From Candidatus Enterousia sp. (lineage in GTDB: Bacteria; Pseudomonadota; Alphaproteobacteria; Rs-D84), in contig JAZQCG010000001.1 of the NCBI GenBank assembly GCA_045546155.1, positions 24,525 to 88,524 of the forward strand: a stretch of 64,000 bases of DNA, given 5' to 3'. Position numbers and translations under genes: made by a program. The notes below the pieces were generated by a model. The model was not told where the DNA came from, made no database searches, and saw nothing but the letters and a program-made list of their open reading frames with translations. Shown here piece after piece: positions 1 through 64,000 of this stretch (position 1 is the first letter of the stretch; the number at the start of each line of letters is the position of its first letter).

Positions 1-10
1 ACACACTCTC

Positions 11-28
11 GTCATCCCGGCGCAGGCC
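11..28. repeat. Decayed copy of the REP-like hairpin element (GTCATCCCGGCGCAGGCC)
   Basis: Aligns to the left half of the 51-77 repeat (GTCAT-CCCG-CGCAGGC); the right arm is lost. Confidence 0.4.
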
Positions 29-50
29 TTAGATTTATTCTCGTACTTTT

Positions 51-77
51 GTCATTCCCGCGCAGGCGGGAATAGGG
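51..77. repeat. REP-like hairpin repeat, left copy (GTCATTCCCGCGCAGGCGGGAATAGGG)
   Basis: Contains an 8-bp stem, 4-nt loop hairpin ATTCCCGC-GCAG-GCGGGAAT (54-73). It is the perfect reverse complement of 448-474. Confidence 0.9.
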
Positions 78-78
78 G

Positions 79-408
79 CTATTTAATTTCTTTGTTTTTC
101 CAATACGCTATATTCTTTTCTAATTCATCTGCTAAATCAATCCAATCTGGATTCATTGTTTCAATTAGTCTGTATTTCCAAGAACGATTCCATTTTTTTA
201 GCTGCTTTTCTCGTGCAATTGCATTATTGATATACTGATATCTTTCAAAGTATCCCAGTTTATGAATATTGTTTTCTTTGGTATATCCATCATCCAGTCC
301 CATTTTGTGTTCATACATACGCCGTTCCAAATTGTTGGTAACGCCGATATATGTTGCCTTGGCACGTTCATCAAATAAAATATATACCCAAAAATTATAA
401 TCTTTCAT
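79..408 (-). CDS. GIY-YIG nuclease family protein (COG2827/UPF0213-like)
   Basis: Motifs WVYIL...YIGVTNNLERRMYEH...REKQLKKWNRSWKYRLI...NPDW.DL. Start taken at the MKDYNFW Met (406-408); the track ORF extends to 435. Confidence 0.8.
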   Translation of the reverse strand: MKDYNFWVYILFDERAKATYIGVTNNLERRMYEHKMGLDDGYTKENNIHKLGYFERYQYINNAIAREKQLKKWNRSWKYRLIETMNPDWIDLADELEKNIAYWKNKEIK

Positions 409-447
409 AGATAACATACTAATAAATATACACAAAGATTTTCAAGA

Positions 448-474
448 CCCTATTCCCGCCTGCGCGGGAATGAC
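448..474. repeat. REP-like hairpin repeat, right copy (inverted)
   Basis: CCCTATTCCCGCCTGCGCGGGAATGAC is the exact reverse complement of 51-77. Confidence 0.9.
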
Positions 475-694
475 AAAAATTTATTAATAATTGAATAACT
501 CTAACATTTACGATATAATTTTTCATGAATTCACATGCTATAAAAGCCTGCTTAAGATACAGACAAATAAACTTTTTTATATAGATTTTAGTAAATTTTA
601 TTATATAATTAACACTGTTACGGTGGTTACCGTGATGGGGCTTAACAACCCGCATAGCTGTCCGAACAGACAAAAAATCCAAACTCAAAATTCT

Positions 695-794
695 GGGGTT
701 GGATGGTCGCTTAATATATTGAATAAGTGACGCTATTGCTATGATAGTTGTTAACGTCCAGCCCCATCTGTTTTTTACAGATGGTTTTTATTTT
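695..794 (+). ncRNA. Candidate structured small RNA or 5' leader ending in an orphan intrinsic terminator
   Basis: 11-bp helix 695-705/755-765 (two G-U pairs) encloses an 8-bp hairpin 706-713/724-731. It is followed by terminator CCATCTGT-TTTTT-ACAGATGG (764-784) and a T-run to 794. No plus-strand gene lies upstream. Confidence 0.35.
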
Positions 795-814
795 CAACCA
801 AAAGGGCTTTGGAT

Positions 815-1045
815 ATGAACGATGATTATGAACTGCGGGCGATTTTACATGAATTAGAACAATTTTTCAGATTGCATCCAAATTATGAAATAAATGGGCT
901 AACACTGCTGACGTTACAAAATATTGTACATAAACAGGTTGCTTTATATCTTTTACGCGCAAAACGTTATATCGTTGAAATCCAAGAAGCAGATTCTGAT
1001 ATAAGTATCAGGGAAATTATTCATCGAAAAAAATACAGATTCTAA
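815..1045 (+). CDS. Hypothetical protein (about 76 aa)
   Basis: ORF followed by a terminator hairpin. No motif recognised. ATG at 815 is preferred over the TTG at 809. Confidence 0.45.
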   Translation: MNDDYELRAILHELEQFFRLHPNYEINGLTLLTLQNIVHKQVALYLLRAKRYIVEIQEADSDISIREIIHRKKYRF

Positions 1046-1049
1046 AACA

Positions 1050-1075
1050 AAAACACCGGCATTTGCCGGTGTTTT
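1050..1075. terminator. Bidirectional intrinsic terminator, CCGGCATTTGCCGG family
   Basis: AAAACACCGGC-ATTT-GCCGGTGTTTT with an A-run upstream and a T-run downstream, between convergent genes. Confidence 0.75.
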
Positions 1076-1130
1076 CACTAACCACCAACCACCAACCACC
1101 AACCACTAACCACTAATCACTAACCACTTA
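1076..1130. repeat. Tandem heptamer array CAC(T/C)AAC, about 7.9 units
   Basis: CACTAAC CACCAAC CACCAAC CACCAAC CACTAAC CACTAAT CACTAAC CACTTA, in perfect 7-nt phase. It ends in the ychF stop codon. Confidence 0.9.
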
Positions 1131-2207
1131 ATTATTAAACAAGAAATGGCAAATATCGCCGTTTTGCATGACATAATCACGCCCGACCAGGCGCATTTTA
1201 CCCGCTTCTTTTACAGCAACCTCGCCACCGAGGGCAATATAATCTGCGGGCGAAATAACCTCGGCACGGATAAAGCCCTTTTCAAAATCGGTGTGGATTT
1301 TTCCAGCCGCCTGGGGCGCGGTCATACCAACCGTGATGGTCCATGCATGTGCTTCCTTTGGCCCGATTGTGTAATATGTTTGCAGGCCCAATGTTTTATA
1401 CCCGGTCTTAATAACCTGGTCCAGGCCGGATTCAGTCAACCCTAAATCGTCCAGGAACATTTTTCTTTCATCCACATCTACAATTTGTGAAATTTCCATT
1501 TCAATCTTTGACGATATAACCAAAACATCGGCAACCGCACCAAATTTTTCACGAACCATATCGGAATATTTGTTGCCGGTTGCTGCGGCCGCTTCTTCAA
1601 CGTTGCAAACATAGATAACCGGCTTTGCGGTTAATAAATTAAATGGTGCGGCATCAATATCACCATCACGTGCCGGAATTGATTTTTCAAGGTTTGTTTT
1701 TATTGCATTTGCATCCGCCAATAATTTTGCGGCATCTTTATCCAGTCCACGTGCCTTTTTTTCCAGGTTTTTAATCTGTTTTTCCAGGCTTTCCATATCC
1801 GCCAGCATTAATTCTGTTTCAATTGTTTCAATATCGCCCAACGGGTCGATTTTTCCATTAACATGAACAATGTCATCATTTTCAAAGCAACGAACAACGT
1901 GAATAATCGCATCTGTTGATAAAATATTGCCCAAGAATTTATTACCCAACCCTTCGCCGGCTGATGCACCCTTAACCAGGCCTGCAATATCAACGATTTC
2001 CAATTGTGTCGGAATAATTTTTTGTGATCCAGCGACACGCGCCAATTCATGCAATGTGGCGTCTGGCACAACAACGCGACCTGTATTTGGCTCGATTGTA
2101 CAGAACGGATAGTTCTGGGCATCCGCCGCCGCACTTTGTGTTAATGCATTAAACAGTGTTGATTTACCAACGTTCGGCAATCCGACAATTCCACAATTGA
2201 ATCCCAT
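1128..2207 (-). CDS. ychF: Ribosome-binding ATPase YchF
   Basis: N-terminus MGFNCGIVGLPNVGKSTLFNALT; typical YchF length and C-terminus. Confidence 0.95.
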   Translation of the reverse strand: MGFNCGIVGLPNVGKSTLFNALTQSAAADAQNYPFCTIEPNTGRVVVPDATLHELARVAGSQKIIPTQLEIVDIAGLVKGASAGEGLGNKFLGNILSTDAIIHVVRCFENDDIVHVNGKIDPLGDIETIETELMLADMESLEKQIKNLEKKARGLDKDAAKLLADANAIKTNLEKSIPARDGDIDAAPFNLLTAKPVIYVCNVEEAAAATGNKYSDMVREKFGAVADVLVISSKIEMEISQIVDVDERKMFLDDLGLTESGLDQVIKTGYKTLGLQTYYTIGPKEAHAWTITVGMTAPQAAGKIHTDFEKGFIRAEVISPADYIALGGEVAVKEAGKMRLVGRDYVMQNGDICHFLFNN

Positions 2208-2234
2208 ATCTAAATCCTTTATAATGCGAATAAT

Positions 2235-2915
2235 ATGTCATACATGTGGAATGAATTCAACATAAAAACCTTTCCAGCGGAAACAATCGTTTACCGCGAT
2301 GGCGAATATTGTCCGGACCTGTCGACGATAAAAGCCGGTCAAATTGATAAAAAACATAATTTACCAGTACATATTATATATGTCGGCGAAATTTTTGATA
2401 AAAAAGAATTAAATATTGATATTAATGTTGAAAATCAACCGGTGTTTTTATCACTTGATATAAAAAATAAAAAGCCGGCCTTTTTGAATATTTTTATCAA
2501 AAACACCGGGAAAAATTCTGAATTACGCGGACACGTTTTTGTTGAAAACTATGACCGGTTGGAATTGAATATTAATGCCGAACATCTGTGCGAAAATACC
2601 GGTATTTTGGTTCATACAAAATTAATAGCCCACGAAAACACATATTCAAAATTAACTGGCAATGCTATAATTTCTGAAAATTATATTGATTGCATATCAG
2701 ATATTGGATTTACCGCGATTGCTGATAATACGGCAAAAATTGAATTTTTACCGGCACAATTTATAAAATCAGAACCAAAATCTGCGGAACATTCTGCATC
2801 TATTTATCGACAAAATTCGGATCAAATTCAGTTTTTGAAAATGGCGGGTCTTTCAACCGCCGAAATTCGTGAAGTGGCATTTGAAGCATTTAAAAATAAT
2901 TTTTCATTATTTTAA
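2235..2915 (+). CDS. SufD-like (SufB/SufD family) protein, short and orphan
   Basis: The C-terminal region has the SufB/D signature pattern: ...KIEFLPAQFIKSEPKSAEHSASIYRQNSDQIQFLKMAGLSTAEIREVAFEAF. No sufB, sufC or sufS is nearby. Confidence 0.5.
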   Translation: MSYMWNEFNIKTFPAETIVYRDGEYCPDLSTIKAGQIDKKHNLPVHIIYVGEIFDKKELNIDINVENQPVFLSLDIKNKKPAFLNIFIKNTGKNSELRGHVFVENYDRLELNINAEHLCENTGILVHTKLIAHENTYSKLTGNAIISENYIDCISDIGFTAIADNTAKIEFLPAQFIKSEPKSAEHSASIYRQNSDQIQFLKMAGLSTAEIREVAFEAFKNNFSLF

Positions 2916-2968
2916 TTGTTAAAAAATACCGGCCTTTTTGATAAAAATGTTTAAAAAAGCCGGGAAAT

Positions 2969-3916
2969 TTATTTTATCATTTCTTCTGCTAGATACCTAT
3001 CGTATAACAGGTTAAAAAGTTCTTTCTTTAATTGTTCAATTGGTTTAATTTTTCCGCGCGCATTTCTGTATGGGGTTTTAACGCGTTCACTTGCGCAATC
3101 AAAATAGCAATCACCATTACTATCAAATGTAATTGTATGTACGTCTCCTGGTTTTGAAAAAGATTTTATAAAAGAACTTTGTTTTGTTGCGATTTTATTA
3201 TCAAAAGCACGTCCAAGATTATCAATTCCATGATATGGTTCTATAACAATATATTTTTCTTTACCACAGAACAGGTTTGCATCAATCTTAGCAAACTCAT
3301 TTTTAGGCTTGTTTTTCAAGTCTAACATAATTTTATATTTTTCTGCCAGTTGTACAAATGTATCAGTTAAAAAATCTGGTGAATCATAAAATATATGCAC
3401 ATTAGCGCGTCGGGACAATTTATCGTTGTTATAAAACCATTTCAAAAATTCAATAGTTGTTGTGGCGGATTGTGGATGAAATTTATCCAGTGACAAATGA
3501 TAAGAAAAATATGCATTTGGATTTTTATAAAAATAAGATTCCAGGTCATTAAAAATAACCGATGCATTTTCAGTTAATGTCCAACCTGCATTAGTTTTTA
3601 ATTCAATTGTAAATCCGGCCCGTGTCAATGTCTTCATAATATTTGGAATATAATACGGTGCGTATTTATAAGCCATCATTGGTTCGCCACCACTAATAAC
3701 AGCAATAGGCATTTTATTTTTTGTGTATCTAAAATCTTCGGCGATTGCACGCACATCGGCAATTGGAATAAATGTCGGTTCCGCGTTTGGACCACTGCGT
3801 TCACAACAATGTGCACAACAGTAATTGCACAGATTTGTAATTTTAAAAAATGGCGACCATACGAAATTATTATCCAACCAATAACAAAATTCCGCACGCG
3901 ATAAAATATTCTTCAT
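2969..3916 (-). CDS. Radical SAM-like protein, uncharacterised family (paralog 1)
   Basis: CNYCCAHC fits CxxxCxxC. Also has GGEP and KTNAGW motifs. Clear paralog of 52535-53545. Confidence 0.7.
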   Translation of the reverse strand: MKNILSRAEFCYWLDNNFVWSPFFKITNLCNYCCAHCCERSGPNAEPTFIPIADVRAIAEDFRYTKNKMPIAVISGGEPMMAYKYAPYYIPNIMKTLTRAGFTIELKTNAGWTLTENASVIFNDLESYFYKNPNAYFSYHLSLDKFHPQSATTTIEFLKWFYNNDKLSRRANVHIFYDSPDFLTDTFVQLAEKYKIMLDLKNKPKNEFAKIDANLFCGKEKYIVIEPYHGIDNLGRAFDNKIATKQSSFIKSFSKPGDVHTITFDSNGDCYFDCASERVKTPYRNARGKIKPIEQLKKELFNLLYDRYLAEEMIK

Positions 3917-3968
3917 AAAACATAATATAACACAAAATTTAATTATGTCAAATTCAAGAATCGATTCA

Positions 3969-5585
3969 CTACAAAGAAATCAACTTTTCTATTTTTTCAC
4001 GTGCTTTTGCCAGGGCTTCATCTATTTGATTTAATTCATCACGTACGGATTCATCGCCGGCCAATAATTGTGCGGTTAATTCCTTCTTTTGAATGTTTAA
4101 TTTATCCAGATAACGTTGCAGTTTAAGTGACACAATATATTTTTCTGCATCCCCCAGGCTTAAATCTAAATCAGCCGCCGCCCCATCAAAATCAATATTC
4201 AGTGTTGATAAAAATTCGCCATAACGTTCAACGATTTCTGGATAAGTGTTCACAATATAAACCAGTGTAGTTTGTGTGATTTTATCAATATCAGGTAACT
4301 TTATTAATGGTTTGTTTACGTCACGTTTCCATTTCCGCCATGTTTCGAATTTACGCTTTTCGTATTCTTTACTTATCTCTGATTTTAAATCATTGTCTGT
4401 GATTTTATCTATTTCAGATTTCAAAAATTTTTCAGCCTGAACACGTCCACCAGGTGTTGATACAACAAAGTTTGTATTTGCAGTTTGCCACAAGAAATCA
4501 ACCAATGGCATGGCATCATCAATAATCTTTTTCATTGCATCAATGCCACCGGTTTTTAATATTTCATCTGGGTCTTTGCCACCAGTAACGAACGCAAATT
4601 TTACATCTGAATTATCACGCAAAAAAGGCATCACAATACCGCATGCACGCACAGCAGCCTTTTGACCTGCATTATCACCATCAAAGCAAAAAGTGATATT
4701 ACGATTAGATTTACATAATATTGCAATATGATCTTCGGTTAATGCTGTGCCCAATGGTGCAACCGTTTCTGGAAAACCATTTTCTTGCATTTTTATTGCA
4801 TCAATTTGCCCTTCGACTACAATACTGCGATTTGCGCGATAAATAGCATCACGTGCAAAATTTAAACCAAACACAGTCTTTCTTTTGTGAAAAATATCTG
4901 TATCACTTGTGTTTATGTATTTTGGTTCTGAACCATCCAGTGACCGTCCCGAAAAAGCAACAATCTGACCGCGTGGATTAAATATAGGAAACATTAATTT
5001 ATCACGAAAGAAATCATATAATCCAAATTCACCACGACGACACAATCCAGTTGCGATTAAATTTTCTTGTTTTTCATTTGCAAATTTATTGGCAATAAAA
5101 TTTTTCTTGGGCGCATATCCAATACGATATTTTTTTATCATATCATCGCTAAATCCACGTCTACGCACGTATTCCAGGGCTTGCGCCCCTTCGTCTGTGA
5201 ATAATTTTTCTTGATATGCACTTGCGGCTGCATCGCAAATTTTAAAATAAGAATTTTCACGGTTAACAATTTCAGCAGGTCTTGGGTTGCGTTCTGGCAT
5301 TTTAAGGCCGGCCATGTTTGCTAATTCTTGCATTGCAGCCATAAAATCCAAATGATCTGTTTCCATAACAAAAGAAAAAATATCACCATGTTTACCACAA
5401 CCAAAACAGTGATAAAATCCTTTGTCTTCGTTTACAGAAAAACTGGGGGTTTTTTCATTGTGAAACGGACAACAACCCCAATAATTTAATCCTTTTTTTG
5501 TTAATGGTACACGCCGTGAAACAACATCAACGATTGATAACCGTTCACGTATTTCATCTGTAAAATTGCGCCCAAAATTTGCCAT
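3969..5585 (-). CDS. dnaG: DNA primase
   Basis: Zinc finger CCPFHNEKTPSF...HCFGCG and a Toprim region (EGQIDA, DGDNAG). Confidence 0.93.
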   Translation of the reverse strand: MANFGRNFTDEIRERLSIVDVVSRRVPLTKKGLNYWGCCPFHNEKTPSFSVNEDKGFYHCFGCGKHGDIFSFVMETDHLDFMAAMQELANMAGLKMPERNPRPAEIVNRENSYFKICDAAASAYQEKLFTDEGAQALEYVRRRGFSDDMIKKYRIGYAPKKNFIANKFANEKQENLIATGLCRRGEFGLYDFFRDKLMFPIFNPRGQIVAFSGRSLDGSEPKYINTSDTDIFHKRKTVFGLNFARDAIYRANRSIVVEGQIDAIKMQENGFPETVAPLGTALTEDHIAILCKSNRNITFCFDGDNAGQKAAVRACGIVMPFLRDNSDVKFAFVTGGKDPDEILKTGGIDAMKKIIDDAMPLVDFLWQTANTNFVVSTPGGRVQAEKFLKSEIDKITDNDLKSEISKEYEKRKFETWRKWKRDVNKPLIKLPDIDKITQTTLVYIVNTYPEIVERYGEFLSTLNIDFDGAAADLDLSLGDAEKYIVSLKLQRYLDKLNIQKKELTAQLLAGDESVRDELNQIDEALAKAREKIEKLISL

Positions 5586-7825
5586 TAATTCTTTTTACTT
5601 TTATTGTTAATAAGTTTGATTGCTGTATCCAGATCCGGCATTTCTTTGACCGATACATTAACACGATTTGATGAAATATATGGTCCATAACGTCCCGTTG
5701 GATAAAAGAATATCATCTTTTTAGTTTCTGGATTTTCGCCGATTTTAATTGGTTCTGATTTTTTACCAGCATTTGTTAATAATTCACGTGCAATTTCCAG
5801 TGTAATCGTTTCCGATGTATATTGTTTTGCTGCTACATTTTTTGCACCGTCTGTTACATATGGTCCAAATTTTCCAACACGAAATTCAATACCATCACCC
5901 AATTCAACTGCATCTGAAATATTGCGCTGTACGCTGGATTCGTTGGTGTCCACTGGTTTGTCATTTTTATTTAATTGTTTTGTATATTTACAATTTGGGT
6001 AATTTTCACACCCGATAAACGGCCCAAATTTAGATAATTTAATACCTAATTTTTTACCACAATCTGGACATGTGTCGCCTGATTCTGCAAACAAATGTTT
6101 GTGCATAAATTCATTAATTTCATCAATAATATCAGATGTTTTGATACCACGCGCACCTTCTATCATTTCATTGGTTGGTTTCCAGAAGTTTTCCAATGCG
6201 GTTAATTTTTTAGTTTTTCCATTTGAAACATCGTCCAATGTATCTTCTGTTTTTGCAGTAAAGTTTACATCGACTAAATCTGTAAAATATTTATTCAGGT
6301 ATGATGCAATAACCCAACCGCCACTTGTTGGATGAAAACGACGTTGTTTATCTTGTTCAACATATGCACGATCAACAATCGTTGACATAATTGTAGCGTA
6401 CGTAGATGGACGTCCAATCCCCAGTTCTTCTAACTTTTTAACCAGTGATGCTTCGGTATATCGTGGTGGTGCTTGGGTAAAATGTTGTTCTGGGACAATT
6501 TCAGTAATTGAAATAATATCACCAACATTTAATACCGGTAATTTTGATTCCTTCTTTTCATCATCGTCATCTTTGTCTTCGGTATAAACCTTCATAAATC
6601 CGTCAAATGTACGTGTTGAACCAACTGCATGAAACACAGCAACTTTATTTTCTGTTTCAATGTCTGCGGCGACTGAATCAAATTCAGCATTTTTCATTTG
6701 GCACGCAATTGTACGTTTCCAAATCAAATCATATAATTTTGCTTCGTCCCCACTTAGCCCCTTGGCGGGTTCTTCAAAGTGTGTTGGACGAATTGCTTCG
6801 TGTGCTTCTTGGGCATTTTTAGATTTTGTTGCATAAACATTTGGTGCGCTTGGTACAAAATTTTCACCATATGTATTTGCAATATATTTACGAATTTCAT
6901 TAACAGCATCTGCGTTTAAATTTGTTGCGTCTGTACGCATATATGTAATTAATCCTTGTTCATACAGTTTTTGTGCCGCACTCATTGTGCGCTTTGATGC
7001 AAAATATAATTTACGCGCCGCTTCCTGTTGCAGGGTTGATGTTGTAAATGGTGCAGTTGGCTTACGCTGGGTCTTTTTCTTTTCAATATCAATAACCGTT
7101 GCAGATATTTCAGGCTTACCAATTTTATCAATGATATTATTTACCATATCTTGATTTTCGATGGTCATTTTTTCAATTTTTTGTCCATCAAATTTATTCA
7201 AGTTTGCTCTGAATTCTGCATTTTGAACCTTGCACACAGATTCCAACGACCAATATTCCACAGGCTTAAAATCTTCGATTTCTTTTTCACGATCAACGAC
7301 CAGTTTTACCGCCACAGATTGCACACGTCCCGCAGATTTCCCCAGGTTTCTCCGCCACAATAACGGTGAAATACCAAAACCGATTAAATAATCCAATGCG
7401 CGACGTACCAAATACGCATCAACCAAGTTTTTATCAATTTCGCGTGGATTTTCAATTGCTGCCTGAACTGCTTTTTTTGTAATTTCATGGAAAGCAACAC
7501 GATATACAGGCTTGTCTGTTAATAGTTTTTTTGCTTTTAATATGTCTAATAAATGCCATGCGATGGCTTCACCTTCGCGGTCCGGGTCGCTTGCCAGATA
7601 TACAGCATCGGCTTTTTTTAGTTCATCTGTGATAAGTTTTATTTGTTTCTCTTTACCTGGCATAATTTGCCAGCGCATTTTAAAGTTATTTTCTGTATCA
7701 ACACTGCCGTTTTCTGGAACTAAATCACGTACATGACCAACAGACGCAATAACGCGCCACCCGGCCCCCAGGTATTTTTCAATTGTTTTTGCTTTTGATG
7801 GTGATTCCACGATAAGCAGTTTCAT
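5585..7825 (-). CDS. topA: DNA topoisomerase I
   Basis: MKLLIVESPSKAKTIEKYLG, Toprim/Topo IA motifs and C-terminal Zn ribbons (CPDCG...CENYPNC). Confidence 0.95.
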   Translation of the reverse strand: MKLLIVESPSKAKTIEKYLGAGWRVIASVGHVRDLVPENGSVDTENNFKMRWQIMPGKEKQIKLITDELKKADAVYLASDPDREGEAIAWHLLDILKAKKLLTDKPVYRVAFHEITKKAVQAAIENPREIDKNLVDAYLVRRALDYLIGFGISPLLWRRNLGKSAGRVQSVAVKLVVDREKEIEDFKPVEYWSLESVCKVQNAEFRANLNKFDGQKIEKMTIENQDMVNNIIDKIGKPEISATVIDIEKKKTQRKPTAPFTTSTLQQEAARKLYFASKRTMSAAQKLYEQGLITYMRTDATNLNADAVNEIRKYIANTYGENFVPSAPNVYATKSKNAQEAHEAIRPTHFEEPAKGLSGDEAKLYDLIWKRTIACQMKNAEFDSVAADIETENKVAVFHAVGSTRTFDGFMKVYTEDKDDDDEKKESKLPVLNVGDIISITEIVPEQHFTQAPPRYTEASLVKKLEELGIGRPSTYATIMSTIVDRAYVEQDKQRRFHPTSGGWVIASYLNKYFTDLVDVNFTAKTEDTLDDVSNGKTKKLTALENFWKPTNEMIEGARGIKTSDIIDEINEFMHKHLFAESGDTCPDCGKKLGIKLSKFGPFIGCENYPNCKYTKQLNKNDKPVDTNESSVQRNISDAVELGDGIEFRVGKFGPYVTDGAKNVAAKQYTSETITLEIARELLTNAGKKSEPIKIGENPETKKMIFFYPTGRYGPYISSNRVNVSVKEMPDLDTAIKLINNKSKKN

Positions 7826-7830
7826 ATTAC

Positions 7831-8976
7831 TTAGCTCCCCCTTGCCGATAATTGTTGGTCTTTATGAATATGTGCGTTTTGGGCCAAACCAAAACCAAAC
7901 ATCAGGGAAAGCAAGCTGCTGCCACCAAAAGACATTAACGGCAACGGAACCCCAACGGTTGGCATTAACCCTAAAACCATTGCGATATTTATAAAATAAT
8001 AAATAAAAAAGTTCAACATAAAACCAAAGCAGATTAATTGTCCAAATCTGTTGCGGCATGTTTTTGCCGCCCAAAACAATACGATAATAATCCAAGAATA
8101 TATTAATAATAATCCAAATGCACCAACAAAACCAAATTCTTCGCCCAGCATAGTGAATATAAAATCAGTATGTTTTTCTGGTAAAAACGATTGTTGGGAT
8201 TGTGTCCCAGACATATATCCTTTGCCCAGCATACCACCCGAACCAAACGCAATTTTTGCCTGGTTAATTTGATAACCTGCCCCTTGGACATCGCCGTCTG
8301 GATTAAGAAAGGTTATTATACGTCCGCGCTGATAATCATGTAATCCGCCATACCAAATCACAGGTGCTGCCATAAGCCCTAGGATTGCCGCGATAACAAA
8401 CCATTTTTTATTTGCGCCAACGATATAAAATACCCCAACTGTAATCATCCCCAGGGATAATGCTGTTCCTAAATCCGGTTGTGCAACAATTAATCCAAAT
8501 GGCACAAGCAGCATTAATCCCGGTATTAGGTAATTTTTAAATTGCCCCAACTCCACCGAATTCATCCATGCAAAATATCGCGCCAACGCTAATACAAGGG
8601 CGATTTTTATTAATTCTGATGGTTGGATATGAAAAAATCCCAGATTTAACCAACGTTGTGCGCCCATCCCAGTGTGACCGACAAAGGTTACAAGAATAAT
8701 CATTATTAATGCGATTGCATAAATTCCATACGCAGACTTAATCCATATTTTTATATTTGTAAATGCAACAAAAAAGAAAACACAAAAACCAACAATAATC
8801 TTAAATAGTTGTGACAAAGCAAATGGCCGCCATGCCCCACCACCGGCCGAATACAGAACAACAATTGATAATGCTAAAACAATACACATTGGTACAAACA
8901 AACCCCATGAAAAACGTGCCAGTTTTTCAGAAAAACTCATCATAGATGCATTTGAAACACGGGTCTGTTTTGCCAT
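7831..8976 (-). CDS. rodA: Peptidoglycan glycosyltransferase RodA (SEDS family)
   Basis: FtsW/RodA/SpoVE-type polytopic protein immediately downstream of mrdA. Confidence 0.9.
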   Translation of the reverse strand: MAKQTRVSNASMMSFSEKLARFSWGLFVPMCIVLALSIVVLYSAGGGAWRPFALSQLFKIIVGFCVFFFVAFTNIKIWIKSAYGIYAIALIMIILVTFVGHTGMGAQRWLNLGFFHIQPSELIKIALVLALARYFAWMNSVELGQFKNYLIPGLMLLVPFGLIVAQPDLGTALSLGMITVGVFYIVGANKKWFVIAAILGLMAAPVIWYGGLHDYQRGRIITFLNPDGDVQGAGYQINQAKIAFGSGGMLGKGYMSGTQSQQSFLPEKHTDFIFTMLGEEFGFVGAFGLLLIYSWIIIVLFWAAKTCRNRFGQLICFGFMLNFFIYYFINIAMVLGLMPTVGVPLPLMSFGGSSLLSLMFGFGLAQNAHIHKDQQLSARGS

Positions 8977-8980
8977 AAAA

Positions 8981-10753
8981 TTAAATCCTTTTTAATAATT
9001 CACGCATCACTGTTGCAGCTGTTCGTGCCGCGGGACTGCTTGAGCCAGAATGTTCCGTCACAACACATACAACGTATTTTGGATTATCCAGTGGCGCATA
9101 CCCAACAAATAATCCATGATTTCGCATAGACCATTTTAATTGTTCATTTGTTAATACACCGCTTTCACGTTCTTTTTTTGAAATACTGCGTACCTGGGAT
9201 GTACCGGTTTTTCCACCCATTTTCATACCGTTTACATTAACGGCACTACCGCTGGCTGTACCGCCACGCTGTAATACCTGTTCCAGTCCCTTTAATACAT
9301 GTTTTATATTTTTATCTTTTAACCGCAGTGGTGAAAATTTTGGGCCATGACCATCATTAATAATTTGTGGTACAACAACGCGATTAGATGCCACACGTGC
9401 CATCATAGTTGCCAATTGCAGGCAATTTGCTAAAATAAACCCTTGTCCGATACCTGAAATAATAGTATCCCCATGAACCCATTTAACACCAATATATCTT
9501 TCCTTCCATTTACGGTCTGGCATAACACCCGGCATTTCGCGTGCCAATACGTCATCCATAAATGTTTCTGTAAACCCAAGGCGTAATGCCATAGATTTTA
9601 TTGCATCAATACCGATGCGTAATGCCATCTGATAAAAATAAGTATCGCATGAATGTTTTAACGCACCATAAAGGTCGACTTTACCATGTCCTTCATCTTC
9701 CCAACAGTGGTATCTTCTGTCGCCATAATCCCAATGCCCTGGACAATATATTTTTTCCTTTGGATTAATTGCACCTGATTCCAAACCCGCTAATGCTACA
9801 ACAATTTTAAAGGTCGAGCCTGGTGGATATAACCCTTCGATAGCTTTGTTCATAAATGGTTTAGCAAAATCATTACGCAGTGTACTTATATATTCATCCC
9901 CATCGACTGCACGGAACATATTTGGATCAAAGCTGGGGGTTGAAACCATTGCTAAAACATTACCTGATGCTATTTCCATTGCAACACCGCAACCGGCGCG
10001 ATGTTGGGTAAGTGCATCATATAATTTGCGCTGGATATTATCATCAATTGTTGTTTTTATATCGCCGCCTGGGATTGATGGAATAAATTGTGTTTTATCT
10101 TCGCCTGTGACCCGCCCAACAGCATTTGTAATCATTACTGTTTGTCCAGGTGTCCCAGATAAAATATCATCATATCTTTTTTCAAGACCTGTAACACCTT
10201 TTGTAAAAAATGGTGCGTTTGGCACAGATTTACTTGGTGCGCCAACATATCCAAAAACCTGTGCACCGGCCGGTCCCATTTCATAAACACGTCCATACCC
10301 GCTTTCTACATGTAATCCTGGTAAATTCTTGGCCTGTATTTTTGCAAGATTTTCCCATTTTGCATTTTCACTTACCAACACAGGTTGAAATCTGGGCTGT
10401 TTATTAATTTTCTTTTTTATGCTTTTTATTGCCTTATCCCTCAGTCCTAAATCACGGGCAACTGTATCTACCAATAAATCGACATTATCAGATTCTTCGG
10501 GAATAATATAAATGCGATAAATCGGTGCATCGCGTGAAATAGGATTACCATTTGATGATAAAATTTGACCGCGCACCGCCATATCCAGTTGCATACGATA
10601 TGAATTGTTTTGGCTTTTTTTTGTGTAATCACGATAATCAAATAATTGCATCTGTAACATGCGTATAACCAGCACAGATGTTAATATTGCGCCCCCTGTT
10701 AAAAACAGTGCGCTGCGTCTATCAAAAAGGCGTGCAACTTCTTTATCTATCAT
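8981..10753 (-). CDS. mrdA: Penicillin-binding protein 2 (elongasome transpeptidase)
   Basis: Active site STFK, then SCD and KTGTS motifs. Lies between mreD and rodA. Confidence 0.92.
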   Translation of the reverse strand: MIDKEVARLFDRRSALFLTGGAILTSVLVIRMLQMQLFDYRDYTKKSQNNSYRMQLDMAVRGQILSSNGNPISRDAPIYRIYIIPEESDNVDLLVDTVARDLGLRDKAIKSIKKKINKQPRFQPVLVSENAKWENLAKIQAKNLPGLHVESGYGRVYEMGPAGAQVFGYVGAPSKSVPNAPFFTKGVTGLEKRYDDILSGTPGQTVMITNAVGRVTGEDKTQFIPSIPGGDIKTTIDDNIQRKLYDALTQHRAGCGVAMEIASGNVLAMVSTPSFDPNMFRAVDGDEYISTLRNDFAKPFMNKAIEGLYPPGSTFKIVVALAGLESGAINPKEKIYCPGHWDYGDRRYHCWEDEGHGKVDLYGALKHSCDTYFYQMALRIGIDAIKSMALRLGFTETFMDDVLAREMPGVMPDRKWKERYIGVKWVHGDTIISGIGQGFILANCLQLATMMARVASNRVVVPQIINDGHGPKFSPLRLKDKNIKHVLKGLEQVLQRGGTASGSAVNVNGMKMGGKTGTSQVRSISKKERESGVLTNEQLKWSMRNHGLFVGYAPLDNPKYVVCVVTEHSGSSSPAARTAATVMRELLKRI

Positions 10754-11202
10754 TTATACACCCTTTTGATTGTTTGTGTGATTGGGAAATAAAGTACACT
10801 TGCCCAAATGATTATCCATAATGTTTTTAACAGATTAAAAAATCCAAAATGCCCCAATAATAATATCGTCATCCCAATACTAAAAAACAAAATAAACACA
10901 TGAATTGCATTTTTATCAATCTTGGTTAAATCGAAAAAAGTTTGAAATCCGTTAATTGCATAAAATAAACAATAAAACATTGTCCAGAACACCAATGTTT
11001 CAAATTTATAGTCAATTAAAAAACATAACAATATCGCAAATGGTGTAAAATAAGGTATTGGTCGCACAAAAGAACAATAAAAGATTGGGATTAGCGCTAA
11101 AATTCCGGCGGGATTCCAAAATGGAACAGATAATCGCCACAGGATTATCGCCGCCAACCATGGTGTCGCTTTGCGTAAAAAATGAATAATCCTTGCTTCC
11201 AT
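10750..11202 (-). CDS. mreD: Rod shape-determining protein MreD
   Basis: Small polytopic membrane protein between mreC and mrdA. The call is mainly positional. Confidence 0.7.
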   Translation of the reverse strand: MEARIIHFLRKATPWLAAIILWRLSVPFWNPAGILALIPIFYCSFVRPIPYFTPFAILLCFLIDYKFETLVFWTMFYCLFYAINGFQTFFDLTKIDKNAIHVFILFFSIGMTILLLGHFGFFNLLKTLWIIIWASVLYFPITQTIKRVYK

Positions 11203-12024
11203 TTATTTATATTCGCCTATTGCATCAAATTGTAAAACCATAACCCGTGATAATTCACGTGGGGTAACGGTTTTTACATCTGTTTCATTAATTATTTCTC
11301 CGACCATGATACCGTTTGGCAAAACACCGCTAATGTTGCTTGTCATAACATAAAGACCGTCCGATGGTTGGAATTGTGGGTCGCTAAAAAATCCAATAGA
11401 CGGTTTATTTGTACCATTACCCTTTAAAAATCCATATACACCCGTTCCTGCAATACGTACAGCAATATTAGAATCAGAATCCGTTATCGCGCGTACACGG
11501 GAAAAATTACCACCTGCATCAATAACAATTCCGGCCATTTTGTTATCCATCGATACAACCACGTTGCCACGCTTAATACCACTGTCACTGCCACGGTTAA
11601 TCATAAATGTAGAATTATGAAATGCGCTGTTATTATATATAACATCTGCAATAGTTGTTTTGTATGGCTGGGCTGATACCATATTAAGCTCGTTATTTAA
11701 CTTCTTATTTTCAGCAATTGCCATATCGCATGCATATTTATTAGCCAATGCCGCATCCAGTCGCGCCTGTAATTCTTCGTTTTCAGCACGTAAATTGGAT
11801 AATTCACGGATTCCATCCACTGAATTTCCAACCGCGCGAATTGGCCATGTAACTAAATCCCCCACTGCGTTTGCAACCGGCAACACAATATGCGCCAAAC
11901 CGTTCAAAATCGCATAATCGGGCTTTGCAATCATGATATATATAAACAAAATCGGTAAAACCGCGGCTGTGGCCGCAGATTTTATAATCGTATATACCCT
12001 GGAAGATAGTTTGTTCTGGTTCAT
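11203..12024 (-). CDS. mreC: Rod shape-determining protein MreC
   Basis: N-terminal TM, coiled coil (ENEELQARLD) and beta-rich C-terminus. Start set at MNQNKLSS (12022-12024), because the longer ORF would overlap rpmI on the opposite strand. Confidence 0.85.
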   Translation of the reverse strand: MNQNKLSSRVYTIIKSAATAAVLPILFIYIMIAKPDYAILNGLAHIVLPVANAVGDLVTWPIRAVGNSVDGIRELSNLRAENEELQARLDAALANKYACDMAIAENKKLNNELNMVSAQPYKTTIADVIYNNSAFHNSTFMINRGSDSGIKRGNVVVSMDNKMAGIVIDAGGNFSRVRAITDSDSNIAVRIAGTGVYGFLKGNGTNKPSIGFFSDPQFQPSDGLYVMTSNISGVLPNGIMVGEIINETDVKTVTPRELSRVMVLQFDAIGEYK

Positions 12025-12163
12025 CACGGATACTTTATACGTAAAAAATCCGATATTCAATAAAAACTTGATTTTTCCATAAAATATGCCAAAATACACA
12101 TCAGTCAAAGTGGCAGGCATTGCCACCAGACCATAAAAACACCTAAAAATAAAAGGATAGAAA

Positions 12164-12367
12164 ATGCCAAAATTAAAGACAAAGTCATACTTGAAAAAGC
12201 GTGCGTCTATGACCGCGACCGGTAAAATCCGCGTTGCCCGTAACGCCCATAAAAAATTGCTGCGTAAAAAATCTGCACGTGCAAACAATGCAGGTTCTAA
12301 ACCACAGTATTTGAACGAAAACATGGTTGGTCAGGCTAAAATCTTGGCCCCGTATGGTTTGAAATAA
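12164..12367 (+). CDS. rpmI: 50S ribosomal protein L35
   Basis: MPKLKTKSYLKKRASMTATGKIR... Confidence 0.95.
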   Translation: MPKLKTKSYLKKRASMTATGKIRVARNAHKKLLRKKSARANNAGSKPQYLNENMVGQAKILAPYGLK

Positions 12368-12382
12368 TAAGGGGGTTACATT

Positions 12383-12751
12383 ATGGCAAGAGTTAAACGT
12401 GGAACAACCGTAAAACAGAAACATAACAAGATTTTGGCGCGTGCCAAGGGTTACTTGGGCCGTCATCATTCAACATATCGTGCTGCACGTGAAAAAACAG
12501 AAAAAGCGGGTCAGTATGCATATCGCGATCGTCGTGTGAAAAAACGCGAATTTCGTGGTTTGTGGATTGTCCGTATTAATGCTGCGGTACGTCAAAACGG
12601 TATGACATACAGCCAATTTATGAACGGCTTGAAAAAGGCTGGTATCGCTCTGGACCGCAAGGTTTTGGCCGAAATGGCATATGCAGGCGATGCAAACTTT
12701 GTTAAATTGGTTGATACAGCAAAACGATTTAGCGCCGGGGAATCTAAATAA
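12383..12751 (+). CDS. rplT: 50S ribosomal protein L20
   Basis: [24 protein letters not shown]... Confidence 0.96.
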
Positions 12752-12782
12752 TCCCTTGTCGGCGGGGTATTTGTTTTGTAAT

Positions 12783-12810
12783 ATAAAGGTCGTCAATTGA
12801 CGACCTTTAT
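12783..12810 (+). terminator. Perfect 28-bp palindrome hairpin between rplT and pheS (terminator or attenuator)
   Basis: ATAAAGGTCGTCAA|TTGACGACCTTTAT followed by a T-rich tract. Confidence 0.6.
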
Positions 12811-12842
12811 TAGTATTAAATAGAATTTTTAAGGTAAAGATT

Positions 12843-13790
12843 ATGCAAGAGCAAATAAAAAACATAAATACACTGGATGAATTATCTGCGTTATACACAT
12901 CTGTGTTTGGTAAAAATGGCACGATGACCGCGCGTTTAAAAGAAATGAAAAATATGGATAATGATGCGCGCGTGGCATTAAATCTGGAAAATCAAACACT
13001 GCGCGAATTATTTAAAACACGCCAAACTGAAATTGAAAATGCAGTATTGATGGCGGGTTTAAAGAAACAAAAATTGGATGTGTCTTTAAATGCAGCGCCT
13101 GAAAATCGTGGCACACTTCATCCAATGACACAAAGTTTAATTGAAATTTCAGAAATTCTGGAATCGTTTGGTTACACACCCCACACCGGGCCAGAGGTCG
13201 AAGATGATTGGCATAACTTTACCGCGTTAAATACGCCGGACTATCATCCGGCACGCGATATGCAGGATACGTTTTTCTTGTATAATGGTAATGTAATGCG
13301 TACCCAGACATCTGCGATTCAAATTCGCACAATGGAGCGTACTGGCGCGCCTATCAAAATGTTTGGTATTGGTGCAACATACAGAAAGGAAATGGATGCA
13401 ACACACGCACCGATGTTCGGACAAATCGAAGGGCTGTATGTTAATAAAAACATTACAATGTCGGATTTAATTGGCGATATTCGTGCATTTTTAAAACGCT
13501 TCTTTGAAATGGATGATGTTGAATTGCGTATTCGCCCATCTTATTTCCCGTTCACAGACCCATCAATAGAGGTTGATATGAAGTGGAAAAACGGCCGTTG
13601 GCTGGAAATTATGGGTGCGGGCATGGTTCATTCAAACGTTCTGCGTAATTGCGGTATTAACCCAGATGAATATCAGGGATTTGCGTTCGGCTTTGGTTGG
13701 GATCGCCTAGCGATGTTAAAATATGATTTGCCAGATTTGCGTGATTTTCGTGGCAATGATGTCAGATGGTTAAAAAGTGCTGGATTTTAA
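12843..13790 (+). CDS. pheS: Phenylalanine--tRNA ligase alpha subunit
   Basis: Class II core motifs (HPARDMQDTF, RTQTS, FPFTDPS, GAGMVH). Confidence 0.95.
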   Translation: MQEQIKNINTLDELSALYTSVFGKNGTMTARLKEMKNMDNDARVALNLENQTLRELFKTRQTEIENAVLMAGLKKQKLDVSLNAAPENRGTLHPMTQSLIEISEILESFGYTPHTGPEVEDDWHNFTALNTPDYHPARDMQDTFFLYNGNVMRTQTSAIQIRTMERTGAPIKMFGIGATYRKEMDATHAPMFGQIEGLYVNKNITMSDLIGDIRAFLKRFFEMDDVELRIRPSYFPFTDPSIEVDMKWKNGRWLEIMGAGMVHSNVLRNCGINPDEYQGFAFGFGWDRLAMLKYDLPDLRDFRGNDVRWLKSAGF

Positions 13791-13805
13791 TGTAGGGGTA
13801 AAAAA

Positions 13806-16109
13806 ATGAAATGGACATATGATTGGTTAAAAGAATATCTGGATACGGATTTATCGCCCGAACAAATCGCAGATGAATTGACGCGTATTGGTCTAGAGGT
13901 TGAAGATTTAATAACCCCGATTGCCCCAATTGCGGCGCGTATTGTTGAATGCAAACCACATGAAAACAGTGACCATTTGCATGTGCTTATGGTTGATGAT
14001 GGAACGGGCACATTGCGCCAGGTTGTCTGTGGCGCGCCAAATGCACGTGTGGGATTGGTTTCTGCGCTGGCGGTGCCGGGATGTGTTATTGATGGACATG
14101 AAATAACATCTGGTAAATTACGTGGTGTGGTGTCCAACGGTATGATGTGCAGTGCCAAAGAACTGGGCATTGGTGACGATCACAGTGGTATTATTGAACT
14201 GGATGAAAATACAAAAATTGGTTCGCCTGTATTGGATACAAAAACAGTATTTGATGCAGGTATTACCCCAAATCGTCCAGATTATTTGTCGGTTCGTGGT
14301 ATTGCGCGTGATTTGTCAGCGTCCAATGCTGGTAAATATATCGCGCCATGTGACACAGAATTTAAACAGGTTGCTGGCAATCGTCGCGCAGTTATTAAAA
14401 CAGATAAATGTGCGACATATAAACTGATTGAAATCAGTGGTGTAAAAATCGCCCCCAGCACTGATAAAATTGCATCACGCATGCGTGCAATTGGCATTAA
14501 TCCAAAAAATGCAGCAATCGATGCAACAAACTATATTTGTTATGACATGGCCCAGCCTATGCATTGCTTTGATGCAGACCAAATTCACGGCGATATTGTT
14601 GTACGTATGGCGGAATCTGGCGAAAAGTTTACTGATTTGTTCGGTTCTGAACACGAATTAACGGACCGTGATATGGTTATTGCCGATGATATGGGAATTT
14701 TGGCATTGGCGGGTGTTATTGGCGGTGCACGTGCATCAACTACAAACGATACAAAAAATATTATCTTGGAATCTGCGTATTTTGATCCGGTATCTGTTCG
14801 TAAATCTGCGAAAAGAATCGGTATGTCAACCGATGCGTCATATCGATATGAACGCGGGATTGATCCAACGATAACTGGCGCGGCTGCAATGCGTGCTGCT
14901 GAGATAATAATGGACGTGTGTGGTGGTAAAATCACAACGGCATATGTTGCGGGTTCGGATAAAACACCAAACGTACAAATTAAATATAATCCAAATATCT
15001 TTGCGAAAAAGACAGGCGCAGATATGGATGAAAATATCCAACGTGATATTTTAGAAAAATTGGGCTATACGCTGGAAATCCAGGGGGATACATGGTTGGT
15101 TACACCACCAACACGTCGTGTTGATGTTCAAATCCCCGAAACAATCGTGGCGGATTTACTGCGTATATATGGTTATGAAAAATTGGCATTATCTGCCACG
15201 CATACGATTGGGGATGTTGAAAAAAAATATAATCACGAATTATATTTAAAACGTCATCTGGCATCACGTGGTTTAAATGAATGTTGTTCGTATGCGTTTG
15301 GTAACAGTGTTGTTGAACAATTATTATCAGATAAACCGATTGTAAAGATTGCTAATCCAATTACAACCGATATGGATACAGCACGTAATAATTTATTAGG
15401 TGGTTTACTGCAAACGGTATCTAATAATGAAAAGCGCGGCTTCGCAGATTTAAATCTGTTTGAACTGGGGACTGTGTTTGATGGCGATATGCCGGGTATG
15501 CAACATACGTCACTGTGTATTGTTCGTACGGGGCGTAACGGGCCAAAGCATTGGCAATCACGCACACGTGACGTTGATATATACGATGTAAAAAATGATA
15601 TTATATCAATGTTAAACGGCCAGAAATTTACCATATCCACCGATGATGTGCCACACTGGGCGCATCCATACAGATATGGAAAAATCGTCCAGGGCAAACG
15701 CATATTGGCAGAATTTGGTGAATTACATCCATCAATTGCGAAACAGTTACGTATCAAGACAAACGTTGTAATTGCGATTGTTGATGATATAAACAATATG
15801 CCGAAAAAACGTGTTGGCAAGAATATTACACCATCTGAATTTCAGCCAATTACACGTGATTTTGCATTTATTGTAGATATGGATACGCCATCTGAAAATT
15901 TAACAGGTGCGGCGTTTGCAGCAGACGCACGTATATCAGACGTTATTGTATTTGATGCGTTTGATATGGGGGATGGTAAAAAATCAATTGCGTTTACAAT
16001 CACTGTTGAGCCACGTGAAAACATGTCTGATACAGATTTGTTAAAAATCCAGGATTCTGTGATTCAATCTGTTGAAAAGAAATGTAATGCAAAAATACGT
16101 GATAAATAA
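13806..16109 (+). CDS. pheT: Phenylalanine--tRNA ligase beta subunit
   Basis: N-terminal tRNA-binding domain (VVCGAPN), B3/4 and B5 regions. Follows pheS. Confidence 0.95.
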   Translation: MKWTYDWLKEYLDTDLSPEQIADELTRIGLEVEDLITPIAPIAARIVECKPHENSDHLHVLMVDDGTGTLRQVVCGAPNARVGLVSALAVPGCVIDGHEITSGKLRGVVSNGMMCSAKELGIGDDHSGIIELDENTKIGSPVLDTKTVFDAGITPNRPDYLSVRGIARDLSASNAGKYIAPCDTEFKQVAGNRRAVIKTDKCATYKLIEISGVKIAPSTDKIASRMRAIGINPKNAAIDATNYICYDMAQPMHCFDADQIHGDIVVRMAESGEKFTDLFGSEHELTDRDMVIADDMGILALAGVIGGARASTTNDTKNIILESAYFDPVSVRKSAKRIGMSTDASYRYERGIDPTITGAAAMRAAEIIMDVCGGKITTAYVAGSDKTPNVQIKYNPNIFAKKTGADMDENIQRDILEKLGYTLEIQGDTWLVTPPTRRVDVQIPETIVADLLRIYGYEKLALSATHTIGDVEKKYNHELYLKRHLASRGLNECCSYAFGNSVVEQLLSDKPIVKIANPITTDMDTARNNLLGGLLQTVSNNEKRGFADLNLFELGTVFDGDMPGMQHTSLCIVRTGRNGPKHWQSRTRDVDIYDVKNDIISMLNGQKFTISTDDVPHWAHPYRYGKIVQGKRILAEFGELHPSIAKQLRIKTNVVIAIVDDINNMPKKRVGKNITPSEFQPITRDFAFIVDMDTPSENLTGAAFAADARISDVIVFDAFDMGDGKKSIAFTITVEPRENMSDTDLLKIQDSVIQSVEKKCNAKIRDK

Positions 16110-16114
16110 AAACG

Positions 16115-16137
16115 TCCCGCATGTTTGCGGGATTTTT
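16115..16137 (+). terminator. Intrinsic terminator after pheT
   Basis: TCCCGC-ATGTTT-GCGGGA followed by TTTTT. Confidence 0.75.
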
Positions 16138-16212
16138 AGTGTGTAGTGCAAGTGGTTAGTGAACAGTGTTTGTATCTATTCGTTGCATACAAGCACTAAC
16201 CACTTATCACTA
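16138..16212. repeat. GGTTAGTG-family inverted-repeat element
   Basis: AGTGGTTAGTG (16151-16161) and its exact reverse complement CACTAACCACT (16194-16204). The leader AGTGTGTAGTGCAAGT resembles 24985-25000. Confidence 0.75.
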
Positions 16213-18459
16213 TGATAATATTTTTATTTCCTTGGTTGCAGGATAATAAATTCGTGGTGTACCCGTGTACCCCAGTGCACGATGATGCGATGCCACCAAG
16301 AATTCTGGCAACGGTGGCGCTTCGCCCATTTGGATTTTGTTATAAAGTTCTTTTTCGACCTTGGATGTATTTTTAAACCATCTTTCTTGGTCGGCTTCAA
16401 TCGGACGATTATAGTGTCCCTGAATAATAACCAGCTGTTTTCCTTCTGGTAATTTCATAATATCCATTGGGGTATAAAGCAATGATTCCTTGGTAACTTC
16501 TTTGTCGTCTGCACCCTTTTCCTTCTTCATTTTCATGCCCATCATTTTAGAAAAACGGTCGGCTGTATTCGGGTCATTCTGGCGTAAAATAATTTTAGCA
16601 GCAGTGGTTGAAATAATAGTGTCTGCGGCTTCGTGTCCGTATTTTTCGGCAATCTGGTTTAAATCCTGCCCGATTAACAGGTATGAAATTTTTTGTCCAC
16701 GCCCCAGGTCTGGCCCCTGAATAACAGCCTGCATTTTTTGCATCTTGGGCATTTCGTCCAGTACAAATAATACTGGATATGGTCCTAATTCTTGACCTTG
16801 GTGATTGCCGCCTGGGGCGTTTGCTAGCAAGAAGTTTGACATTAATTCAATAAATATTGCTGTAATTGGATTTAATGCCTGGGCATCAACCATATTAATA
16901 GACAGGTACACCGTAACTGGTTTCATTTTTCCATCACGTGGGTCTACAATTCCGCGCAGGTCTGAAAAATGAAAATCTGAATGTGATGTACGATTTCGTA
17001 CCGCAGCATTACGGAAAATGGTTAATCCCGACAACGCTGTTGACATAATAGAACCACGTTCCTTGTCTGGGGTGTTTGCTAGTTGTGTTAATTCTTGCAC
17101 TGCACGGTGTGCGTATGCGTATTGACGTGCTTCTTCAACAGCATCTTGGAATAATTCTTTTAATGGGTCGGCCATCATAACCATTTGGTCGCCGGCTTTT
17201 CTGCGTTCATCCATTTGACGTGCAATTTCAATCTGACTGGCGGTAAGCCAATCCAGAATCATCGGAAATGATGCTTCTTTACCGCGCCATGCGTCTGGGA
17301 TATTTGCCCATGTTCCAACATGAACATAATTCATTGCGTTTAATTCGCCACGTTGCAACATTGCGTGTGCGGCATATGCGTTTGGGTCGGTCATCATTGA
17401 TAAATAATAATCAGACAGCACAGCTGCATCTTCGGCATTAAATGTGCCATTTGTCATACGGGCATAGAAATAATCATCGGCCTTGGCACGTTCAACCTTG
17501 GACACGATATATTGTACAAACCCGGTTAACGCCGCGCGCCCAGTTATTGTCCAGTGCGGGTCGGCAGACGAGCCCGAACGGTCTGGAATCAACGTATTGC
17601 AAATTGAATCAATATACAAATCGCGTTGTTCTTGGTTAAACGGCACATGTTCGGGCGATAGCGGATTCCATGACGGATAATAAATACCGCGTGCTGGGTC
17701 ATCTTGCCCCGCCCAGTTCATGATAAATACCGGACCAACTGTTGCGCGATATGCACTTGTATTTTGTTTTAGTTCTGGTTTTGGGTCGTTAATAATCATT
17801 GAAACGGTATCGCACTCTAAGATAGTTGGAATAACAACACCTGCGGTTTTACCAGTTCCCGGGGGCGCAACCAACAGTGCAGATAATGCTTCATCGAACA
17901 TCAAAGGGACACTTTTTCCTTTGTTTTTAAAGTATCCTAATACCATCATAAAACCATTAAACAACCCTTCTTTGTTTTTCCAGTTTTGGGCCATCTTTTT
18001 AATATCTGCGGCGGTTGCTTTGTTGGATGATTTTTCATCGAACTTATCCTTGCCGTGTGGGTTAAATTCATCGGTAAATGTACCATCCGACAGAAAATAG
18101 TACGCGATAATTGGTAACAATGGCACCATACATGCCATATCTGTTCTGAAAACGCACCGCCAAACCCAGGCCGGCAATTCTGCAATCGCAGATAGCCCCC
18201 CACTGGTTACCAGGTTCATAAAATATGTTTTTGTCCATACGGATGTAGCAGGACTCCACCCATATCGCCAAATGTGTTCAATAACAAATGTTGTTGCAAA
18301 TGCCAATGCGCACGCAATCCAAATACCACATCCCCAACGAATTCGCCAAAATATTTGCGCCATTGGGGTCTTTTCGTGTTCTTTGTACGAACCCGATTTA
18401 AAAATCCCCAGGCCTTTGCCTTTGCCGGATGCTGATAAAAAGTTGAACTTCTTGGCCAT
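16210..18459 (-). CDS. virD4: Type IV secretion coupling protein (VirD4/TraG family ATPase)
   Basis: N-terminal TM segments, Walker A LLVAPPGTGKTAGVVIPT and Walker B-like VLFVLDEMPKMQKM. Length 749 aa. Confidence 0.8.
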   Translation of the reverse strand: MAKKFNFLSASGKGKGLGIFKSGSYKEHEKTPMAQIFWRIRWGCGIWIACALAFATTFVIEHIWRYGWSPATSVWTKTYFMNLVTSGGLSAIAELPAWVWRCVFRTDMACMVPLLPIIAYYFLSDGTFTDEFNPHGKDKFDEKSSNKATAADIKKMAQNWKNKEGLFNGFMMVLGYFKNKGKSVPLMFDEALSALLVAPPGTGKTAGVVIPTILECDTVSMIINDPKPELKQNTSAYRATVGPVFIMNWAGQDDPARGIYYPSWNPLSPEHVPFNQEQRDLYIDSICNTLIPDRSGSSADPHWTITGRAALTGFVQYIVSKVERAKADDYFYARMTNGTFNAEDAAVLSDYYLSMMTDPNAYAAHAMLQRGELNAMNYVHVGTWANIPDAWRGKEASFPMILDWLTASQIEIARQMDERRKAGDQMVMMADPLKELFQDAVEEARQYAYAHRAVQELTQLANTPDKERGSIMSTALSGLTIFRNAAVRNRTSHSDFHFSDLRGIVDPRDGKMKPVTVYLSINMVDAQALNPITAIFIELMSNFLLANAPGGNHQGQELGPYPVLFVLDEMPKMQKMQAVIQGPDLGRGQKISYLLIGQDLNQIAEKYGHEAADTIISTTAAKIILRQNDPNTADRFSKMMGMKMKKEKGADDKEVTKESLLYTPMDIMKLPEGKQLVIIQGHYNRPIEADQERWFKNTSKVEKELYNKIQMGEAPPLPEFLVASHHRALGYTGTPRIYYPATKEIKILS

Positions 18460-18515
18460 TGTGTTATGATTATATCAGAAAAAAGCAATCGGATAAATAT
18501 GGAAAATGTGATTTT

Positions 18516-19169
18516 ATGAAAAATATTCCAAGAATCTTTGTTGGTAATGATATAAGTGGCGGTATTAAAATACCATTGTCGCGTGAAACGCTGCATTATT
18601 TAACGCGTGTTATGCGTACGCGCAGTTGTTTGGTATTTGGTGGTGGTGATGAATACAGTGCGACCGTTTCGGATGATGATAAAAATTTAATTGTTGGCGC
18701 TAAGACATCGCACATTGACCCGTCAAATAATATTACGTTAATGTTTGCACCGATTAAGCATACAGACGACCTGATAAATATGGCGACCCAGATGGGGGTC
18801 GCGCGTTTTGTGCCCATTATAACTGCGCGCACAGTTGCGCATCATATAAATTGGGATCGTATGCGCAAAATAGCGACCGAGGCCGCCGAACAATCAAATC
18901 GTAATTCAGTGCCTGAAATTCTAGAACCTATAAAATTTTCAGACCTGGATTTATCAGACATTGTTTTTGCAGACGAACGTGCGGCATATGGTGCGGAAAC
19001 ATCGACTGATTTTAATACGACAAAAATCCTAGTTGGCCCCGAAGGCGGCTTTTCAGACGAAGAATTTAACGCATTGGATGCGGCGGGCGCGCGTGGGGTA
19101 AGTTTGGGGAAAACGATATTGCGGGCTGAAACAGCAGCGATTGTTGCGCTGGCAAAAATTATAAAATAA
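18516..19169 (+). CDS. rsmE: 16S rRNA (uracil1498-N3)-methyltransferase RsmE
   Basis: MKNIPRIFV..., ...VGPEGGFSDEE... motif. Start moved to the internal ATG at 18516. Confidence 0.85.
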   Translation: MKNIPRIFVGNDISGGIKIPLSRETLHYLTRVMRTRSCLVFGGGDEYSATVSDDDKNLIVGAKTSHIDPSNNITLMFAPIKHTDDLINMATQMGVARFVPIITARTVAHHINWDRMRKIATEAAEQSNRNSVPEILEPIKFSDLDLSDIVFADERAAYGAETSTDFNTTKILVGPEGGFSDEEFNALDAAGARGVSLGKTILRAETAAIVALAKIIK

Positions 19170-19171
19170 AA

Positions 19172-19867
19172 ATGACGGTACGAATTGCAAAATTTTTATC
19201 AGATAACGGTGTTGCTTCACGCCGCGGGGCGGAAAGATTAATCGCCGATGGCGCTGTTGCGATTAATGGAACGGTAATAGACAGCCCTGTTAACTTTGTA
19301 AATGACAATGATGTTGTGACGGTTAACGGTAAAAAGATAGAAAATAAATTAACCACAGAATTATACGCCTTCTATAAACCTATAAACACAATGACAACCG
19401 CGCACGACCCGCATGCACGCAAAACAATTTATGATGTTTTGCCAGAAAAGTACAAGAATTTAAAATATGTCGGGCGATTAGATTATAAAACAACTGGGTT
19501 GCTATTATTAACAAATGATGGTGATTTGGCGCGCCGCCTGACATTACCGTCATCAAAAATTCCGCGTGTTTATATTGCGACTGTTTCTGGGGATACAAAA
19601 AAACTGGATATGGCACGACGTGGAATAACGGTTGATGGTATTCGTTATGCACCAATGAAAATCACGGAAACAGAACCAAACGTTTTGCGTATTGAAATAA
19701 CAGAAGGGAAAAAGAACGAAATCCGAATTGTTATGCGTGCGTGTGGTTGTCCGGTTGTAAAATTACATCGTATAAAATACGGAAAAATCGACATAGAAAA
19801 TTTAATTCCTGGACAAATTAAAAAGATTTCACAGAAAACAATTGACGAAATGATAAAAACTCTCTAA
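19172..19867 (+). CDS. Pseudouridine synthase, RsuA/RluB family (S4 domain plus catalytic domain)
   Basis: S4-like N-terminus (RIAKFLSDNGVASRR) and catalytic motif YVGRLDYKTTGLLLLTNDG. Confidence 0.88.
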   Translation: MTVRIAKFLSDNGVASRRGAERLIADGAVAINGTVIDSPVNFVNDNDVVTVNGKKIENKLTTELYAFYKPINTMTTAHDPHARKTIYDVLPEKYKNLKYVGRLDYKTTGLLLLTNDGDLARRLTLPSSKIPRVYIATVSGDTKKLDMARRGITVDGIRYAPMKITETEPNVLRIEITEGKKNEIRIVMRACGCPVVKLHRIKYGKIDIENLIPGQIKKISQKTIDEMIKTL

Positions 19868-19895
19868 TATTCCATTAAACGGAAGGGAGATTTTT

Positions 19896-20960
19896 ATGAA
19901 AAAAACACCACTTAAAAACACAAAAACTACAAAAAAAGCCCAGGAATCTAAGGTTAAGCCAGCGGTTAAACCAGTTGCGAAAAAGATCTGTTCAAATCCA
20001 TGGTCTTTGTCGATTTATGTTTATTGGTTTATTATTTTGTTCTTTATTGCGGCAACATTTTATATCTTGGGTCGCAGTCACGATGCAATTTATTCACCAT
20101 CTGGAACACAGATTAGTGAAGAACAATTGTTACAGGCAAACGATTACTTTGAAAATGGTAAAACAAAATTGTTGGCTGGTAATATTGACGAAGCATTGGC
20201 GGATTTGACAACTGCAATTGACAGTGGTGCTGCATCAATTGACACATATATCTTGCGTGGTGAAGCATATATGCAGTCTGGTGATTATCGCAATGCGATG
20301 GCTGATTTCGATGCGGCCTTGGAAAAAGATGCGCGTAACGCAGTTGCGTATTACGATCGTGCATTATTGAACACCCGTCTAGAAGATTATAGTTCTGCAT
20401 TAAATGATATTAATAACGCGATGGCTGCAAATACAACGCATCCAACACCTGTTTTGTCGTTGCGTGATTTGTATGCAAAACGTGGCCAGTTGAATTTGTG
20501 GTTAAAAAACTGGGAAGGTGCGATTGCTGATTATACAAATTCATTGGCACGCCCAGAAGGTGTTGTAAATCCAACTGTTTACGCAGAACGCGCCGAAGCA
20601 TATACCGCAACCGGGAACTATGCGGGTGCAATTGATGATTATTCATCTGCGGTTCGTGTAATCTCGGAACAGATTCAGGGCGCACCAACACGTGAAGAAC
20701 GCGAAGGTTTATCATCACGTGCAATGGATTATTTTGAAAAATCTGCTGCATTAAATGTAAATCTGGGAAATATGGATGCAGCGCGTTCTGATTTGGAATC
20801 TGCACGTACAATCGGTGCAGCGTTGGGTGATGGTGAAACGGTTGAACGTTTGGATAAACTGTTGGCTGAAATGAGTGTTGCGCAGCCTGTTGTTGAAACA
20901 GTTGCCGAACCAGCCCCAGAAGCACCAGCGCCAACCCCAGAAACGGTTGTTGCTGAATAA
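19896..20960 (+). CDS. TPR-repeat membrane-anchored protein with Pro/Ala/Glu-rich tail
   Basis: Lys-rich N-terminus, one TM (WSLSIYVYWFIILFFIAATFYIL), several TPR-like A..Y/A..D repeats and a C-terminal VAEPAPEAPAPTPE. Confidence 0.7.
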   Translation: MKKTPLKNTKTTKKAQESKVKPAVKPVAKKICSNPWSLSIYVYWFIILFFIAATFYILGRSHDAIYSPSGTQISEEQLLQANDYFENGKTKLLAGNIDEALADLTTAIDSGAASIDTYILRGEAYMQSGDYRNAMADFDAALEKDARNAVAYYDRALLNTRLEDYSSALNDINNAMAANTTHPTPVLSLRDLYAKRGQLNLWLKNWEGAIADYTNSLARPEGVVNPTVYAERAEAYTATGNYAGAIDDYSSAVRVISEQIQGAPTREEREGLSSRAMDYFEKSAALNVNLGNMDAARSDLESARTIGAALGDGETVERLDKLLAEMSVAQPVVETVAEPAPEAPAPTPETVVAE

Positions 20961-20962
20961 TA

Positions 20963-20988
20963 AAAAATCCGGCAAATGCCGGATTTTT
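20963..20988. terminator. Intrinsic terminator, CCGGCATTTGCCGG family in reverse orientation
   Basis: AAAAATCCGGC-AAAT-GCCGGATTTTT. Confidence 0.75.
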
Positions 20989-21046
20989 ATTTGCAAATTT
21001 AATAATGTTTTTGTACCATTTGCCTGTAAATTTACGGGGGTATATT

Positions 21047-21244
21047 ATGGACGAAAATAAACCAACATTTGAAGAAGCTTATAAACAATTAATGGAATTA
21101 GTAAAAAAAATGGAATCTGGCGAATTGCCATTGGCGGATTCTGTTGCAGCATACGAACAGGGTGTTAAATTAAAAGCATACTGTGAACAGTTATTAAAAG
21201 AAGCTGAATTAAAAATCGAAACACTAAAAGTATCAAATCAATAA
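21047..21244 (+). CDS. xseB: Exodeoxyribonuclease VII small subunit
   Basis: FEEAYKQLMELVKKMESGELPLADSVAAYEQGVKLKAYCEQLL. ATG at 21047. Confidence 0.9.
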   Translation: MDENKPTFEEAYKQLMELVKKMESGELPLADSVAAYEQGVKLKAYCEQLLKEAELKIETLKVSNQ

Positions 21245-21269
21245 TCAATTTTATTAAACGGAATTTATT

Positions 21270-23792
21270 GTGGCGGAAAAAAGCAAATTAACCCCTGTTA
21301 TGCAACAGTATGTTGATATGAAGGCGGAAAATCCAGACGCATTATTAATGTTTCGTCTGGGGGATTTTTATGAATCATTTTTTGAAGATGCAAAAATTAT
21401 TAGTTCTGCCTTGGGGCTGGTGTTAACCGCACGTGGTACGGATGGTGATGGGGAAAGTATTCCAATGTGTGGTATTCCATGGCACGCGGCGGATAATTAT
21501 TTTGGTCGCCTGGTGCGCAGTGGTTTTTCGGTAGCCCTGGTTGAACAAATGGAAACCCCAGCCGAAGCCAAAGCACGCGGTCATAAATTTATAGAGCGCA
21601 AAGTTGTACGTGTATTAACCCCTGGCACATTAACGGATGAAAATTTATTAACGCCGAAAAATTCTAATTTTTTAGTATCGATTATGCCACTGGGGGGCGG
21701 TGAATTTGATATTGCGGGTTGTGATATTTCAACTGGTGAATTTTTTATTGGAAAAACATCTGATATTATTGATGACTTGGTTCGCCTGAACCCGGCTGAG
21801 GTTATATATCCTGCATTTTCGGCTGAAAATGACAAAGTAATGCAAATACGTGATATTTTCAAAACAACCGCTGTATTTGAAAAATTATATCATCGCACAG
21901 ATATTGACCAGATTGTTTCACGTGTATTTGGTGGTGTGGTTCGTATGGATGCAATTTCAACAAACATAGATAACGCAATATGTTTGTTGGCGGGATATTT
22001 GTTTAATACCCAGCGTGATGCCACGATAACTTTTCGTGCCCCGCATCAGTTTAAGTCGGGTGCGCAATTATTAATTGATTCTGCCACCTGGAAAAGTCTG
22101 GAAATAGATGCACCGATTAATGATGGTGGCGCATGTTTGATTGATGTCTTGGATAATACCAAGACCGCCGCCGGCGCGCGCAAGTTGCGTTCATATTTAC
22201 GTGCTTTATCGGCGGATGTAGATGAAATTCGCACGCGCCAGGGACATATTGCGCACTTGATTACAAATTCAGATGTTATGTTGAGTTTGCAGAAAATATT
22301 ATCATCTGTACCAGATGTTGGACGTTGTTTGTCGCGTCTGTTGTCTGGGCGTGGCACACCGCGTGATATGCGAAATATTTCTGAATTTATTTCATCATTG
22401 CCCGCTGCCCAGGTTTTTTCAAATCGTCTGGACGCACAATTACGTTCACGTTTTATGGCAATAAACACACATGATGAATTGTGTTTAAAATTACATAATG
22501 CTTTGGCTGATGAATTGCCTACATTTTTCCGTGATGGCAATGTTATTCGTGATGGTTTTGATGCGGCGTTGGATAATATGCGCAGCCTTGCCAACGGTGC
22601 CAAAGAAACTATTGCCGCCTTACAGTCTGAATATGTGTCTAAAACTGGGATTAACACATTAAAGATAAAATATAACAATATCTTGGGATATTTTATAGAA
22701 GTTCCATCATCACGTGCCGAAGCAATGTTAAATCCAGAAACAGGATTTATCCATCGTCAAACAATGGCGGGCAATATGCGTTTTACAACGGCGCGATTGA
22801 TTGATTTGGATAACGATGTTCGCAGTGCGGCGGAAAAATCCGCCGGGATAGAGGCACAAATAATCACTTCATTAATCGAAGAAATACGTAAAATTGCTGA
22901 TGACTTGTTGTCGACGGCTGATTTGCTTGCAGATGCAGACGTTTGGTGTTCACTTGCTTATGTTGCAGATTTATATGACTGGACATGTCCAAATGTAACA
23001 AATGATTGTGCATATGATGTTGTTGGTGGTCGTCACCCAGTAATTGAAAGTGTATTGCGTGCACGTGGGGATAATTTTGTTAAAAATGATTGTAATTTAA
23101 ATGCGCGTGCAATTGCATTATTGACTGGGCCAAACATGGCGGGTAAATCAACATATCTGCGACAAAATGCGATTATTGTAGTGTTGGCGCATCTGGGGTC
23201 TTTTGTTCCAGCGACACGTGCAACAATCGGAATCTGTGACCAGTTGTTCAGTCGCGTTGGTGCATCTGATAACTTGGCGGCGGGACAGTCAACCTTTATG
23301 GTTGAAATGGCGGAAACAGCAAACATTTTAAATCGTGCCACAGATAAATCTTTTATCATATTTGATGAAATTGGACGTGGAACGGCCACATACGACGGTA
23401 TGGCAATTGCCCAGGCTGTACTTGAATTTTTAAATAACTTAAAACCACGAACACTGTTTGCGACACATTATCACGAATTAACATCTATCAAAATGGATAA
23501 TGTATCGTGTTTAACAATTGATGTGCGTGAACATAATAATGAAATTGTGTTTATGCATAAAATTGTACCCGGTGTTGCAAATCGATCATATGGTATACAT
23601 GTGGCGCGTATGGCGGGGATGCCGGCATCTGTTGTTGCGCGTGCAGAAAGTGTTTTATCGTCACTGGAATCACATACAGCAATTGAAACACCAACAAAAC
23701 CTGTTGAAAATATTCAGCCTAAAACAATAAACATGGCGCCGATGCGCGTTGAATCACCTGCCCGGTCTCAGTTAAATTTATTTGGGGAATAA
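21270..23792 (+). CDS. mutS: DNA mismatch repair protein MutS
   Basis: TPVMQQY...FYE N-terminus, Walker A GPNMAGKST, DEIGRGT. GTG start at 21270. Confidence 0.95.
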   Translation: MAEKSKLTPVMQQYVDMKAENPDALLMFRLGDFYESFFEDAKIISSALGLVLTARGTDGDGESIPMCGIPWHAADNYFGRLVRSGFSVALVEQMETPAEAKARGHKFIERKVVRVLTPGTLTDENLLTPKNSNFLVSIMPLGGGEFDIAGCDISTGEFFIGKTSDIIDDLVRLNPAEVIYPAFSAENDKVMQIRDIFKTTAVFEKLYHRTDIDQIVSRVFGGVVRMDAISTNIDNAICLLAGYLFNTQRDATITFRAPHQFKSGAQLLIDSATWKSLEIDAPINDGGACLIDVLDNTKTAAGARKLRSYLRALSADVDEIRTRQGHIAHLITNSDVMLSLQKILSSVPDVGRCLSRLLSGRGTPRDMRNISEFISSLPAAQVFSNRLDAQLRSRFMAINTHDELCLKLHNALADELPTFFRDGNVIRDGFDAALDNMRSLANGAKETIAALQSEYVSKTGINTLKIKYNNILGYFIEVPSSRAEAMLNPETGFIHRQTMAGNMRFTTARLIDLDNDVRSAAEKSAGIEAQIITSLIEEIRKIADDLLSTADLLADADVWCSLAYVADLYDWTCPNVTNDCAYDVVGGRHPVIESVLRARGDNFVKNDCNLNARAIALLTGPNMAGKSTYLRQNAIIVVLAHLGSFVPATRATIGICDQLFSRVGASDNLAAGQSTFMVEMAETANILNRATDKSFIIFDEIGRGTATYDGMAIAQAVLEFLNNLKPRTLFATHYHELTSIKMDNVSCLTIDVREHNNEIVFMHKIVPGVANRSYGIHVARMAGMPASVVARAESVLSSLESHTAIETPTKPVENIQPKTINMAPMRVESPARSQLNLFGE

Positions 23793-24666
23793 TATGGCGG
23801 ATGGATTTATAATCTTGGACAAAGAATCTGGGCTGTTTTCCCGTACGGCGGGCGGTCGCATTGCGCGTATGTTCGATACTAAAAAATTCGGGCATATCGG
23901 TACATTGGACCCAATGGCATCGGGGGTATTACCGATTGCGATTGGTAATGCTACAAAAATGATTCCATTTATCGAAGATATAAATTCCAATAAAAAAGAA
24001 TATTTGTTTTCATGTGTATTTGGATTTGAAACCGATACACTGGACATAACAGGACATGAAACCGCGCGCAATAATATTGTTCCAACGGTTGAAATGGTTG
24101 AATCAGTATTGCCAAAATTGATTGGTAAAATTATGCAGACGCCCCCACTCTATTCTGCGGTACATGTCGATGGTGTGCGTGCATATGATGCCGCGCGTCG
24201 TGGCCAAGATATTGAAATACCGGCCCGCCAAATAGAAATTTTTGAACTAGAATTTCTGGGGGTACGCAATGATTCATGGCATTTTCGCGTGGTATGCAGT
24301 CGTGGCACATATGTACGTTCTATTGCCCGTGATATTGCCAAAATGTGCGACACAATCGCGACGGTTGATATGATACGACGGACACAAACCAATGGTTTTA
24401 CTATAAAAAATGCAGTAAAACTTGATTTTTTAGAAAATCTGGTTAATAATGGTGGCGATTTCAAGAAATACTTGGAACCAATTGATTCAGGACTGGGGGA
24501 CATTCCGGTTGTGAATCTTGACGGCACGGCGGCTAATTTTTATAAAAATGGCGGCTTTGTCGCGACGGCGGGTGCATCAGGTTTGCGCCGTGTATATTCG
24601 GATGACGTGTTCATTGGAATTGGTACGGTTGCAGATGGCGTATTGCGCCCAAAAAGAACAATTTAA
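23782..24666 (+). CDS. truB: tRNA pseudouridine55 synthase TruB
   Basis: GHIGTLDPMASGVLPIAIG motif. Overlaps the mutS stop by 11 nt. Confidence 0.93.
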   Translation: MGNNMADGFIILDKESGLFSRTAGGRIARMFDTKKFGHIGTLDPMASGVLPIAIGNATKMIPFIEDINSNKKEYLFSCVFGFETDTLDITGHETARNNIVPTVEMVESVLPKLIGKIMQTPPLYSAVHVDGVRAYDAARRGQDIEIPARQIEIFELEFLGVRNDSWHFRVVCSRGTYVRSIARDIAKMCDTIATVDMIRRTQTNGFTIKNAVKLDFLENLVNNGGDFKKYLEPIDSGLGDIPVVNLDGTAANFYKNGGFVATAGASGLRRVYSDDVFIGIGTVADGVLRPKRTI

Positions 24667-24683
24667 AACAAAGGAAAAATACA

Positions 24684-24956
24684 ATGTCCGTTACAAAAGA
24701 ACAAATTGCCGAAGTAGTGGCAAATTTCAAAACGACAGAACATGACAATGGTGGTTCTGTGGCGGCCCAGGTTGCTGGTCTTACATTGCGTATTCGCAAT
24801 TTGACAGAACACATGAAGGCTAATCACAAAGACAAACACTCGAAACGTGGTTTGTTGTTGATGGTTAATCGTCGTAAAAAATTGTTGGCATACATCAAGA
24901 AAAATGATGTTGCTGAATACGAAGAACTGATTAAGAAATTAGGTCTGCGTAAATAA
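24684..24956 (+). CDS. rpsO: 30S ribosomal protein S15
   Basis: ...[31 protein letters not shown]... Confidence 0.96.
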   Translation: [90 protein letters not shown]

Positions 24957-24957
24957 T

Positions 24958-24984
24958 AAAAATCCCTCGTTTGGGGGATTTTTT
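24958..24984 (+). terminator. Intrinsic terminator after rpsO (ATCCC..GGGGAT family)
   Basis: AAAAATCCCTC-GTTT-GGGGGATTTTTT. Confidence 0.75.
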
Positions 24985-25075
24985 AGTGGTTAGTGCAAGT
25001 AGAGAGTAGAAACACTATGATGTGTGGCAACCGCCGCACACAACCACTAACCGCTATCCACTTACACTAACCACT
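24985..25075. repeat. GGTTAGTG-family inverted-repeat element (about 91 bp)
   Basis: Terminal 11-bp inverted repeats AGTGGTTAGTG (24985-24995) and CACTAACCACT (25065-25075). There is an internal CCACTAACC copy. The right arm supplies the last codons and stop of nth. Confidence 0.75.
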
Positions 25076-25708
25076 ATATTTACACCATTTTGCAACTGGG
25101 CATTTTTCACAATTTGGACGTAACGCCTTGCATATATATCGACCATGTAAAACCATTACATGATTTACAATTGGATGATATTTTTTTGGAATCTTTTTAA
25201 GTAATTTTGCTTCGACTTTTTCTGGGGTGTTGTCGGATGCGTCCACCCAACCATATCGATGCGCATTGCGGAAAACATGCGTATCGACGCCGATATTTGG
25301 TGCGCCCCATAAAACATTGCATACAACGTTTGCAGTTTTTTGACCAATTCCAGGCAATTGCATTAACGCATCACGGTTATGATATTTTTCTGGAAAAACA
25401 TCTACCATATTTTCAGCAACTAATTTTTCAGCCAACGCAATAATGTTTTTTGCTTTGTTATTAAAGAAGGAAATAACGCGTATATGTTCTTTTAACCCAT
25501 CGATACCCAATGCCAACATTTTAGCTGGCGTTGGTGCGACGCGAAATAATTCAGGTGTAACTTCGTTTACTTTTTTATCTGTCGCCTGGGCAGATAAAAT
25601 AACCGCCACCGCAAAGTTAAATTCATTGGTGTGATACAATTCCGACCGGATTGTCATATCAACAGTCTGTGGCACTAATTCAAAATATCTTTGCGGGGTC
25701 AGTTTCAT
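25067..25708 (-). CDS. nth: Endonuclease III
   Basis: HhH-GPD motif LPGIGQKTANVV and C-terminal 4Fe-4S cluster C-x6-C-x2-C-x5-C (CKALRPNCEKCPVAKWC). Confidence 0.94.
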   Translation of the reverse strand: MKLTPQRYFELVPQTVDMTIRSELYHTNEFNFAVAVILSAQATDKKVNEVTPELFRVAPTPAKMLALGIDGLKEHIRVISFFNNKAKNIIALAEKLVAENMVDVFPEKYHNRDALMQLPGIGQKTANVVCNVLWGAPNIGVDTHVFRNAHRYGWVDASDNTPEKVEAKLLKKIPKKYHPIVNHVMVLHGRYICKALRPNCEKCPVAKWCKYSG

Positions 25709-26122
25709 TTATTTTTGTTTATCTTTATCGCGATGAACAAATTGCAACAAACGTACAATCAGTTCCATATCAGGTGTTAAAGGCAATTCGTTTGGACATT
25801 TTGCTGCACATCTTATATTTTCGTGCAACTTGCATTTTCCGCCCGGCGTTTGGTGTGGACAGTGCTGTTCAATCTGTGTGCAATATAAATCATTTGGATA
25901 TGTTTCCATTGGTTGCGCGGTGGTTGAAATAACGCGTGGCGCATAGCTGCGAATATGATACAGGTATTTAATTAAAAATCCCATATTCTTGTCCTCTACA
26001 ACAATAGAATCATCGCATCTTTCAACAGTGTCCAGTTTTCTTGTTCGTTTGCAGCGTCCATCCGGCAACTTATCGGGGCAATTTACCCCGATATTACTGC
26101 AAAACAAATATGGATATTTCAT
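25709..26122 (-). CDS. Hypothetical Cys-rich protein with an internal tandem duplication
   Basis: Two modules share L[FY]C[ST].I...CP...P.G.CK (C8/C15/C24/C36 and C81/C88/C97/C105). The stop codon abuts the nth start. Confidence 0.6.
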   Translation of the reverse strand: MKYPYLFCSNIGVNCPDKLPDGRCKRTRKLDTVERCDDSIVVEDKNMGFLIKYLYHIRSYAPRVISTTAQPMETYPNDLYCTQIEQHCPHQTPGGKCKLHENIRCAAKCPNELPLTPDMELIVRLLQFVHRDKDKQK

Positions 26123-26133
26123 ATATTAATCCT

Positions 26134-29100
26134 TTATGCTTTTTTAACAGAAATATTCAGGTTATAACCCTCGATTTCTGTTGAATATTCGCCGTCGCCC
26201 GCAACCATTTGTGTAATCAATGCTTCACGCATGATGCGTTTTTGATGTTGTTCGATTGCATTAACGATTGCTGGATCGCCACTGTATGTCAATACAATAC
26301 GGTCGGAAACATCCAGTCCTGCTGCTTTGCGTGTGTCTTGGATGAAACGCAATGCATCGTTTGCCAAACCTTCGGCCACTAAATCAGCGGTCACATTTGT
26401 ATCCAGAACAACAACGGCTGTGTTATCTGGTAATGCTGCGCCGGTCACATCATTTTTGACGGTTAAGCGATTTTCAAATTCATCCGCATTTAATTCATGA
26501 CCCGCCGCAATCAGTTTATCGCCATTAAATTCATAGTCGCCACGTTTAACTGCTGGGATAATTTCTTTTAATGCGCCACCCAAACGCGCACCAATTTTTG
26601 GTGTAATCAGGTATATAAAACTGTCCGCTACGTCACCAATATTTTCTACAAATTGGATTGTTTTTACATTTAGTTCTTCGCGGATAATATCTGCGTATGC
26701 GCTTAGATCAGTACCAGCAATTGTCATATTTGCCAACGGTAAACGATTGCGTAATTTATATTGTTCGCGTAATTGTTTACCAGTTGATACAACCGATTGA
26801 ACGCGCCGCATATCATCAACGATTTTTTTATCAAACGCAGCTGCGGTTGGGAAATCTGTTAGATGCACAGATTCCTCGCCTGTTAAATTGCGATATATAT
26901 ATTCTGAAACAAATGGTGCAAATGGTGCAAGTGTACGGCACAGTGTGATTAAAACCGTGTATAGTGTATCAAATGCATCCTGTGCTTCGTCCCAGAAACG
27001 TGCGCGTCCACGACGGATGTACCAGTTGTTCAGAATATCCAAGAAACGAACAAATTCTTTGATTGCAACATCTGGTTTGTATTCGGTCAATGCGTTTTTC
27101 ACAACATCAATCAAGACGTTTAATTCCGCCAAGATATATTTATCCAACGCATTTGTAGGATTTACAATTTCGTGTGCTGTCACATTTCCTGCGTTTGCAT
27201 ACAGTGTAAAGAAGTGGTATGCGTTCCACAGTGGTGTTTGAATTGTTTTTGTTGATTCGACAAAGACTTTGCCTTCTTTATCAACTGGCACAGGTTCAGC
27301 CTTCATAAAGTTTGAGCCTAATACAAACAAACGAATTGCATCCGCACCATATTGTTCAATTTGTTGTTCTGGGTTAACAAAGTTCTTTAATGACTTTGAA
27401 AACTTTTTCTTGTTTTCATCAACAATCATACCGTTTGCAGAAACTGCACGGAACGCAGGCTTATCGAATAATGCTGTTGCCAATACCATTAACGCATAGA
27501 ACCAACCACGTGTCTGATCTTGACCTTCGATAATATAGTCTGCGGGGAACGTTGCTTCAAAACGTTCTTGGTTTTCGAACGGATAATGCAACGAAGCCCA
27601 TGGCATAGAACCCGATTCAACCCAGCAATCCAATACGTCTGGGATACGTGTCCAACCGTCTTTGGTTAATTTATCCAATGTTGGACGATGCAGGTCATCG
27701 ATTTTTACACCAAAGAATTCTTCTATTTCTGCGATTGAGCCAAATACTTTGAATTCGCCATCCTTTTCCCAAATTGGTAATGGCATCCCCCAGAAACGAT
27801 TTCTGGAAATAGACCATGGTCGTGCATTTTCAATCCATGAACGGAAACGTTCACCAGCGCTGGTCCAATTAACCATATTGTTATTTGCGATTAATTTATC
27901 TTTGATTTTTGGTACGTCAATATACCACGAATCTGTCGCGCGATAGATTAATTTTTCTTTGCTGCGGTCGCCAAATGGATAGCTGTGCTTGTATTGTTCT
28001 TTTTTTACTAATCGTCCATTGGATTTTAACCAATCCAGAATTTTTGGTGTTGCAGCAAAGATATTTTCACCTGCAAAATCAGTAACTGTTTCATCAAAGT
28101 TACCATAATTATCAACGTTTAATAAAACTGGGAATTTTGCATCGATTGCCTTGGCTGCCCAGAAGTCATCTGCCCCGTATGCTGGTGCGATATGAACGAT
28201 ACCCGTACCATCGGAATCAGATACATAGTCTGCTGGGATTACTTGGAATAATAATTCAGATTGCCCAGCGTAATATGGGAACAGTGGTGTATAATGCATA
28301 CCCGCCAAATCAGAACCTTTAATACGTCCGACTTCGGTTGCGTTGGCAAACTGTTTTTCATATGCTTTCAAGCGACTTTCTGCAACAATGTAAATTGCAC
28401 CATCACTGTCCGCCATACGCAGGTATGTCATATTCGGATTAACAGCCAGTGCGCTGTTCGCGGGCAATGTCCATGGTGTTGTTGTCCATGCGATGACTCT
28501 ATCGCCATTTTCCAATTCAAACCAAACCGTTACCGCATCATCAACGATTTCACGATAATCTTGGGATGCTTCTGAATTAGAAACAACTGTGCCATTGACC
28601 CAGTCAAATGGATTAACACTGTAATCTTTATACAACAGGCCCTTTTCATACAAAGACTTTAATGTCCATAACATTGATTCCATATAGTCTTTGTTCATTG
28701 TTTTGTAACCATATCCATCGCCAATATCAACCCAACGACCCATGCGGGTGATAAACGCGTTCCACTCGTTCGTGTATGTCATAACGTCGCTGCGACACAT
28801 ATCACAAAATGCAGCAATTCCATCATTGGCAACAATATCTTTGGCGGATTTACCAACCTTTTTTTCGACCGAGTTTTCAGCCGGCAAACCGTGGCAATCC
28901 CACCCTAATTCGCGGTTGACATAGCGTCCCGACATTGTTTGAAAACGGGAAACCATATCTTTAACCACCGACACACCTAAATGTCCCCAGTGTGGTAACC
29001 CATTGGCAAATGGTGGGCCGTCAAAAAAGCTAAACGGATGCCCCAGTTTTGTTTTTTCCAATGTTTTATGAAAGGTATCGTTTTCGCGCCAGTACGCTAA

Positions 29101-29157
29101 TAATTCGTGTTCTAATTCTGTGAAATTAGCACGTGGGTCGGTTTTTGGATATGACAT
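26134..29157 (-). CDS. ileS: Isoleucine--tRNA ligase (type 2, eukaryote-like)
   Basis: FSFFDGPPFANGLPHWGHL (HIGH region) and KFSKS (KMSKS). Length 1007 aa and no E. coli-type C-terminal Zn finger seen. Confidence 0.94.
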   Translation of the reverse strand: MSYPKTDPRANFTELEHELLAYWRENDTFHKTLEKTKLGHPFSFFDGPPFANGLPHWGHLGVSVVKDMVSRFQTMSGRYVNRELGWDCHGLPAENSVEKKVGKSAKDIVANDGIAAFCDMCRSDVMTYTNEWNAFITRMGRWVDIGDGYGYKTMNKDYMESMLWTLKSLYEKGLLYKDYSVNPFDWVNGTVVSNSEASQDYREIVDDAVTVWFELENGDRVIAWTTTPWTLPANSALAVNPNMTYLRMADSDGAIYIVAESRLKAYEKQFANATEVGRIKGSDLAGMHYTPLFPYYAGQSELLFQVIPADYVSDSDGTGIVHIAPAYGADDFWAAKAIDAKFPVLLNVDNYGNFDETVTDFAGENIFAATPKILDWLKSNGRLVKKEQYKHSYPFGDRSKEKLIYRATDSWYIDVPKIKDKLIANNNMVNWTSAGERFRSWIENARPWSISRNRFWGMPLPIWEKDGEFKVFGSIAEIEEFFGVKIDDLHRPTLDKLTKDGWTRIPDVLDCWVESGSMPWASLHYPFENQERFEATFPADYIIEGQDQTRGWFYALMVLATALFDKPAFRAVSANGMIVDENKKKFSKSLKNFVNPEQQIEQYGADAIRLFVLGSNFMKAEPVPVDKEGKVFVESTKTIQTPLWNAYHFFTLYANAGNVTAHEIVNPTNALDKYILAELNVLIDVVKNALTEYKPDVAIKEFVRFLDILNNWYIRRGRARFWDEAQDAFDTLYTVLITLCRTLAPFAPFVSEYIYRNLTGEESVHLTDFPTAAAFDKKIVDDMRRVQSVVSTGKQLREQYKLRNRLPLANMTIAGTDLSAYADIIREELNVKTIQFVENIGDVADSFIYLITPKIGARLGGALKEIIPAVKRGDYEFNGDKLIAAGHELNADEFENRLTVKNDVTGAALPDNTAVVVLDTNVTADLVAEGLANDALRFIQDTRKAAGLDVSDRIVLTYSGDPAIVNAIEQHQKRIMREALITQMVAGDGEYSTEIEGYNLNISVKKA

Positions 29158-29295
29158 AAAATACTCCGTATTTATATTGTTCTTTTTATTATTAAAAAAA
29201 GGCGCATATGCGCCCCAGCCACCGCCAAAGCGCGTGCGACTATTATCTAATAATAATTATTGTTGCCTGTTTCATTATTTTTACTTTTTTATTTC

Positions 29296-29371
29296 TGGTG
29301 CCGGTGATAGGACTTGAACCTACGACCCCCTCATTACGAATGAGATGCTCTACCAGCTGAGCTACACCGGC
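29296..29371 (-). tRNA. tRNA-Thr (anticodon CGU)
   Basis: Manual cloverleaf: GCCGGTG/CACCGGC acceptor, GCTC-AGCTGGTA-GAGC D arm, anticodon loop TTCGTAA, GTAGG-TTCAAGT-CCTAT T arm, encoded CCA. Confidence 0.9.
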
Positions 29372-29418
29372 GTCGCAACCGACTATAGACCATATTTATG
29401 ATAATTTCCAGTGGTTTT

Positions 29419-29991
29419 TTACTTAATTGGTCTGGCGATATACGCATTAACATATGTTGGTGTGCGCTGTGGATTTTGTGGGTCGTATTGAACGCCATTG
29501 TCATCAATTGTTAATTTTATATCGCCGTATCCAATGCCACTTTGATTGCGTGTATCATTTTTGTGCAGCAAACGTGTTGAATCAGCGATTCTTAATTCAA
29601 TACTATTGTTGCAACGGCTGATAATTTTATCAACAATCATCATATGCCCATTGCCATCATCGTATACAATTATTAAAATATCATCGCTGTTTATATCAAG
29701 AATATCTTTGTGGATTTTCCAGTAATGCAAACTTTCTGGCTGGGTGTAAAATCGTTCAAAATCTTGGCAATAAAAGCGATTGATTTTTAAAAAATCAGTA
29801 TTTTTTAGATGGTTTCTAATTTCAGCCAGTGCCCGCAAATATCCATTTATCCCAATATACCATGCGATAAATCCGCTGCAGTCAAATTGCAAAAAATCAC
29901 GATTGTTTTTACGTGTTATAACGTTGGCATGGTTATATTCAGATAAAATATCACCACTTAAAATTTTATTCACAATTTCATTGTGTTTCAT
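29419..29991 (-). CDS. Hypothetical protein, NlpC/P60-like cysteine peptidase signature
   Basis: FDCSGFIAWY (Cys nucleophile context) and DDILIIVYDDGNGHMMIV (His context). No signal peptide. Starts 1 nt after the mnmG stop. Confidence 0.55.
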   Translation of the reverse strand: MKHNEIVNKILSGDILSEYNHANVITRKNNRDFLQFDCSGFIAWYIGINGYLRALAEIRNHLKNTDFLKINRFYCQDFERFYTQPESLHYWKIHKDILDINSDDILIIVYDDGNGHMMIVDKIISRCNNSIELRIADSTRLLHKNDTRNQSGIGYGDIKLTIDDNGVQYDPQNPQRTPTYVNAYIARPIK

Positions 29992-29992
29992 T

Positions 29993-31636
29993 TTATGCCT
30001 TTATTTTACGCAACACAACCATAATTCCCGCCGGTGTCATACCCGGTATACGCGATAAATCTGCAATATTTTCGGGTCGCACAGTATTTAGTTTTTCAAT
30101 TAATTCATTTGTCAGACCTGGTAAATTATCGTACCTAAAATCAACCGGTATTTTCATGTTTGCATCACGTTTATACGCAGCAATTTCACGTTCATTGCGT
30201 GCAATGTATCCAGCATAAAATTTATCGTTTTCTGTAAATATATCTTTTTTCAAGTTATATAATTTATCGTATTGTGTTTGTGATAACAGCCCCAGTTTAA
30301 CACCGGTTTTACCCAATCGTGCGATTGCATTATCCGCCCGCAGGTTTAATCGATATTCTGCGCGTGATGTAAACATACGATATGGCTCATCAACCCCCAG
30401 TGTTGTTATGTCGTCAATCAATACACCAATCATCGCATTTGTTCGATCAAGTTCCAGGTAGTCCATCCCCAACGCATATGCGGCTGCATTTGCCCCCGCA
30501 ACCAGTCCCTGGGCAGCGGCTTCTTCATATCCACTTGTACCATTGATTTGTCCTGCCATGAACATGTGTGGCAAATCTTTGCTCTGTAATTTGTCATTTA
30601 ATGCGCGTGCATCAATTGCATCATATTCAATTGCATATCCATATCGCGCAATGCGTGCGTTTTCAAGGCCTGGTATCGTACGAATCCAAATGTCCTGAAT
30701 GTCGCGACCAAAGCTGGTTGATATTCCATTTGGATAAATAATATCGCTGTTGTATCCTTCTGGTTCTAAAAATACATGATGCGATGAGTGTTCTGGGAAA
30801 CGCATAACCTTGTCTTCCAGACTTGGGCAATATCGTGGGCCAGTCCCGACAATGTCGCCATTATACATTGGTGCGTTTTTTATATTATCGCGAATAACTT
30901 CATGTGTTTTTTCATTTGTATGTGTGATATAGCACGCCGTGTGGTAATTATTATTTTCATCGCCCATATCAAACCAGTCATGTGGTGTGTCTGGCTCTTG
31001 GATTTCGCATACGTCCCAATTGATTGAGTCACGATAAATACGTGCCGGTGTCCCAGTCTTTAGCCGCAGAATTTTAAATCCAGCCGCACGCAGAATATCA
31101 GAAATATTTTTATCAGCTGCCTGGTATGTACCATCGTCTTGCAGGCGGCCAGATGAAATCTTTTCGTCCCCGCGTGTTACAACACCATGCAAAAATGTCC
31201 CTGTGGTTAAAACGATTGATTTTGCTGCATATGCACCATTTACGGTCTTTTTTTGAATATCTAAATCGACGACCTGTTCATATTTGATTTCCAGATTTTT
31301 GTATTCCGATAAAATATCAACAATTGCATTATGATATAAATCGCGATCAATTTGTGCGCGTAATGCCTGGGTTGCTGCGCCATGTGTCGCGTTCAGTGTG
31401 CGCCAATGGATGCCTGCGCGGTCTGCGGCGCGCCCCATAACCCCGCCCAGTGCCGCCATTTCTGCGACCATTTGTGATTTGCCCGGGCCACCAATACTTG
31501 GATTACACGATAATGCACCCAAATCGCTTTCCGCCATTGTCATCAACAATGTTTTTGCGCCACGACGGGCGGATGCAGCCGCGGCCTCGACCCCGGCATG
31601 TCCACCACCAATAACGATTACATCATAATTTTGCAT
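29993..31636 (-). CDS. mnmG: tRNA uridine 5-carboxymethylaminomethyl modification enzyme MnmG (GidA)
   Basis: YDVIVIGGGHAGVEAA FAD motif and GidA core. At 547 aa it is somewhat shorter than the usual roughly 620 aa. Confidence 0.9.
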   Translation of the reverse strand: MQNYDVIVIGGGHAGVEAAAASARRGAKTLLMTMAESDLGALSCNPSIGGPGKSQMVAEMAALGGVMGRAADRAGIHWRTLNATHGAATQALRAQIDRDLYHNAIVDILSEYKNLEIKYEQVVDLDIQKKTVNGAYAAKSIVLTTGTFLHGVVTRGDEKISSGRLQDDGTYQAADKNISDILRAAGFKILRLKTGTPARIYRDSINWDVCEIQEPDTPHDWFDMGDENNNYHTACYITHTNEKTHEVIRDNIKNAPMYNGDIVGTGPRYCPSLEDKVMRFPEHSSHHVFLEPEGYNSDIIYPNGISTSFGRDIQDIWIRTIPGLENARIARYGYAIEYDAIDARALNDKLQSKDLPHMFMAGQINGTSGYEEAAAQGLVAGANAAAYALGMDYLELDRTNAMIGVLIDDITTLGVDEPYRMFTSRAEYRLNLRADNAIARLGKTGVKLGLLSQTQYDKLYNLKKDIFTENDKFYAGYIARNEREIAAYKRDANMKIPVDFRYDNLPGLTNELIEKLNTVRPENIADLSRIPGMTPAGIMVVLRKIKA

Positions 31637-31639
31637 TTC

Positions 31640-32368
31640 TTAGAATCGTCCCATACCACCGTTTACATGTAATGTTTGACCGTTGATATATGCGGCCTCG
31701 CTTGATGCCAAGAATACACATGCGTTTGCAATATCTTCTGGTTCACCAAAGCGTCCTGCTGGAATTTGGTTCAGATATGTTTTCTTTAATTCTTCTGGTA
31801 AAACATCGGTCATTGGTGTTTTGATAAATCCCGGTGCAATTGCGTTTGCGGTAATACCACGTGATGCAACCTCTGCGGCGATGGATTTTGTCATTGCAAT
31901 CATACCACCTTTGGATGCGGCATAGTTTGCCTGGCCAGGACCACCAATTGTGCCGATGATGGATGCCATATTAATAATACGGCCAAAACGATTTTTCATC
32001 ATTGGCATAATTGCAGCACGGCACATTTTAAAACAAGAACGCAGGTTTGTATTAATAACTTCGTCAAATTGTTCGTCACTCATCCGCATTAATAATGTGT
32101 CGCGTGTGATACCTGCATTGTTAATTAAAATGTCGATTTTGCCCGCTGCTTCAATCGTGTTCATCACTAATTCCACCGCGCCGCCATCGGCCGCCAAATC
32201 GCATGGAATTTTAATATATTCGTCACCAAATTCCGCGTCCATTTTTGCGGTGTTGCGCCCCGATACAACAACGGTTGCACCGGCTTCCTTCATTTTACGT
32301 GCGATTGCGCCACCGATTCCACCGGTTGCGCCTGTGATTAATGCGACTTTACCTGATAAATCAAACAT
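31640..32368 (-). CDS. fabG: 3-oxoacyl-ACP reductase
   Basis: TGATGGIG, NAGITRD and YAASKGG SDR motifs. Adjacent to fabD. Confidence 0.92.
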   Translation of the reverse strand: MFDLSGKVALITGATGGIGGAIARKMKEAGATVVVSGRNTAKMDAEFGDEYIKIPCDLAADGGAVELVMNTIEAAGKIDILINNAGITRDTLLMRMSDEQFDEVINTNLRSCFKMCRAAIMPMMKNRFGRIINMASIIGTIGGPGQANYAASKGGMIAMTKSIAAEVASRGITANAIAPGFIKTPMTDVLPEELKKTYLNQIPAGRFGEPEDIANACVFLASSEAAYINGQTLHVNGGMGRF

Positions 32369-32369
32369 A

Positions 32370-33245
32370 CTATATCTCCAATTTCTTTGCGATTATTTTA
32401 TCTGTAATACGTGAACACAGGCCCGTTAATACGTTGCCAGGGCCCACCTCAATCTGTTCTGTGATGCCAAGTTCTGCCATATTCAAAACACTTTCGCGCC
32501 AGCGAACACCATGCGTCATTTGATATACTAATGCTTCTTTGATTTCTTTAACGTCCGTAGTTGGTTGACATGTTTTGTTCAAGATAATTGGCACAACAGG
32601 CGCTTTAAGTTCAATTGATTCCAAAGCCACGCGCATTGCATCGGCGGCTGGCATTTGTGCGCGACAATGAACCGGCACAGACAACGCCAATGGCATTGCA
32701 CGTTTTGCACCACGTTCTTTGGCAACCTGCATTGTTTGTTCAACAACATCGCGCATACCAGAAATTACAACCTGACCCGGACTATTATCGTTTGCAACAT
32801 CACAGTCTGTTTCCGCGCAAATTTCGCGTACTGCATCAATATCCAGACCCAAAATAACGGCGGTTAATCCTGCACCCGCCGGTGCAGCACTTTGCATTGC
32901 ATTACCGCGTACGCGCAATAATTTTGCTGCATCCCCAACCGACAGTGCGCCCGCCGCACACAACGCGGTATATTCCCCCAAACTGTGTCCTGCGACATAT
33001 TCTGGTAATTTTGCACCCGCCGCGCGTAACATTGCGATTGACGTTGCCATAATTGCCGGTTGAACATTTGCTGTCAATGTTAGTGTTTCTGCTGGCCCAT
33101 TGAATATAATGTCTGATAATTTTTCGCCCAATGCTGCATCCATTGCATCAAATACAGCGCGTGCATCTGCATTATTTTCATAAAGTTCCTTTCCCATACC
33201 TACGCTTTGTGCACCCTGGCCGGGGAAAACAAAAATAGATGACAT
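32370..33245 (-). CDS. fabD: Malonyl CoA-ACP transacylase
   Basis: FVFPGQGAQ and GHSLGEY motifs. Start set at MSSIFVF (the track ORF extends to 33269). Confidence 0.92.
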   Translation of the reverse strand: MSSIFVFPGQGAQSVGMGKELYENNADARAVFDAMDAALGEKLSDIIFNGPAETLTLTANVQPAIMATSIAMLRAAGAKLPEYVAGHSLGEYTALCAAGALSVGDAAKLLRVRGNAMQSAAPAGAGLTAVILGLDIDAVREICAETDCDVANDNSPGQVVISGMRDVVEQTMQVAKERGAKRAMPLALSVPVHCRAQMPAADAMRVALESIELKAPVVPIILNKTCQPTTDVKEIKEALVYQMTHGVRWRESVLNMAELGITEQIEVGPGNVLTGLCSRITDKIIAKKLEI

Positions 33246-33274
33246 ATTTTGTCCTTTGTTAAATTGCAATTAAA

Positions 33275-33820
33275 TTATACTTTGCGAATACTAAATTCGC
33301 AACCGCAATAATTTTGGCGATAAAAATCCGAAGCGCGATTTATTTGCACGCGCAGATTTTCATCCCATTTAATTGGTAAATATTCAACGTTGTCGCATGC
33401 GACCCGTGCGGCACGGTCTACTTGGGTCTGGTCTTTGTGGCGGGAAACGCCCAGCACACTTGCAATCGCGTTGTATCCATTTTCGCGTGCAAATTGTGCC
33501 GCCCGCCGGAAACGATATTCAAAACACAGTGAACAACGTGCACCGCGTTCGGGCGAATATTCGAATCCGCGCACTGCCGCCCGCCATGCATCGTGATCGT
33601 ATTCCAGAACCGCGTATTTTGCGCCAACAGATTCACAGTATTTTATCTGTTCGGCCATACGTTTTGTGTATTCAGATTCTGGAAAAATATTTGGATTAAA
33701 AAACAGAACGATAAAATCATCGACATTGTCAATTGCGCCATCGACCAATTGTTTAATTGCACCCGCCGAACATGGCGCACAACATGACAATAATACAACG
33801 CGTAATTTTTCGTTATTCAT
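33275..33820 (-). CDS. queH: Epoxyqueuosine reductase QueH (DUF208)
   Basis: LLSCCAPCS N-terminal motif and C-terminal YCGCEFS. Confidence 0.85.
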   Translation of the reverse strand: MNNEKLRVVLLSCCAPCSAGAIKQLVDGAIDNVDDFIVLFFNPNIFPESEYTKRMAEQIKYCESVGAKYAVLEYDHDAWRAAVRGFEYSPERGARCSLCFEYRFRRAAQFARENGYNAIASVLGVSRHKDQTQVDRAARVACDNVEYLPIKWDENLRVQINRASDFYRQNYCGCEFSIRKV

Positions 33821-34156
33821 TTATTTACAGTTTCTGTAAATTTGATGTGTGTGCAATTTTATTGCGCGATTCATAACCTTTTGCGCGGCTTCGATTTCAT
33901 CCAAAGAATGTGTTTGTATCGTAATTTCGGGTACATTGTTGTCTGAAATTTTATATTCTACGTTTGGCAAACGCTCTGAAATATAAGTTGCCAATTTGCA
34001 TGTTTTCCCAATTTGGCATACCGGCACAAAAGAAGGATTGTTAAACTTTTGCGCAGATTGCCGACATTGATTGCATTGCATGGTCGCCTTGGTCAAATAC
34101 CCCATAGATGCAGGTGTCGTCTTGATGTATATTTTTACATTTTTAAACTGTGTCAT
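33821..34156 (-). CDS. Hypothetical protein (about 111 aa)
   Basis: ORF wedged between the metG stop (34170) and the queH start (33820). Start taken at MTQFKNV to avoid overlapping metG. Contains CNQC...C...C. Confidence 0.5.
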   Translation of the reverse strand: MTQFKNVKIYIKTTPASMGYLTKATMQCNQCRQSAQKFNNPSFVPVCQIGKTCKLATYISERLPNVEYKISDNNVPEITIQTHSLDEIEAAQKVMNRAIKLHTHQIYRNCK

Positions 34157-34169
34157 TTTATACCTTTTT

Positions 34170-36161
34170 TTATTTAGTAAACACCGAACCGATAATCGCA
34201 TCATTGTCTAATTCAATAATATTTTTATCATCATCGCCAACCCCCAGTTCGGCTGCCCCACACATCATGCCAAATGATTCAACACCGGCAACAGTACGCT
34301 GGGCGATTGGTTTTTTGATTGTTGGCAATTGTGCCCCAACCTGTGCCAGTACACTTATCATCCCGGCACGTACATTTGGCGCGGCACATACGATTTGTAC
34401 CGGTGCGTCCGCCCCGAAATCTACCGACAAAATATGCAGGTCTTCGCGTGACGGATGATTTTCAACAGAAACTATTTTCGCAACAACTGGTTTTATTGTG
34501 TTGTCTTCTTTCTTTGGTGCGTATTTTTCGGTTAATTGTGCAACCGTTTCATCATCAATACGATTGAACAGGTTTTCCGGCACAACGAATTCTGTCCCAT
34601 CGGCAATGCGATTTTCGTATTTAGTTGGCCATGATAAATCATGTGTCGTTGTAAACACGTTTTGCATTTTTGTTGCAGCGGTTGGAATAAACGGTGCGGA
34701 TACACGTGCATATAAATCAATTAATTGGAAACATTGGTTTAATACTGCGCCCGCCGCATCCATATCGCCATTTTTTACCAATGCCCATGGCTCGTGTACG
34801 GTCATATATTCATTTCCAATTGCATACAGACCACGTAACGCCGTAATTGCCGCGCGGAATTCACATGCATCCAGTGCTGCGGTTAATTCGGTCAGTTTTT
34901 CGTTAATCTGTGATTCTAAACTTGAATCCATTGCGCCCGCACTTGGAACATTATTACCAAAATTTTTCGCGGTTAATTTGCATACGCGTGATACAAAGTT
35001 CCCCAACATCCCGTTCAGGTCTTTGTTCACAATATCGGCAAAACGTGCGATTGTGAAATCTGTATCATCTGTTTCTGGTGCACTTGCCATCAGCGCATAC
35101 CGCCAGCAATCGGCGGGTGCCTCTGAAATTGCACTATCAAGGAATATTCCACGCTTTTGCGATTTGGAAAATTTTCCCCCTTCAAAGTTCAGGAAATTCA
35201 TCCCCTTTAACATATCGACCGTTTTCCAGTTATCGTTCATCGCCAACTGTTGTTCTGGGAAAAACACAGAATGGAATTTAATATTATCCTTGCCCATAAA
35301 TTGTGCATAGTGCGCATCCGGATTTTTCCACCACGATGCCCAGTCTTCATTTGCATATTGTGATATCGAAACATATCCCCACGGGGCATCAAACCAAACA
35401 TAGAAAACCTTGTTTTCATATCCGGGTTTGTTAACCGGAATTCCCCACGGCAAATCGCGGGTGATTGATGTATCACGCAACCCCTCGTTCGCCCAGCCAC
35501 GTGCAATTGCCGCCGCCGTTTTAGACCATTTCGGTGCGTGTGTTGATAACCAATCCTTCCATTTATCTTCAATTTTAGACGCCAAAAAGAACAGGTGTTT
35601 TGTTGCGCGTGCCTCGATTCTGTCGCTGCCGGAAATTGCGCTGCGTGGGTTAATCAGTTCTGTTGCCTCATACGTTGCACTGCATTTATCACATTGATCG
35701 CCACGCGCATTTTCATATCCACATTTTGGACACGTTCCAACCAACTGACGATCCGCCAGGAACATATTGTCATCCACAGAAAATGGCTGAATTGTTTCGC
35801 GTTCTTCGATTAATCCTTGTTCGTCCAGGCGTTCAAATAATTGATGAATTAACTTTTCCTGTTTTTCTGTGTGTGTGCGACCATACAAATCAAACGACAG
35901 GTTGAAATCACGAACCGCCCGCAAATGCTTTTCATAATATTTATTGTTGTATTCGATAACGGGCAAACCCTCGGCGGCGGCACCAACAACGGCGGCCGTA
36001 CCATGTTCATCAGCCCCACAGACATACAAGACATCACGTCCACGCGCGCGACAAAAACGTGCATAAACATCACTTGGTAAATAGCATCCAATTAAATGCC
36101 CCAGGTGTAATTCGCCATTTACATACGGTAATGCAGACGTAATTAAGTATTTCTTTGCCAT
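34170..36161 (-). CDS. metG: Methionine--tRNA ligase with C-terminal tRNA-binding (Trbp111-like) domain
   Basis: PYVNGELHLGHL (HIGH) and KFSKS. The C-terminal KIVSVENHPSREDLHILSVDFG...VCAAPNV is an OB-fold tRNA-binding motif. Confidence 0.95.
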   Translation of the reverse strand: MAKKYLITSALPYVNGELHLGHLIGCYLPSDVYARFCRARGRDVLYVCGADEHGTAAVVGAAAEGLPVIEYNNKYYEKHLRAVRDFNLSFDLYGRTHTEKQEKLIHQLFERLDEQGLIEERETIQPFSVDDNMFLADRQLVGTCPKCGYENARGDQCDKCSATYEATELINPRSAISGSDRIEARATKHLFFLASKIEDKWKDWLSTHAPKWSKTAAAIARGWANEGLRDTSITRDLPWGIPVNKPGYENKVFYVWFDAPWGYVSISQYANEDWASWWKNPDAHYAQFMGKDNIKFHSVFFPEQQLAMNDNWKTVDMLKGMNFLNFEGGKFSKSQKRGIFLDSAISEAPADCWRYALMASAPETDDTDFTIARFADIVNKDLNGMLGNFVSRVCKLTAKNFGNNVPSAGAMDSSLESQINEKLTELTAALDACEFRAAITALRGLYAIGNEYMTVHEPWALVKNGDMDAAGAVLNQCFQLIDLYARVSAPFIPTAATKMQNVFTTTHDLSWPTKYENRIADGTEFVVPENLFNRIDDETVAQLTEKYAPKKEDNTIKPVVAKIVSVENHPSREDLHILSVDFGADAPVQIVCAAPNVRAGMISVLAQVGAQLPTIKKPIAQRTVAGVESFGMMCGAAELGVGDDDKNIIELDNDAIIGSVFTK

Positions 36162-36277
36162 TTATATGCCCTTTTTATTATCTCATGAATTATAAAGTAT
36201 ATTTTGCATAAATCAATATTTATAAAAATCTTGTAAACGCATGATTTTGTGATACGTTTTTAAAAAAGAGGTTGGTT

Positions 36278-36643
36278 ATGAAAAAGTATTTACACAAATT
36301 ACCATTGTCTGTTGTTGCGGGGCTGTGCCTGATGGGGTGTGGTGGAAATCGTACAAATAACACAGATAATTTATATTCAGAATCCAATGATTATAAAATT
36401 GATACGGTTTACGTCTTAAACACACACCCAGCCACACACGCAACCGTCAAGCGTCTTTGGGCGACTGATAAATCGGGGACAGATTTTCAAGGCACATTTG
36501 ATTTGATGGATGACGTTGTTATGCCCCAGACCGGTGATATTGTTGTTTTGGCATCCAAACCAAATGCTATATTAGATAACTACAAGGTTATAAAAAATAT
36601 CACTGCTGAAAAACGAAAATCTGAATATATGAAATCCAAATAA
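36278..36643 (+). CDS. Lipoprotein, function unknown
   Basis: Signal peptide with lipobox LCLMGC|GG. ATG at 36278 preferred over the TTG at 36272. Confidence 0.65.
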   Translation: MKKYLHKLPLSVVAGLCLMGCGGNRTNNTDNLYSESNDYKIDTVYVLNTHPATHATVKRLWATDKSGTDFQGTFDLMDDVVMPQTGDIVVLASKPNAILDNYKVIKNITAEKRKSEYMKSK

Positions 36644-36669
36644 AAACACCGGCATTTGCCGGTGTTTTT
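36642..36669. terminator. Bidirectional intrinsic terminator, CCGGCATTTGCCGG family
   Basis: AAAAACACCGGC-ATTT-GCCGGTGTTTTT between convergent genes. Confidence 0.8.
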
Positions 36670-36675
36670 GTGTAA

Positions 36676-37311
36676 TTATTTATTTGGAATAATTTTTATT
36701 TCTACACGACGGTTTTGTGCGCGTCCCGCGGCATCACTATTTGATGCGATTGGATTAGATGAACCCATACCCATTACTTCAAAGCGTGACGATTTTACCC
36801 CCTGCCCCTGCAGGTATGCCGCAACCGATTGTGCACGTGATTTAGATAGTGCTAAATTATAATCTGCAGCGCCGGTGCTGTCTGTATGACCAGATACCAT
36901 AACGGTCGAGTTGCTGTATTTATTCAATACTTTTGCCACAGAATTCAATACTGGATAGAACGATGAATTAATATCGGCTGAATCTGTTTTGAACGTGATA
37001 TTGCCCGGCATAATCAGACGAATACTGTCATCTGATTCAACGACCTGAACACCGGTCGATGCTAATTCTTGGCGTAATTCTGCGGCCTGGACATCCAAAT
37101 AGTATCCAACACCACCACCAACGGCTGCGCCAGCCAATGCACCGATTAATGCGCCTTCGCTGCTGTTGCGACTGCCGATTAATGCGCCGGTTGTTGCACC
37201 AATTGCTGTTCCCCATGTTGATTTCGCGGTCTGGGTTTGCCCTGTGTATGGATTAACGGTTGTGCATGCTGTTAATGCAAGGATTGCACAAACTGAAACT
37301 AACTTTTTCAT
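36676..37311 (-). CDS. OmpA-family lipoprotein with glycine-zipper segment
   Basis: Lipobox LALTAC, Gly-zipper GALIGALAGAAVGGGVG and an OmpA C-terminal domain (GHTDSTGAADYNLALSKSRAQSV...NRRVEI). Confidence 0.88.
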   Translation of the reverse strand: MKKLVSVCAILALTACTTVNPYTGQTQTAKSTWGTAIGATTGALIGSRNSSEGALIGALAGAAVGGGVGYYLDVQAAELRQELASTGVQVVESDDSIRLIMPGNITFKTDSADINSSFYPVLNSVAKVLNKYSNSTVMVSGHTDSTGAADYNLALSKSRAQSVAAYLQGQGVKSSRFEVMGMGSSNPIASNSDAAGRAQNRRVEIKIIPNK

Positions 37312-37354
37312 ACTTTCTCCTTTGTTGTGACAAATGAATATTAAACCATAAATC

Positions 37355-38380
37355 TTAGAACGTCAATCGCATACCAGCGGACACAAATGGTGTTTTTGAC
37401 GTTATCCCCATTGAAATCCATCCGTCGACATTTGCACTGTACTTATATCTGAACGATCCAATTAACATATGATCCATAAAATCGTCTACATCACGATTCC
37501 AGATACCTGTATCTGAAAACATATATGTCAAAGATACACTGTATTGAAATAAATCATAGCTGACCCCAGTTCCTGCAACGATACCATCTGATACTGGGCC
37601 GGTCGGATTGTCGTCATAAATCAATCGTGCGGTTGTACCCCAAATCCAGCTGTTGTACTGAATATTCATCCCTGCGGTTAATTGTGTACGTGAATCTGCG
37701 GTAACTGGTGGCGCATATACGTCTGTACTAAATGCGTGTGGGTTATTCATAAAAGATGCGCCCAATGAAAACGCACGTTTAACCTTGCCATCGGATTTGC
37801 GAATTTTTAATCCGCCATCTACTGCATAATCATAGTCGTCTGTTATCCCAGACAAAGATAATCCATATTGTGCACCATTGATTTGTGATGTTGCAACATT
37901 AACGCGCAACGCACTCCGCCCTGTGGTCAGTGTTGTATCAGAAATAACCGGCCCTTCTGGAACGATTTTTTTATGAAATATTGGTCGGTCATTTATACGC
38001 AGGCCGCCAACATCCGGCAATCCAACCCCCAGTTTTCGCGCAATTGAATCTGTGAATCCGACTTCAATCCGGCCAACTTGTTTTAATTGATAGAATCCAA
38101 ATGCTTCGCGGAAAGCTTTGCCATCATCGGTTGCAGCGGCATCCAAAGAATACACTGCGCCAAATTTGTGATTGTCATTTGCGTTCAGGTCTATTTCACC
38201 CCGCACGCGCCAGTCCCCAATAAAAAGCGGTGTTTCAAAATCAGGCTGAATAATGCCACCTGTTCCGTATCCAGTTAATTTAAAATCAAATTTACCCGCA
38301 CTATAATCAATCGCATGTGCCACCGTCCCAGACAATATTAATGCAATTGTCGCGGTGTAAAACTTGCTATAAAATCCCAT
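37355..38380 (-). CDS. Outer-membrane beta-barrel protein (porin-like)
   Basis: Signal peptide ...GTVAHA|ID, alternating amphipathic beta strands and a terminal Phe (GMRLTF). Confidence 0.7.
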   Translation of the reverse strand: MGFYSKFYTATIALILSGTVAHAIDYSAGKFDFKLTGYGTGGIIQPDFETPLFIGDWRVRGEIDLNANDNHKFGAVYSLDAAATDDGKAFREAFGFYQLKQVGRIEVGFTDSIARKLGVGLPDVGGLRINDRPIFHKKIVPEGPVISDTTLTTGRSALRVNVATSQINGAQYGLSLSGITDDYDYAVDGGLKIRKSDGKVKRAFSLGASFMNNPHAFSTDVYAPPVTADSRTQLTAGMNIQYNSWIWGTTARLIYDDNPTGPVSDGIVAGTGVSYDLFQYSVSLTYMFSDTGIWNRDVDDFMDHMLIGSFRYKYSANVDGWISMGITSKTPFVSAGMRLTF

Positions 38381-38385
38381 CCCTA

Positions 38386-39297
38386 CTATCCTTGACTTTC
38401 TTTTAAAATCGCATCGCGTAATTTATTGTATGCGCGTTCTTCAATTTGTCGAACACGTTCGCGCGAAATACCATACTTTTGTGCGCATGATTCCAATGTT
38501 GCCACCGGATCAGACAGGCGGCGTGCCTTTAATATTTCACGGTCGCGTTCCGGTAGTGCATCCAGATGCTTGCGCAACAATTCGTATCCACGTCGACGAA
38601 ACTCTAATCTTTCCAGCGAATCTTCAATCGTTGCCCGATTGTCCGCCAGATTAGACAATATATCTGTCGAGCCTTCGTCCCCGACATGCGCCGGCGCATT
38701 TAATGAAACGTCACGCGCCCCAACCCGCGTTGCCATACGCTTTACATCATTTTCAGGCACATCCAGATATTCTGCAATTTGTTTTGTTTGGTCGTCGCTT
38801 AGATTATTGTCCATAATCCCCAGTGCGCGCTTGGCCCGTGCCAGGTTAAAGAAAACCCGCTTTTGATTTGCAGATGTTCCAATTTTTACAATAGACCAGT
38901 TATTAAGAATTGTTTCATAAATTTCTGCCCGCACCCAGAACATTGCATATGTTGAAAACCGGAAACCTTTTTCAGGGTCAAATTTTTGCAACGCCTGCAT
39001 CAGGCCCATATTACCACTGGCAATCAAATCGCCAACTGGAATACCATAGTTTTTGAAATCATACGCCACCGACACCACCATCCGCAGGTGTGATGCCACT
39101 AATTTTTCCCCCGCGACCTGGTCATGATTTTTAACCCATTGGGTTGCGTATTCATATTCTTCTTCGGCGGAAAGCAGTGGAATTTTTTGTACTGTTTGGA
39201 TATATTGTGCCAAACCAGATTCATCACTAACCCCACGGGCAGACACCAGTGAAGTATTTGTTTGTACCGGCAAAGCGTTCTTGATTTGCTTTTTCAT
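38386..39297 (-). CDS. rpoH: RNA polymerase sigma-32 factor RpoH
   Basis: Sigma-70 regions 2 to 4 and an RpoH-box-like QKRVFFNLARAKR. Confidence 0.9.
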   Translation of the reverse strand: MKKQIKNALPVQTNTSLVSARGVSDESGLAQYIQTVQKIPLLSAEEEYEYATQWVKNHDQVAGEKLVASHLRMVVSVAYDFKNYGIPVGDLIASGNMGLMQALQKFDPEKGFRFSTYAMFWVRAEIYETILNNWSIVKIGTSANQKRVFFNLARAKRALGIMDNNLSDDQTKQIAEYLDVPENDVKRMATRVGARDVSLNAPAHVGDEGSTDILSNLADNRATIEDSLERLEFRRRGYELLRKHLDALPERDREILKARRLSDPVATLESCAQKYGISRERVRQIEERAYNKLRDAILKESQG

Positions 39298-39351
39298 AAC
39301 TTTTATAGTATATCATAATTTGATAATTATCAAGCACAGGAGAATTATAAA

Positions 39352-40002
39352 ATGTCATCAATGTTATCAAGAAATCAAAAAGTAGCTCCAAAAAAGAAAA
39401 CACGTCAAGAATATGCCGAAGATGCCCTGTATCGTGAAGTATGGGAAGATGTAAATAACGAAAAGACATTAAAGTTTATCAAAAAATACTATCGTCATTT
39501 AATTGCGGGTGCGCTGGTTATAATGATTATCGCGACTGGTTTCCAGATTGGCGTACGTCATATCAATGCACAAAAAATGCGTACAGCTGAAATGTACGAA
39601 GAAGCCTTGGCCAGTGTTGATGCGAATAATCTAGCACATTTTGCAGATGACGCATCGGGGGCGACGGCGGACCTGGCATTGTTCCAGGCATACTTGCTGG
39701 ACGGTGATGTAACAAAACTGGAACGTTTGGCGACCGATGGTAACACGCGTGATTTTCGTGACTTGGCACGTTTGCATGTTGTTGGGGTGCGTGGCGACGA
39801 TATGACAGCGGCGGATGTTGAAAAATACCTGTCGGATTTGGATACTAAAAATTCACCATTTTATTACACAGCCTGTTTAACTATTGCGCAAAAATATCTG
39901 GTTGATGGCAATCGCGAAGTTGCAAATAAATGGTTGGATAAAATCTTGAACGACAAAGATGCGCCGGCTTCAATTGTTGGAACGGCAACAACATTGCGAT
40001 AA
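39352..40002 (+). CDS. YfgM-like membrane-anchored TPR-like protein
   Basis: Single TM (LIAGALVIMIIATGF), helical C-terminus, directly upstream of a BamB-like gene. Partly a positional call. Confidence 0.55.
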   Translation: MSSMLSRNQKVAPKKKTRQEYAEDALYREVWEDVNNEKTLKFIKKYYRHLIAGALVIMIIATGFQIGVRHINAQKMRTAEMYEEALASVDANNLAHFADDASGATADLALFQAYLLDGDVTKLERLATDGNTRDFRDLARLHVVGVRGDDMTAADVEKYLSDLDTKNSPFYYTACLTIAQKYLVDGNREVANKWLDKILNDKDAPASIVGTATTLR

Positions 40003-40013
40003 AAGGTTCGGAT

Positions 40014-40733
40014 ATGAAACGTGTGCTTGTTGGTATTTTGTCGGTATTGGCATTGGGGGCATGTGATAAACATGACCCTATTTTGCCGGGTACGCGTTCC
40101 CCGATATTTGCAACGTCTAATATAACGGTTTTAAACCAAGATATTACAGATTTGCCAACCGGTGCGTATGCGGCATCTGATATTGATTGTCCATATACAC
40201 GTGATGCATCAAACGTTGTTTGGGATGGCACGCGCAAAGTATTCAGTGGTTTTGCCACAGATAATTCTGTTGCATCTGATATAAAACCTGTGTGCGCTGG
40301 TAAGTATATTTATGTTGGACTGACAACTGGCGAATTAGTAAAAATAGAGCCCAAGACCCGTAAAATAATGTGGATTGCCGATATTTATCGGGCCAGTAAC
40401 ATGACCGGTGGCGCATCCATGTTGGATATTGTTGCCGAACCAATTGTTTGTGATAAATATGTGTATGTGGGCGGCCTGGGGGATGCGTTTTGTAAAATAA
40501 ACGCGACGTCGGGTGCGCGCGTATGGTGCACGAATATTAGTGTTCCAACCGATTTTACCATTGCCGGCAACACAGCCTTTGTTTCTGGTGCAGACAAGAC
40601 ATTATATGCATTGCGCTTAACCGATGGTGCGGTATATTGGACCGCCCCAATTGAAAAAATTACCACACCGATTTATGAAAACAAAACTGTAACAGTTGGC
40701 AAACAGAAATTTAATGCAATAAATGGTAAATAA
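40014..40733 (+). CDS. BamB-like PQQ-repeat lipoprotein (unusually short, 239 aa)
   Basis: Lipobox LALGAC. Repeated G.L..I....G...W blades: GELVKIEPKTRKIMW, DAFCKINATSGARVW, KTLYALRLTDGAVYW. Confidence 0.65.
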   Translation: MKRVLVGILSVLALGACDKHDPILPGTRSPIFATSNITVLNQDITDLPTGAYAASDIDCPYTRDASNVVWDGTRKVFSGFATDNSVASDIKPVCAGKYIYVGLTTGELVKIEPKTRKIMWIADIYRASNMTGGASMLDIVAEPIVCDKYVYVGGLGDAFCKINATSGARVWCTNISVPTDFTIAGNTAFVSGADKTLYALRLTDGAVYWTAPIEKITTPIYENKTVTVGKQKFNAINGK

Positions 40734-40760
40734 AAAACACCGGCATTTGCCGGTATTTTT
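40733..40760. terminator. Bidirectional terminator, CCGGCATTTGCCGG family
   Basis: AAAAAACACCGGC-ATTT-GCCGGTATTTTT. Confidence 0.75.
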
Positions 40761-40766
40761 ATAAAA

Positions 40767-40787
40767 TCTGGTGGGTGGTATTGGACT
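40767..40787. repeat. 21-nt direct repeat duplicating the 3' end of tRNA-Val (att-like)
   Basis: TCTGGTGGGTGGTATTGGACT is identical to 40934-40954, which covers the tRNA 3' acceptor and T-stem plus 2 flanking nt. Confidence 0.9.
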
Positions 40788-40935
40788 GGCCTGGCGGCCG
40801 CACAGGCGCAAATCGGCATTGCCGACCGCGATACTTTCGTCTCGCTTTTGCTGGTTGTCGAACCAACCCCTGTTGGTTCTTCGTCTACCACCGCAATCCA
40901 CAATAAAAAAATCGGGATAAACCCGAATTTTTATT

Positions 40936-41012
40936 CTGGTGGGTGGTATTGGACTCGAACCAACGACCTTTACGATGTCAACGTAACGCTCTAACCAACT
41001 GAGCTAACCACC
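40936..41012 (-). tRNA. tRNA-Val (anticodon GAC)
   Basis: Manual cloverleaf: GGGTGGT/ACCACCC acceptor, GCTC-AGTTGGTTA-GAGC, TTACG-TTGACAT-CGTAA, GTTGG-TTCGAGT-CCAAT, encoded CCA. 77 nt. Confidence 0.92.
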
Positions 41013-41026
41013 CAAAACTGTTTTTT

Positions 41027-41100
41027 CTGGGGTTATGTCCGTGAAACCGATGACCTTTACGATGTCAACGTAACGCGGCTCACCAACTTTGCTAACCACC
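41027..41100 (-). pseudogene. Decayed tRNA-Val(GAC) copy
   Basis: Shares the 25-nt anticodon-arm block GACCTTTACGATGTCAACGTAACGC and the 5' acceptor plus flank TAACCACCCAAAAC with the intact gene. The D arm, T arm and 3' acceptor no longer pair. Confidence 0.75.
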
Positions 41101-41189
41101 CAAAACTTTCCCGATTATAACAGAGTTTTTTCTAATTGCAAACACTAAATGCTATGGGATATAATACCAATTGTAATGGGGAACCCGTT

Positions 41190-41350
41190 ATGCGAGATTA
41201 GTACTCTCGCCCAACAGTCGTCTGCGCAGGCGTTAATTGCTCCAACCCGTGGTTGGAGGGCGATGAATATATTGAATAAATCGCTGAGCATACTGTTGTG
41301 CAAAGTACTAACCTCCAACCACCCCTTATCCAAGCGGTGGTTTTATTTTA
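41190..41350 (+). ncRNA. Candidate structured RNA or attenuator leader upstream of the XRE gene
   Basis: Long-range helices 41194-41205/41304-41315 and 41212-41218/41292-41298. Hairpin 41240-41247/41251-41258 competes with a perfect 11-bp pairing 41249-41259/41312-41322. That pairing overlaps terminator stem 41317-41323/41336-41342, which is followed by a T-run. Confidence 0.4.
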
Positions 41351-41374
41351 TATAAACAAAAAAAGGGGGCTGTC

Positions 41375-41569
41375 ATGACGTTTGGCCAGGAAATAGAGCA
41401 TATACGAAAACTGCGCGGATATACAATTATTGATATGTGCGATATTTTAGGTGTGCATGAATCCGAATATAAACATATAATTGCACATGGTGGCCCATTG
41501 AATACGTACCAAAAAATATCCCTTGTTATTGCGATGGAATATCCTTTTTATTCGATGCCAAAAAATTAA
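41375..41569 (+). CDS. Small XRE-family helix-turn-helix protein (64 aa)
   Basis: IRKLRGYTIIDMCDILGVHESEYKHI fits an HTH_XRE pattern. A GGGGG Shine-Dalgarno sits 7 nt upstream. Confidence 0.65.
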   Translation: MTFGQEIEHIRKLRGYTIIDMCDILGVHESEYKHIIAHGGPLNTYQKISLVIAMEYPFYSMPKN

Positions 41570-41570
41570 C

Positions 41571-41600
41571 AAAAACACCGGCATTTGCCGGCGTTTTTTT
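41571..41600. terminator. Bidirectional terminator, CCGGCATTTGCCGG family
   Basis: AAAAACACCGGC-ATTT-GCCGGCGTTTTTTT, overlapping the accC stop. Confidence 0.75.
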
Positions 41601-42960
41601 ATTCTTTTTTCAAGAAGTTTTCCAACCATTTATTGTCAAAGTTTAATTGTTTGACATCCTTGTTGGCTAATAACTTTTGTTGTAATGGGATTGTTGTTTT
41701 GACCCCTTCGATTACAAATTCATCCAACGCACGTGTCGCACGCATAATACATGCCGGACGATTAGGTGCATGGACAATCAATTTTGCAATCATAGAATCA
41801 TATGTCGCAGGAATTGTGTAACCGGTGTATGCTGCACTGTCGACACGAACACCCATCCCGCCCGCTGGGGCATAAAGTGTGATTTTGCCCGGATTTGGGA
41901 CAAATGTTTCTGGGTCTTCGGCATTGATACGAAATTCAATTGCATGGCCATTTGGTATAACGTTCGATTGATTATATCCCAACTTTTCGCCCGCTGCGAT
42001 ACGAATTTGTTCACGTACCAAATCAACACCATATACCATTTCTGTAACTGGATGTTCCACCTGAAGGCGTGTGTTCATTTCCAGAAAATAGAATTTGCCA
42101 TCTTCGAACATAAATTCAAATGTTCCCGCATTTGTATATCCCATTTTCTTGGCGGCTGATTTGCATACCTCAATCATGTCATCGCGCTGTTTCTGGGTCA
42201 ATATTGCGGCTGGGCATTCTTCCATAACTTTTTGATTACGGCGCTGTAACGAACAGTCGCGTTCGCCAAATATAACAACATTGCCGTGTTGGTCGCCCAG
42301 TACCTGAAATTCGATATGACGCGGATGTGTCAATAATTTTTCCATATAAAGCGTATCGTCGCCGAACGCAGATTGTGCTTCGTTCTTAGTTAACTGATAT
42401 GCTTCCTTCATGTCTGCTTCGTTCATAACGGCGCGCATACCACGTCCACCACCGCCTGCGGCGGCCTTTAACATAATTGGATAGCCGATTTTTTGTGCAC
42501 ATTCGATGGCGTGTTCCAAACTTGTTACCGCCCCATCAGACCCCGGCACAACCGGCAGCCCGCATTCAATTGCTGTGCGCTTAGCATTAACTTTGTCACC
42601 CATTTTTTCAATCATATCAGGCGACGGGCCAACCCAAATCATTTTGTGTTGTTCAACCTTGCGGGCAAAGTCTGCGCGTTCGGATAAAAAACCGTACCCT
42701 GGGTGAATTGCATCCGCGTTCGTTAACAATGCCGCGGTTAAAATAGCAGATTCGTTTAAATAAGAATCACGAACCGCCGCCGGTCCAATACATACAGATT
42801 CGTCTGCTAACTGGACATGCATTGCGTTGCGATCTGCGGTTGAATATACTGCAACCGTACGGATTCCCATGTCACGACATGCGCGAATAATGCGCAGTGC
42901 GATTTCGCCACGATTAGCAATTAAAACTTTTTTTATTTGTGACATTTTATTCAATAACAA
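41599..42960 (-). CDS. accC: Acetyl-CoA carboxylase biotin carboxylase subunit
   Basis: KVLIANRGEIALRIIRAC N-terminus and ATP-grasp motifs. Confidence 0.96.
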   Translation of the reverse strand: MLLNKMSQIKKVLIANRGEIALRIIRACRDMGIRTVAVYSTADRNAMHVQLADESVCIGPAAVRDSYLNESAILTAALLTNADAIHPGYGFLSERADFARKVEQHKMIWVGPSPDMIEKMGDKVNAKRTAIECGLPVVPGSDGAVTSLEHAIECAQKIGYPIMLKAAAGGGGRGMRAVMNEADMKEAYQLTKNEAQSAFGDDTLYMEKLLTHPRHIEFQVLGDQHGNVVIFGERDCSLQRRNQKVMEECPAAILTQKQRDDMIEVCKSAAKKMGYTNAGTFEFMFEDGKFYFLEMNTRLQVEHPVTEMVYGVDLVREQIRIAAGEKLGYNQSNVIPNGHAIEFRINAEDPETFVPNPGKITLYAPAGGMGVRVDSAAYTGYTIPATYDSMIAKLIVHAPNRPACIMRATRALDEFVIEGVKTTIPLQQKLLANKDVKQLNFDNKWLENFLKKE

Positions 42961-43384
42961 TCAAAGGTTGGTCAAATTCAACCGCAGCGCCGTCGGTTAC
43001 CAAAATTTCTTTAACAACGCCATCAATATCAGATTTGATTGGGTTAAATGTTTTCATCGCTTCGACCAATGCAACTGTATCGCCGGCTTTAACCTGTGTG
43101 CCCACTGAAACAAATGGTTTTGCGCCCGGTTCTGGGGCCAGATATACAACACCGACCATTGGTGATTTTAATGCGCATCCATTAATTTTATCTTCGCATG
43201 TTGCGCCAACTTTTTTTGTTTCGACACTTGGTGCAGATACTGCCACAGTTGCCGCCTGTTGCTTTGATAAATGAATATGTTTACGATATAAACCGAACAA
43301 AAACTGACGCTCCAGATTTAATTCGGTAATTCCCATCTCGTCCATGATTTTAGACATAGATTCAACGGTTGCACGAAATGACAT
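42947..43384 (-). CDS. accB: Acetyl-CoA carboxylase biotin carboxyl carrier protein
   Basis: Biotinylation motif VEAMKTFN. Overlaps the accC start by 14 nt. Confidence 0.93.
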   Translation of the reverse strand: MSFRATVESMSKIMDEMGITELNLERQFLFGLYRKHIHLSKQQAATVAVSAPSVETKKVGATCEDKINGCALKSPMVGVVYLAPEPGAKPFVSVGTQVKAGDTVALVEAMKTFNPIKSDIDGVVKEILVTDGAAVEFDQPLIVIE

Positions 43385-43456
43385 TTTATAAATCCTTTTA
43401 ATATTTTTTTATCGCATCCTTAAATTCTATCACAAAGTAGCCGATTGTCAAGCATA

Positions 43457-43702
43457 TCACGGCACAGGGTCGTATCCAAACCCGCCACCTGGTCGACACC
43501 GGCAAATACGTTTTATTCCCATGTATGCGCCACGCAATGCGCCGTATTTTTCGATAGCGGTGCGTGTATATTCGCTGCATGTTGGGACAAATCTGCATGC
43601 GGCGCGTCCGCCAATAAATGGCGAAATGCATACCTGGTACAATCGCACCAGTCGTATTGCAACGCGTTGCATAAATGTATGATTATTTTTCAGGTTGCCC
43701 AT
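43457..43702 (-). CDS. yidD: Membrane protein insertion efficiency factor YidD
   Basis: LVRLYQVCISPFIGG..CRFVPTCSEYTRTAIEKYG. The start could instead be the internal MQRV Met (43672), which removes the overlap with rnpA. Confidence 0.88.
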   Translation of the reverse strand: MGNLKNNHTFMQRVAIRLVRLYQVCISPFIGGRAACRFVPTCSEYTRTAIEKYGALRGAYMGIKRICRCRPGGGFGYDPVP

Positions 43703-44063
43703 TTTTATATGATTTTTTTATCCAGTGCAATGCTTTGCGCATTGCAACACAGCCTTCTTCGCGGGTGGCTTTTAATATCGGTGCGCGTGCAACAAATATA
43801 TAGTCCATATTTGGCAACATCATGTCATGATGAAACCTGATCCACTCGCGCAGAAGGCGCTTTGCACGATTTCTATCGACGGCGTGTTTAAATGTGCGCT
43901 TGGTAACGACCAACCCATACCGCGCATCATTTGGAAAGCGTGCATATTTTGCCCGTACGATAAAGTACGATGACAGCCCCGACAAATCATCGGGGGTTAT
44001 TGCGAAATCTGCATGATTTTTAATTGTCTTGCGCATGCCTCTTATAATATCACATAAAATCAA
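43683..44063 (-). CDS. rnpA: Ribonuclease P protein component
   Basis: RnpA motif AVDRNRAKRLLREW. Upstream of yidD. Confidence 0.88.
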   Translation of the reverse strand: MILCDIIRGMRKTIKNHADFAITPDDLSGLSSYFIVRAKYARFPNDARYGLVVTKRTFKHAVDRNRAKRLLREWIRFHHDMMLPNMDYIFVARAPILKATREEGCVAMRKALHWIKKSYKNGQPEK

Positions 44064-44152
44064 TAGTCAAACTTTTTTTATGTGTGTACCTTGATTTTTG
44101 CTAATCCCCGTTTTATAGTGACATGTGCAAATATATTAATCATATTTTTTAG

Positions 44153-45211
<1,059 letters not shown>

Positions 45212-45223
45212 TAAAAAAGACCG

Positions 45224-45250
45224 GTGTTTACCGGCCTTTTTTATTTGATT
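45224..45250 (+). terminator. Intrinsic terminator after mreB
   Basis: AAGACCGG-TGTTTA-CCGGCCTTTTTT. Confidence 0.7.
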
Positions 45251-45299
45251 TTGATGGCACTGTTTCCTAGAATTAATCGTAACAGCAAAGGAAGTTTTT

Positions 45300-46382
45300 A
45301 TGAAAATTTATGAACAAATCGAACTGGATTTCAAGGATGTCTTGATTAAGCCCAAGCGTTCCTATATCAATTCACGCTCTGAAACAGATGTGACACGTGA
45401 ATACAAGTTTAAATGGTGTCCACGTAAAATTGTTGGGACTGGTGTAATTACGGCTAATATGGCAACGGTTGGTACATTTGAAATTGCACAGCATATGATG
45501 CAAAACAAAATGTTTTGTTGCTTGCATAAGCATTATTCTTTGGATGAATTGGTTGAATTTATCACAAAAAACGATTGCACAGAATATGTGTTTTTATCCA
45601 TGGGACTGCGCGACGATGATATTGCCAAAATGGATGAAATATTAACGCGTTTCCCAGACAAATGTCGCAACGTCTGTATTGATGTGCCAAACGCATATAT
45701 TCCACGTGTCAAAGACCTGGTTATTCGTATGCGCCAAAAATATCCAGATATTTTATTAATGGTTGGTAATGCTGTGACGGCTGAATTGGTCGAAGATTTA
45801 ATATTATCCGGTGCAGACATAATCAAATGTGGCATCGGCAGTGGCAGCGCCTGTACCACCCGTCGCATGACCGGTGTTGGTCGTCCGCAATTATCTACGA
45901 TTTTTGAGTGTGCAGATGTCGCACATGGTATCGGCGGTATGATTTGTTCGGATGGGGGCATCGTTCATATCGGCGACGTAGCCAAGGCATTTGGTGCCGG
46001 TGCAGACTTCGTGATGATGGGCGGATTTTTTGCAGGGTGTCCCGAAGCCGCCGGTGATATTATAACTAAGAAATATAAAACAACCCAGATTGATGAAAAC
46101 GGCGAATTTGTGATTGAAACAAAACAGTTCAAGGTTTTCTATGGCATGTCGTCCGAGTATGCCCAGAAAACACACTATTGCGGTATGCCATCATATCGCG
46201 CCAGCGAAGGCCGCTTTGTAGAAGTTCCCCTTAAACCATCGATTGACCGATTGTTACAGGATATATTGGGTGGTTTGCGTTCCTGCATGACATACGTTGG
46301 TGCGCGTCGATTAAAAGACTTGTCTAAATGCACAACGTTTTATCGTGTAAATACGCAATTAAATACAGTGTTTGAAAAGTAA
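45300..46382 (+). CDS. guaC: GMP reductase
   Basis: LDFKDVLIKPKRS, GIGSGSACTTR and GGLRS motifs, near-collinear with E. coli GuaC as I recall it. Confidence 0.92.
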   Translation: MKIYEQIELDFKDVLIKPKRSYINSRSETDVTREYKFKWCPRKIVGTGVITANMATVGTFEIAQHMMQNKMFCCLHKHYSLDELVEFITKNDCTEYVFLSMGLRDDDIAKMDEILTRFPDKCRNVCIDVPNAYIPRVKDLVIRMRQKYPDILLMVGNAVTAELVEDLILSGADIIKCGIGSGSACTTRRMTGVGRPQLSTIFECADVAHGIGGMICSDGGIVHIGDVAKAFGAGADFVMMGGFFAGCPEAAGDIITKKYKTTQIDENGEFVIETKQFKVFYGMSSEYAQKTHYCGMPSYRASEGRFVEVPLKPSIDRLLQDILGGLRSCMTYVGARRLKDLSKCTTFYRVNTQLNTVFEK

Positions 46383-46387
46383 TAAAA

Positions 46388-46405
46388 ATCCCCCAAACGG
46401 GGGAT
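46388..46405. terminator. Bidirectional terminator (ATCCCCC..GGGGGAT family)
   Basis: ATCCCCC-AAAC-GGGGGAT flanked by A- and T-runs, between convergent guaC and secB. Confidence 0.75.
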
Positions 46406-46415
46406 TTTTATATTT

Positions 46416-46841
46416 TTATTTTGATTGTCTTTCTTCGTACAATTGTGCGAAATCAACCGGCTGCATTGCAAATGTTGGGAATCCAGATTCGCTTGTCAAA
46501 CGTGTGATTAAGCCACGAACTGCTGGGAACAACAATGTTGGTACATCGATTAACAGTGTACGTTTTTTTGCTTCTTCGTCTTTTTCTTCTTCCATTTGAA
46601 CCAATCCAGAATATGTAGATTCAATCAAGAAAATAGATTTTTCGCCTTCGTTCAATTTAGAGTGAACCTTGGTATTCAAATCAACCATGAACAAATTGTT
46701 CTCAGCGCCTTTGATCTGAATATCGATATTGATTTCAAGTTTGGCCTGGCCGTTATCCTGTTTGAAAAACAGTTCAGGAACGTTTGGACTTTCAAAAGAA
46801 ATATCTTTTAAAAATTGAGATATAATATTGAATTTTGCCAT
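46416..46841 (-). CDS. secB: Protein-export chaperone SecB
   Basis: FNIISQFLKDISFESPNVPELF and an acidic C-terminus. Confidence 0.9.
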   Translation of the reverse strand: MAKFNIISQFLKDISFESPNVPELFFKQDNGQAKLEINIDIQIKGAENNLFMVDLNTKVHSKLNEGEKSIFLIESTYSGLVQMEEEKDEEAKKRTLLIDVPTLLFPAVRGLITRLTSESGFPTFAMQPVDFAQLYEERQSK

Positions 46842-46947
46842 TATATTTTCTCCTTTTCTGGCGGTTCAAGACACTGGACTTATCTTTGTCTTTTATGATA
46901 ATATAGCATTATAAAAATATTTTACAAGTGGGGGATGGGTATAAAAT

Positions 46948-48036
46948 ATGAGAAATTTATTTTTTAAGACATTTGGTGTTGTTTTTGCTGTATTAACACT
47001 GGCTTCGTGTGATTTATCAACCCCAACGTCAACAACAGATAATTCTGTTTTACCATCTAATTTCAAGCGTGTATCGTATTCTCAATTGCCGGGCTGGCGT
47101 GATGATGATGTGCGATATGCCCTGCAAGCGTTTCGTAATTCGTGCCGTGCAAAAATTCAATATGTTGGCCGCGTAATGCCAGATCGTGAATTATTTGCTG
47201 AAAAATGCCGTATGTTGCCATCTGCATCTGCTGATGTGAAAACGGTACGTGCATGGTTTGAATCTCATTTCCAGCCATATCAAATTTATAATGACAATGG
47301 TGGGGATCGTGGAACATATACTGGATATTATTCGCCGGTTATCCCGGGATGTCGCACAAAAACAGCCCAGTGTAACGAGCCACTAATGGGAATCCCAACC
47401 GATGGCCGTGGATACAAGGGGGTTGCAAAAAAAGACATTGTTGAAAAGAAAATTGGTCGTGTTTTGTATTGGGCAAATATTGTAGATGTCCAAAATATTC
47501 AGATTCAAGGCTCTGGTGTCTTGCGCCTAGAAGATGGCACAAATGTAAAATTAAATTTTGCTGCTGTAAACGATATGCCGTTTAAATCCATTGGCGAAGA
47601 ATTACGTCGTCGTGGTATTCGCCCAGCGGGTGGATATTCGGCAGACGCGGTTTGGACACATTTGAAACAAAATCCAACATTGGCACGTGATGTAATTTAT
47701 GCAAATCCACGTTATGTTTATTTTTATGAATCCAAGCCCGCCGATGTAATTGGTAAACTGGGCACGCCACTGTCCAAGATTCGCAGTGTTGCAATGGACG
47801 ACGATTTGTATACACTGGGGCTGCCGGTTTATATTAATACCAATCTGTCGGATGGTCGTCCGTTCCGCCGCCTTATGATTGCCCAAGATACCGGCAGTGC
47901 AATCCGCGGCTGGATTCGCGCAGATATATTCTTTGGTTCTGGGGACGAAGCATATAAACTTGCCCAGGGCCAGCATGCCCAGGGTCAAATGTTTATCCTG
48001 ATGCCAAAGGTATACAGTTATGTCAAACCACAATAA
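46948..48036 (+). CDS. mltA: Membrane-bound lytic murein transglycosylase A
   Basis: Lipobox LTLASC, MltA and 3D-domain motifs (AQDTGSAIRG). Confidence 0.88.
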   Translation: MRNLFFKTFGVVFAVLTLASCDLSTPTSTTDNSVLPSNFKRVSYSQLPGWRDDDVRYALQAFRNSCRAKIQYVGRVMPDRELFAEKCRMLPSASADVKTVRAWFESHFQPYQIYNDNGGDRGTYTGYYSPVIPGCRTKTAQCNEPLMGIPTDGRGYKGVAKKDIVEKKIGRVLYWANIVDVQNIQIQGSGVLRLEDGTNVKLNFAAVNDMPFKSIGEELRRRGIRPAGGYSADAVWTHLKQNPTLARDVIYANPRYVYFYESKPADVIGKLGTPLSKIRSVAMDDDLYTLGLPVYINTNLSDGRPFRRLMIAQDTGSAIRGWIRADIFFGSGDEAYKLAQGQHAQGQMFILMPKVYSYVKPQ

Positions 48037-48355
48037 TGATGATAAATTTTCAAGACGTGCCGCCCGACCTCAGAGCATGGCCGGCATTATGGGCGGGTTC
48101 TTGAAAATGTTCGGTATGCGGGCATCTGATTCTGATTTGGCGGCACGCTGGGGCGAAATTATGGGTGCTGATATTGCGGCGGTGGCCAGTTTGGTGGCAA
48201 TCAAAAAAATGCGTGATGATAAATTTAATGTTACAATTCGGCCTGTAAATCCAGCGTATACATTGCAATTATCATACATGGCGGACGAGATTACCATGCG
48301 CATAAACAAATATTTTGGTTATGATGCAGTTGGAAAAATAAGTTTTAGGAAATGA
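48020..48355 (+). CDS. DUF721 (DciA-like) protein
   Basis: W..IMG..IA pattern, then a beta-rich segment and ...ITMRINKYFGY. Overlaps the mltA stop and the ruvC start. Confidence 0.6.
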   Translation: MSNHNNDDKFSRRAARPQSMAGIMGGFLKMFGMRASDSDLAARWGEIMGADIAAVASLVAIKKMRDDKFNVTIRPVNPAYTLQLSYMADEITMRINKYFGYDAVGKISFRK

Positions 48356-48837
48356 CAAAACGTATATTGGGGATTGACCCTGGACTTTTGCATACAGGTT
48401 GGGCGATTGTTGAAGCGTGCGGTCAATCACGTAAATATATCGCCAGTGGTGTAATTTTGCCGAAAACAACCCTGCCTATGTCGGAAAGATTGGTAACGAT
48501 TTATCGCGAACTAACAAAAATCTGTGAAACTTATTCGCCCGACGAATGCAGTATTGAAATTATATTTGTGAATAAAAACCCAAAAACAACATTGATTCTG
48601 GGTCAGGCGCGTTCATCCGCAATCGTAGCGGTTGCAAATCAAAATATCCCAGTATTTGAATACGAACCAAATGTTATAAAAAAGGCATTAACCGGCGCGG
48701 GGCATGCAGATAAATCAGCGGTTGATAAAATGGTCAAAATTTTACTGCCGGTTGCCAATCCCAAAACCCCAGACGAAGCGGATGCTATTGCAATTGCACT
48801 GGCACATACGAATATGGCATTTTTTGCGCGCCGTTAA
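48352..48837 (+). CDS. ruvC: Holliday junction resolvase RuvC
   Basis: ILGIDPGLLHTGWAIVE... and EADAIAIALAH. Confidence 0.93.
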   Translation: MTKRILGIDPGLLHTGWAIVEACGQSRKYIASGVILPKTTLPMSERLVTIYRELTKICETYSPDECSIEIIFVNKNPKTTLILGQARSSAIVAVANQNIPVFEYEPNVIKKALTGAGHADKSAVDKMVKILLPVANPKTPDEADAIAIALAHTNMAFFARR

Positions 48838-48938
48838 TGTGCGGTGTGTGCTGTTTTTCCACTTGTGTTTAAATCTGCGTTATTTTAATATTTAAGCAAA
48901 GGAATCCGTTTGTTTTTCATGCGGGGGGAAATGGCTTT

Positions 48939-50429
48939 ATGAAAAAAATATTTTTTCCAATATGTATGTGCTTAATATCCACAGGTGCGATGGCGATGGT
49001 TTATACCCCAGATGACACAACCAGTGGGTGCACAGATCAAACCACATCCGACGCGTGTTATAGCAAGGCAAATAATTGTTGGTGGAATATAACCGGCACC
49101 GGTAGAGGTGAATGTATCGAATGCGACTTTGGCATGGGGGCTGTGCCCGACAATGGTAATGCAACATGGCTAAAAGAAAAAATGAGTGTTGTTGCAACAA
49201 TTGAAAATGGCACACATCCGTTATTTAGTTGGAATTATAGTGAATATAACTATTGCCCATGGATTTTAAGTTGTGATGCTGGATATGTCCCATACATGGA
49301 ATTTTTTTCTTGCAGTCAATGTGCGGACGATACATTTTCATCCGACAGAAAAGCAATCCTGGTTGTGAAATCGGATTTAGCCTATGAATACAATCTGGCA
49401 ACACAAAAGGTTACCGAAAACGAATACGGTTCGTCCAGTGGTATGGGCTGTACGCCGTGTGGTGCAAATGCACACTCAAATGAAACCCATACAGATTGTG
49501 TTTGCGATGAACATTATTCGTTCGCGGGTGGCGAACACGTTGGCAATAATGACTGTTATGCCAAGTTTTATAATTTTTATTTACATCCATCTGGCCCCAG
49601 CACAAATACAACCGATGATTTTGTGTCTTATGAATATAAAGCGTATTTTTCTTATAATGGTACCGATGGTGAATCTGTGAAATTGGCCGAACCCAGCCTT
49701 GATAAAAAAAGCTTTATCGGTTGGTTTTCTGGGGGCGCAAGTTGCGATGGGCAACAGTATTTTGTAGATAATATCGCAACTGGCAATCCGATTGATATAT
49801 ATGATAATGATGCATGTAAAGATTATGATGGCGACAATATTCATTTGCATGCCAAGTATGATTGGAAAAATTATACTGTTTCATATGATGATAACAGTGG
49901 CCATACCCAAACATGTACATATAATTCAAGCTGTGTTATTGATTATACGCCGACAACAACCGTTCCAGACGGCCGGTTATTTAAATATTGGACAACTGCT
50001 AGTGGCTCAGAAATAAAACCGGGCGATGATATAGTGTCTCTGGAACAATCGACTATTGCAGAATTTGAAAAGGATACTTTTGTACTGACCCCGAAATACA
50101 AGAATTGTCCAGCGGGATATTATTGTCAATCGGGGCAACAATACCCATGTGACAAAGGACGTCTTTGCCCCGAGGGCAGCGGTTATCAGGGAAATTGTCC
50201 GGCTGGCTCGTTTTGTTCGCCTGATTACGCCACCCCACAATATTGTACCCCAGGATATTATTGTCCAGAAAATTCCAGTGCGCCAACAAAGTGCCCTGTT
50301 GGCTCAACTAGTGAGGCTATGGCCACGGCAAAAACCAAGTGTTTTATGACTGAAAATACCAAGTTCCAAGATTCGTCCGGCCAAGAATTTAAATTGTTGA
50401 AATCGGGTACAAAAATATACGTTAAATAA
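48939..50429 (+). CDS. Secreted Cys-rich repeat protein (InlB-B-type repeats plus CPxGxYC repeats)
   Basis: Signal peptide MKKIFFPICMCLISTGAMA. CxxC..T[FY]S motifs (CSQCADDTFS, CTPCGANAHS). YTVSYDDNSG...GRLFKYW...LTPKY repeats. C-terminal CPAGYYC/CPEGSGY/CPAGSFC/CTPGYYCPENS/CPVGSTS. Confidence 0.8.
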   Translation: MKKIFFPICMCLISTGAMAMVYTPDDTTSGCTDQTTSDACYSKANNCWWNITGTGRGECIECDFGMGAVPDNGNATWLKEKMSVVATIENGTHPLFSWNYSEYNYCPWILSCDAGYVPYMEFFSCSQCADDTFSSDRKAILVVKSDLAYEYNLATQKVTENEYGSSSGMGCTPCGANAHSNETHTDCVCDEHYSFAGGEHVGNNDCYAKFYNFYLHPSGPSTNTTDDFVSYEYKAYFSYNGTDGESVKLAEPSLDKKSFIGWFSGGASCDGQQYFVDNIATGNPIDIYDNDACKDYDGDNIHLHAKYDWKNYTVSYDDNSGHTQTCTYNSSCVIDYTPTTTVPDGRLFKYWTTASGSEIKPGDDIVSLEQSTIAEFEKDTFVLTPKYKNCPAGYYCQSGQQYPCDKGRLCPEGSGYQGNCPAGSFCSPDYATPQYCTPGYYCPENSSAPTKCPVGSTSEAMATAKTKCFMTENTKFQDSSGQEFKLLKSGTKIYVK

Positions 50430-50439
50430 ACCTAAAAAA

Positions 50440-50458
50440 ATCCCCCATGTCGGGGGAT
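50440..50458. terminator. Bidirectional terminator (ATCCCCC..GGGGGAT family)
   Basis: ATCCCCC-ATGTC-GGGGGAT flanked by A- and T-runs. Confidence 0.75.
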
Positions 50459-50461
50459 TTT

Positions 50462-51679
50462 TTATTCATATCTTAGACTATCTATTGGGTTAAGCTTGGC
50501 GGCCTTCATAGCCGGCATAACCCCCGATGCCAGTCCCACAACAACCGCCACCGATACTGATAACACAACCGGCCAAATGCTAAATGGCACATTATAACCT
50601 AATATTCCGCGCCCTACCCCCTGGGACAGACCCACACCAATTATCAATCCAATCATAGAACCCAAGAAGGAAATCATAATCGATTCTGCCAAGAACTGGA
50701 TAATAATGTGTCTTTCGCGTGCACCAATTGCCTTGCGGATACCGATTTCGCGTGTGCGTTCCGCCACCGATACAAGCATCATGTTCATAATCCCAATCGC
50801 ACCAACCAATAATGACACCGCCGCAATCGCAATCAATAATAATTTCATATAACCGGTAACGGTATTCATTGTTTCCATAATTTGCTTCATATCCATGATT
50901 TGGAAATCATCCACCACATCGTCTTTTAATCTGTGACGTTGCCGCAATAATGTGGTTATTTGTTCAATTGCCAACGCATTGTCAGATTCTGGATATAACT
51001 TTAATGCGATCATGTTCACAGAATTTGGAAATCTTGACCCCTGCAAGCGTTTTTTTAGGGTTGTAATCGGCACAATCACCATGTCGTCTTGGCTGCCCAT
51101 GGCGGAATCACCTTTGGCTTTTGTAACCCCGATAATTGTCACAGGTGTGTTTTGAATACGGATAACTTCGCCCACCGGATTTTCGGGCAGCCCCAGTTCT
51201 TCGGCGGTTTCTGGGCCTATGACCGCATATGTCGATGCGTTTCGTACCGCAGACATATCAAAAAATGTCCCGTATTCGATTTCAACATTTTGTACAGTTG
51301 TATAGTCTGGGTATACCCCCATCATAGACGTGCCCCAGTTTTTATTGCCATAAATCACCTGGGCCGAACCGGGCTGAACCGGTGAAATCGCCATAACGTC
51401 CGGTAATTTTGCGATAAATTGTGCGTCGTCAATTGTTAATGTTTGACGATTTCCTGTACGCACACCCGCGCTTTGCGCAGCGCCGGCGCGAATCATAATA
51501 GTGTTTGTCCCCAGGGACGAAAATTGGTCTGTGATTTGGTGCTGTACTGTTTCGCCGACTGCGACCATAATCACCACCGCCATAACACCGATGATAATCC
51601 CCAGAACGGTCAAAAAAGAACGAATTTTGTTCCCACTGATGGAAAGCCAAGATTCTTTTAAAATGTCATTAATGCTCAT
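50462..51679 (-). CDS. ABC transporter permease, MacB/FtsX type
   Basis: N-terminus ...NKIRSFLTVLGIIIGVMAVV, large periplasmic domain and a C-terminal FtsX 3-TM bundle (REIGIRKAIGA). Confidence 0.88.
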   Translation of the reverse strand: MSINDILKESWLSISGNKIRSFLTVLGIIIGVMAVVIMVAVGETVQHQITDQFSSLGTNTIMIRAGAAQSAGVRTGNRQTLTIDDAQFIAKLPDVMAISPVQPGSAQVIYGNKNWGTSMMGVYPDYTTVQNVEIEYGTFFDMSAVRNASTYAVIGPETAEELGLPENPVGEVIRIQNTPVTIIGVTKAKGDSAMGSQDDMVIVPITTLKKRLQGSRFPNSVNMIALKLYPESDNALAIEQITTLLRQRHRLKDDVVDDFQIMDMKQIMETMNTVTGYMKLLLIAIAAVSLLVGAIGIMNMMLVSVAERTREIGIRKAIGARERHIIIQFLAESIMISFLGSMIGLIIGVGLSQGVGRGILGYNVPFSIWPVVLSVSVAVVVGLASGVMPAMKAAKLNPIDSLRYE

Positions 51680-51700
51680 ATTTATGCCCTGCCCTAGTAT

Positions 51701-52423
51701 TTATAAATTATTATCGTTCTTTGGGATTTTTCCGTCATAGTTTATTTTTCCATCACGAATATGAATCAGTCTGTCTGCGTATTTTGCAATATCGAATTCG
51801 TGGGTAATCATAACGATTGTAATGCCCAGGTCTTTGTTCAATTCCTTAAAGAATTTAAGGATTTCATTTCCCATTTTACTGTCCAGTGCGCCTGTTGGCT
51901 CGTCCGCCAGGATTAATTTAGGTTCGCCCGCCAATGCGCGTGCAATTGCGACACGTTGTTTCATACCGCCCGACAATTGCGTTGGTAAATAAGATGCAAA
52001 ATTTTCCAGTCCAACGCGCTTTAACATTTCACGTGCGCGCCGTTCGCGTTCGTCGTGTGTCATCCCGCGATACATTAACGGCAACATTACATTGTCTAAA
52101 ACACTGCGTTTTGGTAACAAATTAAATTGTTGAAAAACAAATCCAATATATTCATTTCGCACCAGTGCTAGTTCATCTGTACTTAATCCCGTCACGTCAT
52201 TGCCATACAGTTCATATACCCCACTGGTCGGTGTGTCCAGTGCACCAATAATATTCATGCACGTTGATTTGCCTGACCCTGACGGCCCCATGATTGCAAC
52301 GAATTCGCCGGTTTTTACGGTAAAGTTTATGTCAAATAAAACCTGTTGTTCGCCCCCCAGTTCCATTGGGAAACTTTTGTTAATATCTTTTAGCGAAATG
52401 ATAATCTCGGATGATTTTTTCAT
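51701..52423 (-). CDS. ABC transporter ATP-binding protein, MacB/LolD-like
   Basis: Walker A GPSGSGKST, signature LSGGMKQR, Walker B ILADEPTGALD. Confidence 0.92.
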   Translation of the reverse strand: MKKSSEIIISLKDINKSFPMELGGEQQVLFDINFTVKTGEFVAIMGPSGSGKSTCMNIIGALDTPTSGVYELYGNDVTGLSTDELALVRNEYIGFVFQQFNLLPKRSVLDNVMLPLMYRGMTHDERERRAREMLKRVGLENFASYLPTQLSGGMKQRVAIARALAGEPKLILADEPTGALDSKMGNEILKFFKELNKDLGITIVMITHEFDIAKYADRLIHIRDGKINYDGKIPKNDNNL

Positions 52424-52497
52424 TATTCTCTTTCCCCTGCGTTTACAAAATATTATATCATAAAAATAGCAAGTAGATAAATTGATTTATATGCTAA

Positions 52498-52525
52498 TTG
52501 ACAAATAAATATTTAGTGGTACAAT
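52498..52525 (+). promoter_or_regulatory. Putative sigma-70 promoter for radical SAM paralog 2
   Basis: TTGACA (52498-52503), 16-nt spacer, TACAAT (52520-52525). The -10 ends only 9 nt before the ATG at 52535. Confidence 0.4.
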
Positions 52526-52534
52526 AGGCGCACG

Positions 52535-53545
52535 ATGTTGAAAATAAAACAGGTTTTTGAATATGCAATTGACCGGCTTTTGCCGGCGGGCGTGCTTGTA
52601 CGTAATTTGCCGTATGTTATGATTTTCAAGACCACACATTGGTGTTGGTACAATTGCCCGCATTGTTGCGAGTCTGCGGGTAAAAATCGCCCTGCTGAAT
52701 TTATTCCGGCCGATGTTATAAAATATTATACAGATGCCGCAAAATCAGATCCAAAATTTACAAAAGAAATGGTTTTGACCGGTGGCGAAATAATGGCGTC
52801 TTATAAATTCAATATGGAAAACTATGTCCCAGAATTGGCGGATTATATCGCCGGACGTGGTATTCGTATGGATATAAAAACAAATGGCGCGTGGATTCGT
52901 AACCAAGACTTGCGTGCTAAAATTATCCCCGATTTAGTCAATGTAAACGAGCGCCACTCGCAATTGCGAAAATTGCCATATCAATTATCTTTGTCATTGG
53001 ATAAATATCATCCAAATGCGCTGGAAAATACATATGAAATAATCTGTGAATTGGCGCGACGCAATAAAAACAAGCCAACAATTTTGGTGCATATATCCGG
53101 CTTTATGGGCCAGGATAAAATTTACAAAGAATTGCTGGCCAAATTGTCTGGAAATCGCAACATAAAGATCGAAGAAGCCTTTATTGCGGCAAAATCTGGA
53201 AACGCTATACCGTTGCACGTTATCAATCGTTGTGTGGCACTGCGTCCATCATTTAATGCGGTGCTTTTTGCCGGTGGGCGCGCCCAGAATTTACCAGAGG
53301 CCACCCCCGCCGCCAACCCAACATTTGAAATACTAAATCAAGACGCAGAAGTTTTAATGGCATTTGATGCGGCGGGAAATGTAACGCTGGGGGGAAATTC
53401 AGGGCGTAAAATAACTGTGCCTTGGCGTGATGCAAATGGAAATCCCCGGGATTTACCGGCAATCAGGCATGATTTAGTGCAACGTGCCCGATATGAACAA
53501 TTACGTCAAAATCTTATAAATTTAAAGCGAATTTTTATTAAGTAA
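52535..53545 (+). CDS. Radical SAM-like protein, uncharacterised family (paralog 2)
   Basis: CWYNCPHC fits CxxxCxxC. Has GGEIM, IKTNGAW and LSLSLDKYHP, collinear with 2969-3916. Confidence 0.7.
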   Translation: MLKIKQVFEYAIDRLLPAGVLVRNLPYVMIFKTTHWCWYNCPHCCESAGKNRPAEFIPADVIKYYTDAAKSDPKFTKEMVLTGGEIMASYKFNMENYVPELADYIAGRGIRMDIKTNGAWIRNQDLRAKIIPDLVNVNERHSQLRKLPYQLSLSLDKYHPNALENTYEIICELARRNKNKPTILVHISGFMGQDKIYKELLAKLSGNRNIKIEEAFIAAKSGNAIPLHVINRCVALRPSFNAVLFAGGRAQNLPEATPAANPTFEILNQDAEVLMAFDAAGNVTLGGNSGRKITVPWRDANGNPRDLPAIRHDLVQRARYEQLRQNLINLKRIFIK

Positions 53546-53553
53546 AATTGTTA

Positions 53554-53581
53554 AAAAAAGCCGGCATTTGCCGGCATTTTT
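53554..53581. terminator. Bidirectional terminator, CCGGCATTTGCCGG family
   Basis: AAAAAAGCCGGC-ATTT-GCCGGCATTTTT between convergent genes. Confidence 0.78.
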
Positions 53582-54458
53582 ATGACAGTTTTTTTATCAA
53601 TTCTTCCAGTTGGATTCGCGTAGCGAACGAAATAACAATCTGCCCTGCTCCGCCCCGACGTTCCACGATTTTTACCGGTGCACCAATGTTTTTAGTGACA
53701 TTTGATTCCATTTCACGAACAATTTTTGGGTCGATTGTTTTTGAAATTTTTTCCCGGCATTTACCGGCCTTTTTGCCACTATTTACCAGTCGCTGTGTGT
53801 CGGCCACAGAAATTTTTTCGCCAATAATTTTATGTGCTAAATCTTCTGGATTGTCGGCAACTGCAATTGTTCGTGCGTGGGATGCGGATATTTCGCCCGA
53901 TGCAACCAATGTTTTTACAGATTCTGGCAAATTATTTATGCGCATGATGTTGCGAATATAACTTTCTGATTTGCCAATTAAACGCACAACGTCTAAAATT
54001 TCATAGCCGCATTCCGTCATAAGGTTTTTGTATGCGTTTGCTTCTTCGATTGGATTCAAGTTCTCGCGCTGAACATTTTCAATCAGGGCGATTTCCATTG
54101 CGTTTTCGTTGCTTAATGTTTTGACTAGTGCGGGAATTTCGCTTAATCCAGCCAATTTACTGGCGCGATATCTGCGTTCGCCTGCGACTATTTCGTACAT
54201 ATGTGGGCGACCTGAAACGGTGCGTAACAATATTGGTTGCAATACGCCTTTTTCGCGAATAGATGCGGCTAAATCATTTAATTCTTCGCTGTTAAACGTT
54301 TTTCGTGGCTGGTCTGGATTTGTTCCGATTTGTGCCAATGGGATTTGCTTTACAATAACGCGTTCAGTTCCCGCCAAAATAGAAATATCCGGGATTGTTC
54401 CCTTTGCTATCTGCAGGTCTGCCAACCCGCGCCCCAGTCCAAATTTATTCGCTGACAT
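53580..54458 (-). CDS. parB: Chromosome partitioning protein ParB
   Basis: NPDQPRK, EIVAGERRYRASKLAG and an HTH region. Confidence 0.94.
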   Translation of the reverse strand: MSANKFGLGRGLADLQIAKGTIPDISILAGTERVIVKQIPLAQIGTNPDQPRKTFNSEELNDLAASIREKGVLQPILLRTVSGRPHMYEIVAGERRYRASKLAGLSEIPALVKTLSNENAMEIALIENVQRENLNPIEEANAYKNLMTECGYEILDVVRLIGKSESYIRNIMRINNLPESVKTLVASGEISASHARTIAVADNPEDLAHKIIGEKISVADTQRLVNSGKKAGKCREKISKTIDPKIVREMESNVTKNIGAPVKIVERRGGAGQIVISFATRIQLEELIKKLS

Positions 54459-55230
54459 TTTCGATTCCTTCGGTTTTTTGAATTACTTCGGTTGCAACGC
54501 GCAGGTATGCCTGGGCCCCCGGTGATTTGAAATCATAGAATAGGGCGGGTTTGCCATGGCTTGGCGCTTCGGACACGCGGACGTTGCGTGGAACGACGGT
54601 TTTAAATACGGTTGCGCCAAACGCGCCACGAACGTCGTCTTCGACTGCACGGGTCAGGCCGTATTGTTTTGCGTACATTGTTAACAGTACGCCCAATATT
54701 TCCAGATTTGGATTCCATTTTTCACGCACTGCGGCGATTGTGTCTGTTAATTGTGTTAATCCTTCCAGTGCGTAAAATTCGCATTGCAGGGGGATTATAA
54801 CTGAATTAGCGGCCGTTAAAGCATTGACGGTTAAGTAACCCAAGGCTGGCGGACAATCCAATAAAATATAATCATAATGGTCAGCAATTGTGCTTAGTGC
54901 ATCGCGCAGGCGAAATTCCGGATTTTCCATCCCTAATAAATCAATTTCTAGGCCTGCTAATGCCTGGGAAGAGGGCAGCAAATGTAACCCTGGAACAGCG
55001 GTTGATAAAATGTTGTTTGCGATGTTTGCTGTGCCCATTATAACGCCGTACGCGCTTTGACGATGGTCTGCGCGAACAAAACCCAGTCCTGTGCCAGCAT
55101 TTCCCTGGGGGTCCAGATCGATTAACAAAACGCGGCGCTTAATGGCGGCCAATGATGCGCCAATATTAATAGCGGTCGTTGTTTTTCCAACGCCGCCTTT
55201 TTGATTTGCAAATGCTATGATTTGTACCAT
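54445..55230 (-). CDS. parA: Chromosome partitioning ATPase ParA (Soj)
   Basis: Deviant Walker A NQKGGVGKTTTAINI. Overlaps the parB start. Confidence 0.94.
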   Translation of the reverse strand: MVQIIAFANQKGGVGKTTTAINIGASLAAIKRRVLLIDLDPQGNAGTGLGFVRADHRQSAYGVIMGTANIANNILSTAVPGLHLLPSSQALAGLEIDLLGMENPEFRLRDALSTIADHYDYILLDCPPALGYLTVNALTAANSVIIPLQCEFYALEGLTQLTDTIAAVREKWNPNLEILGVLLTMYAKQYGLTRAVEDDVRGAFGATVFKTVVPRNVRVSEAPSHGKPALFYDFKSPGAQAYLRVATEVIQKTEGIENVSE

Positions 55231-55346
55231 ATTCCCTTTCCTAAGAATTTAATTTAACTTCTTTTAAAGATTATAAAAAAACACCGATTCAGTCAAGGTC
55301 TTAAAATTGTGTATAAAAATCATGTAAAAACAATACGCTGCTTGTT

Positions 55347-55360
55347 ATTTCATGTGAAAT
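55347..55360. promoter_or_regulatory. parS-like half-palindrome, site 1 (ATTTCATGTGAAAT)
   Basis: The extended 16-mer TATTTCATGTGAAATA matches parS consensus TGTTNCACGTGAAACA at 13 of 16 positions. Lies upstream of parA. Confidence 0.5.
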
Positions 55361-55395
55361 ATGTGTGTTTTTTGTTGTGGCTGGTGAATATATAA

Positions 55396-55420
55396 AAATA
55401 CCGGCATTTGCCGGCAAAAA
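55396..55420 (-). terminator. Terminator after rsmG, CCGGCATTTGCCGG family
   Basis: Read on the minus strand: TTTTTGCCGGC-AAAT-GCCGGTATTTTTATA. Confidence 0.65.
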
Positions 55421-55455
55421 ACTAAAAAACAACTAAAAACAATAAAGTGTTAATA

Positions 55456-55469
55456 ATTTCATGTGAAAT
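55456..55469. promoter_or_regulatory. parS-like half-palindrome, site 2 (ATTTCATGTGAAAT)
   Basis: The 14-mer is identical to site 1. It overlaps the rsmG stop codon. Confidence 0.45.
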
Positions 55470-56029
55470 CATCGATCGAAACGAACCGAAATAATAAAAC
55501 CGTCGCCAGTTTTTGATGGGGTCAGGTCGTAATTGAATTTATATTTACGTTTTGCTTCGTTGATTTCGGATTCGATTTCCCGGCCTTTTAATAGAAAAAG
55601 CCGGTATTTTGTGTGTGCAACGTAATCCATAATTTTGGTTAGTGATGCAAATGCCCGTGCGGTGAATACAAAATCATGCGAATTTGCCGGTAAATGCCGG
55701 ACAAAATCTTCCAATCTGCCGTGATAAATTTCCAGGTTGTTTAGCCCCAGTTTATCTTTTACGGTGCGCAAAAAAGAAACTTTTTTCCCGATTGATTCGA
55801 CACATGTTACGTTCCATCCTAAAATAGCCAGAACAACAGCTGGGAATCCTGCGCCACTGCCCATGTCTATTACTTTGACGTTACGTGGTAAAACATCGGC
55901 CAATTGCGCCGAATCGGCAATGTGGCGCGTTTTTATGTCGTTTAGCGTGCTGGGCGCAACCAAATTCATGCGCGTTGACCAATCGCGCAACATATTTTCG
56001 TATCGTTCAAATTTGACTTTATTGCTCAT
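55469..56029 (-). CDS. rsmG: 16S rRNA (guanine527-N7)-methyltransferase RsmG (GidB)
   Basis: SAM motif VIDMGSGAGFPAVVLAI. Upstream of parAB. Confidence 0.9.
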   Translation of the reverse strand: MSNKVKFERYENMLRDWSTRMNLVAPSTLNDIKTRHIADSAQLADVLPRNVKVIDMGSGAGFPAVVLAILGWNVTCVESIGKKVSFLRTVKDKLGLNNLEIYHGRLEDFVRHLPANSHDFVFTARAFASLTKIMDYVAHTKYRLFLLKGREIESEINEAKRKYKFNYDLTPSKTGDGFIISVRFDR

Positions 56030-56050
56030 AAGCGGTATTCTAACACAATT

Positions 56051-57667
56051 ATGAGGAAAGTCGAAAAAATATTTACAGGTATTGCATTAATTGCGGTTGT
56101 CGCGGTTGTTGGTGGCGCAATGTTTTTGCATACATCACATGTTACGCCGGACCGGTCGGCCACATTTCCAACAACGCAATATGGTGCTTTTTTGGCGGCG
56201 CAACACGCGATTTACGTTAATGATTTTGAAAGTGCGGCTGAATTTTCAGAACTGCTGACTAAGACAGAGTATGCAACCGTTCAAAATACAAAAATTTTAT
56301 CGGAATTTTTAGACGGTAAAATGCCAGCAGATGCAAAATTGCTAAAATCTGAAAAAACACCTGCGGCTAAGATTGTATATGATGCGTACCTGGTTACCCA
56401 AGATGATTGGAAGGCTTTTCATAATCGCCATAAAACGGACGAGTCTGCATTATCTGCGCCGTTTCGTGTGTGGTCTGCGATTCCAAATGATTGGCGTACA
56501 AACACGTTTAAATTTATCGACAGGTTACCAACCAATGATTCGTGGAAATCGTTTATTCGTGGCCAAATTTATGTCGAATTGGGCGATATAGACAAGGCTA
56601 ATATTGAATTTGCAAAGGTGCATCCTGATTTTATGAACATAAACGATTATATGTACCTAATGTCGTTTTATAATCATTTTGAATTATACGAAGATGCGCG
56701 TGTTTTGCATGATGATTTTGTTGCACGTCCAGGTGGCATGTTTATGGCCGGATTCAGCGATTTTCCAGCATGGGAAACATTTTCTGGATACAAAAATCAG
56801 CTGGCGTTTAGTTTGGTGCAAAGTGTTTCGCATACCCAGATTATGATGTATTCAGACTTGGCAATGTTGTTTTTACGTTTTGCCCAGATAGCAGCACCAG
56901 AGTTTTCAGAAAATAACGATGCGGTAAATTATTATCTTGGTCAATATTTTTATACAAACAAGGGCGATTATAAGGCGTATTTTGATAAAATATCACCAAC
57001 GTCACCATTTAAATTATTTGCAGATTTACGTATAGCTGATCGCGCCGGTGATACAGATAAATTGATGTCCATACTGGACAGAAATCCATTGTTTGTACCG
57101 GCAATAAATTCAGTTGTGGCGAAGTCTGTCCAAGGTGGCAATCGTCGCATGGCGTTGCGTGTTATTAATCGTGCATTGCGTTCAGAAAAACTGGGCGACA
57201 TAGGGCGATCTTTTTTACATAAAACCCGTGCCCAGGTGCACTTTGCGTTTGGCGATTATGACGATGCCCAGGCTGATTTGCATGTCGCGTCAAATGTGCT
57301 GGGGGCGGATACAGAGATTTTATCATTACAGGCAAAAATTTGGGCGGCCCAGAACCGTGAAATTGAAAACGCGTATGATTATGCAATGGGACTGGTTCGT
57401 CGAAATCCATCAGATGTGTTTGCGTGGGACACACTGGGGCGTGTTGTTGCCACGCGTGAAGGGGCGGATGCTGCGCTGGAATTAATTTCCAGGGTAGGGG
57501 AAGTGTCAAACACTTGTTCATCATTATTTGAAATTATGGGTGATTTATATGAACAGGTTGGGGACTGTGACCGTGCGCGCGATGCGTATAAACGTGCCAT
57601 AGAATTATCAGATGATGGTATGGTTGTTGTTCCCAAAATTGAAAGAAAAATAAGGAAATTAAAATGA
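56051..57667 (+). CDS. Membrane-anchored TPR-like protein (538 aa)
   Basis: N-terminal TM IALIAVVAVVGGAMFL. The C-terminal third has TPR-like repeats (A..DL..A..., GDCDRARDAYKRAIEL). Confidence 0.65.
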   Translation: MRKVEKIFTGIALIAVVAVVGGAMFLHTSHVTPDRSATFPTTQYGAFLAAQHAIYVNDFESAAEFSELLTKTEYATVQNTKILSEFLDGKMPADAKLLKSEKTPAAKIVYDAYLVTQDDWKAFHNRHKTDESALSAPFRVWSAIPNDWRTNTFKFIDRLPTNDSWKSFIRGQIYVELGDIDKANIEFAKVHPDFMNINDYMYLMSFYNHFELYEDARVLHDDFVARPGGMFMAGFSDFPAWETFSGYKNQLAFSLVQSVSHTQIMMYSDLAMLFLRFAQIAAPEFSENNDAVNYYLGQYFYTNKGDYKAYFDKISPTSPFKLFADLRIADRAGDTDKLMSILDRNPLFVPAINSVVAKSVQGGNRRMALRVINRALRSEKLGDIGRSFLHKTRAQVHFAFGDYDDAQADLHVASNVLGADTEILSLQAKIWAAQNREIENAYDYAMGLVRRNPSDVFAWDTLGRVVATREGADAALELISRVGEVSNTCSSLFEIMGDLYEQVGDCDRARDAYKRAIELSDDGMVVVPKIERKIRKLK

Positions 57668-58527
57668 AAGTATCTGTAATTGGGGCAGGGGCCTGGGGCA
57701 CTGCGTTGGCTGTGGCAACTGCGCGTGGTGGTTCGGATGTTATATTGTGGTCGTATGACAAGGAATACAAGCATTTTGACGGTGTTGAAATGCCGGCAAA
57801 TATAACGATTTGTTCAGATATGGAAAAAATACGTGATACAGACGCGTGGTTAATTGTGACACCGGCTGCATTTTTCCGCGAAACACTGCGTAAAGCACGT
57901 GAATTTTATTCTGGTCAACCAATAATTATTTGTACCAAGGGCGCAGAAAGTTCGACAGGTGCTTTTACGTCTGAAATGTTGCATGATGAATTGCCGGAAT
58001 GCAAATCGTTTGGTGTACTATCTGGGCCGCAATTTGCGGCCGAGGTTGCGTGTGGTATTCCAACTGGCTCGACCTTGGCGGGGGGTGTGGATGTTATAAA
58101 TATTGGCAAACAAATTCTAAACCAGTTATATATCGAGCCCAGCGATGATATTATCGGCACAGAATTATGTGGTATGGGAAAAAATGCGGTTGCATTAATT
58201 TGTGGATATAACTCGGTCGCGTGTCGTGGCGAAAACGACCGCGCAATGTTATTTACACGCGCCTGGAACGAAGTTGTTGATTTAGGGTTGGCATCGGGTG
58301 CGCACACACGTACATTTTTGCGTTTGTGCGGAATAGGGGACTTGTTCCTTTCTGCGACATCCCCAACCAGTCGTAATTATTCAGGTGGCGCATCAATTGC
58401 CCGCGGTGAACCCCCCGCCGGTACAGTCGAAGGGTTGTTTGCGTTGGGTGGATTAATTGCGCGTGCGCGTGCATTAAATGTGCCGACACCTGTTTTGTGT
58501 GAAATGCGTGACAAAATGGGATTGTAA
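57664..58527 (+). CDS. gpsA: NAD(P)H-dependent glycerol-3-phosphate dehydrogenase
   Basis: MKVSVIGAGAWGTALA Rossmann motif and GpsA core. At 287 aa it is on the short side. Confidence 0.88.
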   Translation: MKVSVIGAGAWGTALAVATARGGSDVILWSYDKEYKHFDGVEMPANITICSDMEKIRDTDAWLIVTPAAFFRETLRKAREFYSGQPIIICTKGAESSTGAFTSEMLHDELPECKSFGVLSGPQFAAEVACGIPTGSTLAGGVDVINIGKQILNQLYIEPSDDIIGTELCGMGKNAVALICGYNSVACRGENDRAMLFTRAWNEVVDLGLASGAHTRTFLRLCGIGDLFLSATSPTSRNYSGGASIARGEPPAGTVEGLFALGGLIARARALNVPTPVLCEMRDKMGL

Positions 58528-58535
58528 AATAATAT

Positions 58536-58563
58536 AAAAATACCGGCATTTGCCGATATTTTT
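58536..58563. terminator. Terminator, CCGGCATTTGCCGG family (one stem mismatch)
   Basis: AAAAATACCGGC-ATTT-GCCGATATTTTT. Confidence 0.6.
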
Positions 58564-59881
58564 ATTTAGTTTTTTGAGCACGGGAAAAAGCCAACCATCC
58601 AATTTGTTGGAAGAACCCTGTACTGCTACCTATTTTGCGGACTTGATCTTTATCGCCGCCAATATAGAATACGTTTGGTATTAAATCGCGTGCAGGCTGT
58701 AATACCTGTTGTGGTTCGCCATTTATTGCAAAGATTGTTTTGCGAATTTCATCGCGAACACCTTTAACCAGTTCTTTTTGTGCGATACCTGAACACCAAT
58801 CTTCCGTTTCTTGTTGGATTTGGTGCTTTAATTTTTTTGATGGCTTGATACCTTCTTCTTTGGCCAGTTTTGTTGGTTGTAAATCCGCTAATTGTGCCAT
58901 TTGGCGATGCAGGGATACGCATTCTTCGCTGGCCTCTGCAATTGCGTGTGGCAAAGTGTGTCGAATTAATATATCCAATCGTTGTTCCAGTTCTTTTTGA
59001 CGTGGGCTGATATTTTCGGTTTGTTTTAATTGTGATGTCAGCCCTGATTTTTTTCCTGGAATAACGGCTTTTGCAGCCAGGCGCGAACGATATGTTTTGC
59101 GTAATTTTTCCAATTTGGACAATTTCAGGTTCAACAGTGCCCGACGGAATGTCCACCAGACCGTTTCGTTAACAATTTTATGCATACGGTCACTTAAATA
59201 TTTTGGTGGCATCATGCCAGCGTCCATTGTTCCTTGGACTAAAATAGCGTTTTTATTCATGAACGGGCGCGTTGGCGCAGACTTCATAGCTATTGGTGGC
59301 ATCATCCCAATTTCGTATGAGTGAATATTTTTTAGTATATTCATATAACGTTTATGTTGTTCATCAGATGTGCCAGATGATTTTTCATAGTTATGATATT
59401 TAACCCGATCGTATAAATTAGAGTCTGGACCATCTATTTTGCCCTGCAGTAAATCGCCATAAATACCAAAAATTAAATCAAAAGAAATGTCTGATACAAA
59501 CGCGCCGCGTGGGGGTTGATTTCCCATGATTTTTGTTGATTGTAATGCGATGCGATTGTCTTTGCCAACAACTACGAATTTGTACCCGCGTGGTGCAAAT
59601 TTATTCATACGCATGACAATAAAGCGCATATCGAAAACTTCCATTTGTTTTTTGATTTCTTTTTGTGCGTGCGCTTTTTGTTCTTTGGCAAGTTGTGCTG
59701 CAACACGTTTTGCTTCGCGTTTTGCGTTATGCTGTGGGTCTGGCGACTGTGTTGGGCGTTCAACATACATCATACGATATACGGATTTTTTACCTTCTTT
59801 GATGCGTTTGCGCAGCATCATCCCACTAATCGTAGGTTGTGTATTATTGTTATCTGTTTTTATTTCTATATTTTCTGTCAT
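58562..59881 (-). CDS. Hypothetical Lys/Gln-rich protein (439 aa)
   Basis: Long uninterrupted ORF with ATG start. No recognisable motif, signal peptide or TM. Charged, predicted helical stretches. Confidence 0.6.
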   Translation of the reverse strand: MTENIEIKTDNNNTQPTISGMMLRKRIKEGKKSVYRMMYVERPTQSPDPQHNAKREAKRVAAQLAKEQKAHAQKEIKKQMEVFDMRFIVMRMNKFAPRGYKFVVVGKDNRIALQSTKIMGNQPPRGAFVSDISFDLIFGIYGDLLQGKIDGPDSNLYDRVKYHNYEKSSGTSDEQHKRYMNILKNIHSYEIGMMPPIAMKSAPTRPFMNKNAILVQGTMDAGMMPPKYLSDRMHKIVNETVWWTFRRALLNLKLSKLEKLRKTYRSRLAAKAVIPGKKSGLTSQLKQTENISPRQKELEQRLDILIRHTLPHAIAEASEECVSLHRQMAQLADLQPTKLAKEEGIKPSKKLKHQIQQETEDWCSGIAQKELVKGVRDEIRKTIFAINGEPQQVLQPARDLIPNVFYIGGDKDQVRKIGSSTGFFQQIGWLAFSRAQKTK

Positions 59882-59949
59882 AATCTATTCAAGCCTTAAA
59901 TATACATAGGTTTAATCGGATAAAAAAATCCGCTTTCGCGGATAAATTC

Positions 59950-60026
59950 TGGTGGGTGTTGAGGGACTCAAACCCCCGACCCTCTCGGTGTAAACGAGAT
60001 GCTCTAATCAACTGAGCTAAACACCC
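59950..60026 (-). tRNA. tRNA-Val (anticodon UAC)
   Basis: Manual cloverleaf: GGGTGTT/AACACCC acceptor, GCTC-AGTTGATTA-GAGC, TCTCG-TTTACAC-CGAGA, GGGGG-TTTGAGT-CCCTC, encoded CCA. 77 nt. Confidence 0.9.
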
Positions 60027-60108
60027 AAAGCCAAGCAATATTAACCTAAAACATTTTGTTTGTCAAATATTTTTTCTTTTTACCCAAAAAACAGGTAAAT
60101 ATTATTAT

Positions 60109-60136
60109 TTGCAAACTGTTAAATATGCTTTATAAT
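60109..60136 (+). promoter_or_regulatory. Putative sigma-70 promoter for pnp
   Basis: TTGCAA (60109-60114), 16-nt spacer, TATAAT (60131-60136). Predicts a hairpin-rich leader of about 105 nt. Confidence 0.45.
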
Positions 60137-60248
60137 TGCGACTGCGGGGATGAAATTGTTCCTTTTTATACTTAGATTTCATAGAGTATAAAGACGAATA
60201 ATTTGTCTTCGCAAGTATCGAAGAAACAAAAAATAAATGGAGTAAAAA

Positions 60249-62411
60249 ATGGTATTTGGTTTATTTAAAAAAGACGCCAAATTAAACAATCCAGTTGCGG
60301 TTGAAATCCCATACGGTGATACAACACTGCGTCTGGAAACAGGTCGTATGGCGAAACAGGCCAACGGTTCTGTATTGGCAACAATGGGTGGCACAATGGT
60401 GCTGGCAACGGTATGTGCAGAAAAATCCGCAGTAGAAGGTCAGGATTTCTTTCCGTTGACCGTTGATTATCAGGAAAAGTTTGCATCCGCCGGTCGTATT
60501 CCAGGTTCGCGTGACAGACGCGAAGGCAAGGCATCAACCGCTGAAACATTAACAGCGCGCTTGATTGACCGTCCAATTCGTCCATTGTTCCCAGAAACAT
60601 TTAAAAACAAAGTCCAAGTTATCGCCCAGGTATTTTCCTATGACAAGGTTAACCAGCCTGATATTTTGGCGATGATTGCATCGTCTGCGGCATTGGCATT
60701 GTCCGGTGTCCCGTTCCAAGGACCAATTGGTGCGGCGCGTGTTGGATATGCGGATGGTAAATATATCTTGAATCCATCAAAAAAAGCGGTCGAAGAATCT
60801 GAAATGGATTTGGTCGTAGCCGCTACACGCGATGGTGTTTTGATGGTTGAATCTGAAATTGGTGAATTGGATGAACCAACTGTCTTAGGTGCGGTTAAAT
60901 TTGGTTTTGATGCACAACAGGCTGTTATCAACGCAATTAACGAATTGGTTGAAAAGGCGGGCAAAGAACGTTGGGCAACACCAGAAAAGACCGAAGAACA
61001 ATTGACAATGGAATCAAACTTTGAATCATTTGCACCTGCAATCGAAGAAGCCTTGCAAATCAAAGAAAAATTGGTTCGTTTGGAAACATTAGCAGACATT
61101 CATGCCCAGGCAAAAGCGCGTATCCCAGAATTATTCCCAGAATCAACGCGTGCTACATCTACGCTGGAATCATGGGCGGACGAAGTTATCGAAAACCTGA
61201 CGGCGCGTATTATGCGCGGTAATATCTTGGCGGGTAAACCACGTATCGACGGTCGTGATAACAAAACTGTACGTCCAATTGAAATTGAATTGGGTGTATT
61301 GCCACGTGCGCATGGTTCTGCCCTGTTTACACGCGGCGAAACCCAGGCTTTGGTGTCTTTGACACTGGGTGGTGGCAAAGATGCATTGCCAATCGAATCT
61401 TTGGATGGTGCCGAAGAACGCGATTTCATTTTGAACTATAATTTCCCAGGCTATTCCGTTGGCGAAGCCAAAGGCTTAAAAGCCCCAGGTCGTCGTGAAA
61501 TTGGTCACGGGAATTTGGCATGGCGTGCGGTTCATCCAATGGTACCAACACGTGCAGAATTTGACTATGTCATTCGCGTTGTGTCGGATATTTTGGAATC
61601 AAATGGCTCGTCATCAATGGCAACAACATGTGGCGCAACATTGGCGATGATGGACGGTGGTGTTCCAATGAAACGTCCAGTTGCTGGTATCGCAATGGGA
61701 TTGATTAAAGAAGGCGATGATTACGCGATTCTGACAGACATCCTTGGCGACGAAGATCACTTGGGTGACATGGATTTCAAGGTAACTGGTACAGACCATG
61801 GTATCACAGCCCTGCAGATGGATATTAAAATCACATCTATTACGTTTGAAATTATGGAACGTGCGCTGGCCCAGGCAAAAGATGGTCGTATGCACATCTT
61901 GGGCAAGATTGAAAAAGCAATCAAAAAGCCACGTGCAACCGTATCTGAATACGCACCACAAGCTTATACAATGAAAATCAACCCAGACAAGGTTCGTGAA
62001 GTAATTGGCAAGGGCGGCTCTGTGATTCAGGCACTGGTTCGTGAAACAAACACAATCATCGACCTAGAAGATGACGGTACGGTTAAAATCATGGCAACAA
62101 CCCGCGAAGAAGCAGACGAAGCAATTCGTCGCATCAAAGAAATTGTTGCAGAACCAGAAGTTGGCATGATTTACAAAGGAACTGTATCCGGCATGAAGGA
62201 TTTTGGTCTGTTTGTAAAAATCATGAACGGTTTTGAAGCAATGGTTCATATTTCTGAAATCACCGGTGAACGTATCGCAAAAATCGAAGATACAAAAATC
62301 AAAGAAGGCGATACAGTTTACGTTCGTTATCTGGGGGCTGACAAACGTGGCAAAACACGTATGTCCATGGTTGGTATCGACCAGAAAACAGGTGAAGAAA
62401 TCAAGAAGTAA
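60249..62411 (+). CDS. pnp: Polyribonucleotide nucleotidyltransferase (PNPase)
   Basis: Two RNase PH domains, then KH (GKGGSVIQ) and S1 (GTVSGMKDFGLFV) domains. Confidence 0.96.
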   Translation: MVFGLFKKDAKLNNPVAVEIPYGDTTLRLETGRMAKQANGSVLATMGGTMVLATVCAEKSAVEGQDFFPLTVDYQEKFASAGRIPGSRDRREGKASTAETLTARLIDRPIRPLFPETFKNKVQVIAQVFSYDKVNQPDILAMIASSAALALSGVPFQGPIGAARVGYADGKYILNPSKKAVEESEMDLVVAATRDGVLMVESEIGELDEPTVLGAVKFGFDAQQAVINAINELVEKAGKERWATPEKTEEQLTMESNFESFAPAIEEALQIKEKLVRLETLADIHAQAKARIPELFPESTRATSTLESWADEVIENLTARIMRGNILAGKPRIDGRDNKTVRPIEIELGVLPRAHGSALFTRGETQALVSLTLGGGKDALPIESLDGAEERDFILNYNFPGYSVGEAKGLKAPGRREIGHGNLAWRAVHPMVPTRAEFDYVIRVVSDILESNGSSSMATTCGATLAMMDGGVPMKRPVAGIAMGLIKEGDDYAILTDILGDEDHLGDMDFKVTGTDHGITALQMDIKITSITFEIMERALAQAKDGRMHILGKIEKAIKKPRATVSEYAPQAYTMKINPDKVREVIGKGGSVIQALVRETNTIIDLEDDGTVKIMATTREEADEAIRRIKEIVAEPEVGMIYKGTVSGMKDFGLFVKIMNGFEAMVHISEITGERIAKIEDTKIKEGDTVYVRYLGADKRGKTRMSMVGIDQKTGEEIKK

Positions 62412-62420
62412 GGTTGCTTC

Positions 62421-62777
62421 ATGACACCAGAACAACTGAAATGGACAGATGAACAATGGGCGGCACACCTGGGGTGTGCTGTCCAGCGTGTCCCAGTGAT
62501 AAGCGCATTTGTAAAAGAAAACTATTTTCCAGGCATCGCAACACACTCTGAAACGGGATTGCATGTGTTTTATATGTCTAAACGCGATGTGTCGCCCAGC
62601 GGTGCGGAACGTGTTATTCCGTTTTTATCATCAAATAAAGAATTTGAAGATTTGTCCAAGGCGATAAAATACGCAAACCAAGAAATTTTGCCACGCTTGG
62701 AATTAACCAAGGTCGCAGCGGATTCAATTGGAATACCAAGACGTGCGTTGCAAATGTTGCACATAAAAACAAAATAA
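62421..62777 (+). CDS. Hypothetical protein (118 aa), possible HTH segments
   Basis: ATG 9 nt after the pnp stop. HTH-like segments WAAHLGCAVQRV and AADSIGIPRRALQML. No firm family. Confidence 0.5.
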   Translation: MTPEQLKWTDEQWAAHLGCAVQRVPVISAFVKENYFPGIATHSETGLHVFYMSKRDVSPSGAERVIPFLSSNKEFEDLSKAIKYANQEILPRLELTKVAADSIGIPRRALQMLHIKTK

Positions 62778-62793
62778 AACGGGGGGATATAAA

Positions 62794-63093
62794 ATGGATA
62801 TGGAATCATTAATGGCGCAAGCAGCCGAATTACAAAACAAAGTTGCCTCTGCCCAGGCGCAATTGGCAAAAACAGTTGTCAAAGGAATTGCCGCGGGTGG
62901 TGCGTGCATTGTTGATATGACGGGCAAATATGATTTAGTTAATATCACAATTCGTCCCGATGTATTAACATCTGGTGCGGATGTGGTTGCAAAAATTGTT
63001 GCCGATGCATATCGTGATGCCAAGGCCAAAGCCGACGATTTAATCGACAATGTAATGGGTGATGCGACCGCTGGTGTAAATTTACCAATGTAA
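62794..63093 (+). CDS. ybaB: Nucleoid-associated protein YbaB/EbfC
   Basis: ...MAQAAELQNKVASAQAQLAKTVVKGIAAGGACIVDMTGKYDLVNITIRPDVL... Confidence 0.88.
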   Translation: MDMESLMAQAAELQNKVASAQAQLAKTVVKGIAAGGACIVDMTGKYDLVNITIRPDVLTSGADVVAKIVADAYRDAKAKADDLIDNVMGDATAGVNLPM

Positions 63094-63109
63094 AACAAAT
63101 TAAAAAAAT

Positions 63110-63132
63110 CCCGCCATTTGGCGGGTTTTTTT
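63110..63132. terminator. Bidirectional intrinsic terminator
   Basis: CCCGCC-ATTT-GGCGGG with an A-run upstream and a T-run downstream, between convergent ybaB and fabZ. Confidence 0.78.
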
Positions 63133-63134
63133 AT

Positions 63135-63575
63135 TTACAAATCACGATGTTGCAAGACTGCGGTAAATGTTGCCTCTGCGACCTTTTTTCCGGCAACCAT
63201 GGCGATACCATGGAATTTATATAGCTTCATTTTACTCATTATCAATTCAACGTGTAATTCTAATTTATCCCCGGGGTGAACCATATGTGAAAATTTAATT
63301 TTTTCCATTGTGGTGAAATACCCCAATGTCTGGGCAGCTTCGGCTGGATTCATGCGTTTAAATGCAACAAAGCATGCGGTTTGTGCCAATGCTTCAACCT
63401 GTAACACACCGGGCATAATTGGTTTATCTGGGAAATGTCCAGCACACCAAAATTCATCATCACGAACATATTTAATTCCGACCGCAGACGTGTCTGAATA
63501 TTCGCGGATTTCATCAACCAATCGCATATCGCCACGATGTGGGATAATAGCTTCAATACCCTTTGAATCAACCAT
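63135..63575 (-). CDS. fabZ: 3-hydroxyacyl-ACP dehydratase FabZ
   Basis: IPHRGDMRLVD, GHFPDKPIMPGVLQVEALAQ. Confidence 0.94.
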   Translation of the reverse strand: MVDSKGIEAIIPHRGDMRLVDEIREYSDTSAVGIKYVRDDEFWCAGHFPDKPIMPGVLQVEALAQTACFVAFKRMNPAEAAQTLGYFTTMEKIKFSHMVHPGDKLELHVELIMSKMKLYKFHGIAMVAGKKVAEATFTAVLQHRDL

Positions 63576-63593
63576 ATTTACACCTCTCTATGT

Positions 63594-64000
63594 CTATTTT
63601 TTAACGTTCTTTTTCAGCCAAGCATAGTGACGCATAAATTCAGTCCCCGGTCCAGCCGGATAACCCATTTGCGATTGACCTTCTGGAATATTTCTGAAAA
63701 CGCCACTGTTTGCGCCGACGGATGCATCATTTTCAATTTTTACCCCATTTGCGACACCAACGTGCCCCCCCAGCAAAACTCTATCGCCTAATACAACGCC
63801 ACCTGCCAAACCGACCCCCGACGCCAAGAAGCATTCTTCGCCAATAACGACACCATGCGCAATCTGGCACAGGTTGTCAACCTTAGTTCCATTGCCGATA
63901 CGTGTATCTGTCATTGCACCACGGTCAATGCATGTGTTTGCACCCACAGACACCCGATCGCCCAGTACGACACGACCGACGTGTGGAATAAATACGTTTT
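63594..64000 (-). CDS. lpxD: UDP-3-O-acylglucosamine N-acyltransferase LpxD (3' part; runs off the window)
   Basis: Left-handed beta-helix hexapeptide repeats. The frame stays open upstream of the GTG at 63953 through position 64000. Canonical lpxD-fabZ order. Confidence 0.85.

Follow-up and report, generated by a model that had tools for sequence, protein, structure and literature searches.

Single-domain GIY-YIG proteins of the Ssn family (cd10448) have recently been described as site-specific endonucleases of single-stranded DNA (Chenal et al., Nat Commun 2025; PMC11893778). The meningococcal SsnA (94 aa) requires single-stranded DNA for binding its target, the NTS hairpin CGTCATTCCCGCGMAVGCGGGAATCYRG, and cuts a few nucleotides upstream (5') of it; no base matters more for binding by this enzyme than the C that follows the palindrome, and each of the exchanges Y6A, Y17A and E64A abolishes cleavage (PMC11893778). 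Binding restricted to ssDNA and cleavage upstream of the hairpin were found for four homologues, including enzymes of Neisseria and Wolbachia, and 42% of the Ssn homologues carry Ssn-related motifs (SRM) on both sides (PMC11893778). For Neisseria, a role in modulating transformation at hundreds of genomic sites was proposed; the same authors likened the NTS-ssnA-NTS arrangement to an insertion sequence and to REP/IS200 systems, mobility being raised only as a speculation (PMC11893778).

Here, we compare these systems with a locus found in a window of 64 kb, i.e., the whole stretch of DNA that was analysed, whose host, unlike Neisseria, is an uncultured gut alphaproteobacterium. Positions 47-478 of this window very probably represent an SRM-ssn-SRM cassette, in which an Ssn nuclease gene lies between inverted copies of its presumptive recognition hairpin. 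Judged by sequence, the system is one already known, namely the published NTS-ssnA-NTS architecture; what is new is the polymorphism at the level of the entire cassette, which is absent from PMC11893778.

The ssn gene and its flanking hairpins

The gene occupies positions 79-408 on the minus strand and encodes a 109-aa protein whose sole domain, Pfam GIY-YIG (PF01541), covers residues 6-79 (E 9e-16), in line with the 109-codon GIY-YIG frame of the initial annotation; its ATG is also used by relatives. For membership in the Ssn family, the original study required that homology to SsnA of Neisseria reach E < 1e-10 and extend across more than 75% of the length (PMC11893778). Measured against the N. 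gonorrhoeae orthologue instead of the meningococcal protein, the window protein lies within this definition, with 47% identity over 85 aa without gaps (pairwise E 1e-26, tblastn E 5e-17). The gonococcal reference is a 94-aa frame with Y6, Y17 and E64, taken from two N. gonorrhoeae chromosomes that are filed in PLSDB as plasmids. Y9, Y20 and E67 of the window protein align with these three residues, which are those mutated in PMC11893778, at the same spacing, and in a family alignment Y9, Y20, R30, H34, E67 and N86 are invariant across 14 relatives. The protein consequently belongs to a family with a published function as site-specific ssDNA endonuclease (cd10448; PMC11893778), although it had initially been listed as a protein of no assigned function.

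Its earlier placement with COG2827/UPF0213 holds at the level of the superfamily but probably not of the subfamily: by sequence comparison, the window protein and UPF0213 appear to be members of different subfamilies, and a PDB sequence search returned only marginal matches to the solved UPF0213 proteins 1ywl and 1zg2 (E 0.04 and 0.1, respectively) and to UvrC, and no Ssn structure. Among the NCBIfam models, only an intron-endonuclease model, TIGR01453, gave a match, which was below threshold (17.1 bits vs. a cut-off of 56). Homing endonucleases of the I-TevI type do share the GIY-YIG catalytic fold and are likewise encoded by small, patchily distributed genes; however, the window protein has no C-terminal DNA-binding domain, its gene lies neither in an intron nor in a phage, and the recognition sites flank the ssn gene instead of being disrupted by it. 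A collection of 50,697 phage records contained no homologue, and no second ssn-like gene was found in the 64-kb window with the coding motif.

The gene is bracketed by a perfect inverted repeat of 31 nt, composed of TTTT and the 27-mer GTCATTCCCGCGCAGGCGGGAATAGGG, with the arm on the stop-codon side at 47-77 (plus strand) and the arm on the ATG side at 448-478 (minus strand). As initially annotated, the 27-mer occurs in two exact copies (51-77 and 448-474, no mismatches), compared to a chance expectation of 0.00 matches in shuffled sequences, and a repeat finder extends the arms imperfectly to 49 nt (47-95 and 430-478, 84% complementary). As single-stranded DNA, each arm folds into the hairpin that had been described, with an 8-bp stem and a 4-nt loop (dG -9.1 kcal/mol, z about -4, with -3.98 for the arm at 47-77). 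In the stop-codon-side arm, this hairpin spans 54-73, its AGGG tail points to the gene and its GTCAT end outward; the GTCAT end of the ATG-side arm likewise points outward, so that both arms are convergent. Some distances had to be corrected: one base (position 78) separates the left copy from the stop codon, which it had been said to abut without a spacer, the right copy lies 39 nt, not 40 nt, upstream of the ATG, and the recurrent unit, as judged by other genomes, spans 47-478 (432 bp) rather than 51-474 (about 424 bp). That the hairpin is absent from the remainder of the window could be verified, as neither a further copy nor its 12-nt 5' half nor the published SRM core was found elsewhere in the 64 kb.

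The published SRM core matches the window at two places, 50-70 (+) and 455-475 (-), whereas the full SRM pattern including the 3' tail RNCYNB and the strict NTS pattern both give 0 matches in the window. The full pattern fails because the 3' tail of the arms is AGGG instead of CYRG, with an A at the place where binding by the meningococcal enzyme depends most on C. We read this tail as a probable specificity variant and not as a ground for exclusion from the Ssn/SRM systems, and the core pattern was used for the hairpin searches in place of the strict SRM and NTS patterns. The hairpin core GTCATTCCCGCGCAGGCGGGAAT is the same as in the neisserial NTS/dRS3 element, with 23 of 23 core bases identical to the NTS consensus, and six unchanged copies of the identical 23-mer are present in 3.2 kb around N. 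gonorrhoeae ssnA, where, unlike in the window, the nearest copies are divergent. The dRS3 resemblance pointed out in the initial annotation proved exact, the form ATTCCC-N8-GGGAAT fitting at 54-73 and 452-471. Overall, the locus agrees with Ssn/NTS in encoding a GIY-YIG protein that has one domain, about 100 aa and identical Tyr/Tyr/Glu spacing, and in having inverted, GC-rich hairpins flanked by GTCAT. An Rfam search with the hairpins gave nothing but chance-level FtrB matches (E 0.5-0.9).

A consensus scan placed a promoter-like site for ssn at 416-445 on the minus strand (TTGAAA-18 nt-TAGTAT, 9/12 matches). Its first hexamer begins 3 nt past the AGGG tail, inside the cassette, and the motif AGGGNCTTG of this site is retained in the relatives L008-L017, L018, L031 and L032; promoter-like sites in the region are no more numerous than in shuffled sequences. 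The retention of the motif weakly suggests 416-445 as a candidate ssn promoter. Directly beyond the ATG-side arm lies a junction module of about 57 nt (module X, 479-535), which adjoins either arm in contigs L001-L007, being found on the ATG side, the stop side or both. It contains an outward promoter-like site at 491-519 (TTGAAT-17 nt-TATAAT, 10/12 matches).

Association of hairpins with ssn genes in other genomes

At E <= 0.001, the protein family spans 4556 clusters in the database. Among named genomes, the nearest are MAGs of Alphaproteobacteria from the colon of sheep and the caecum of roe deer (87% identical) and Candidatus Enterousia (69%), and remoter members occur in many phyla. Of 133 SRM-core matches in 80 genome loci (about 691 kb), approximately 69 fall no farther than 150 nt from ssn gene ends, a zone that makes up 3.5% of the sequence, which corresponds to a hairpin density about 30 times that of the rest and to a strong clustering that extends across phyla; this tally was made by hand and the figures are approximate. 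At least one SRM-core copy was found within 150 nt of the gene in 39 of these loci, and a convergent pair as in the window (plus strand upstream, minus strand downstream) in 14 of the 80; L031, recognised by eye, is a fifteenth, its compensated variant being missed by the pattern.

Across 36 arms from 18 loci, GTCA is invariant, 97.9% of the cells are paired and four of the eight pairs show compensatory double changes. The stem is thus supported by covariation, the score of these arms being reached by none of 500 shuffles, most arms, however, having been chosen with a loosely symmetric pattern. The AGGG tail (ATAGGG) is present in the window and in its close relatives L009, L018, L031 and L032 (79-87% identical), and ATCCAG-like tails are found elsewhere. 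Distinct protein subtypes pair, on the sequence level, with distinct hairpin subtypes, as hairpins and proteins also co-vary in Ssn/NTS. The initial suggestion that nuclease and hairpins belong together is well supported by this pairing and by the 30-fold density.

In a metagenome scan, the AGGG-type 27-mer was found in 94 stretches, only about 6-8 of which adjoin an ssn-like gene. Occurrence as inverted doublets had been proposed as a check, and the scan yielded seven inverted pairs, all of them convergent: two enclose a gene, and five are gene-less doublets with spacers of 62-91 nt. The three solo copies that were checked on metagenome contigs all sit between genes. Flanking in the same manner, which the initial annotation had proposed to check for other GIY-YIG paralogues, is seen in L112 and L089. 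The contig L112 carries a 105-aa paralogue between inverted copies of GTCATCCCGGCGCAGGCCGGGATCCAT, and L089 (a Bdellovibrionales MAG) features two paralogous cassettes 2.4 kb apart, whose homology ends within about 8-12 nt beyond the arms; these are 100% identical, the genes about 85%.

These features are reminiscent of REP/REPIN-RAYT and IS200/IS605 systems, in which an enzyme gene likewise lies between inverted copies of its own hairpin and short, GC-rich extragenic hairpins act in ssDNA; gene-less inverted doublets as known for REP/REPIN occur in relatives (L022, L134 and others). The REP/RAYT architecture named in the initial annotation stands in so far as the same analogy is drawn in PMC11893778. 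It does not extend to the enzyme, which is a GIY-YIG hydrolase and not an HUH/Y1 (tyrosine) transposase and for which neither a covalent intermediate nor strand transfer is known; copies are also far fewer in the window than those of REP/RAYT elements.

Polymorphism at the rpmJ/ychF site

In the window, the cassette lies between rpmJ and ychF. Presence or absence at orthologous loci, which the initial annotation had proposed to compare, indeed varies, and the cassette is present, flipped, missing or replaced among contigs with near-identical flanks. The identical 109-aa protein is encoded on eight metagenome contigs. On L004, both flanks run in the same direction as in the window (blastn; L004 667-1310 vs. 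window 432-1074, 97.7% identity, collinear; L004 241-330 vs. window 4-95, collinear), and L004 284-715 corresponds to window 478 to 47 in reverse, i.e., the cassette is inverted. The ychF-side flank adjoins the ATG side in the window and L123 and the stop side in L002, L004, L005, L007, L120 and L122. The rpmJ side adjoins the stop-side arm in the window and L001 and the ATG-side arm in L003, L004, L005 and L120. L122 and L123, which differ in cassette orientation, have one flank haplotype in common. Assembly chimeras were considered as a source of the inversions and rejected, as the arms of 31-49 nt are far shorter than the k-mer given in the contig identifiers (k141) and each orientation occurs in independent samples. 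In a comparison of the window with L006, a SNP at arm position 28 remains linked to the flank although the interior is flipped, which maps this crossover to the inner arm edge and not to the predicted cleavage side.

The flank modules X, Y and A occur in four combinations among the contigs, with X on both sides in L002 and Y on both sides in L006, and contigs with 100% identical YchF show four different downstream states. This mosaic-like combination of modules bounded by hairpins resembles dRS3/NIMEs, as does the hairpin form itself; unlike there, the host is not Neisseria, no array of many units is present and the unit between the repeats is a nuclease gene. L111 and L116 are devoid of the cassette and of the adjacent 0.6-kb region. 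At the same place, L112 carries the 105-aa paralogue mentioned above (identity of 41% with the window protein and of 52% with gonococcal SsnA), whose hairpins are ATCCAT-tailed with a stem different from that of the window. In L119, the 76-aa ORF and the flanks are the same, but a stretch of 485 nt is missing: this gap ends in the hairpin loop and spares only one hairpin's outer half (corresponding to window 458-474, with a single mismatch), the neighbouring Y module is absent as well, and the junction shows a 6-nt microhomology, GCCTGC.

A further trace of hairpin turnover is found in the window itself. The plus-strand sequence at 10-32, which is present there as a single copy, consists of GTCATCCCGGCGCAGGCC followed by a break. 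What had been taken as a third, decayed copy of the same hairpin (11-28) proved to be the first 18 nt of another subtype, broken after GGCC and no longer folding (z 0.16); the intact form of this subtype is the L112 hairpin GTCATCCCGGCGCAGGCCGGGATCCAT. The sequence at 10-32 is accordingly best regarded as a relic of an earlier or alternative cassette at the same site.

As an observation in its own right, four of five truncated hairpins break off only 2-4 nt past the loop, with GTCAT, the 5' arm and the loop preserved (window 10-32, L119 and L018, the latter at two places and with four tandem 24-nt half-sites among them), and the fifth, in L023, breaks earlier, within the loop. In L028, a 44-nt insertion sits precisely in a hairpin loop. 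The breakpoint cluster 3' of the loop is at odds with the published cut site 5' of GTCAT, and the L119 junction and the SNP at the inner arm edge are also off the published cleavage position.

Probable action of the nuclease, possible mobility and significance

By analogy with the enzymes of Neisseria and Wolbachia, whose biochemistry is described in PMC11893778, the initial proposal that the enzyme acts on the hairpin is most likely right. The hairpin would fold once the region becomes single-stranded, e.g., during replication or in incoming ssDNA, and the protein would read both its shape and its sequence (GTCAT flank, stem and 3' tail) and cut the hairpin-bearing strand a few nucleotides 5' of GTCAT. 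As the arms are convergent, this would leave each strand with a single cuttable site at the cassette's outer border, in the T-run (about 44-50 on the top and about 475-481 on the bottom strand). We infer from the same homologues that the 109-aa protein may bind and cut the AGGG-tailed hairpin; cleavage of this variant is, however, an extrapolation, because an A replaces the very C that is most important for meningococcal binding. A genome-wide role at hundreds of sites as in Neisseria is not evident here, because only two hairpins are present in 64 kb, compared to hundreds per genome in Neisseria.

Most likely, the cassette behaves not as a housekeeping gene but as a semi-selfish module prone to recombination, from which hairpins would occasionally spread as solo copies or doublets. 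The polymorphism is in keeping with this view. The simplest explanation of the inversions is that recombination or template switching between the arms of 31-49 nt, which are inverted repeats, produces them incidentally.

A stronger version, which we regard as possible but rather doubtful, is that of an autonomous mobile element: an IS-like SRM-ssn-SRM unit, in which the nuclease nicks each strand at the outer arm edges and host replication or repair copies or moves the unit, the gene-less hairpin doublets (spacers of 62-91 nt) being non-autonomous, REPIN-like derivatives. The ends of the unit are sharp and lie a few nucleotides outside GTCAT in unrelated contexts (window vs. L032, L031, L018 and L009), and relatives are found at non-syntenic positions, e.g., between infC and a VirD4-like gene (L032), between adhesin-like and DedA-like genes (L031), next to PBP1A (L018) or between a tRNA and an outer-membrane factor gene (L022), compared to rpmJ and ychF in the window. 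The sharp loss of homology beyond the arms of the duplicate cassettes in L089 points in the same direction, as do presence and absence among contigs with identical YchF or the identical 76-aa ORF, the different Ssn/hairpin cassette at the same site in L112 together with the relic of an L112-type cassette in the window, and the occurrence of both orientations. Of the features of an insertion sequence, inverted ends are present; as to copies, the window has one, and L089 has two that have diverged. On the other hand, no target-site duplication was seen by eye, and the half hairpin, the missing Y module and the GCCTGC microhomology of L119 are a signature of deletion. The unit is also a single copy in 64 kb, the 50,697 phage records contain nothing of the kind, and Pfam reveals no known transposase domain in the cassette but only GIY-YIG, whose enzymes hydrolyse DNA and are not known for strand transfer. 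Of the earlier idea of a mobile unit, the polymorphism consequently remains as a fitting observation, which does not prove transposition, while the cassette-free allele looks like a microhomology deletion and not like a clean excision. Going further, SRM-ssn-SRM could represent a new class of mobile and invertible, hairpin-guided ssDNA elements that are driven by GIY-YIG instead of HUH enzymes, with solo hairpins and doublets as non-autonomous progeny and the breakpoint cluster 3' of the loop as the footprint of the reaction; we consider this a tentative proposal with the odds against it.

Considerably less probable is a programmed switch, in which a site-specific recombinase flips the 432-bp segment and thereby regulates ssn or a neighbour by phase variation. 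The same flanks do occur with both orientations in independent samples (L004, L005, L120 and L122 flipped in comparison with the window and L123), and in L022 vs. L028 (a 72%-identical relative) a gene-less 91-nt spacer between the same two hairpins is also inverted, with identical flanks. Yet the ssn promoter-like site is located within the segment and flips along with the gene, and the outward promoter-like site at 491-519 lies outside, so that a flip alters no obvious connection between promoter and gene. Moreover, no recombinase family is represented among the neighbours of the site (topoisomerase I, DnaG, a SufBD-like protein, YchF, L36, VirB3 and VirB4). Recombination or template switching can flip spacers between short inverted repeats, and no dedicated enzyme is required for this. 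It is very improbable that the hairpins lack a specific connection to the nuclease and are just common stem-loops that end transcripts or stabilise mRNA, or structural repeats of the REP type: one arm does follow the stop codon at a distance of 1 nt and solo copies sit between genes in other metagenome contigs, but no T-run follows the stem, the terminator scan calls neither arm, the usual terminators of the window are a different hairpin, as initially noted, the other arm lies upstream of the ssn promoter-like site, the alphaproteobacterium and Neisseria have the sequence and not the structure alone in common, the hairpin subtype follows the protein subtype, and hairpins are about 30 times denser at ssn genes.

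For the family as a whole, surveys based on the published pattern, which misses the AGGG-tailed hairpin, undercount its members, and the AGGG variant is a new enzyme/site pair on offer for ssDNA tools. At one chromosomal site of very closely related gut alphaproteobacteria, five states are found side by side, namely both orientations, replacement by a paralogue, a deletion leaving half a hairpin and absence of the region, and the locus is a natural test bed for Ssn biology outside Neisseria.

Truncated, interrupted and duplicated Ssn hairpins

Truncated copies of the GTCAT-led Ssn hairpin occur in five cases, namely at 10-32 of the window, at 1249-1265 of the cassette-free allele L119, at 3392-3404 of contig L023, and at 2880-2903 and 3355-3430 of L018, the locus of a relative. 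The truncated copies retain the 5' arm and the loop, and in four of the five cases the sequence ends 2-4 nt past the loop; at L023 the break lies inside the loop itself. In L018, four truncated half-sites form a 24-nt tandem array adjoining the cassette. At L028 (669-730), the loop of an Ssn hairpin holds, exactly within its bounds, a 44-nt insertion that is itself a hairpin. Complete SRM-ssn-SRM cassettes, i.e., the gene with both hairpin arms, are found twice in the Bdellovibrionales MAG L089 (1209-1592 and 3674-4057), 2.4 kb apart, with identical arms, genes of about 85% identity and unrelated flanks.

Ssn subtypes and the gonococcal ssnA

Contig L112, whose YchF is identical to that of the window, encodes a second Ssn subtype (105 aa) bracketed by inverted copies of a hairpin of its own (5258-5697), located at the chromosomal site that the cassette occupies in the window. 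A further GTCAT-led hairpin, GTCATCCCGTGGCTTGACCACGC, is present in truncated form just upstream (about 5222-5244); L012, L015 and L017 carry it intact. In N. gonorrhoeae NZ_CP119142.1 (L127, 1494-1776), the nearest upstream ATG is out of frame with the 94-aa ssnA frame, and this strain may therefore have a frameshifted gene. PLSDB labels both NZ_CP119142.1 and NZ_CP119140.1 as plasmids, although they are 2.17-Mb chromosomes.

Variation in the cassette neighborhood

Contigs L111, L112 and L113 encode an identical YchF and have the same gene order as the window, except that they lack the radical-SAM gene found at 2969-3916 of the window between dnaG and a 226-aa gene. In L032, the locus of a relative, a homologue of this radical-SAM gene is located some 2 kb away from the cassette. 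Between a hairpin at 1050-1075 and the ychF stop codon, a 7-nt tandem repeat (CACTAAC/CACCAAC, 1076-1127) varies in copy number among contigs with identical YchF. This hairpin belongs to a recurring type, AAAACACCGGCA..TGCCGGTGTTTT, also found at about 36638-36668, 40719-40759 and 41568-41597. It is the stereotyped terminator hairpin to which the initial annotation referred, and it bears no relation to the Ssn hairpin.

On the plus strand, positions 520-800 fold strongly (RNA MFE -74.3 kcal/mol, z -5.0), preceded by a well-matching promoter-like site at 491-519 (TTGAAT, 17 nt, TATAAT) and with a terminator-like hairpin with T-run at the far end (764-784). An Rfam search of this region returned no family match. 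The folded region is kept in L112, in L119 and in L004, where the cassette is flipped; L111 and L116 lack both this region and the 76-aa ORF at 815-1045, the two missing together. We consider 520-800 a candidate small RNA.
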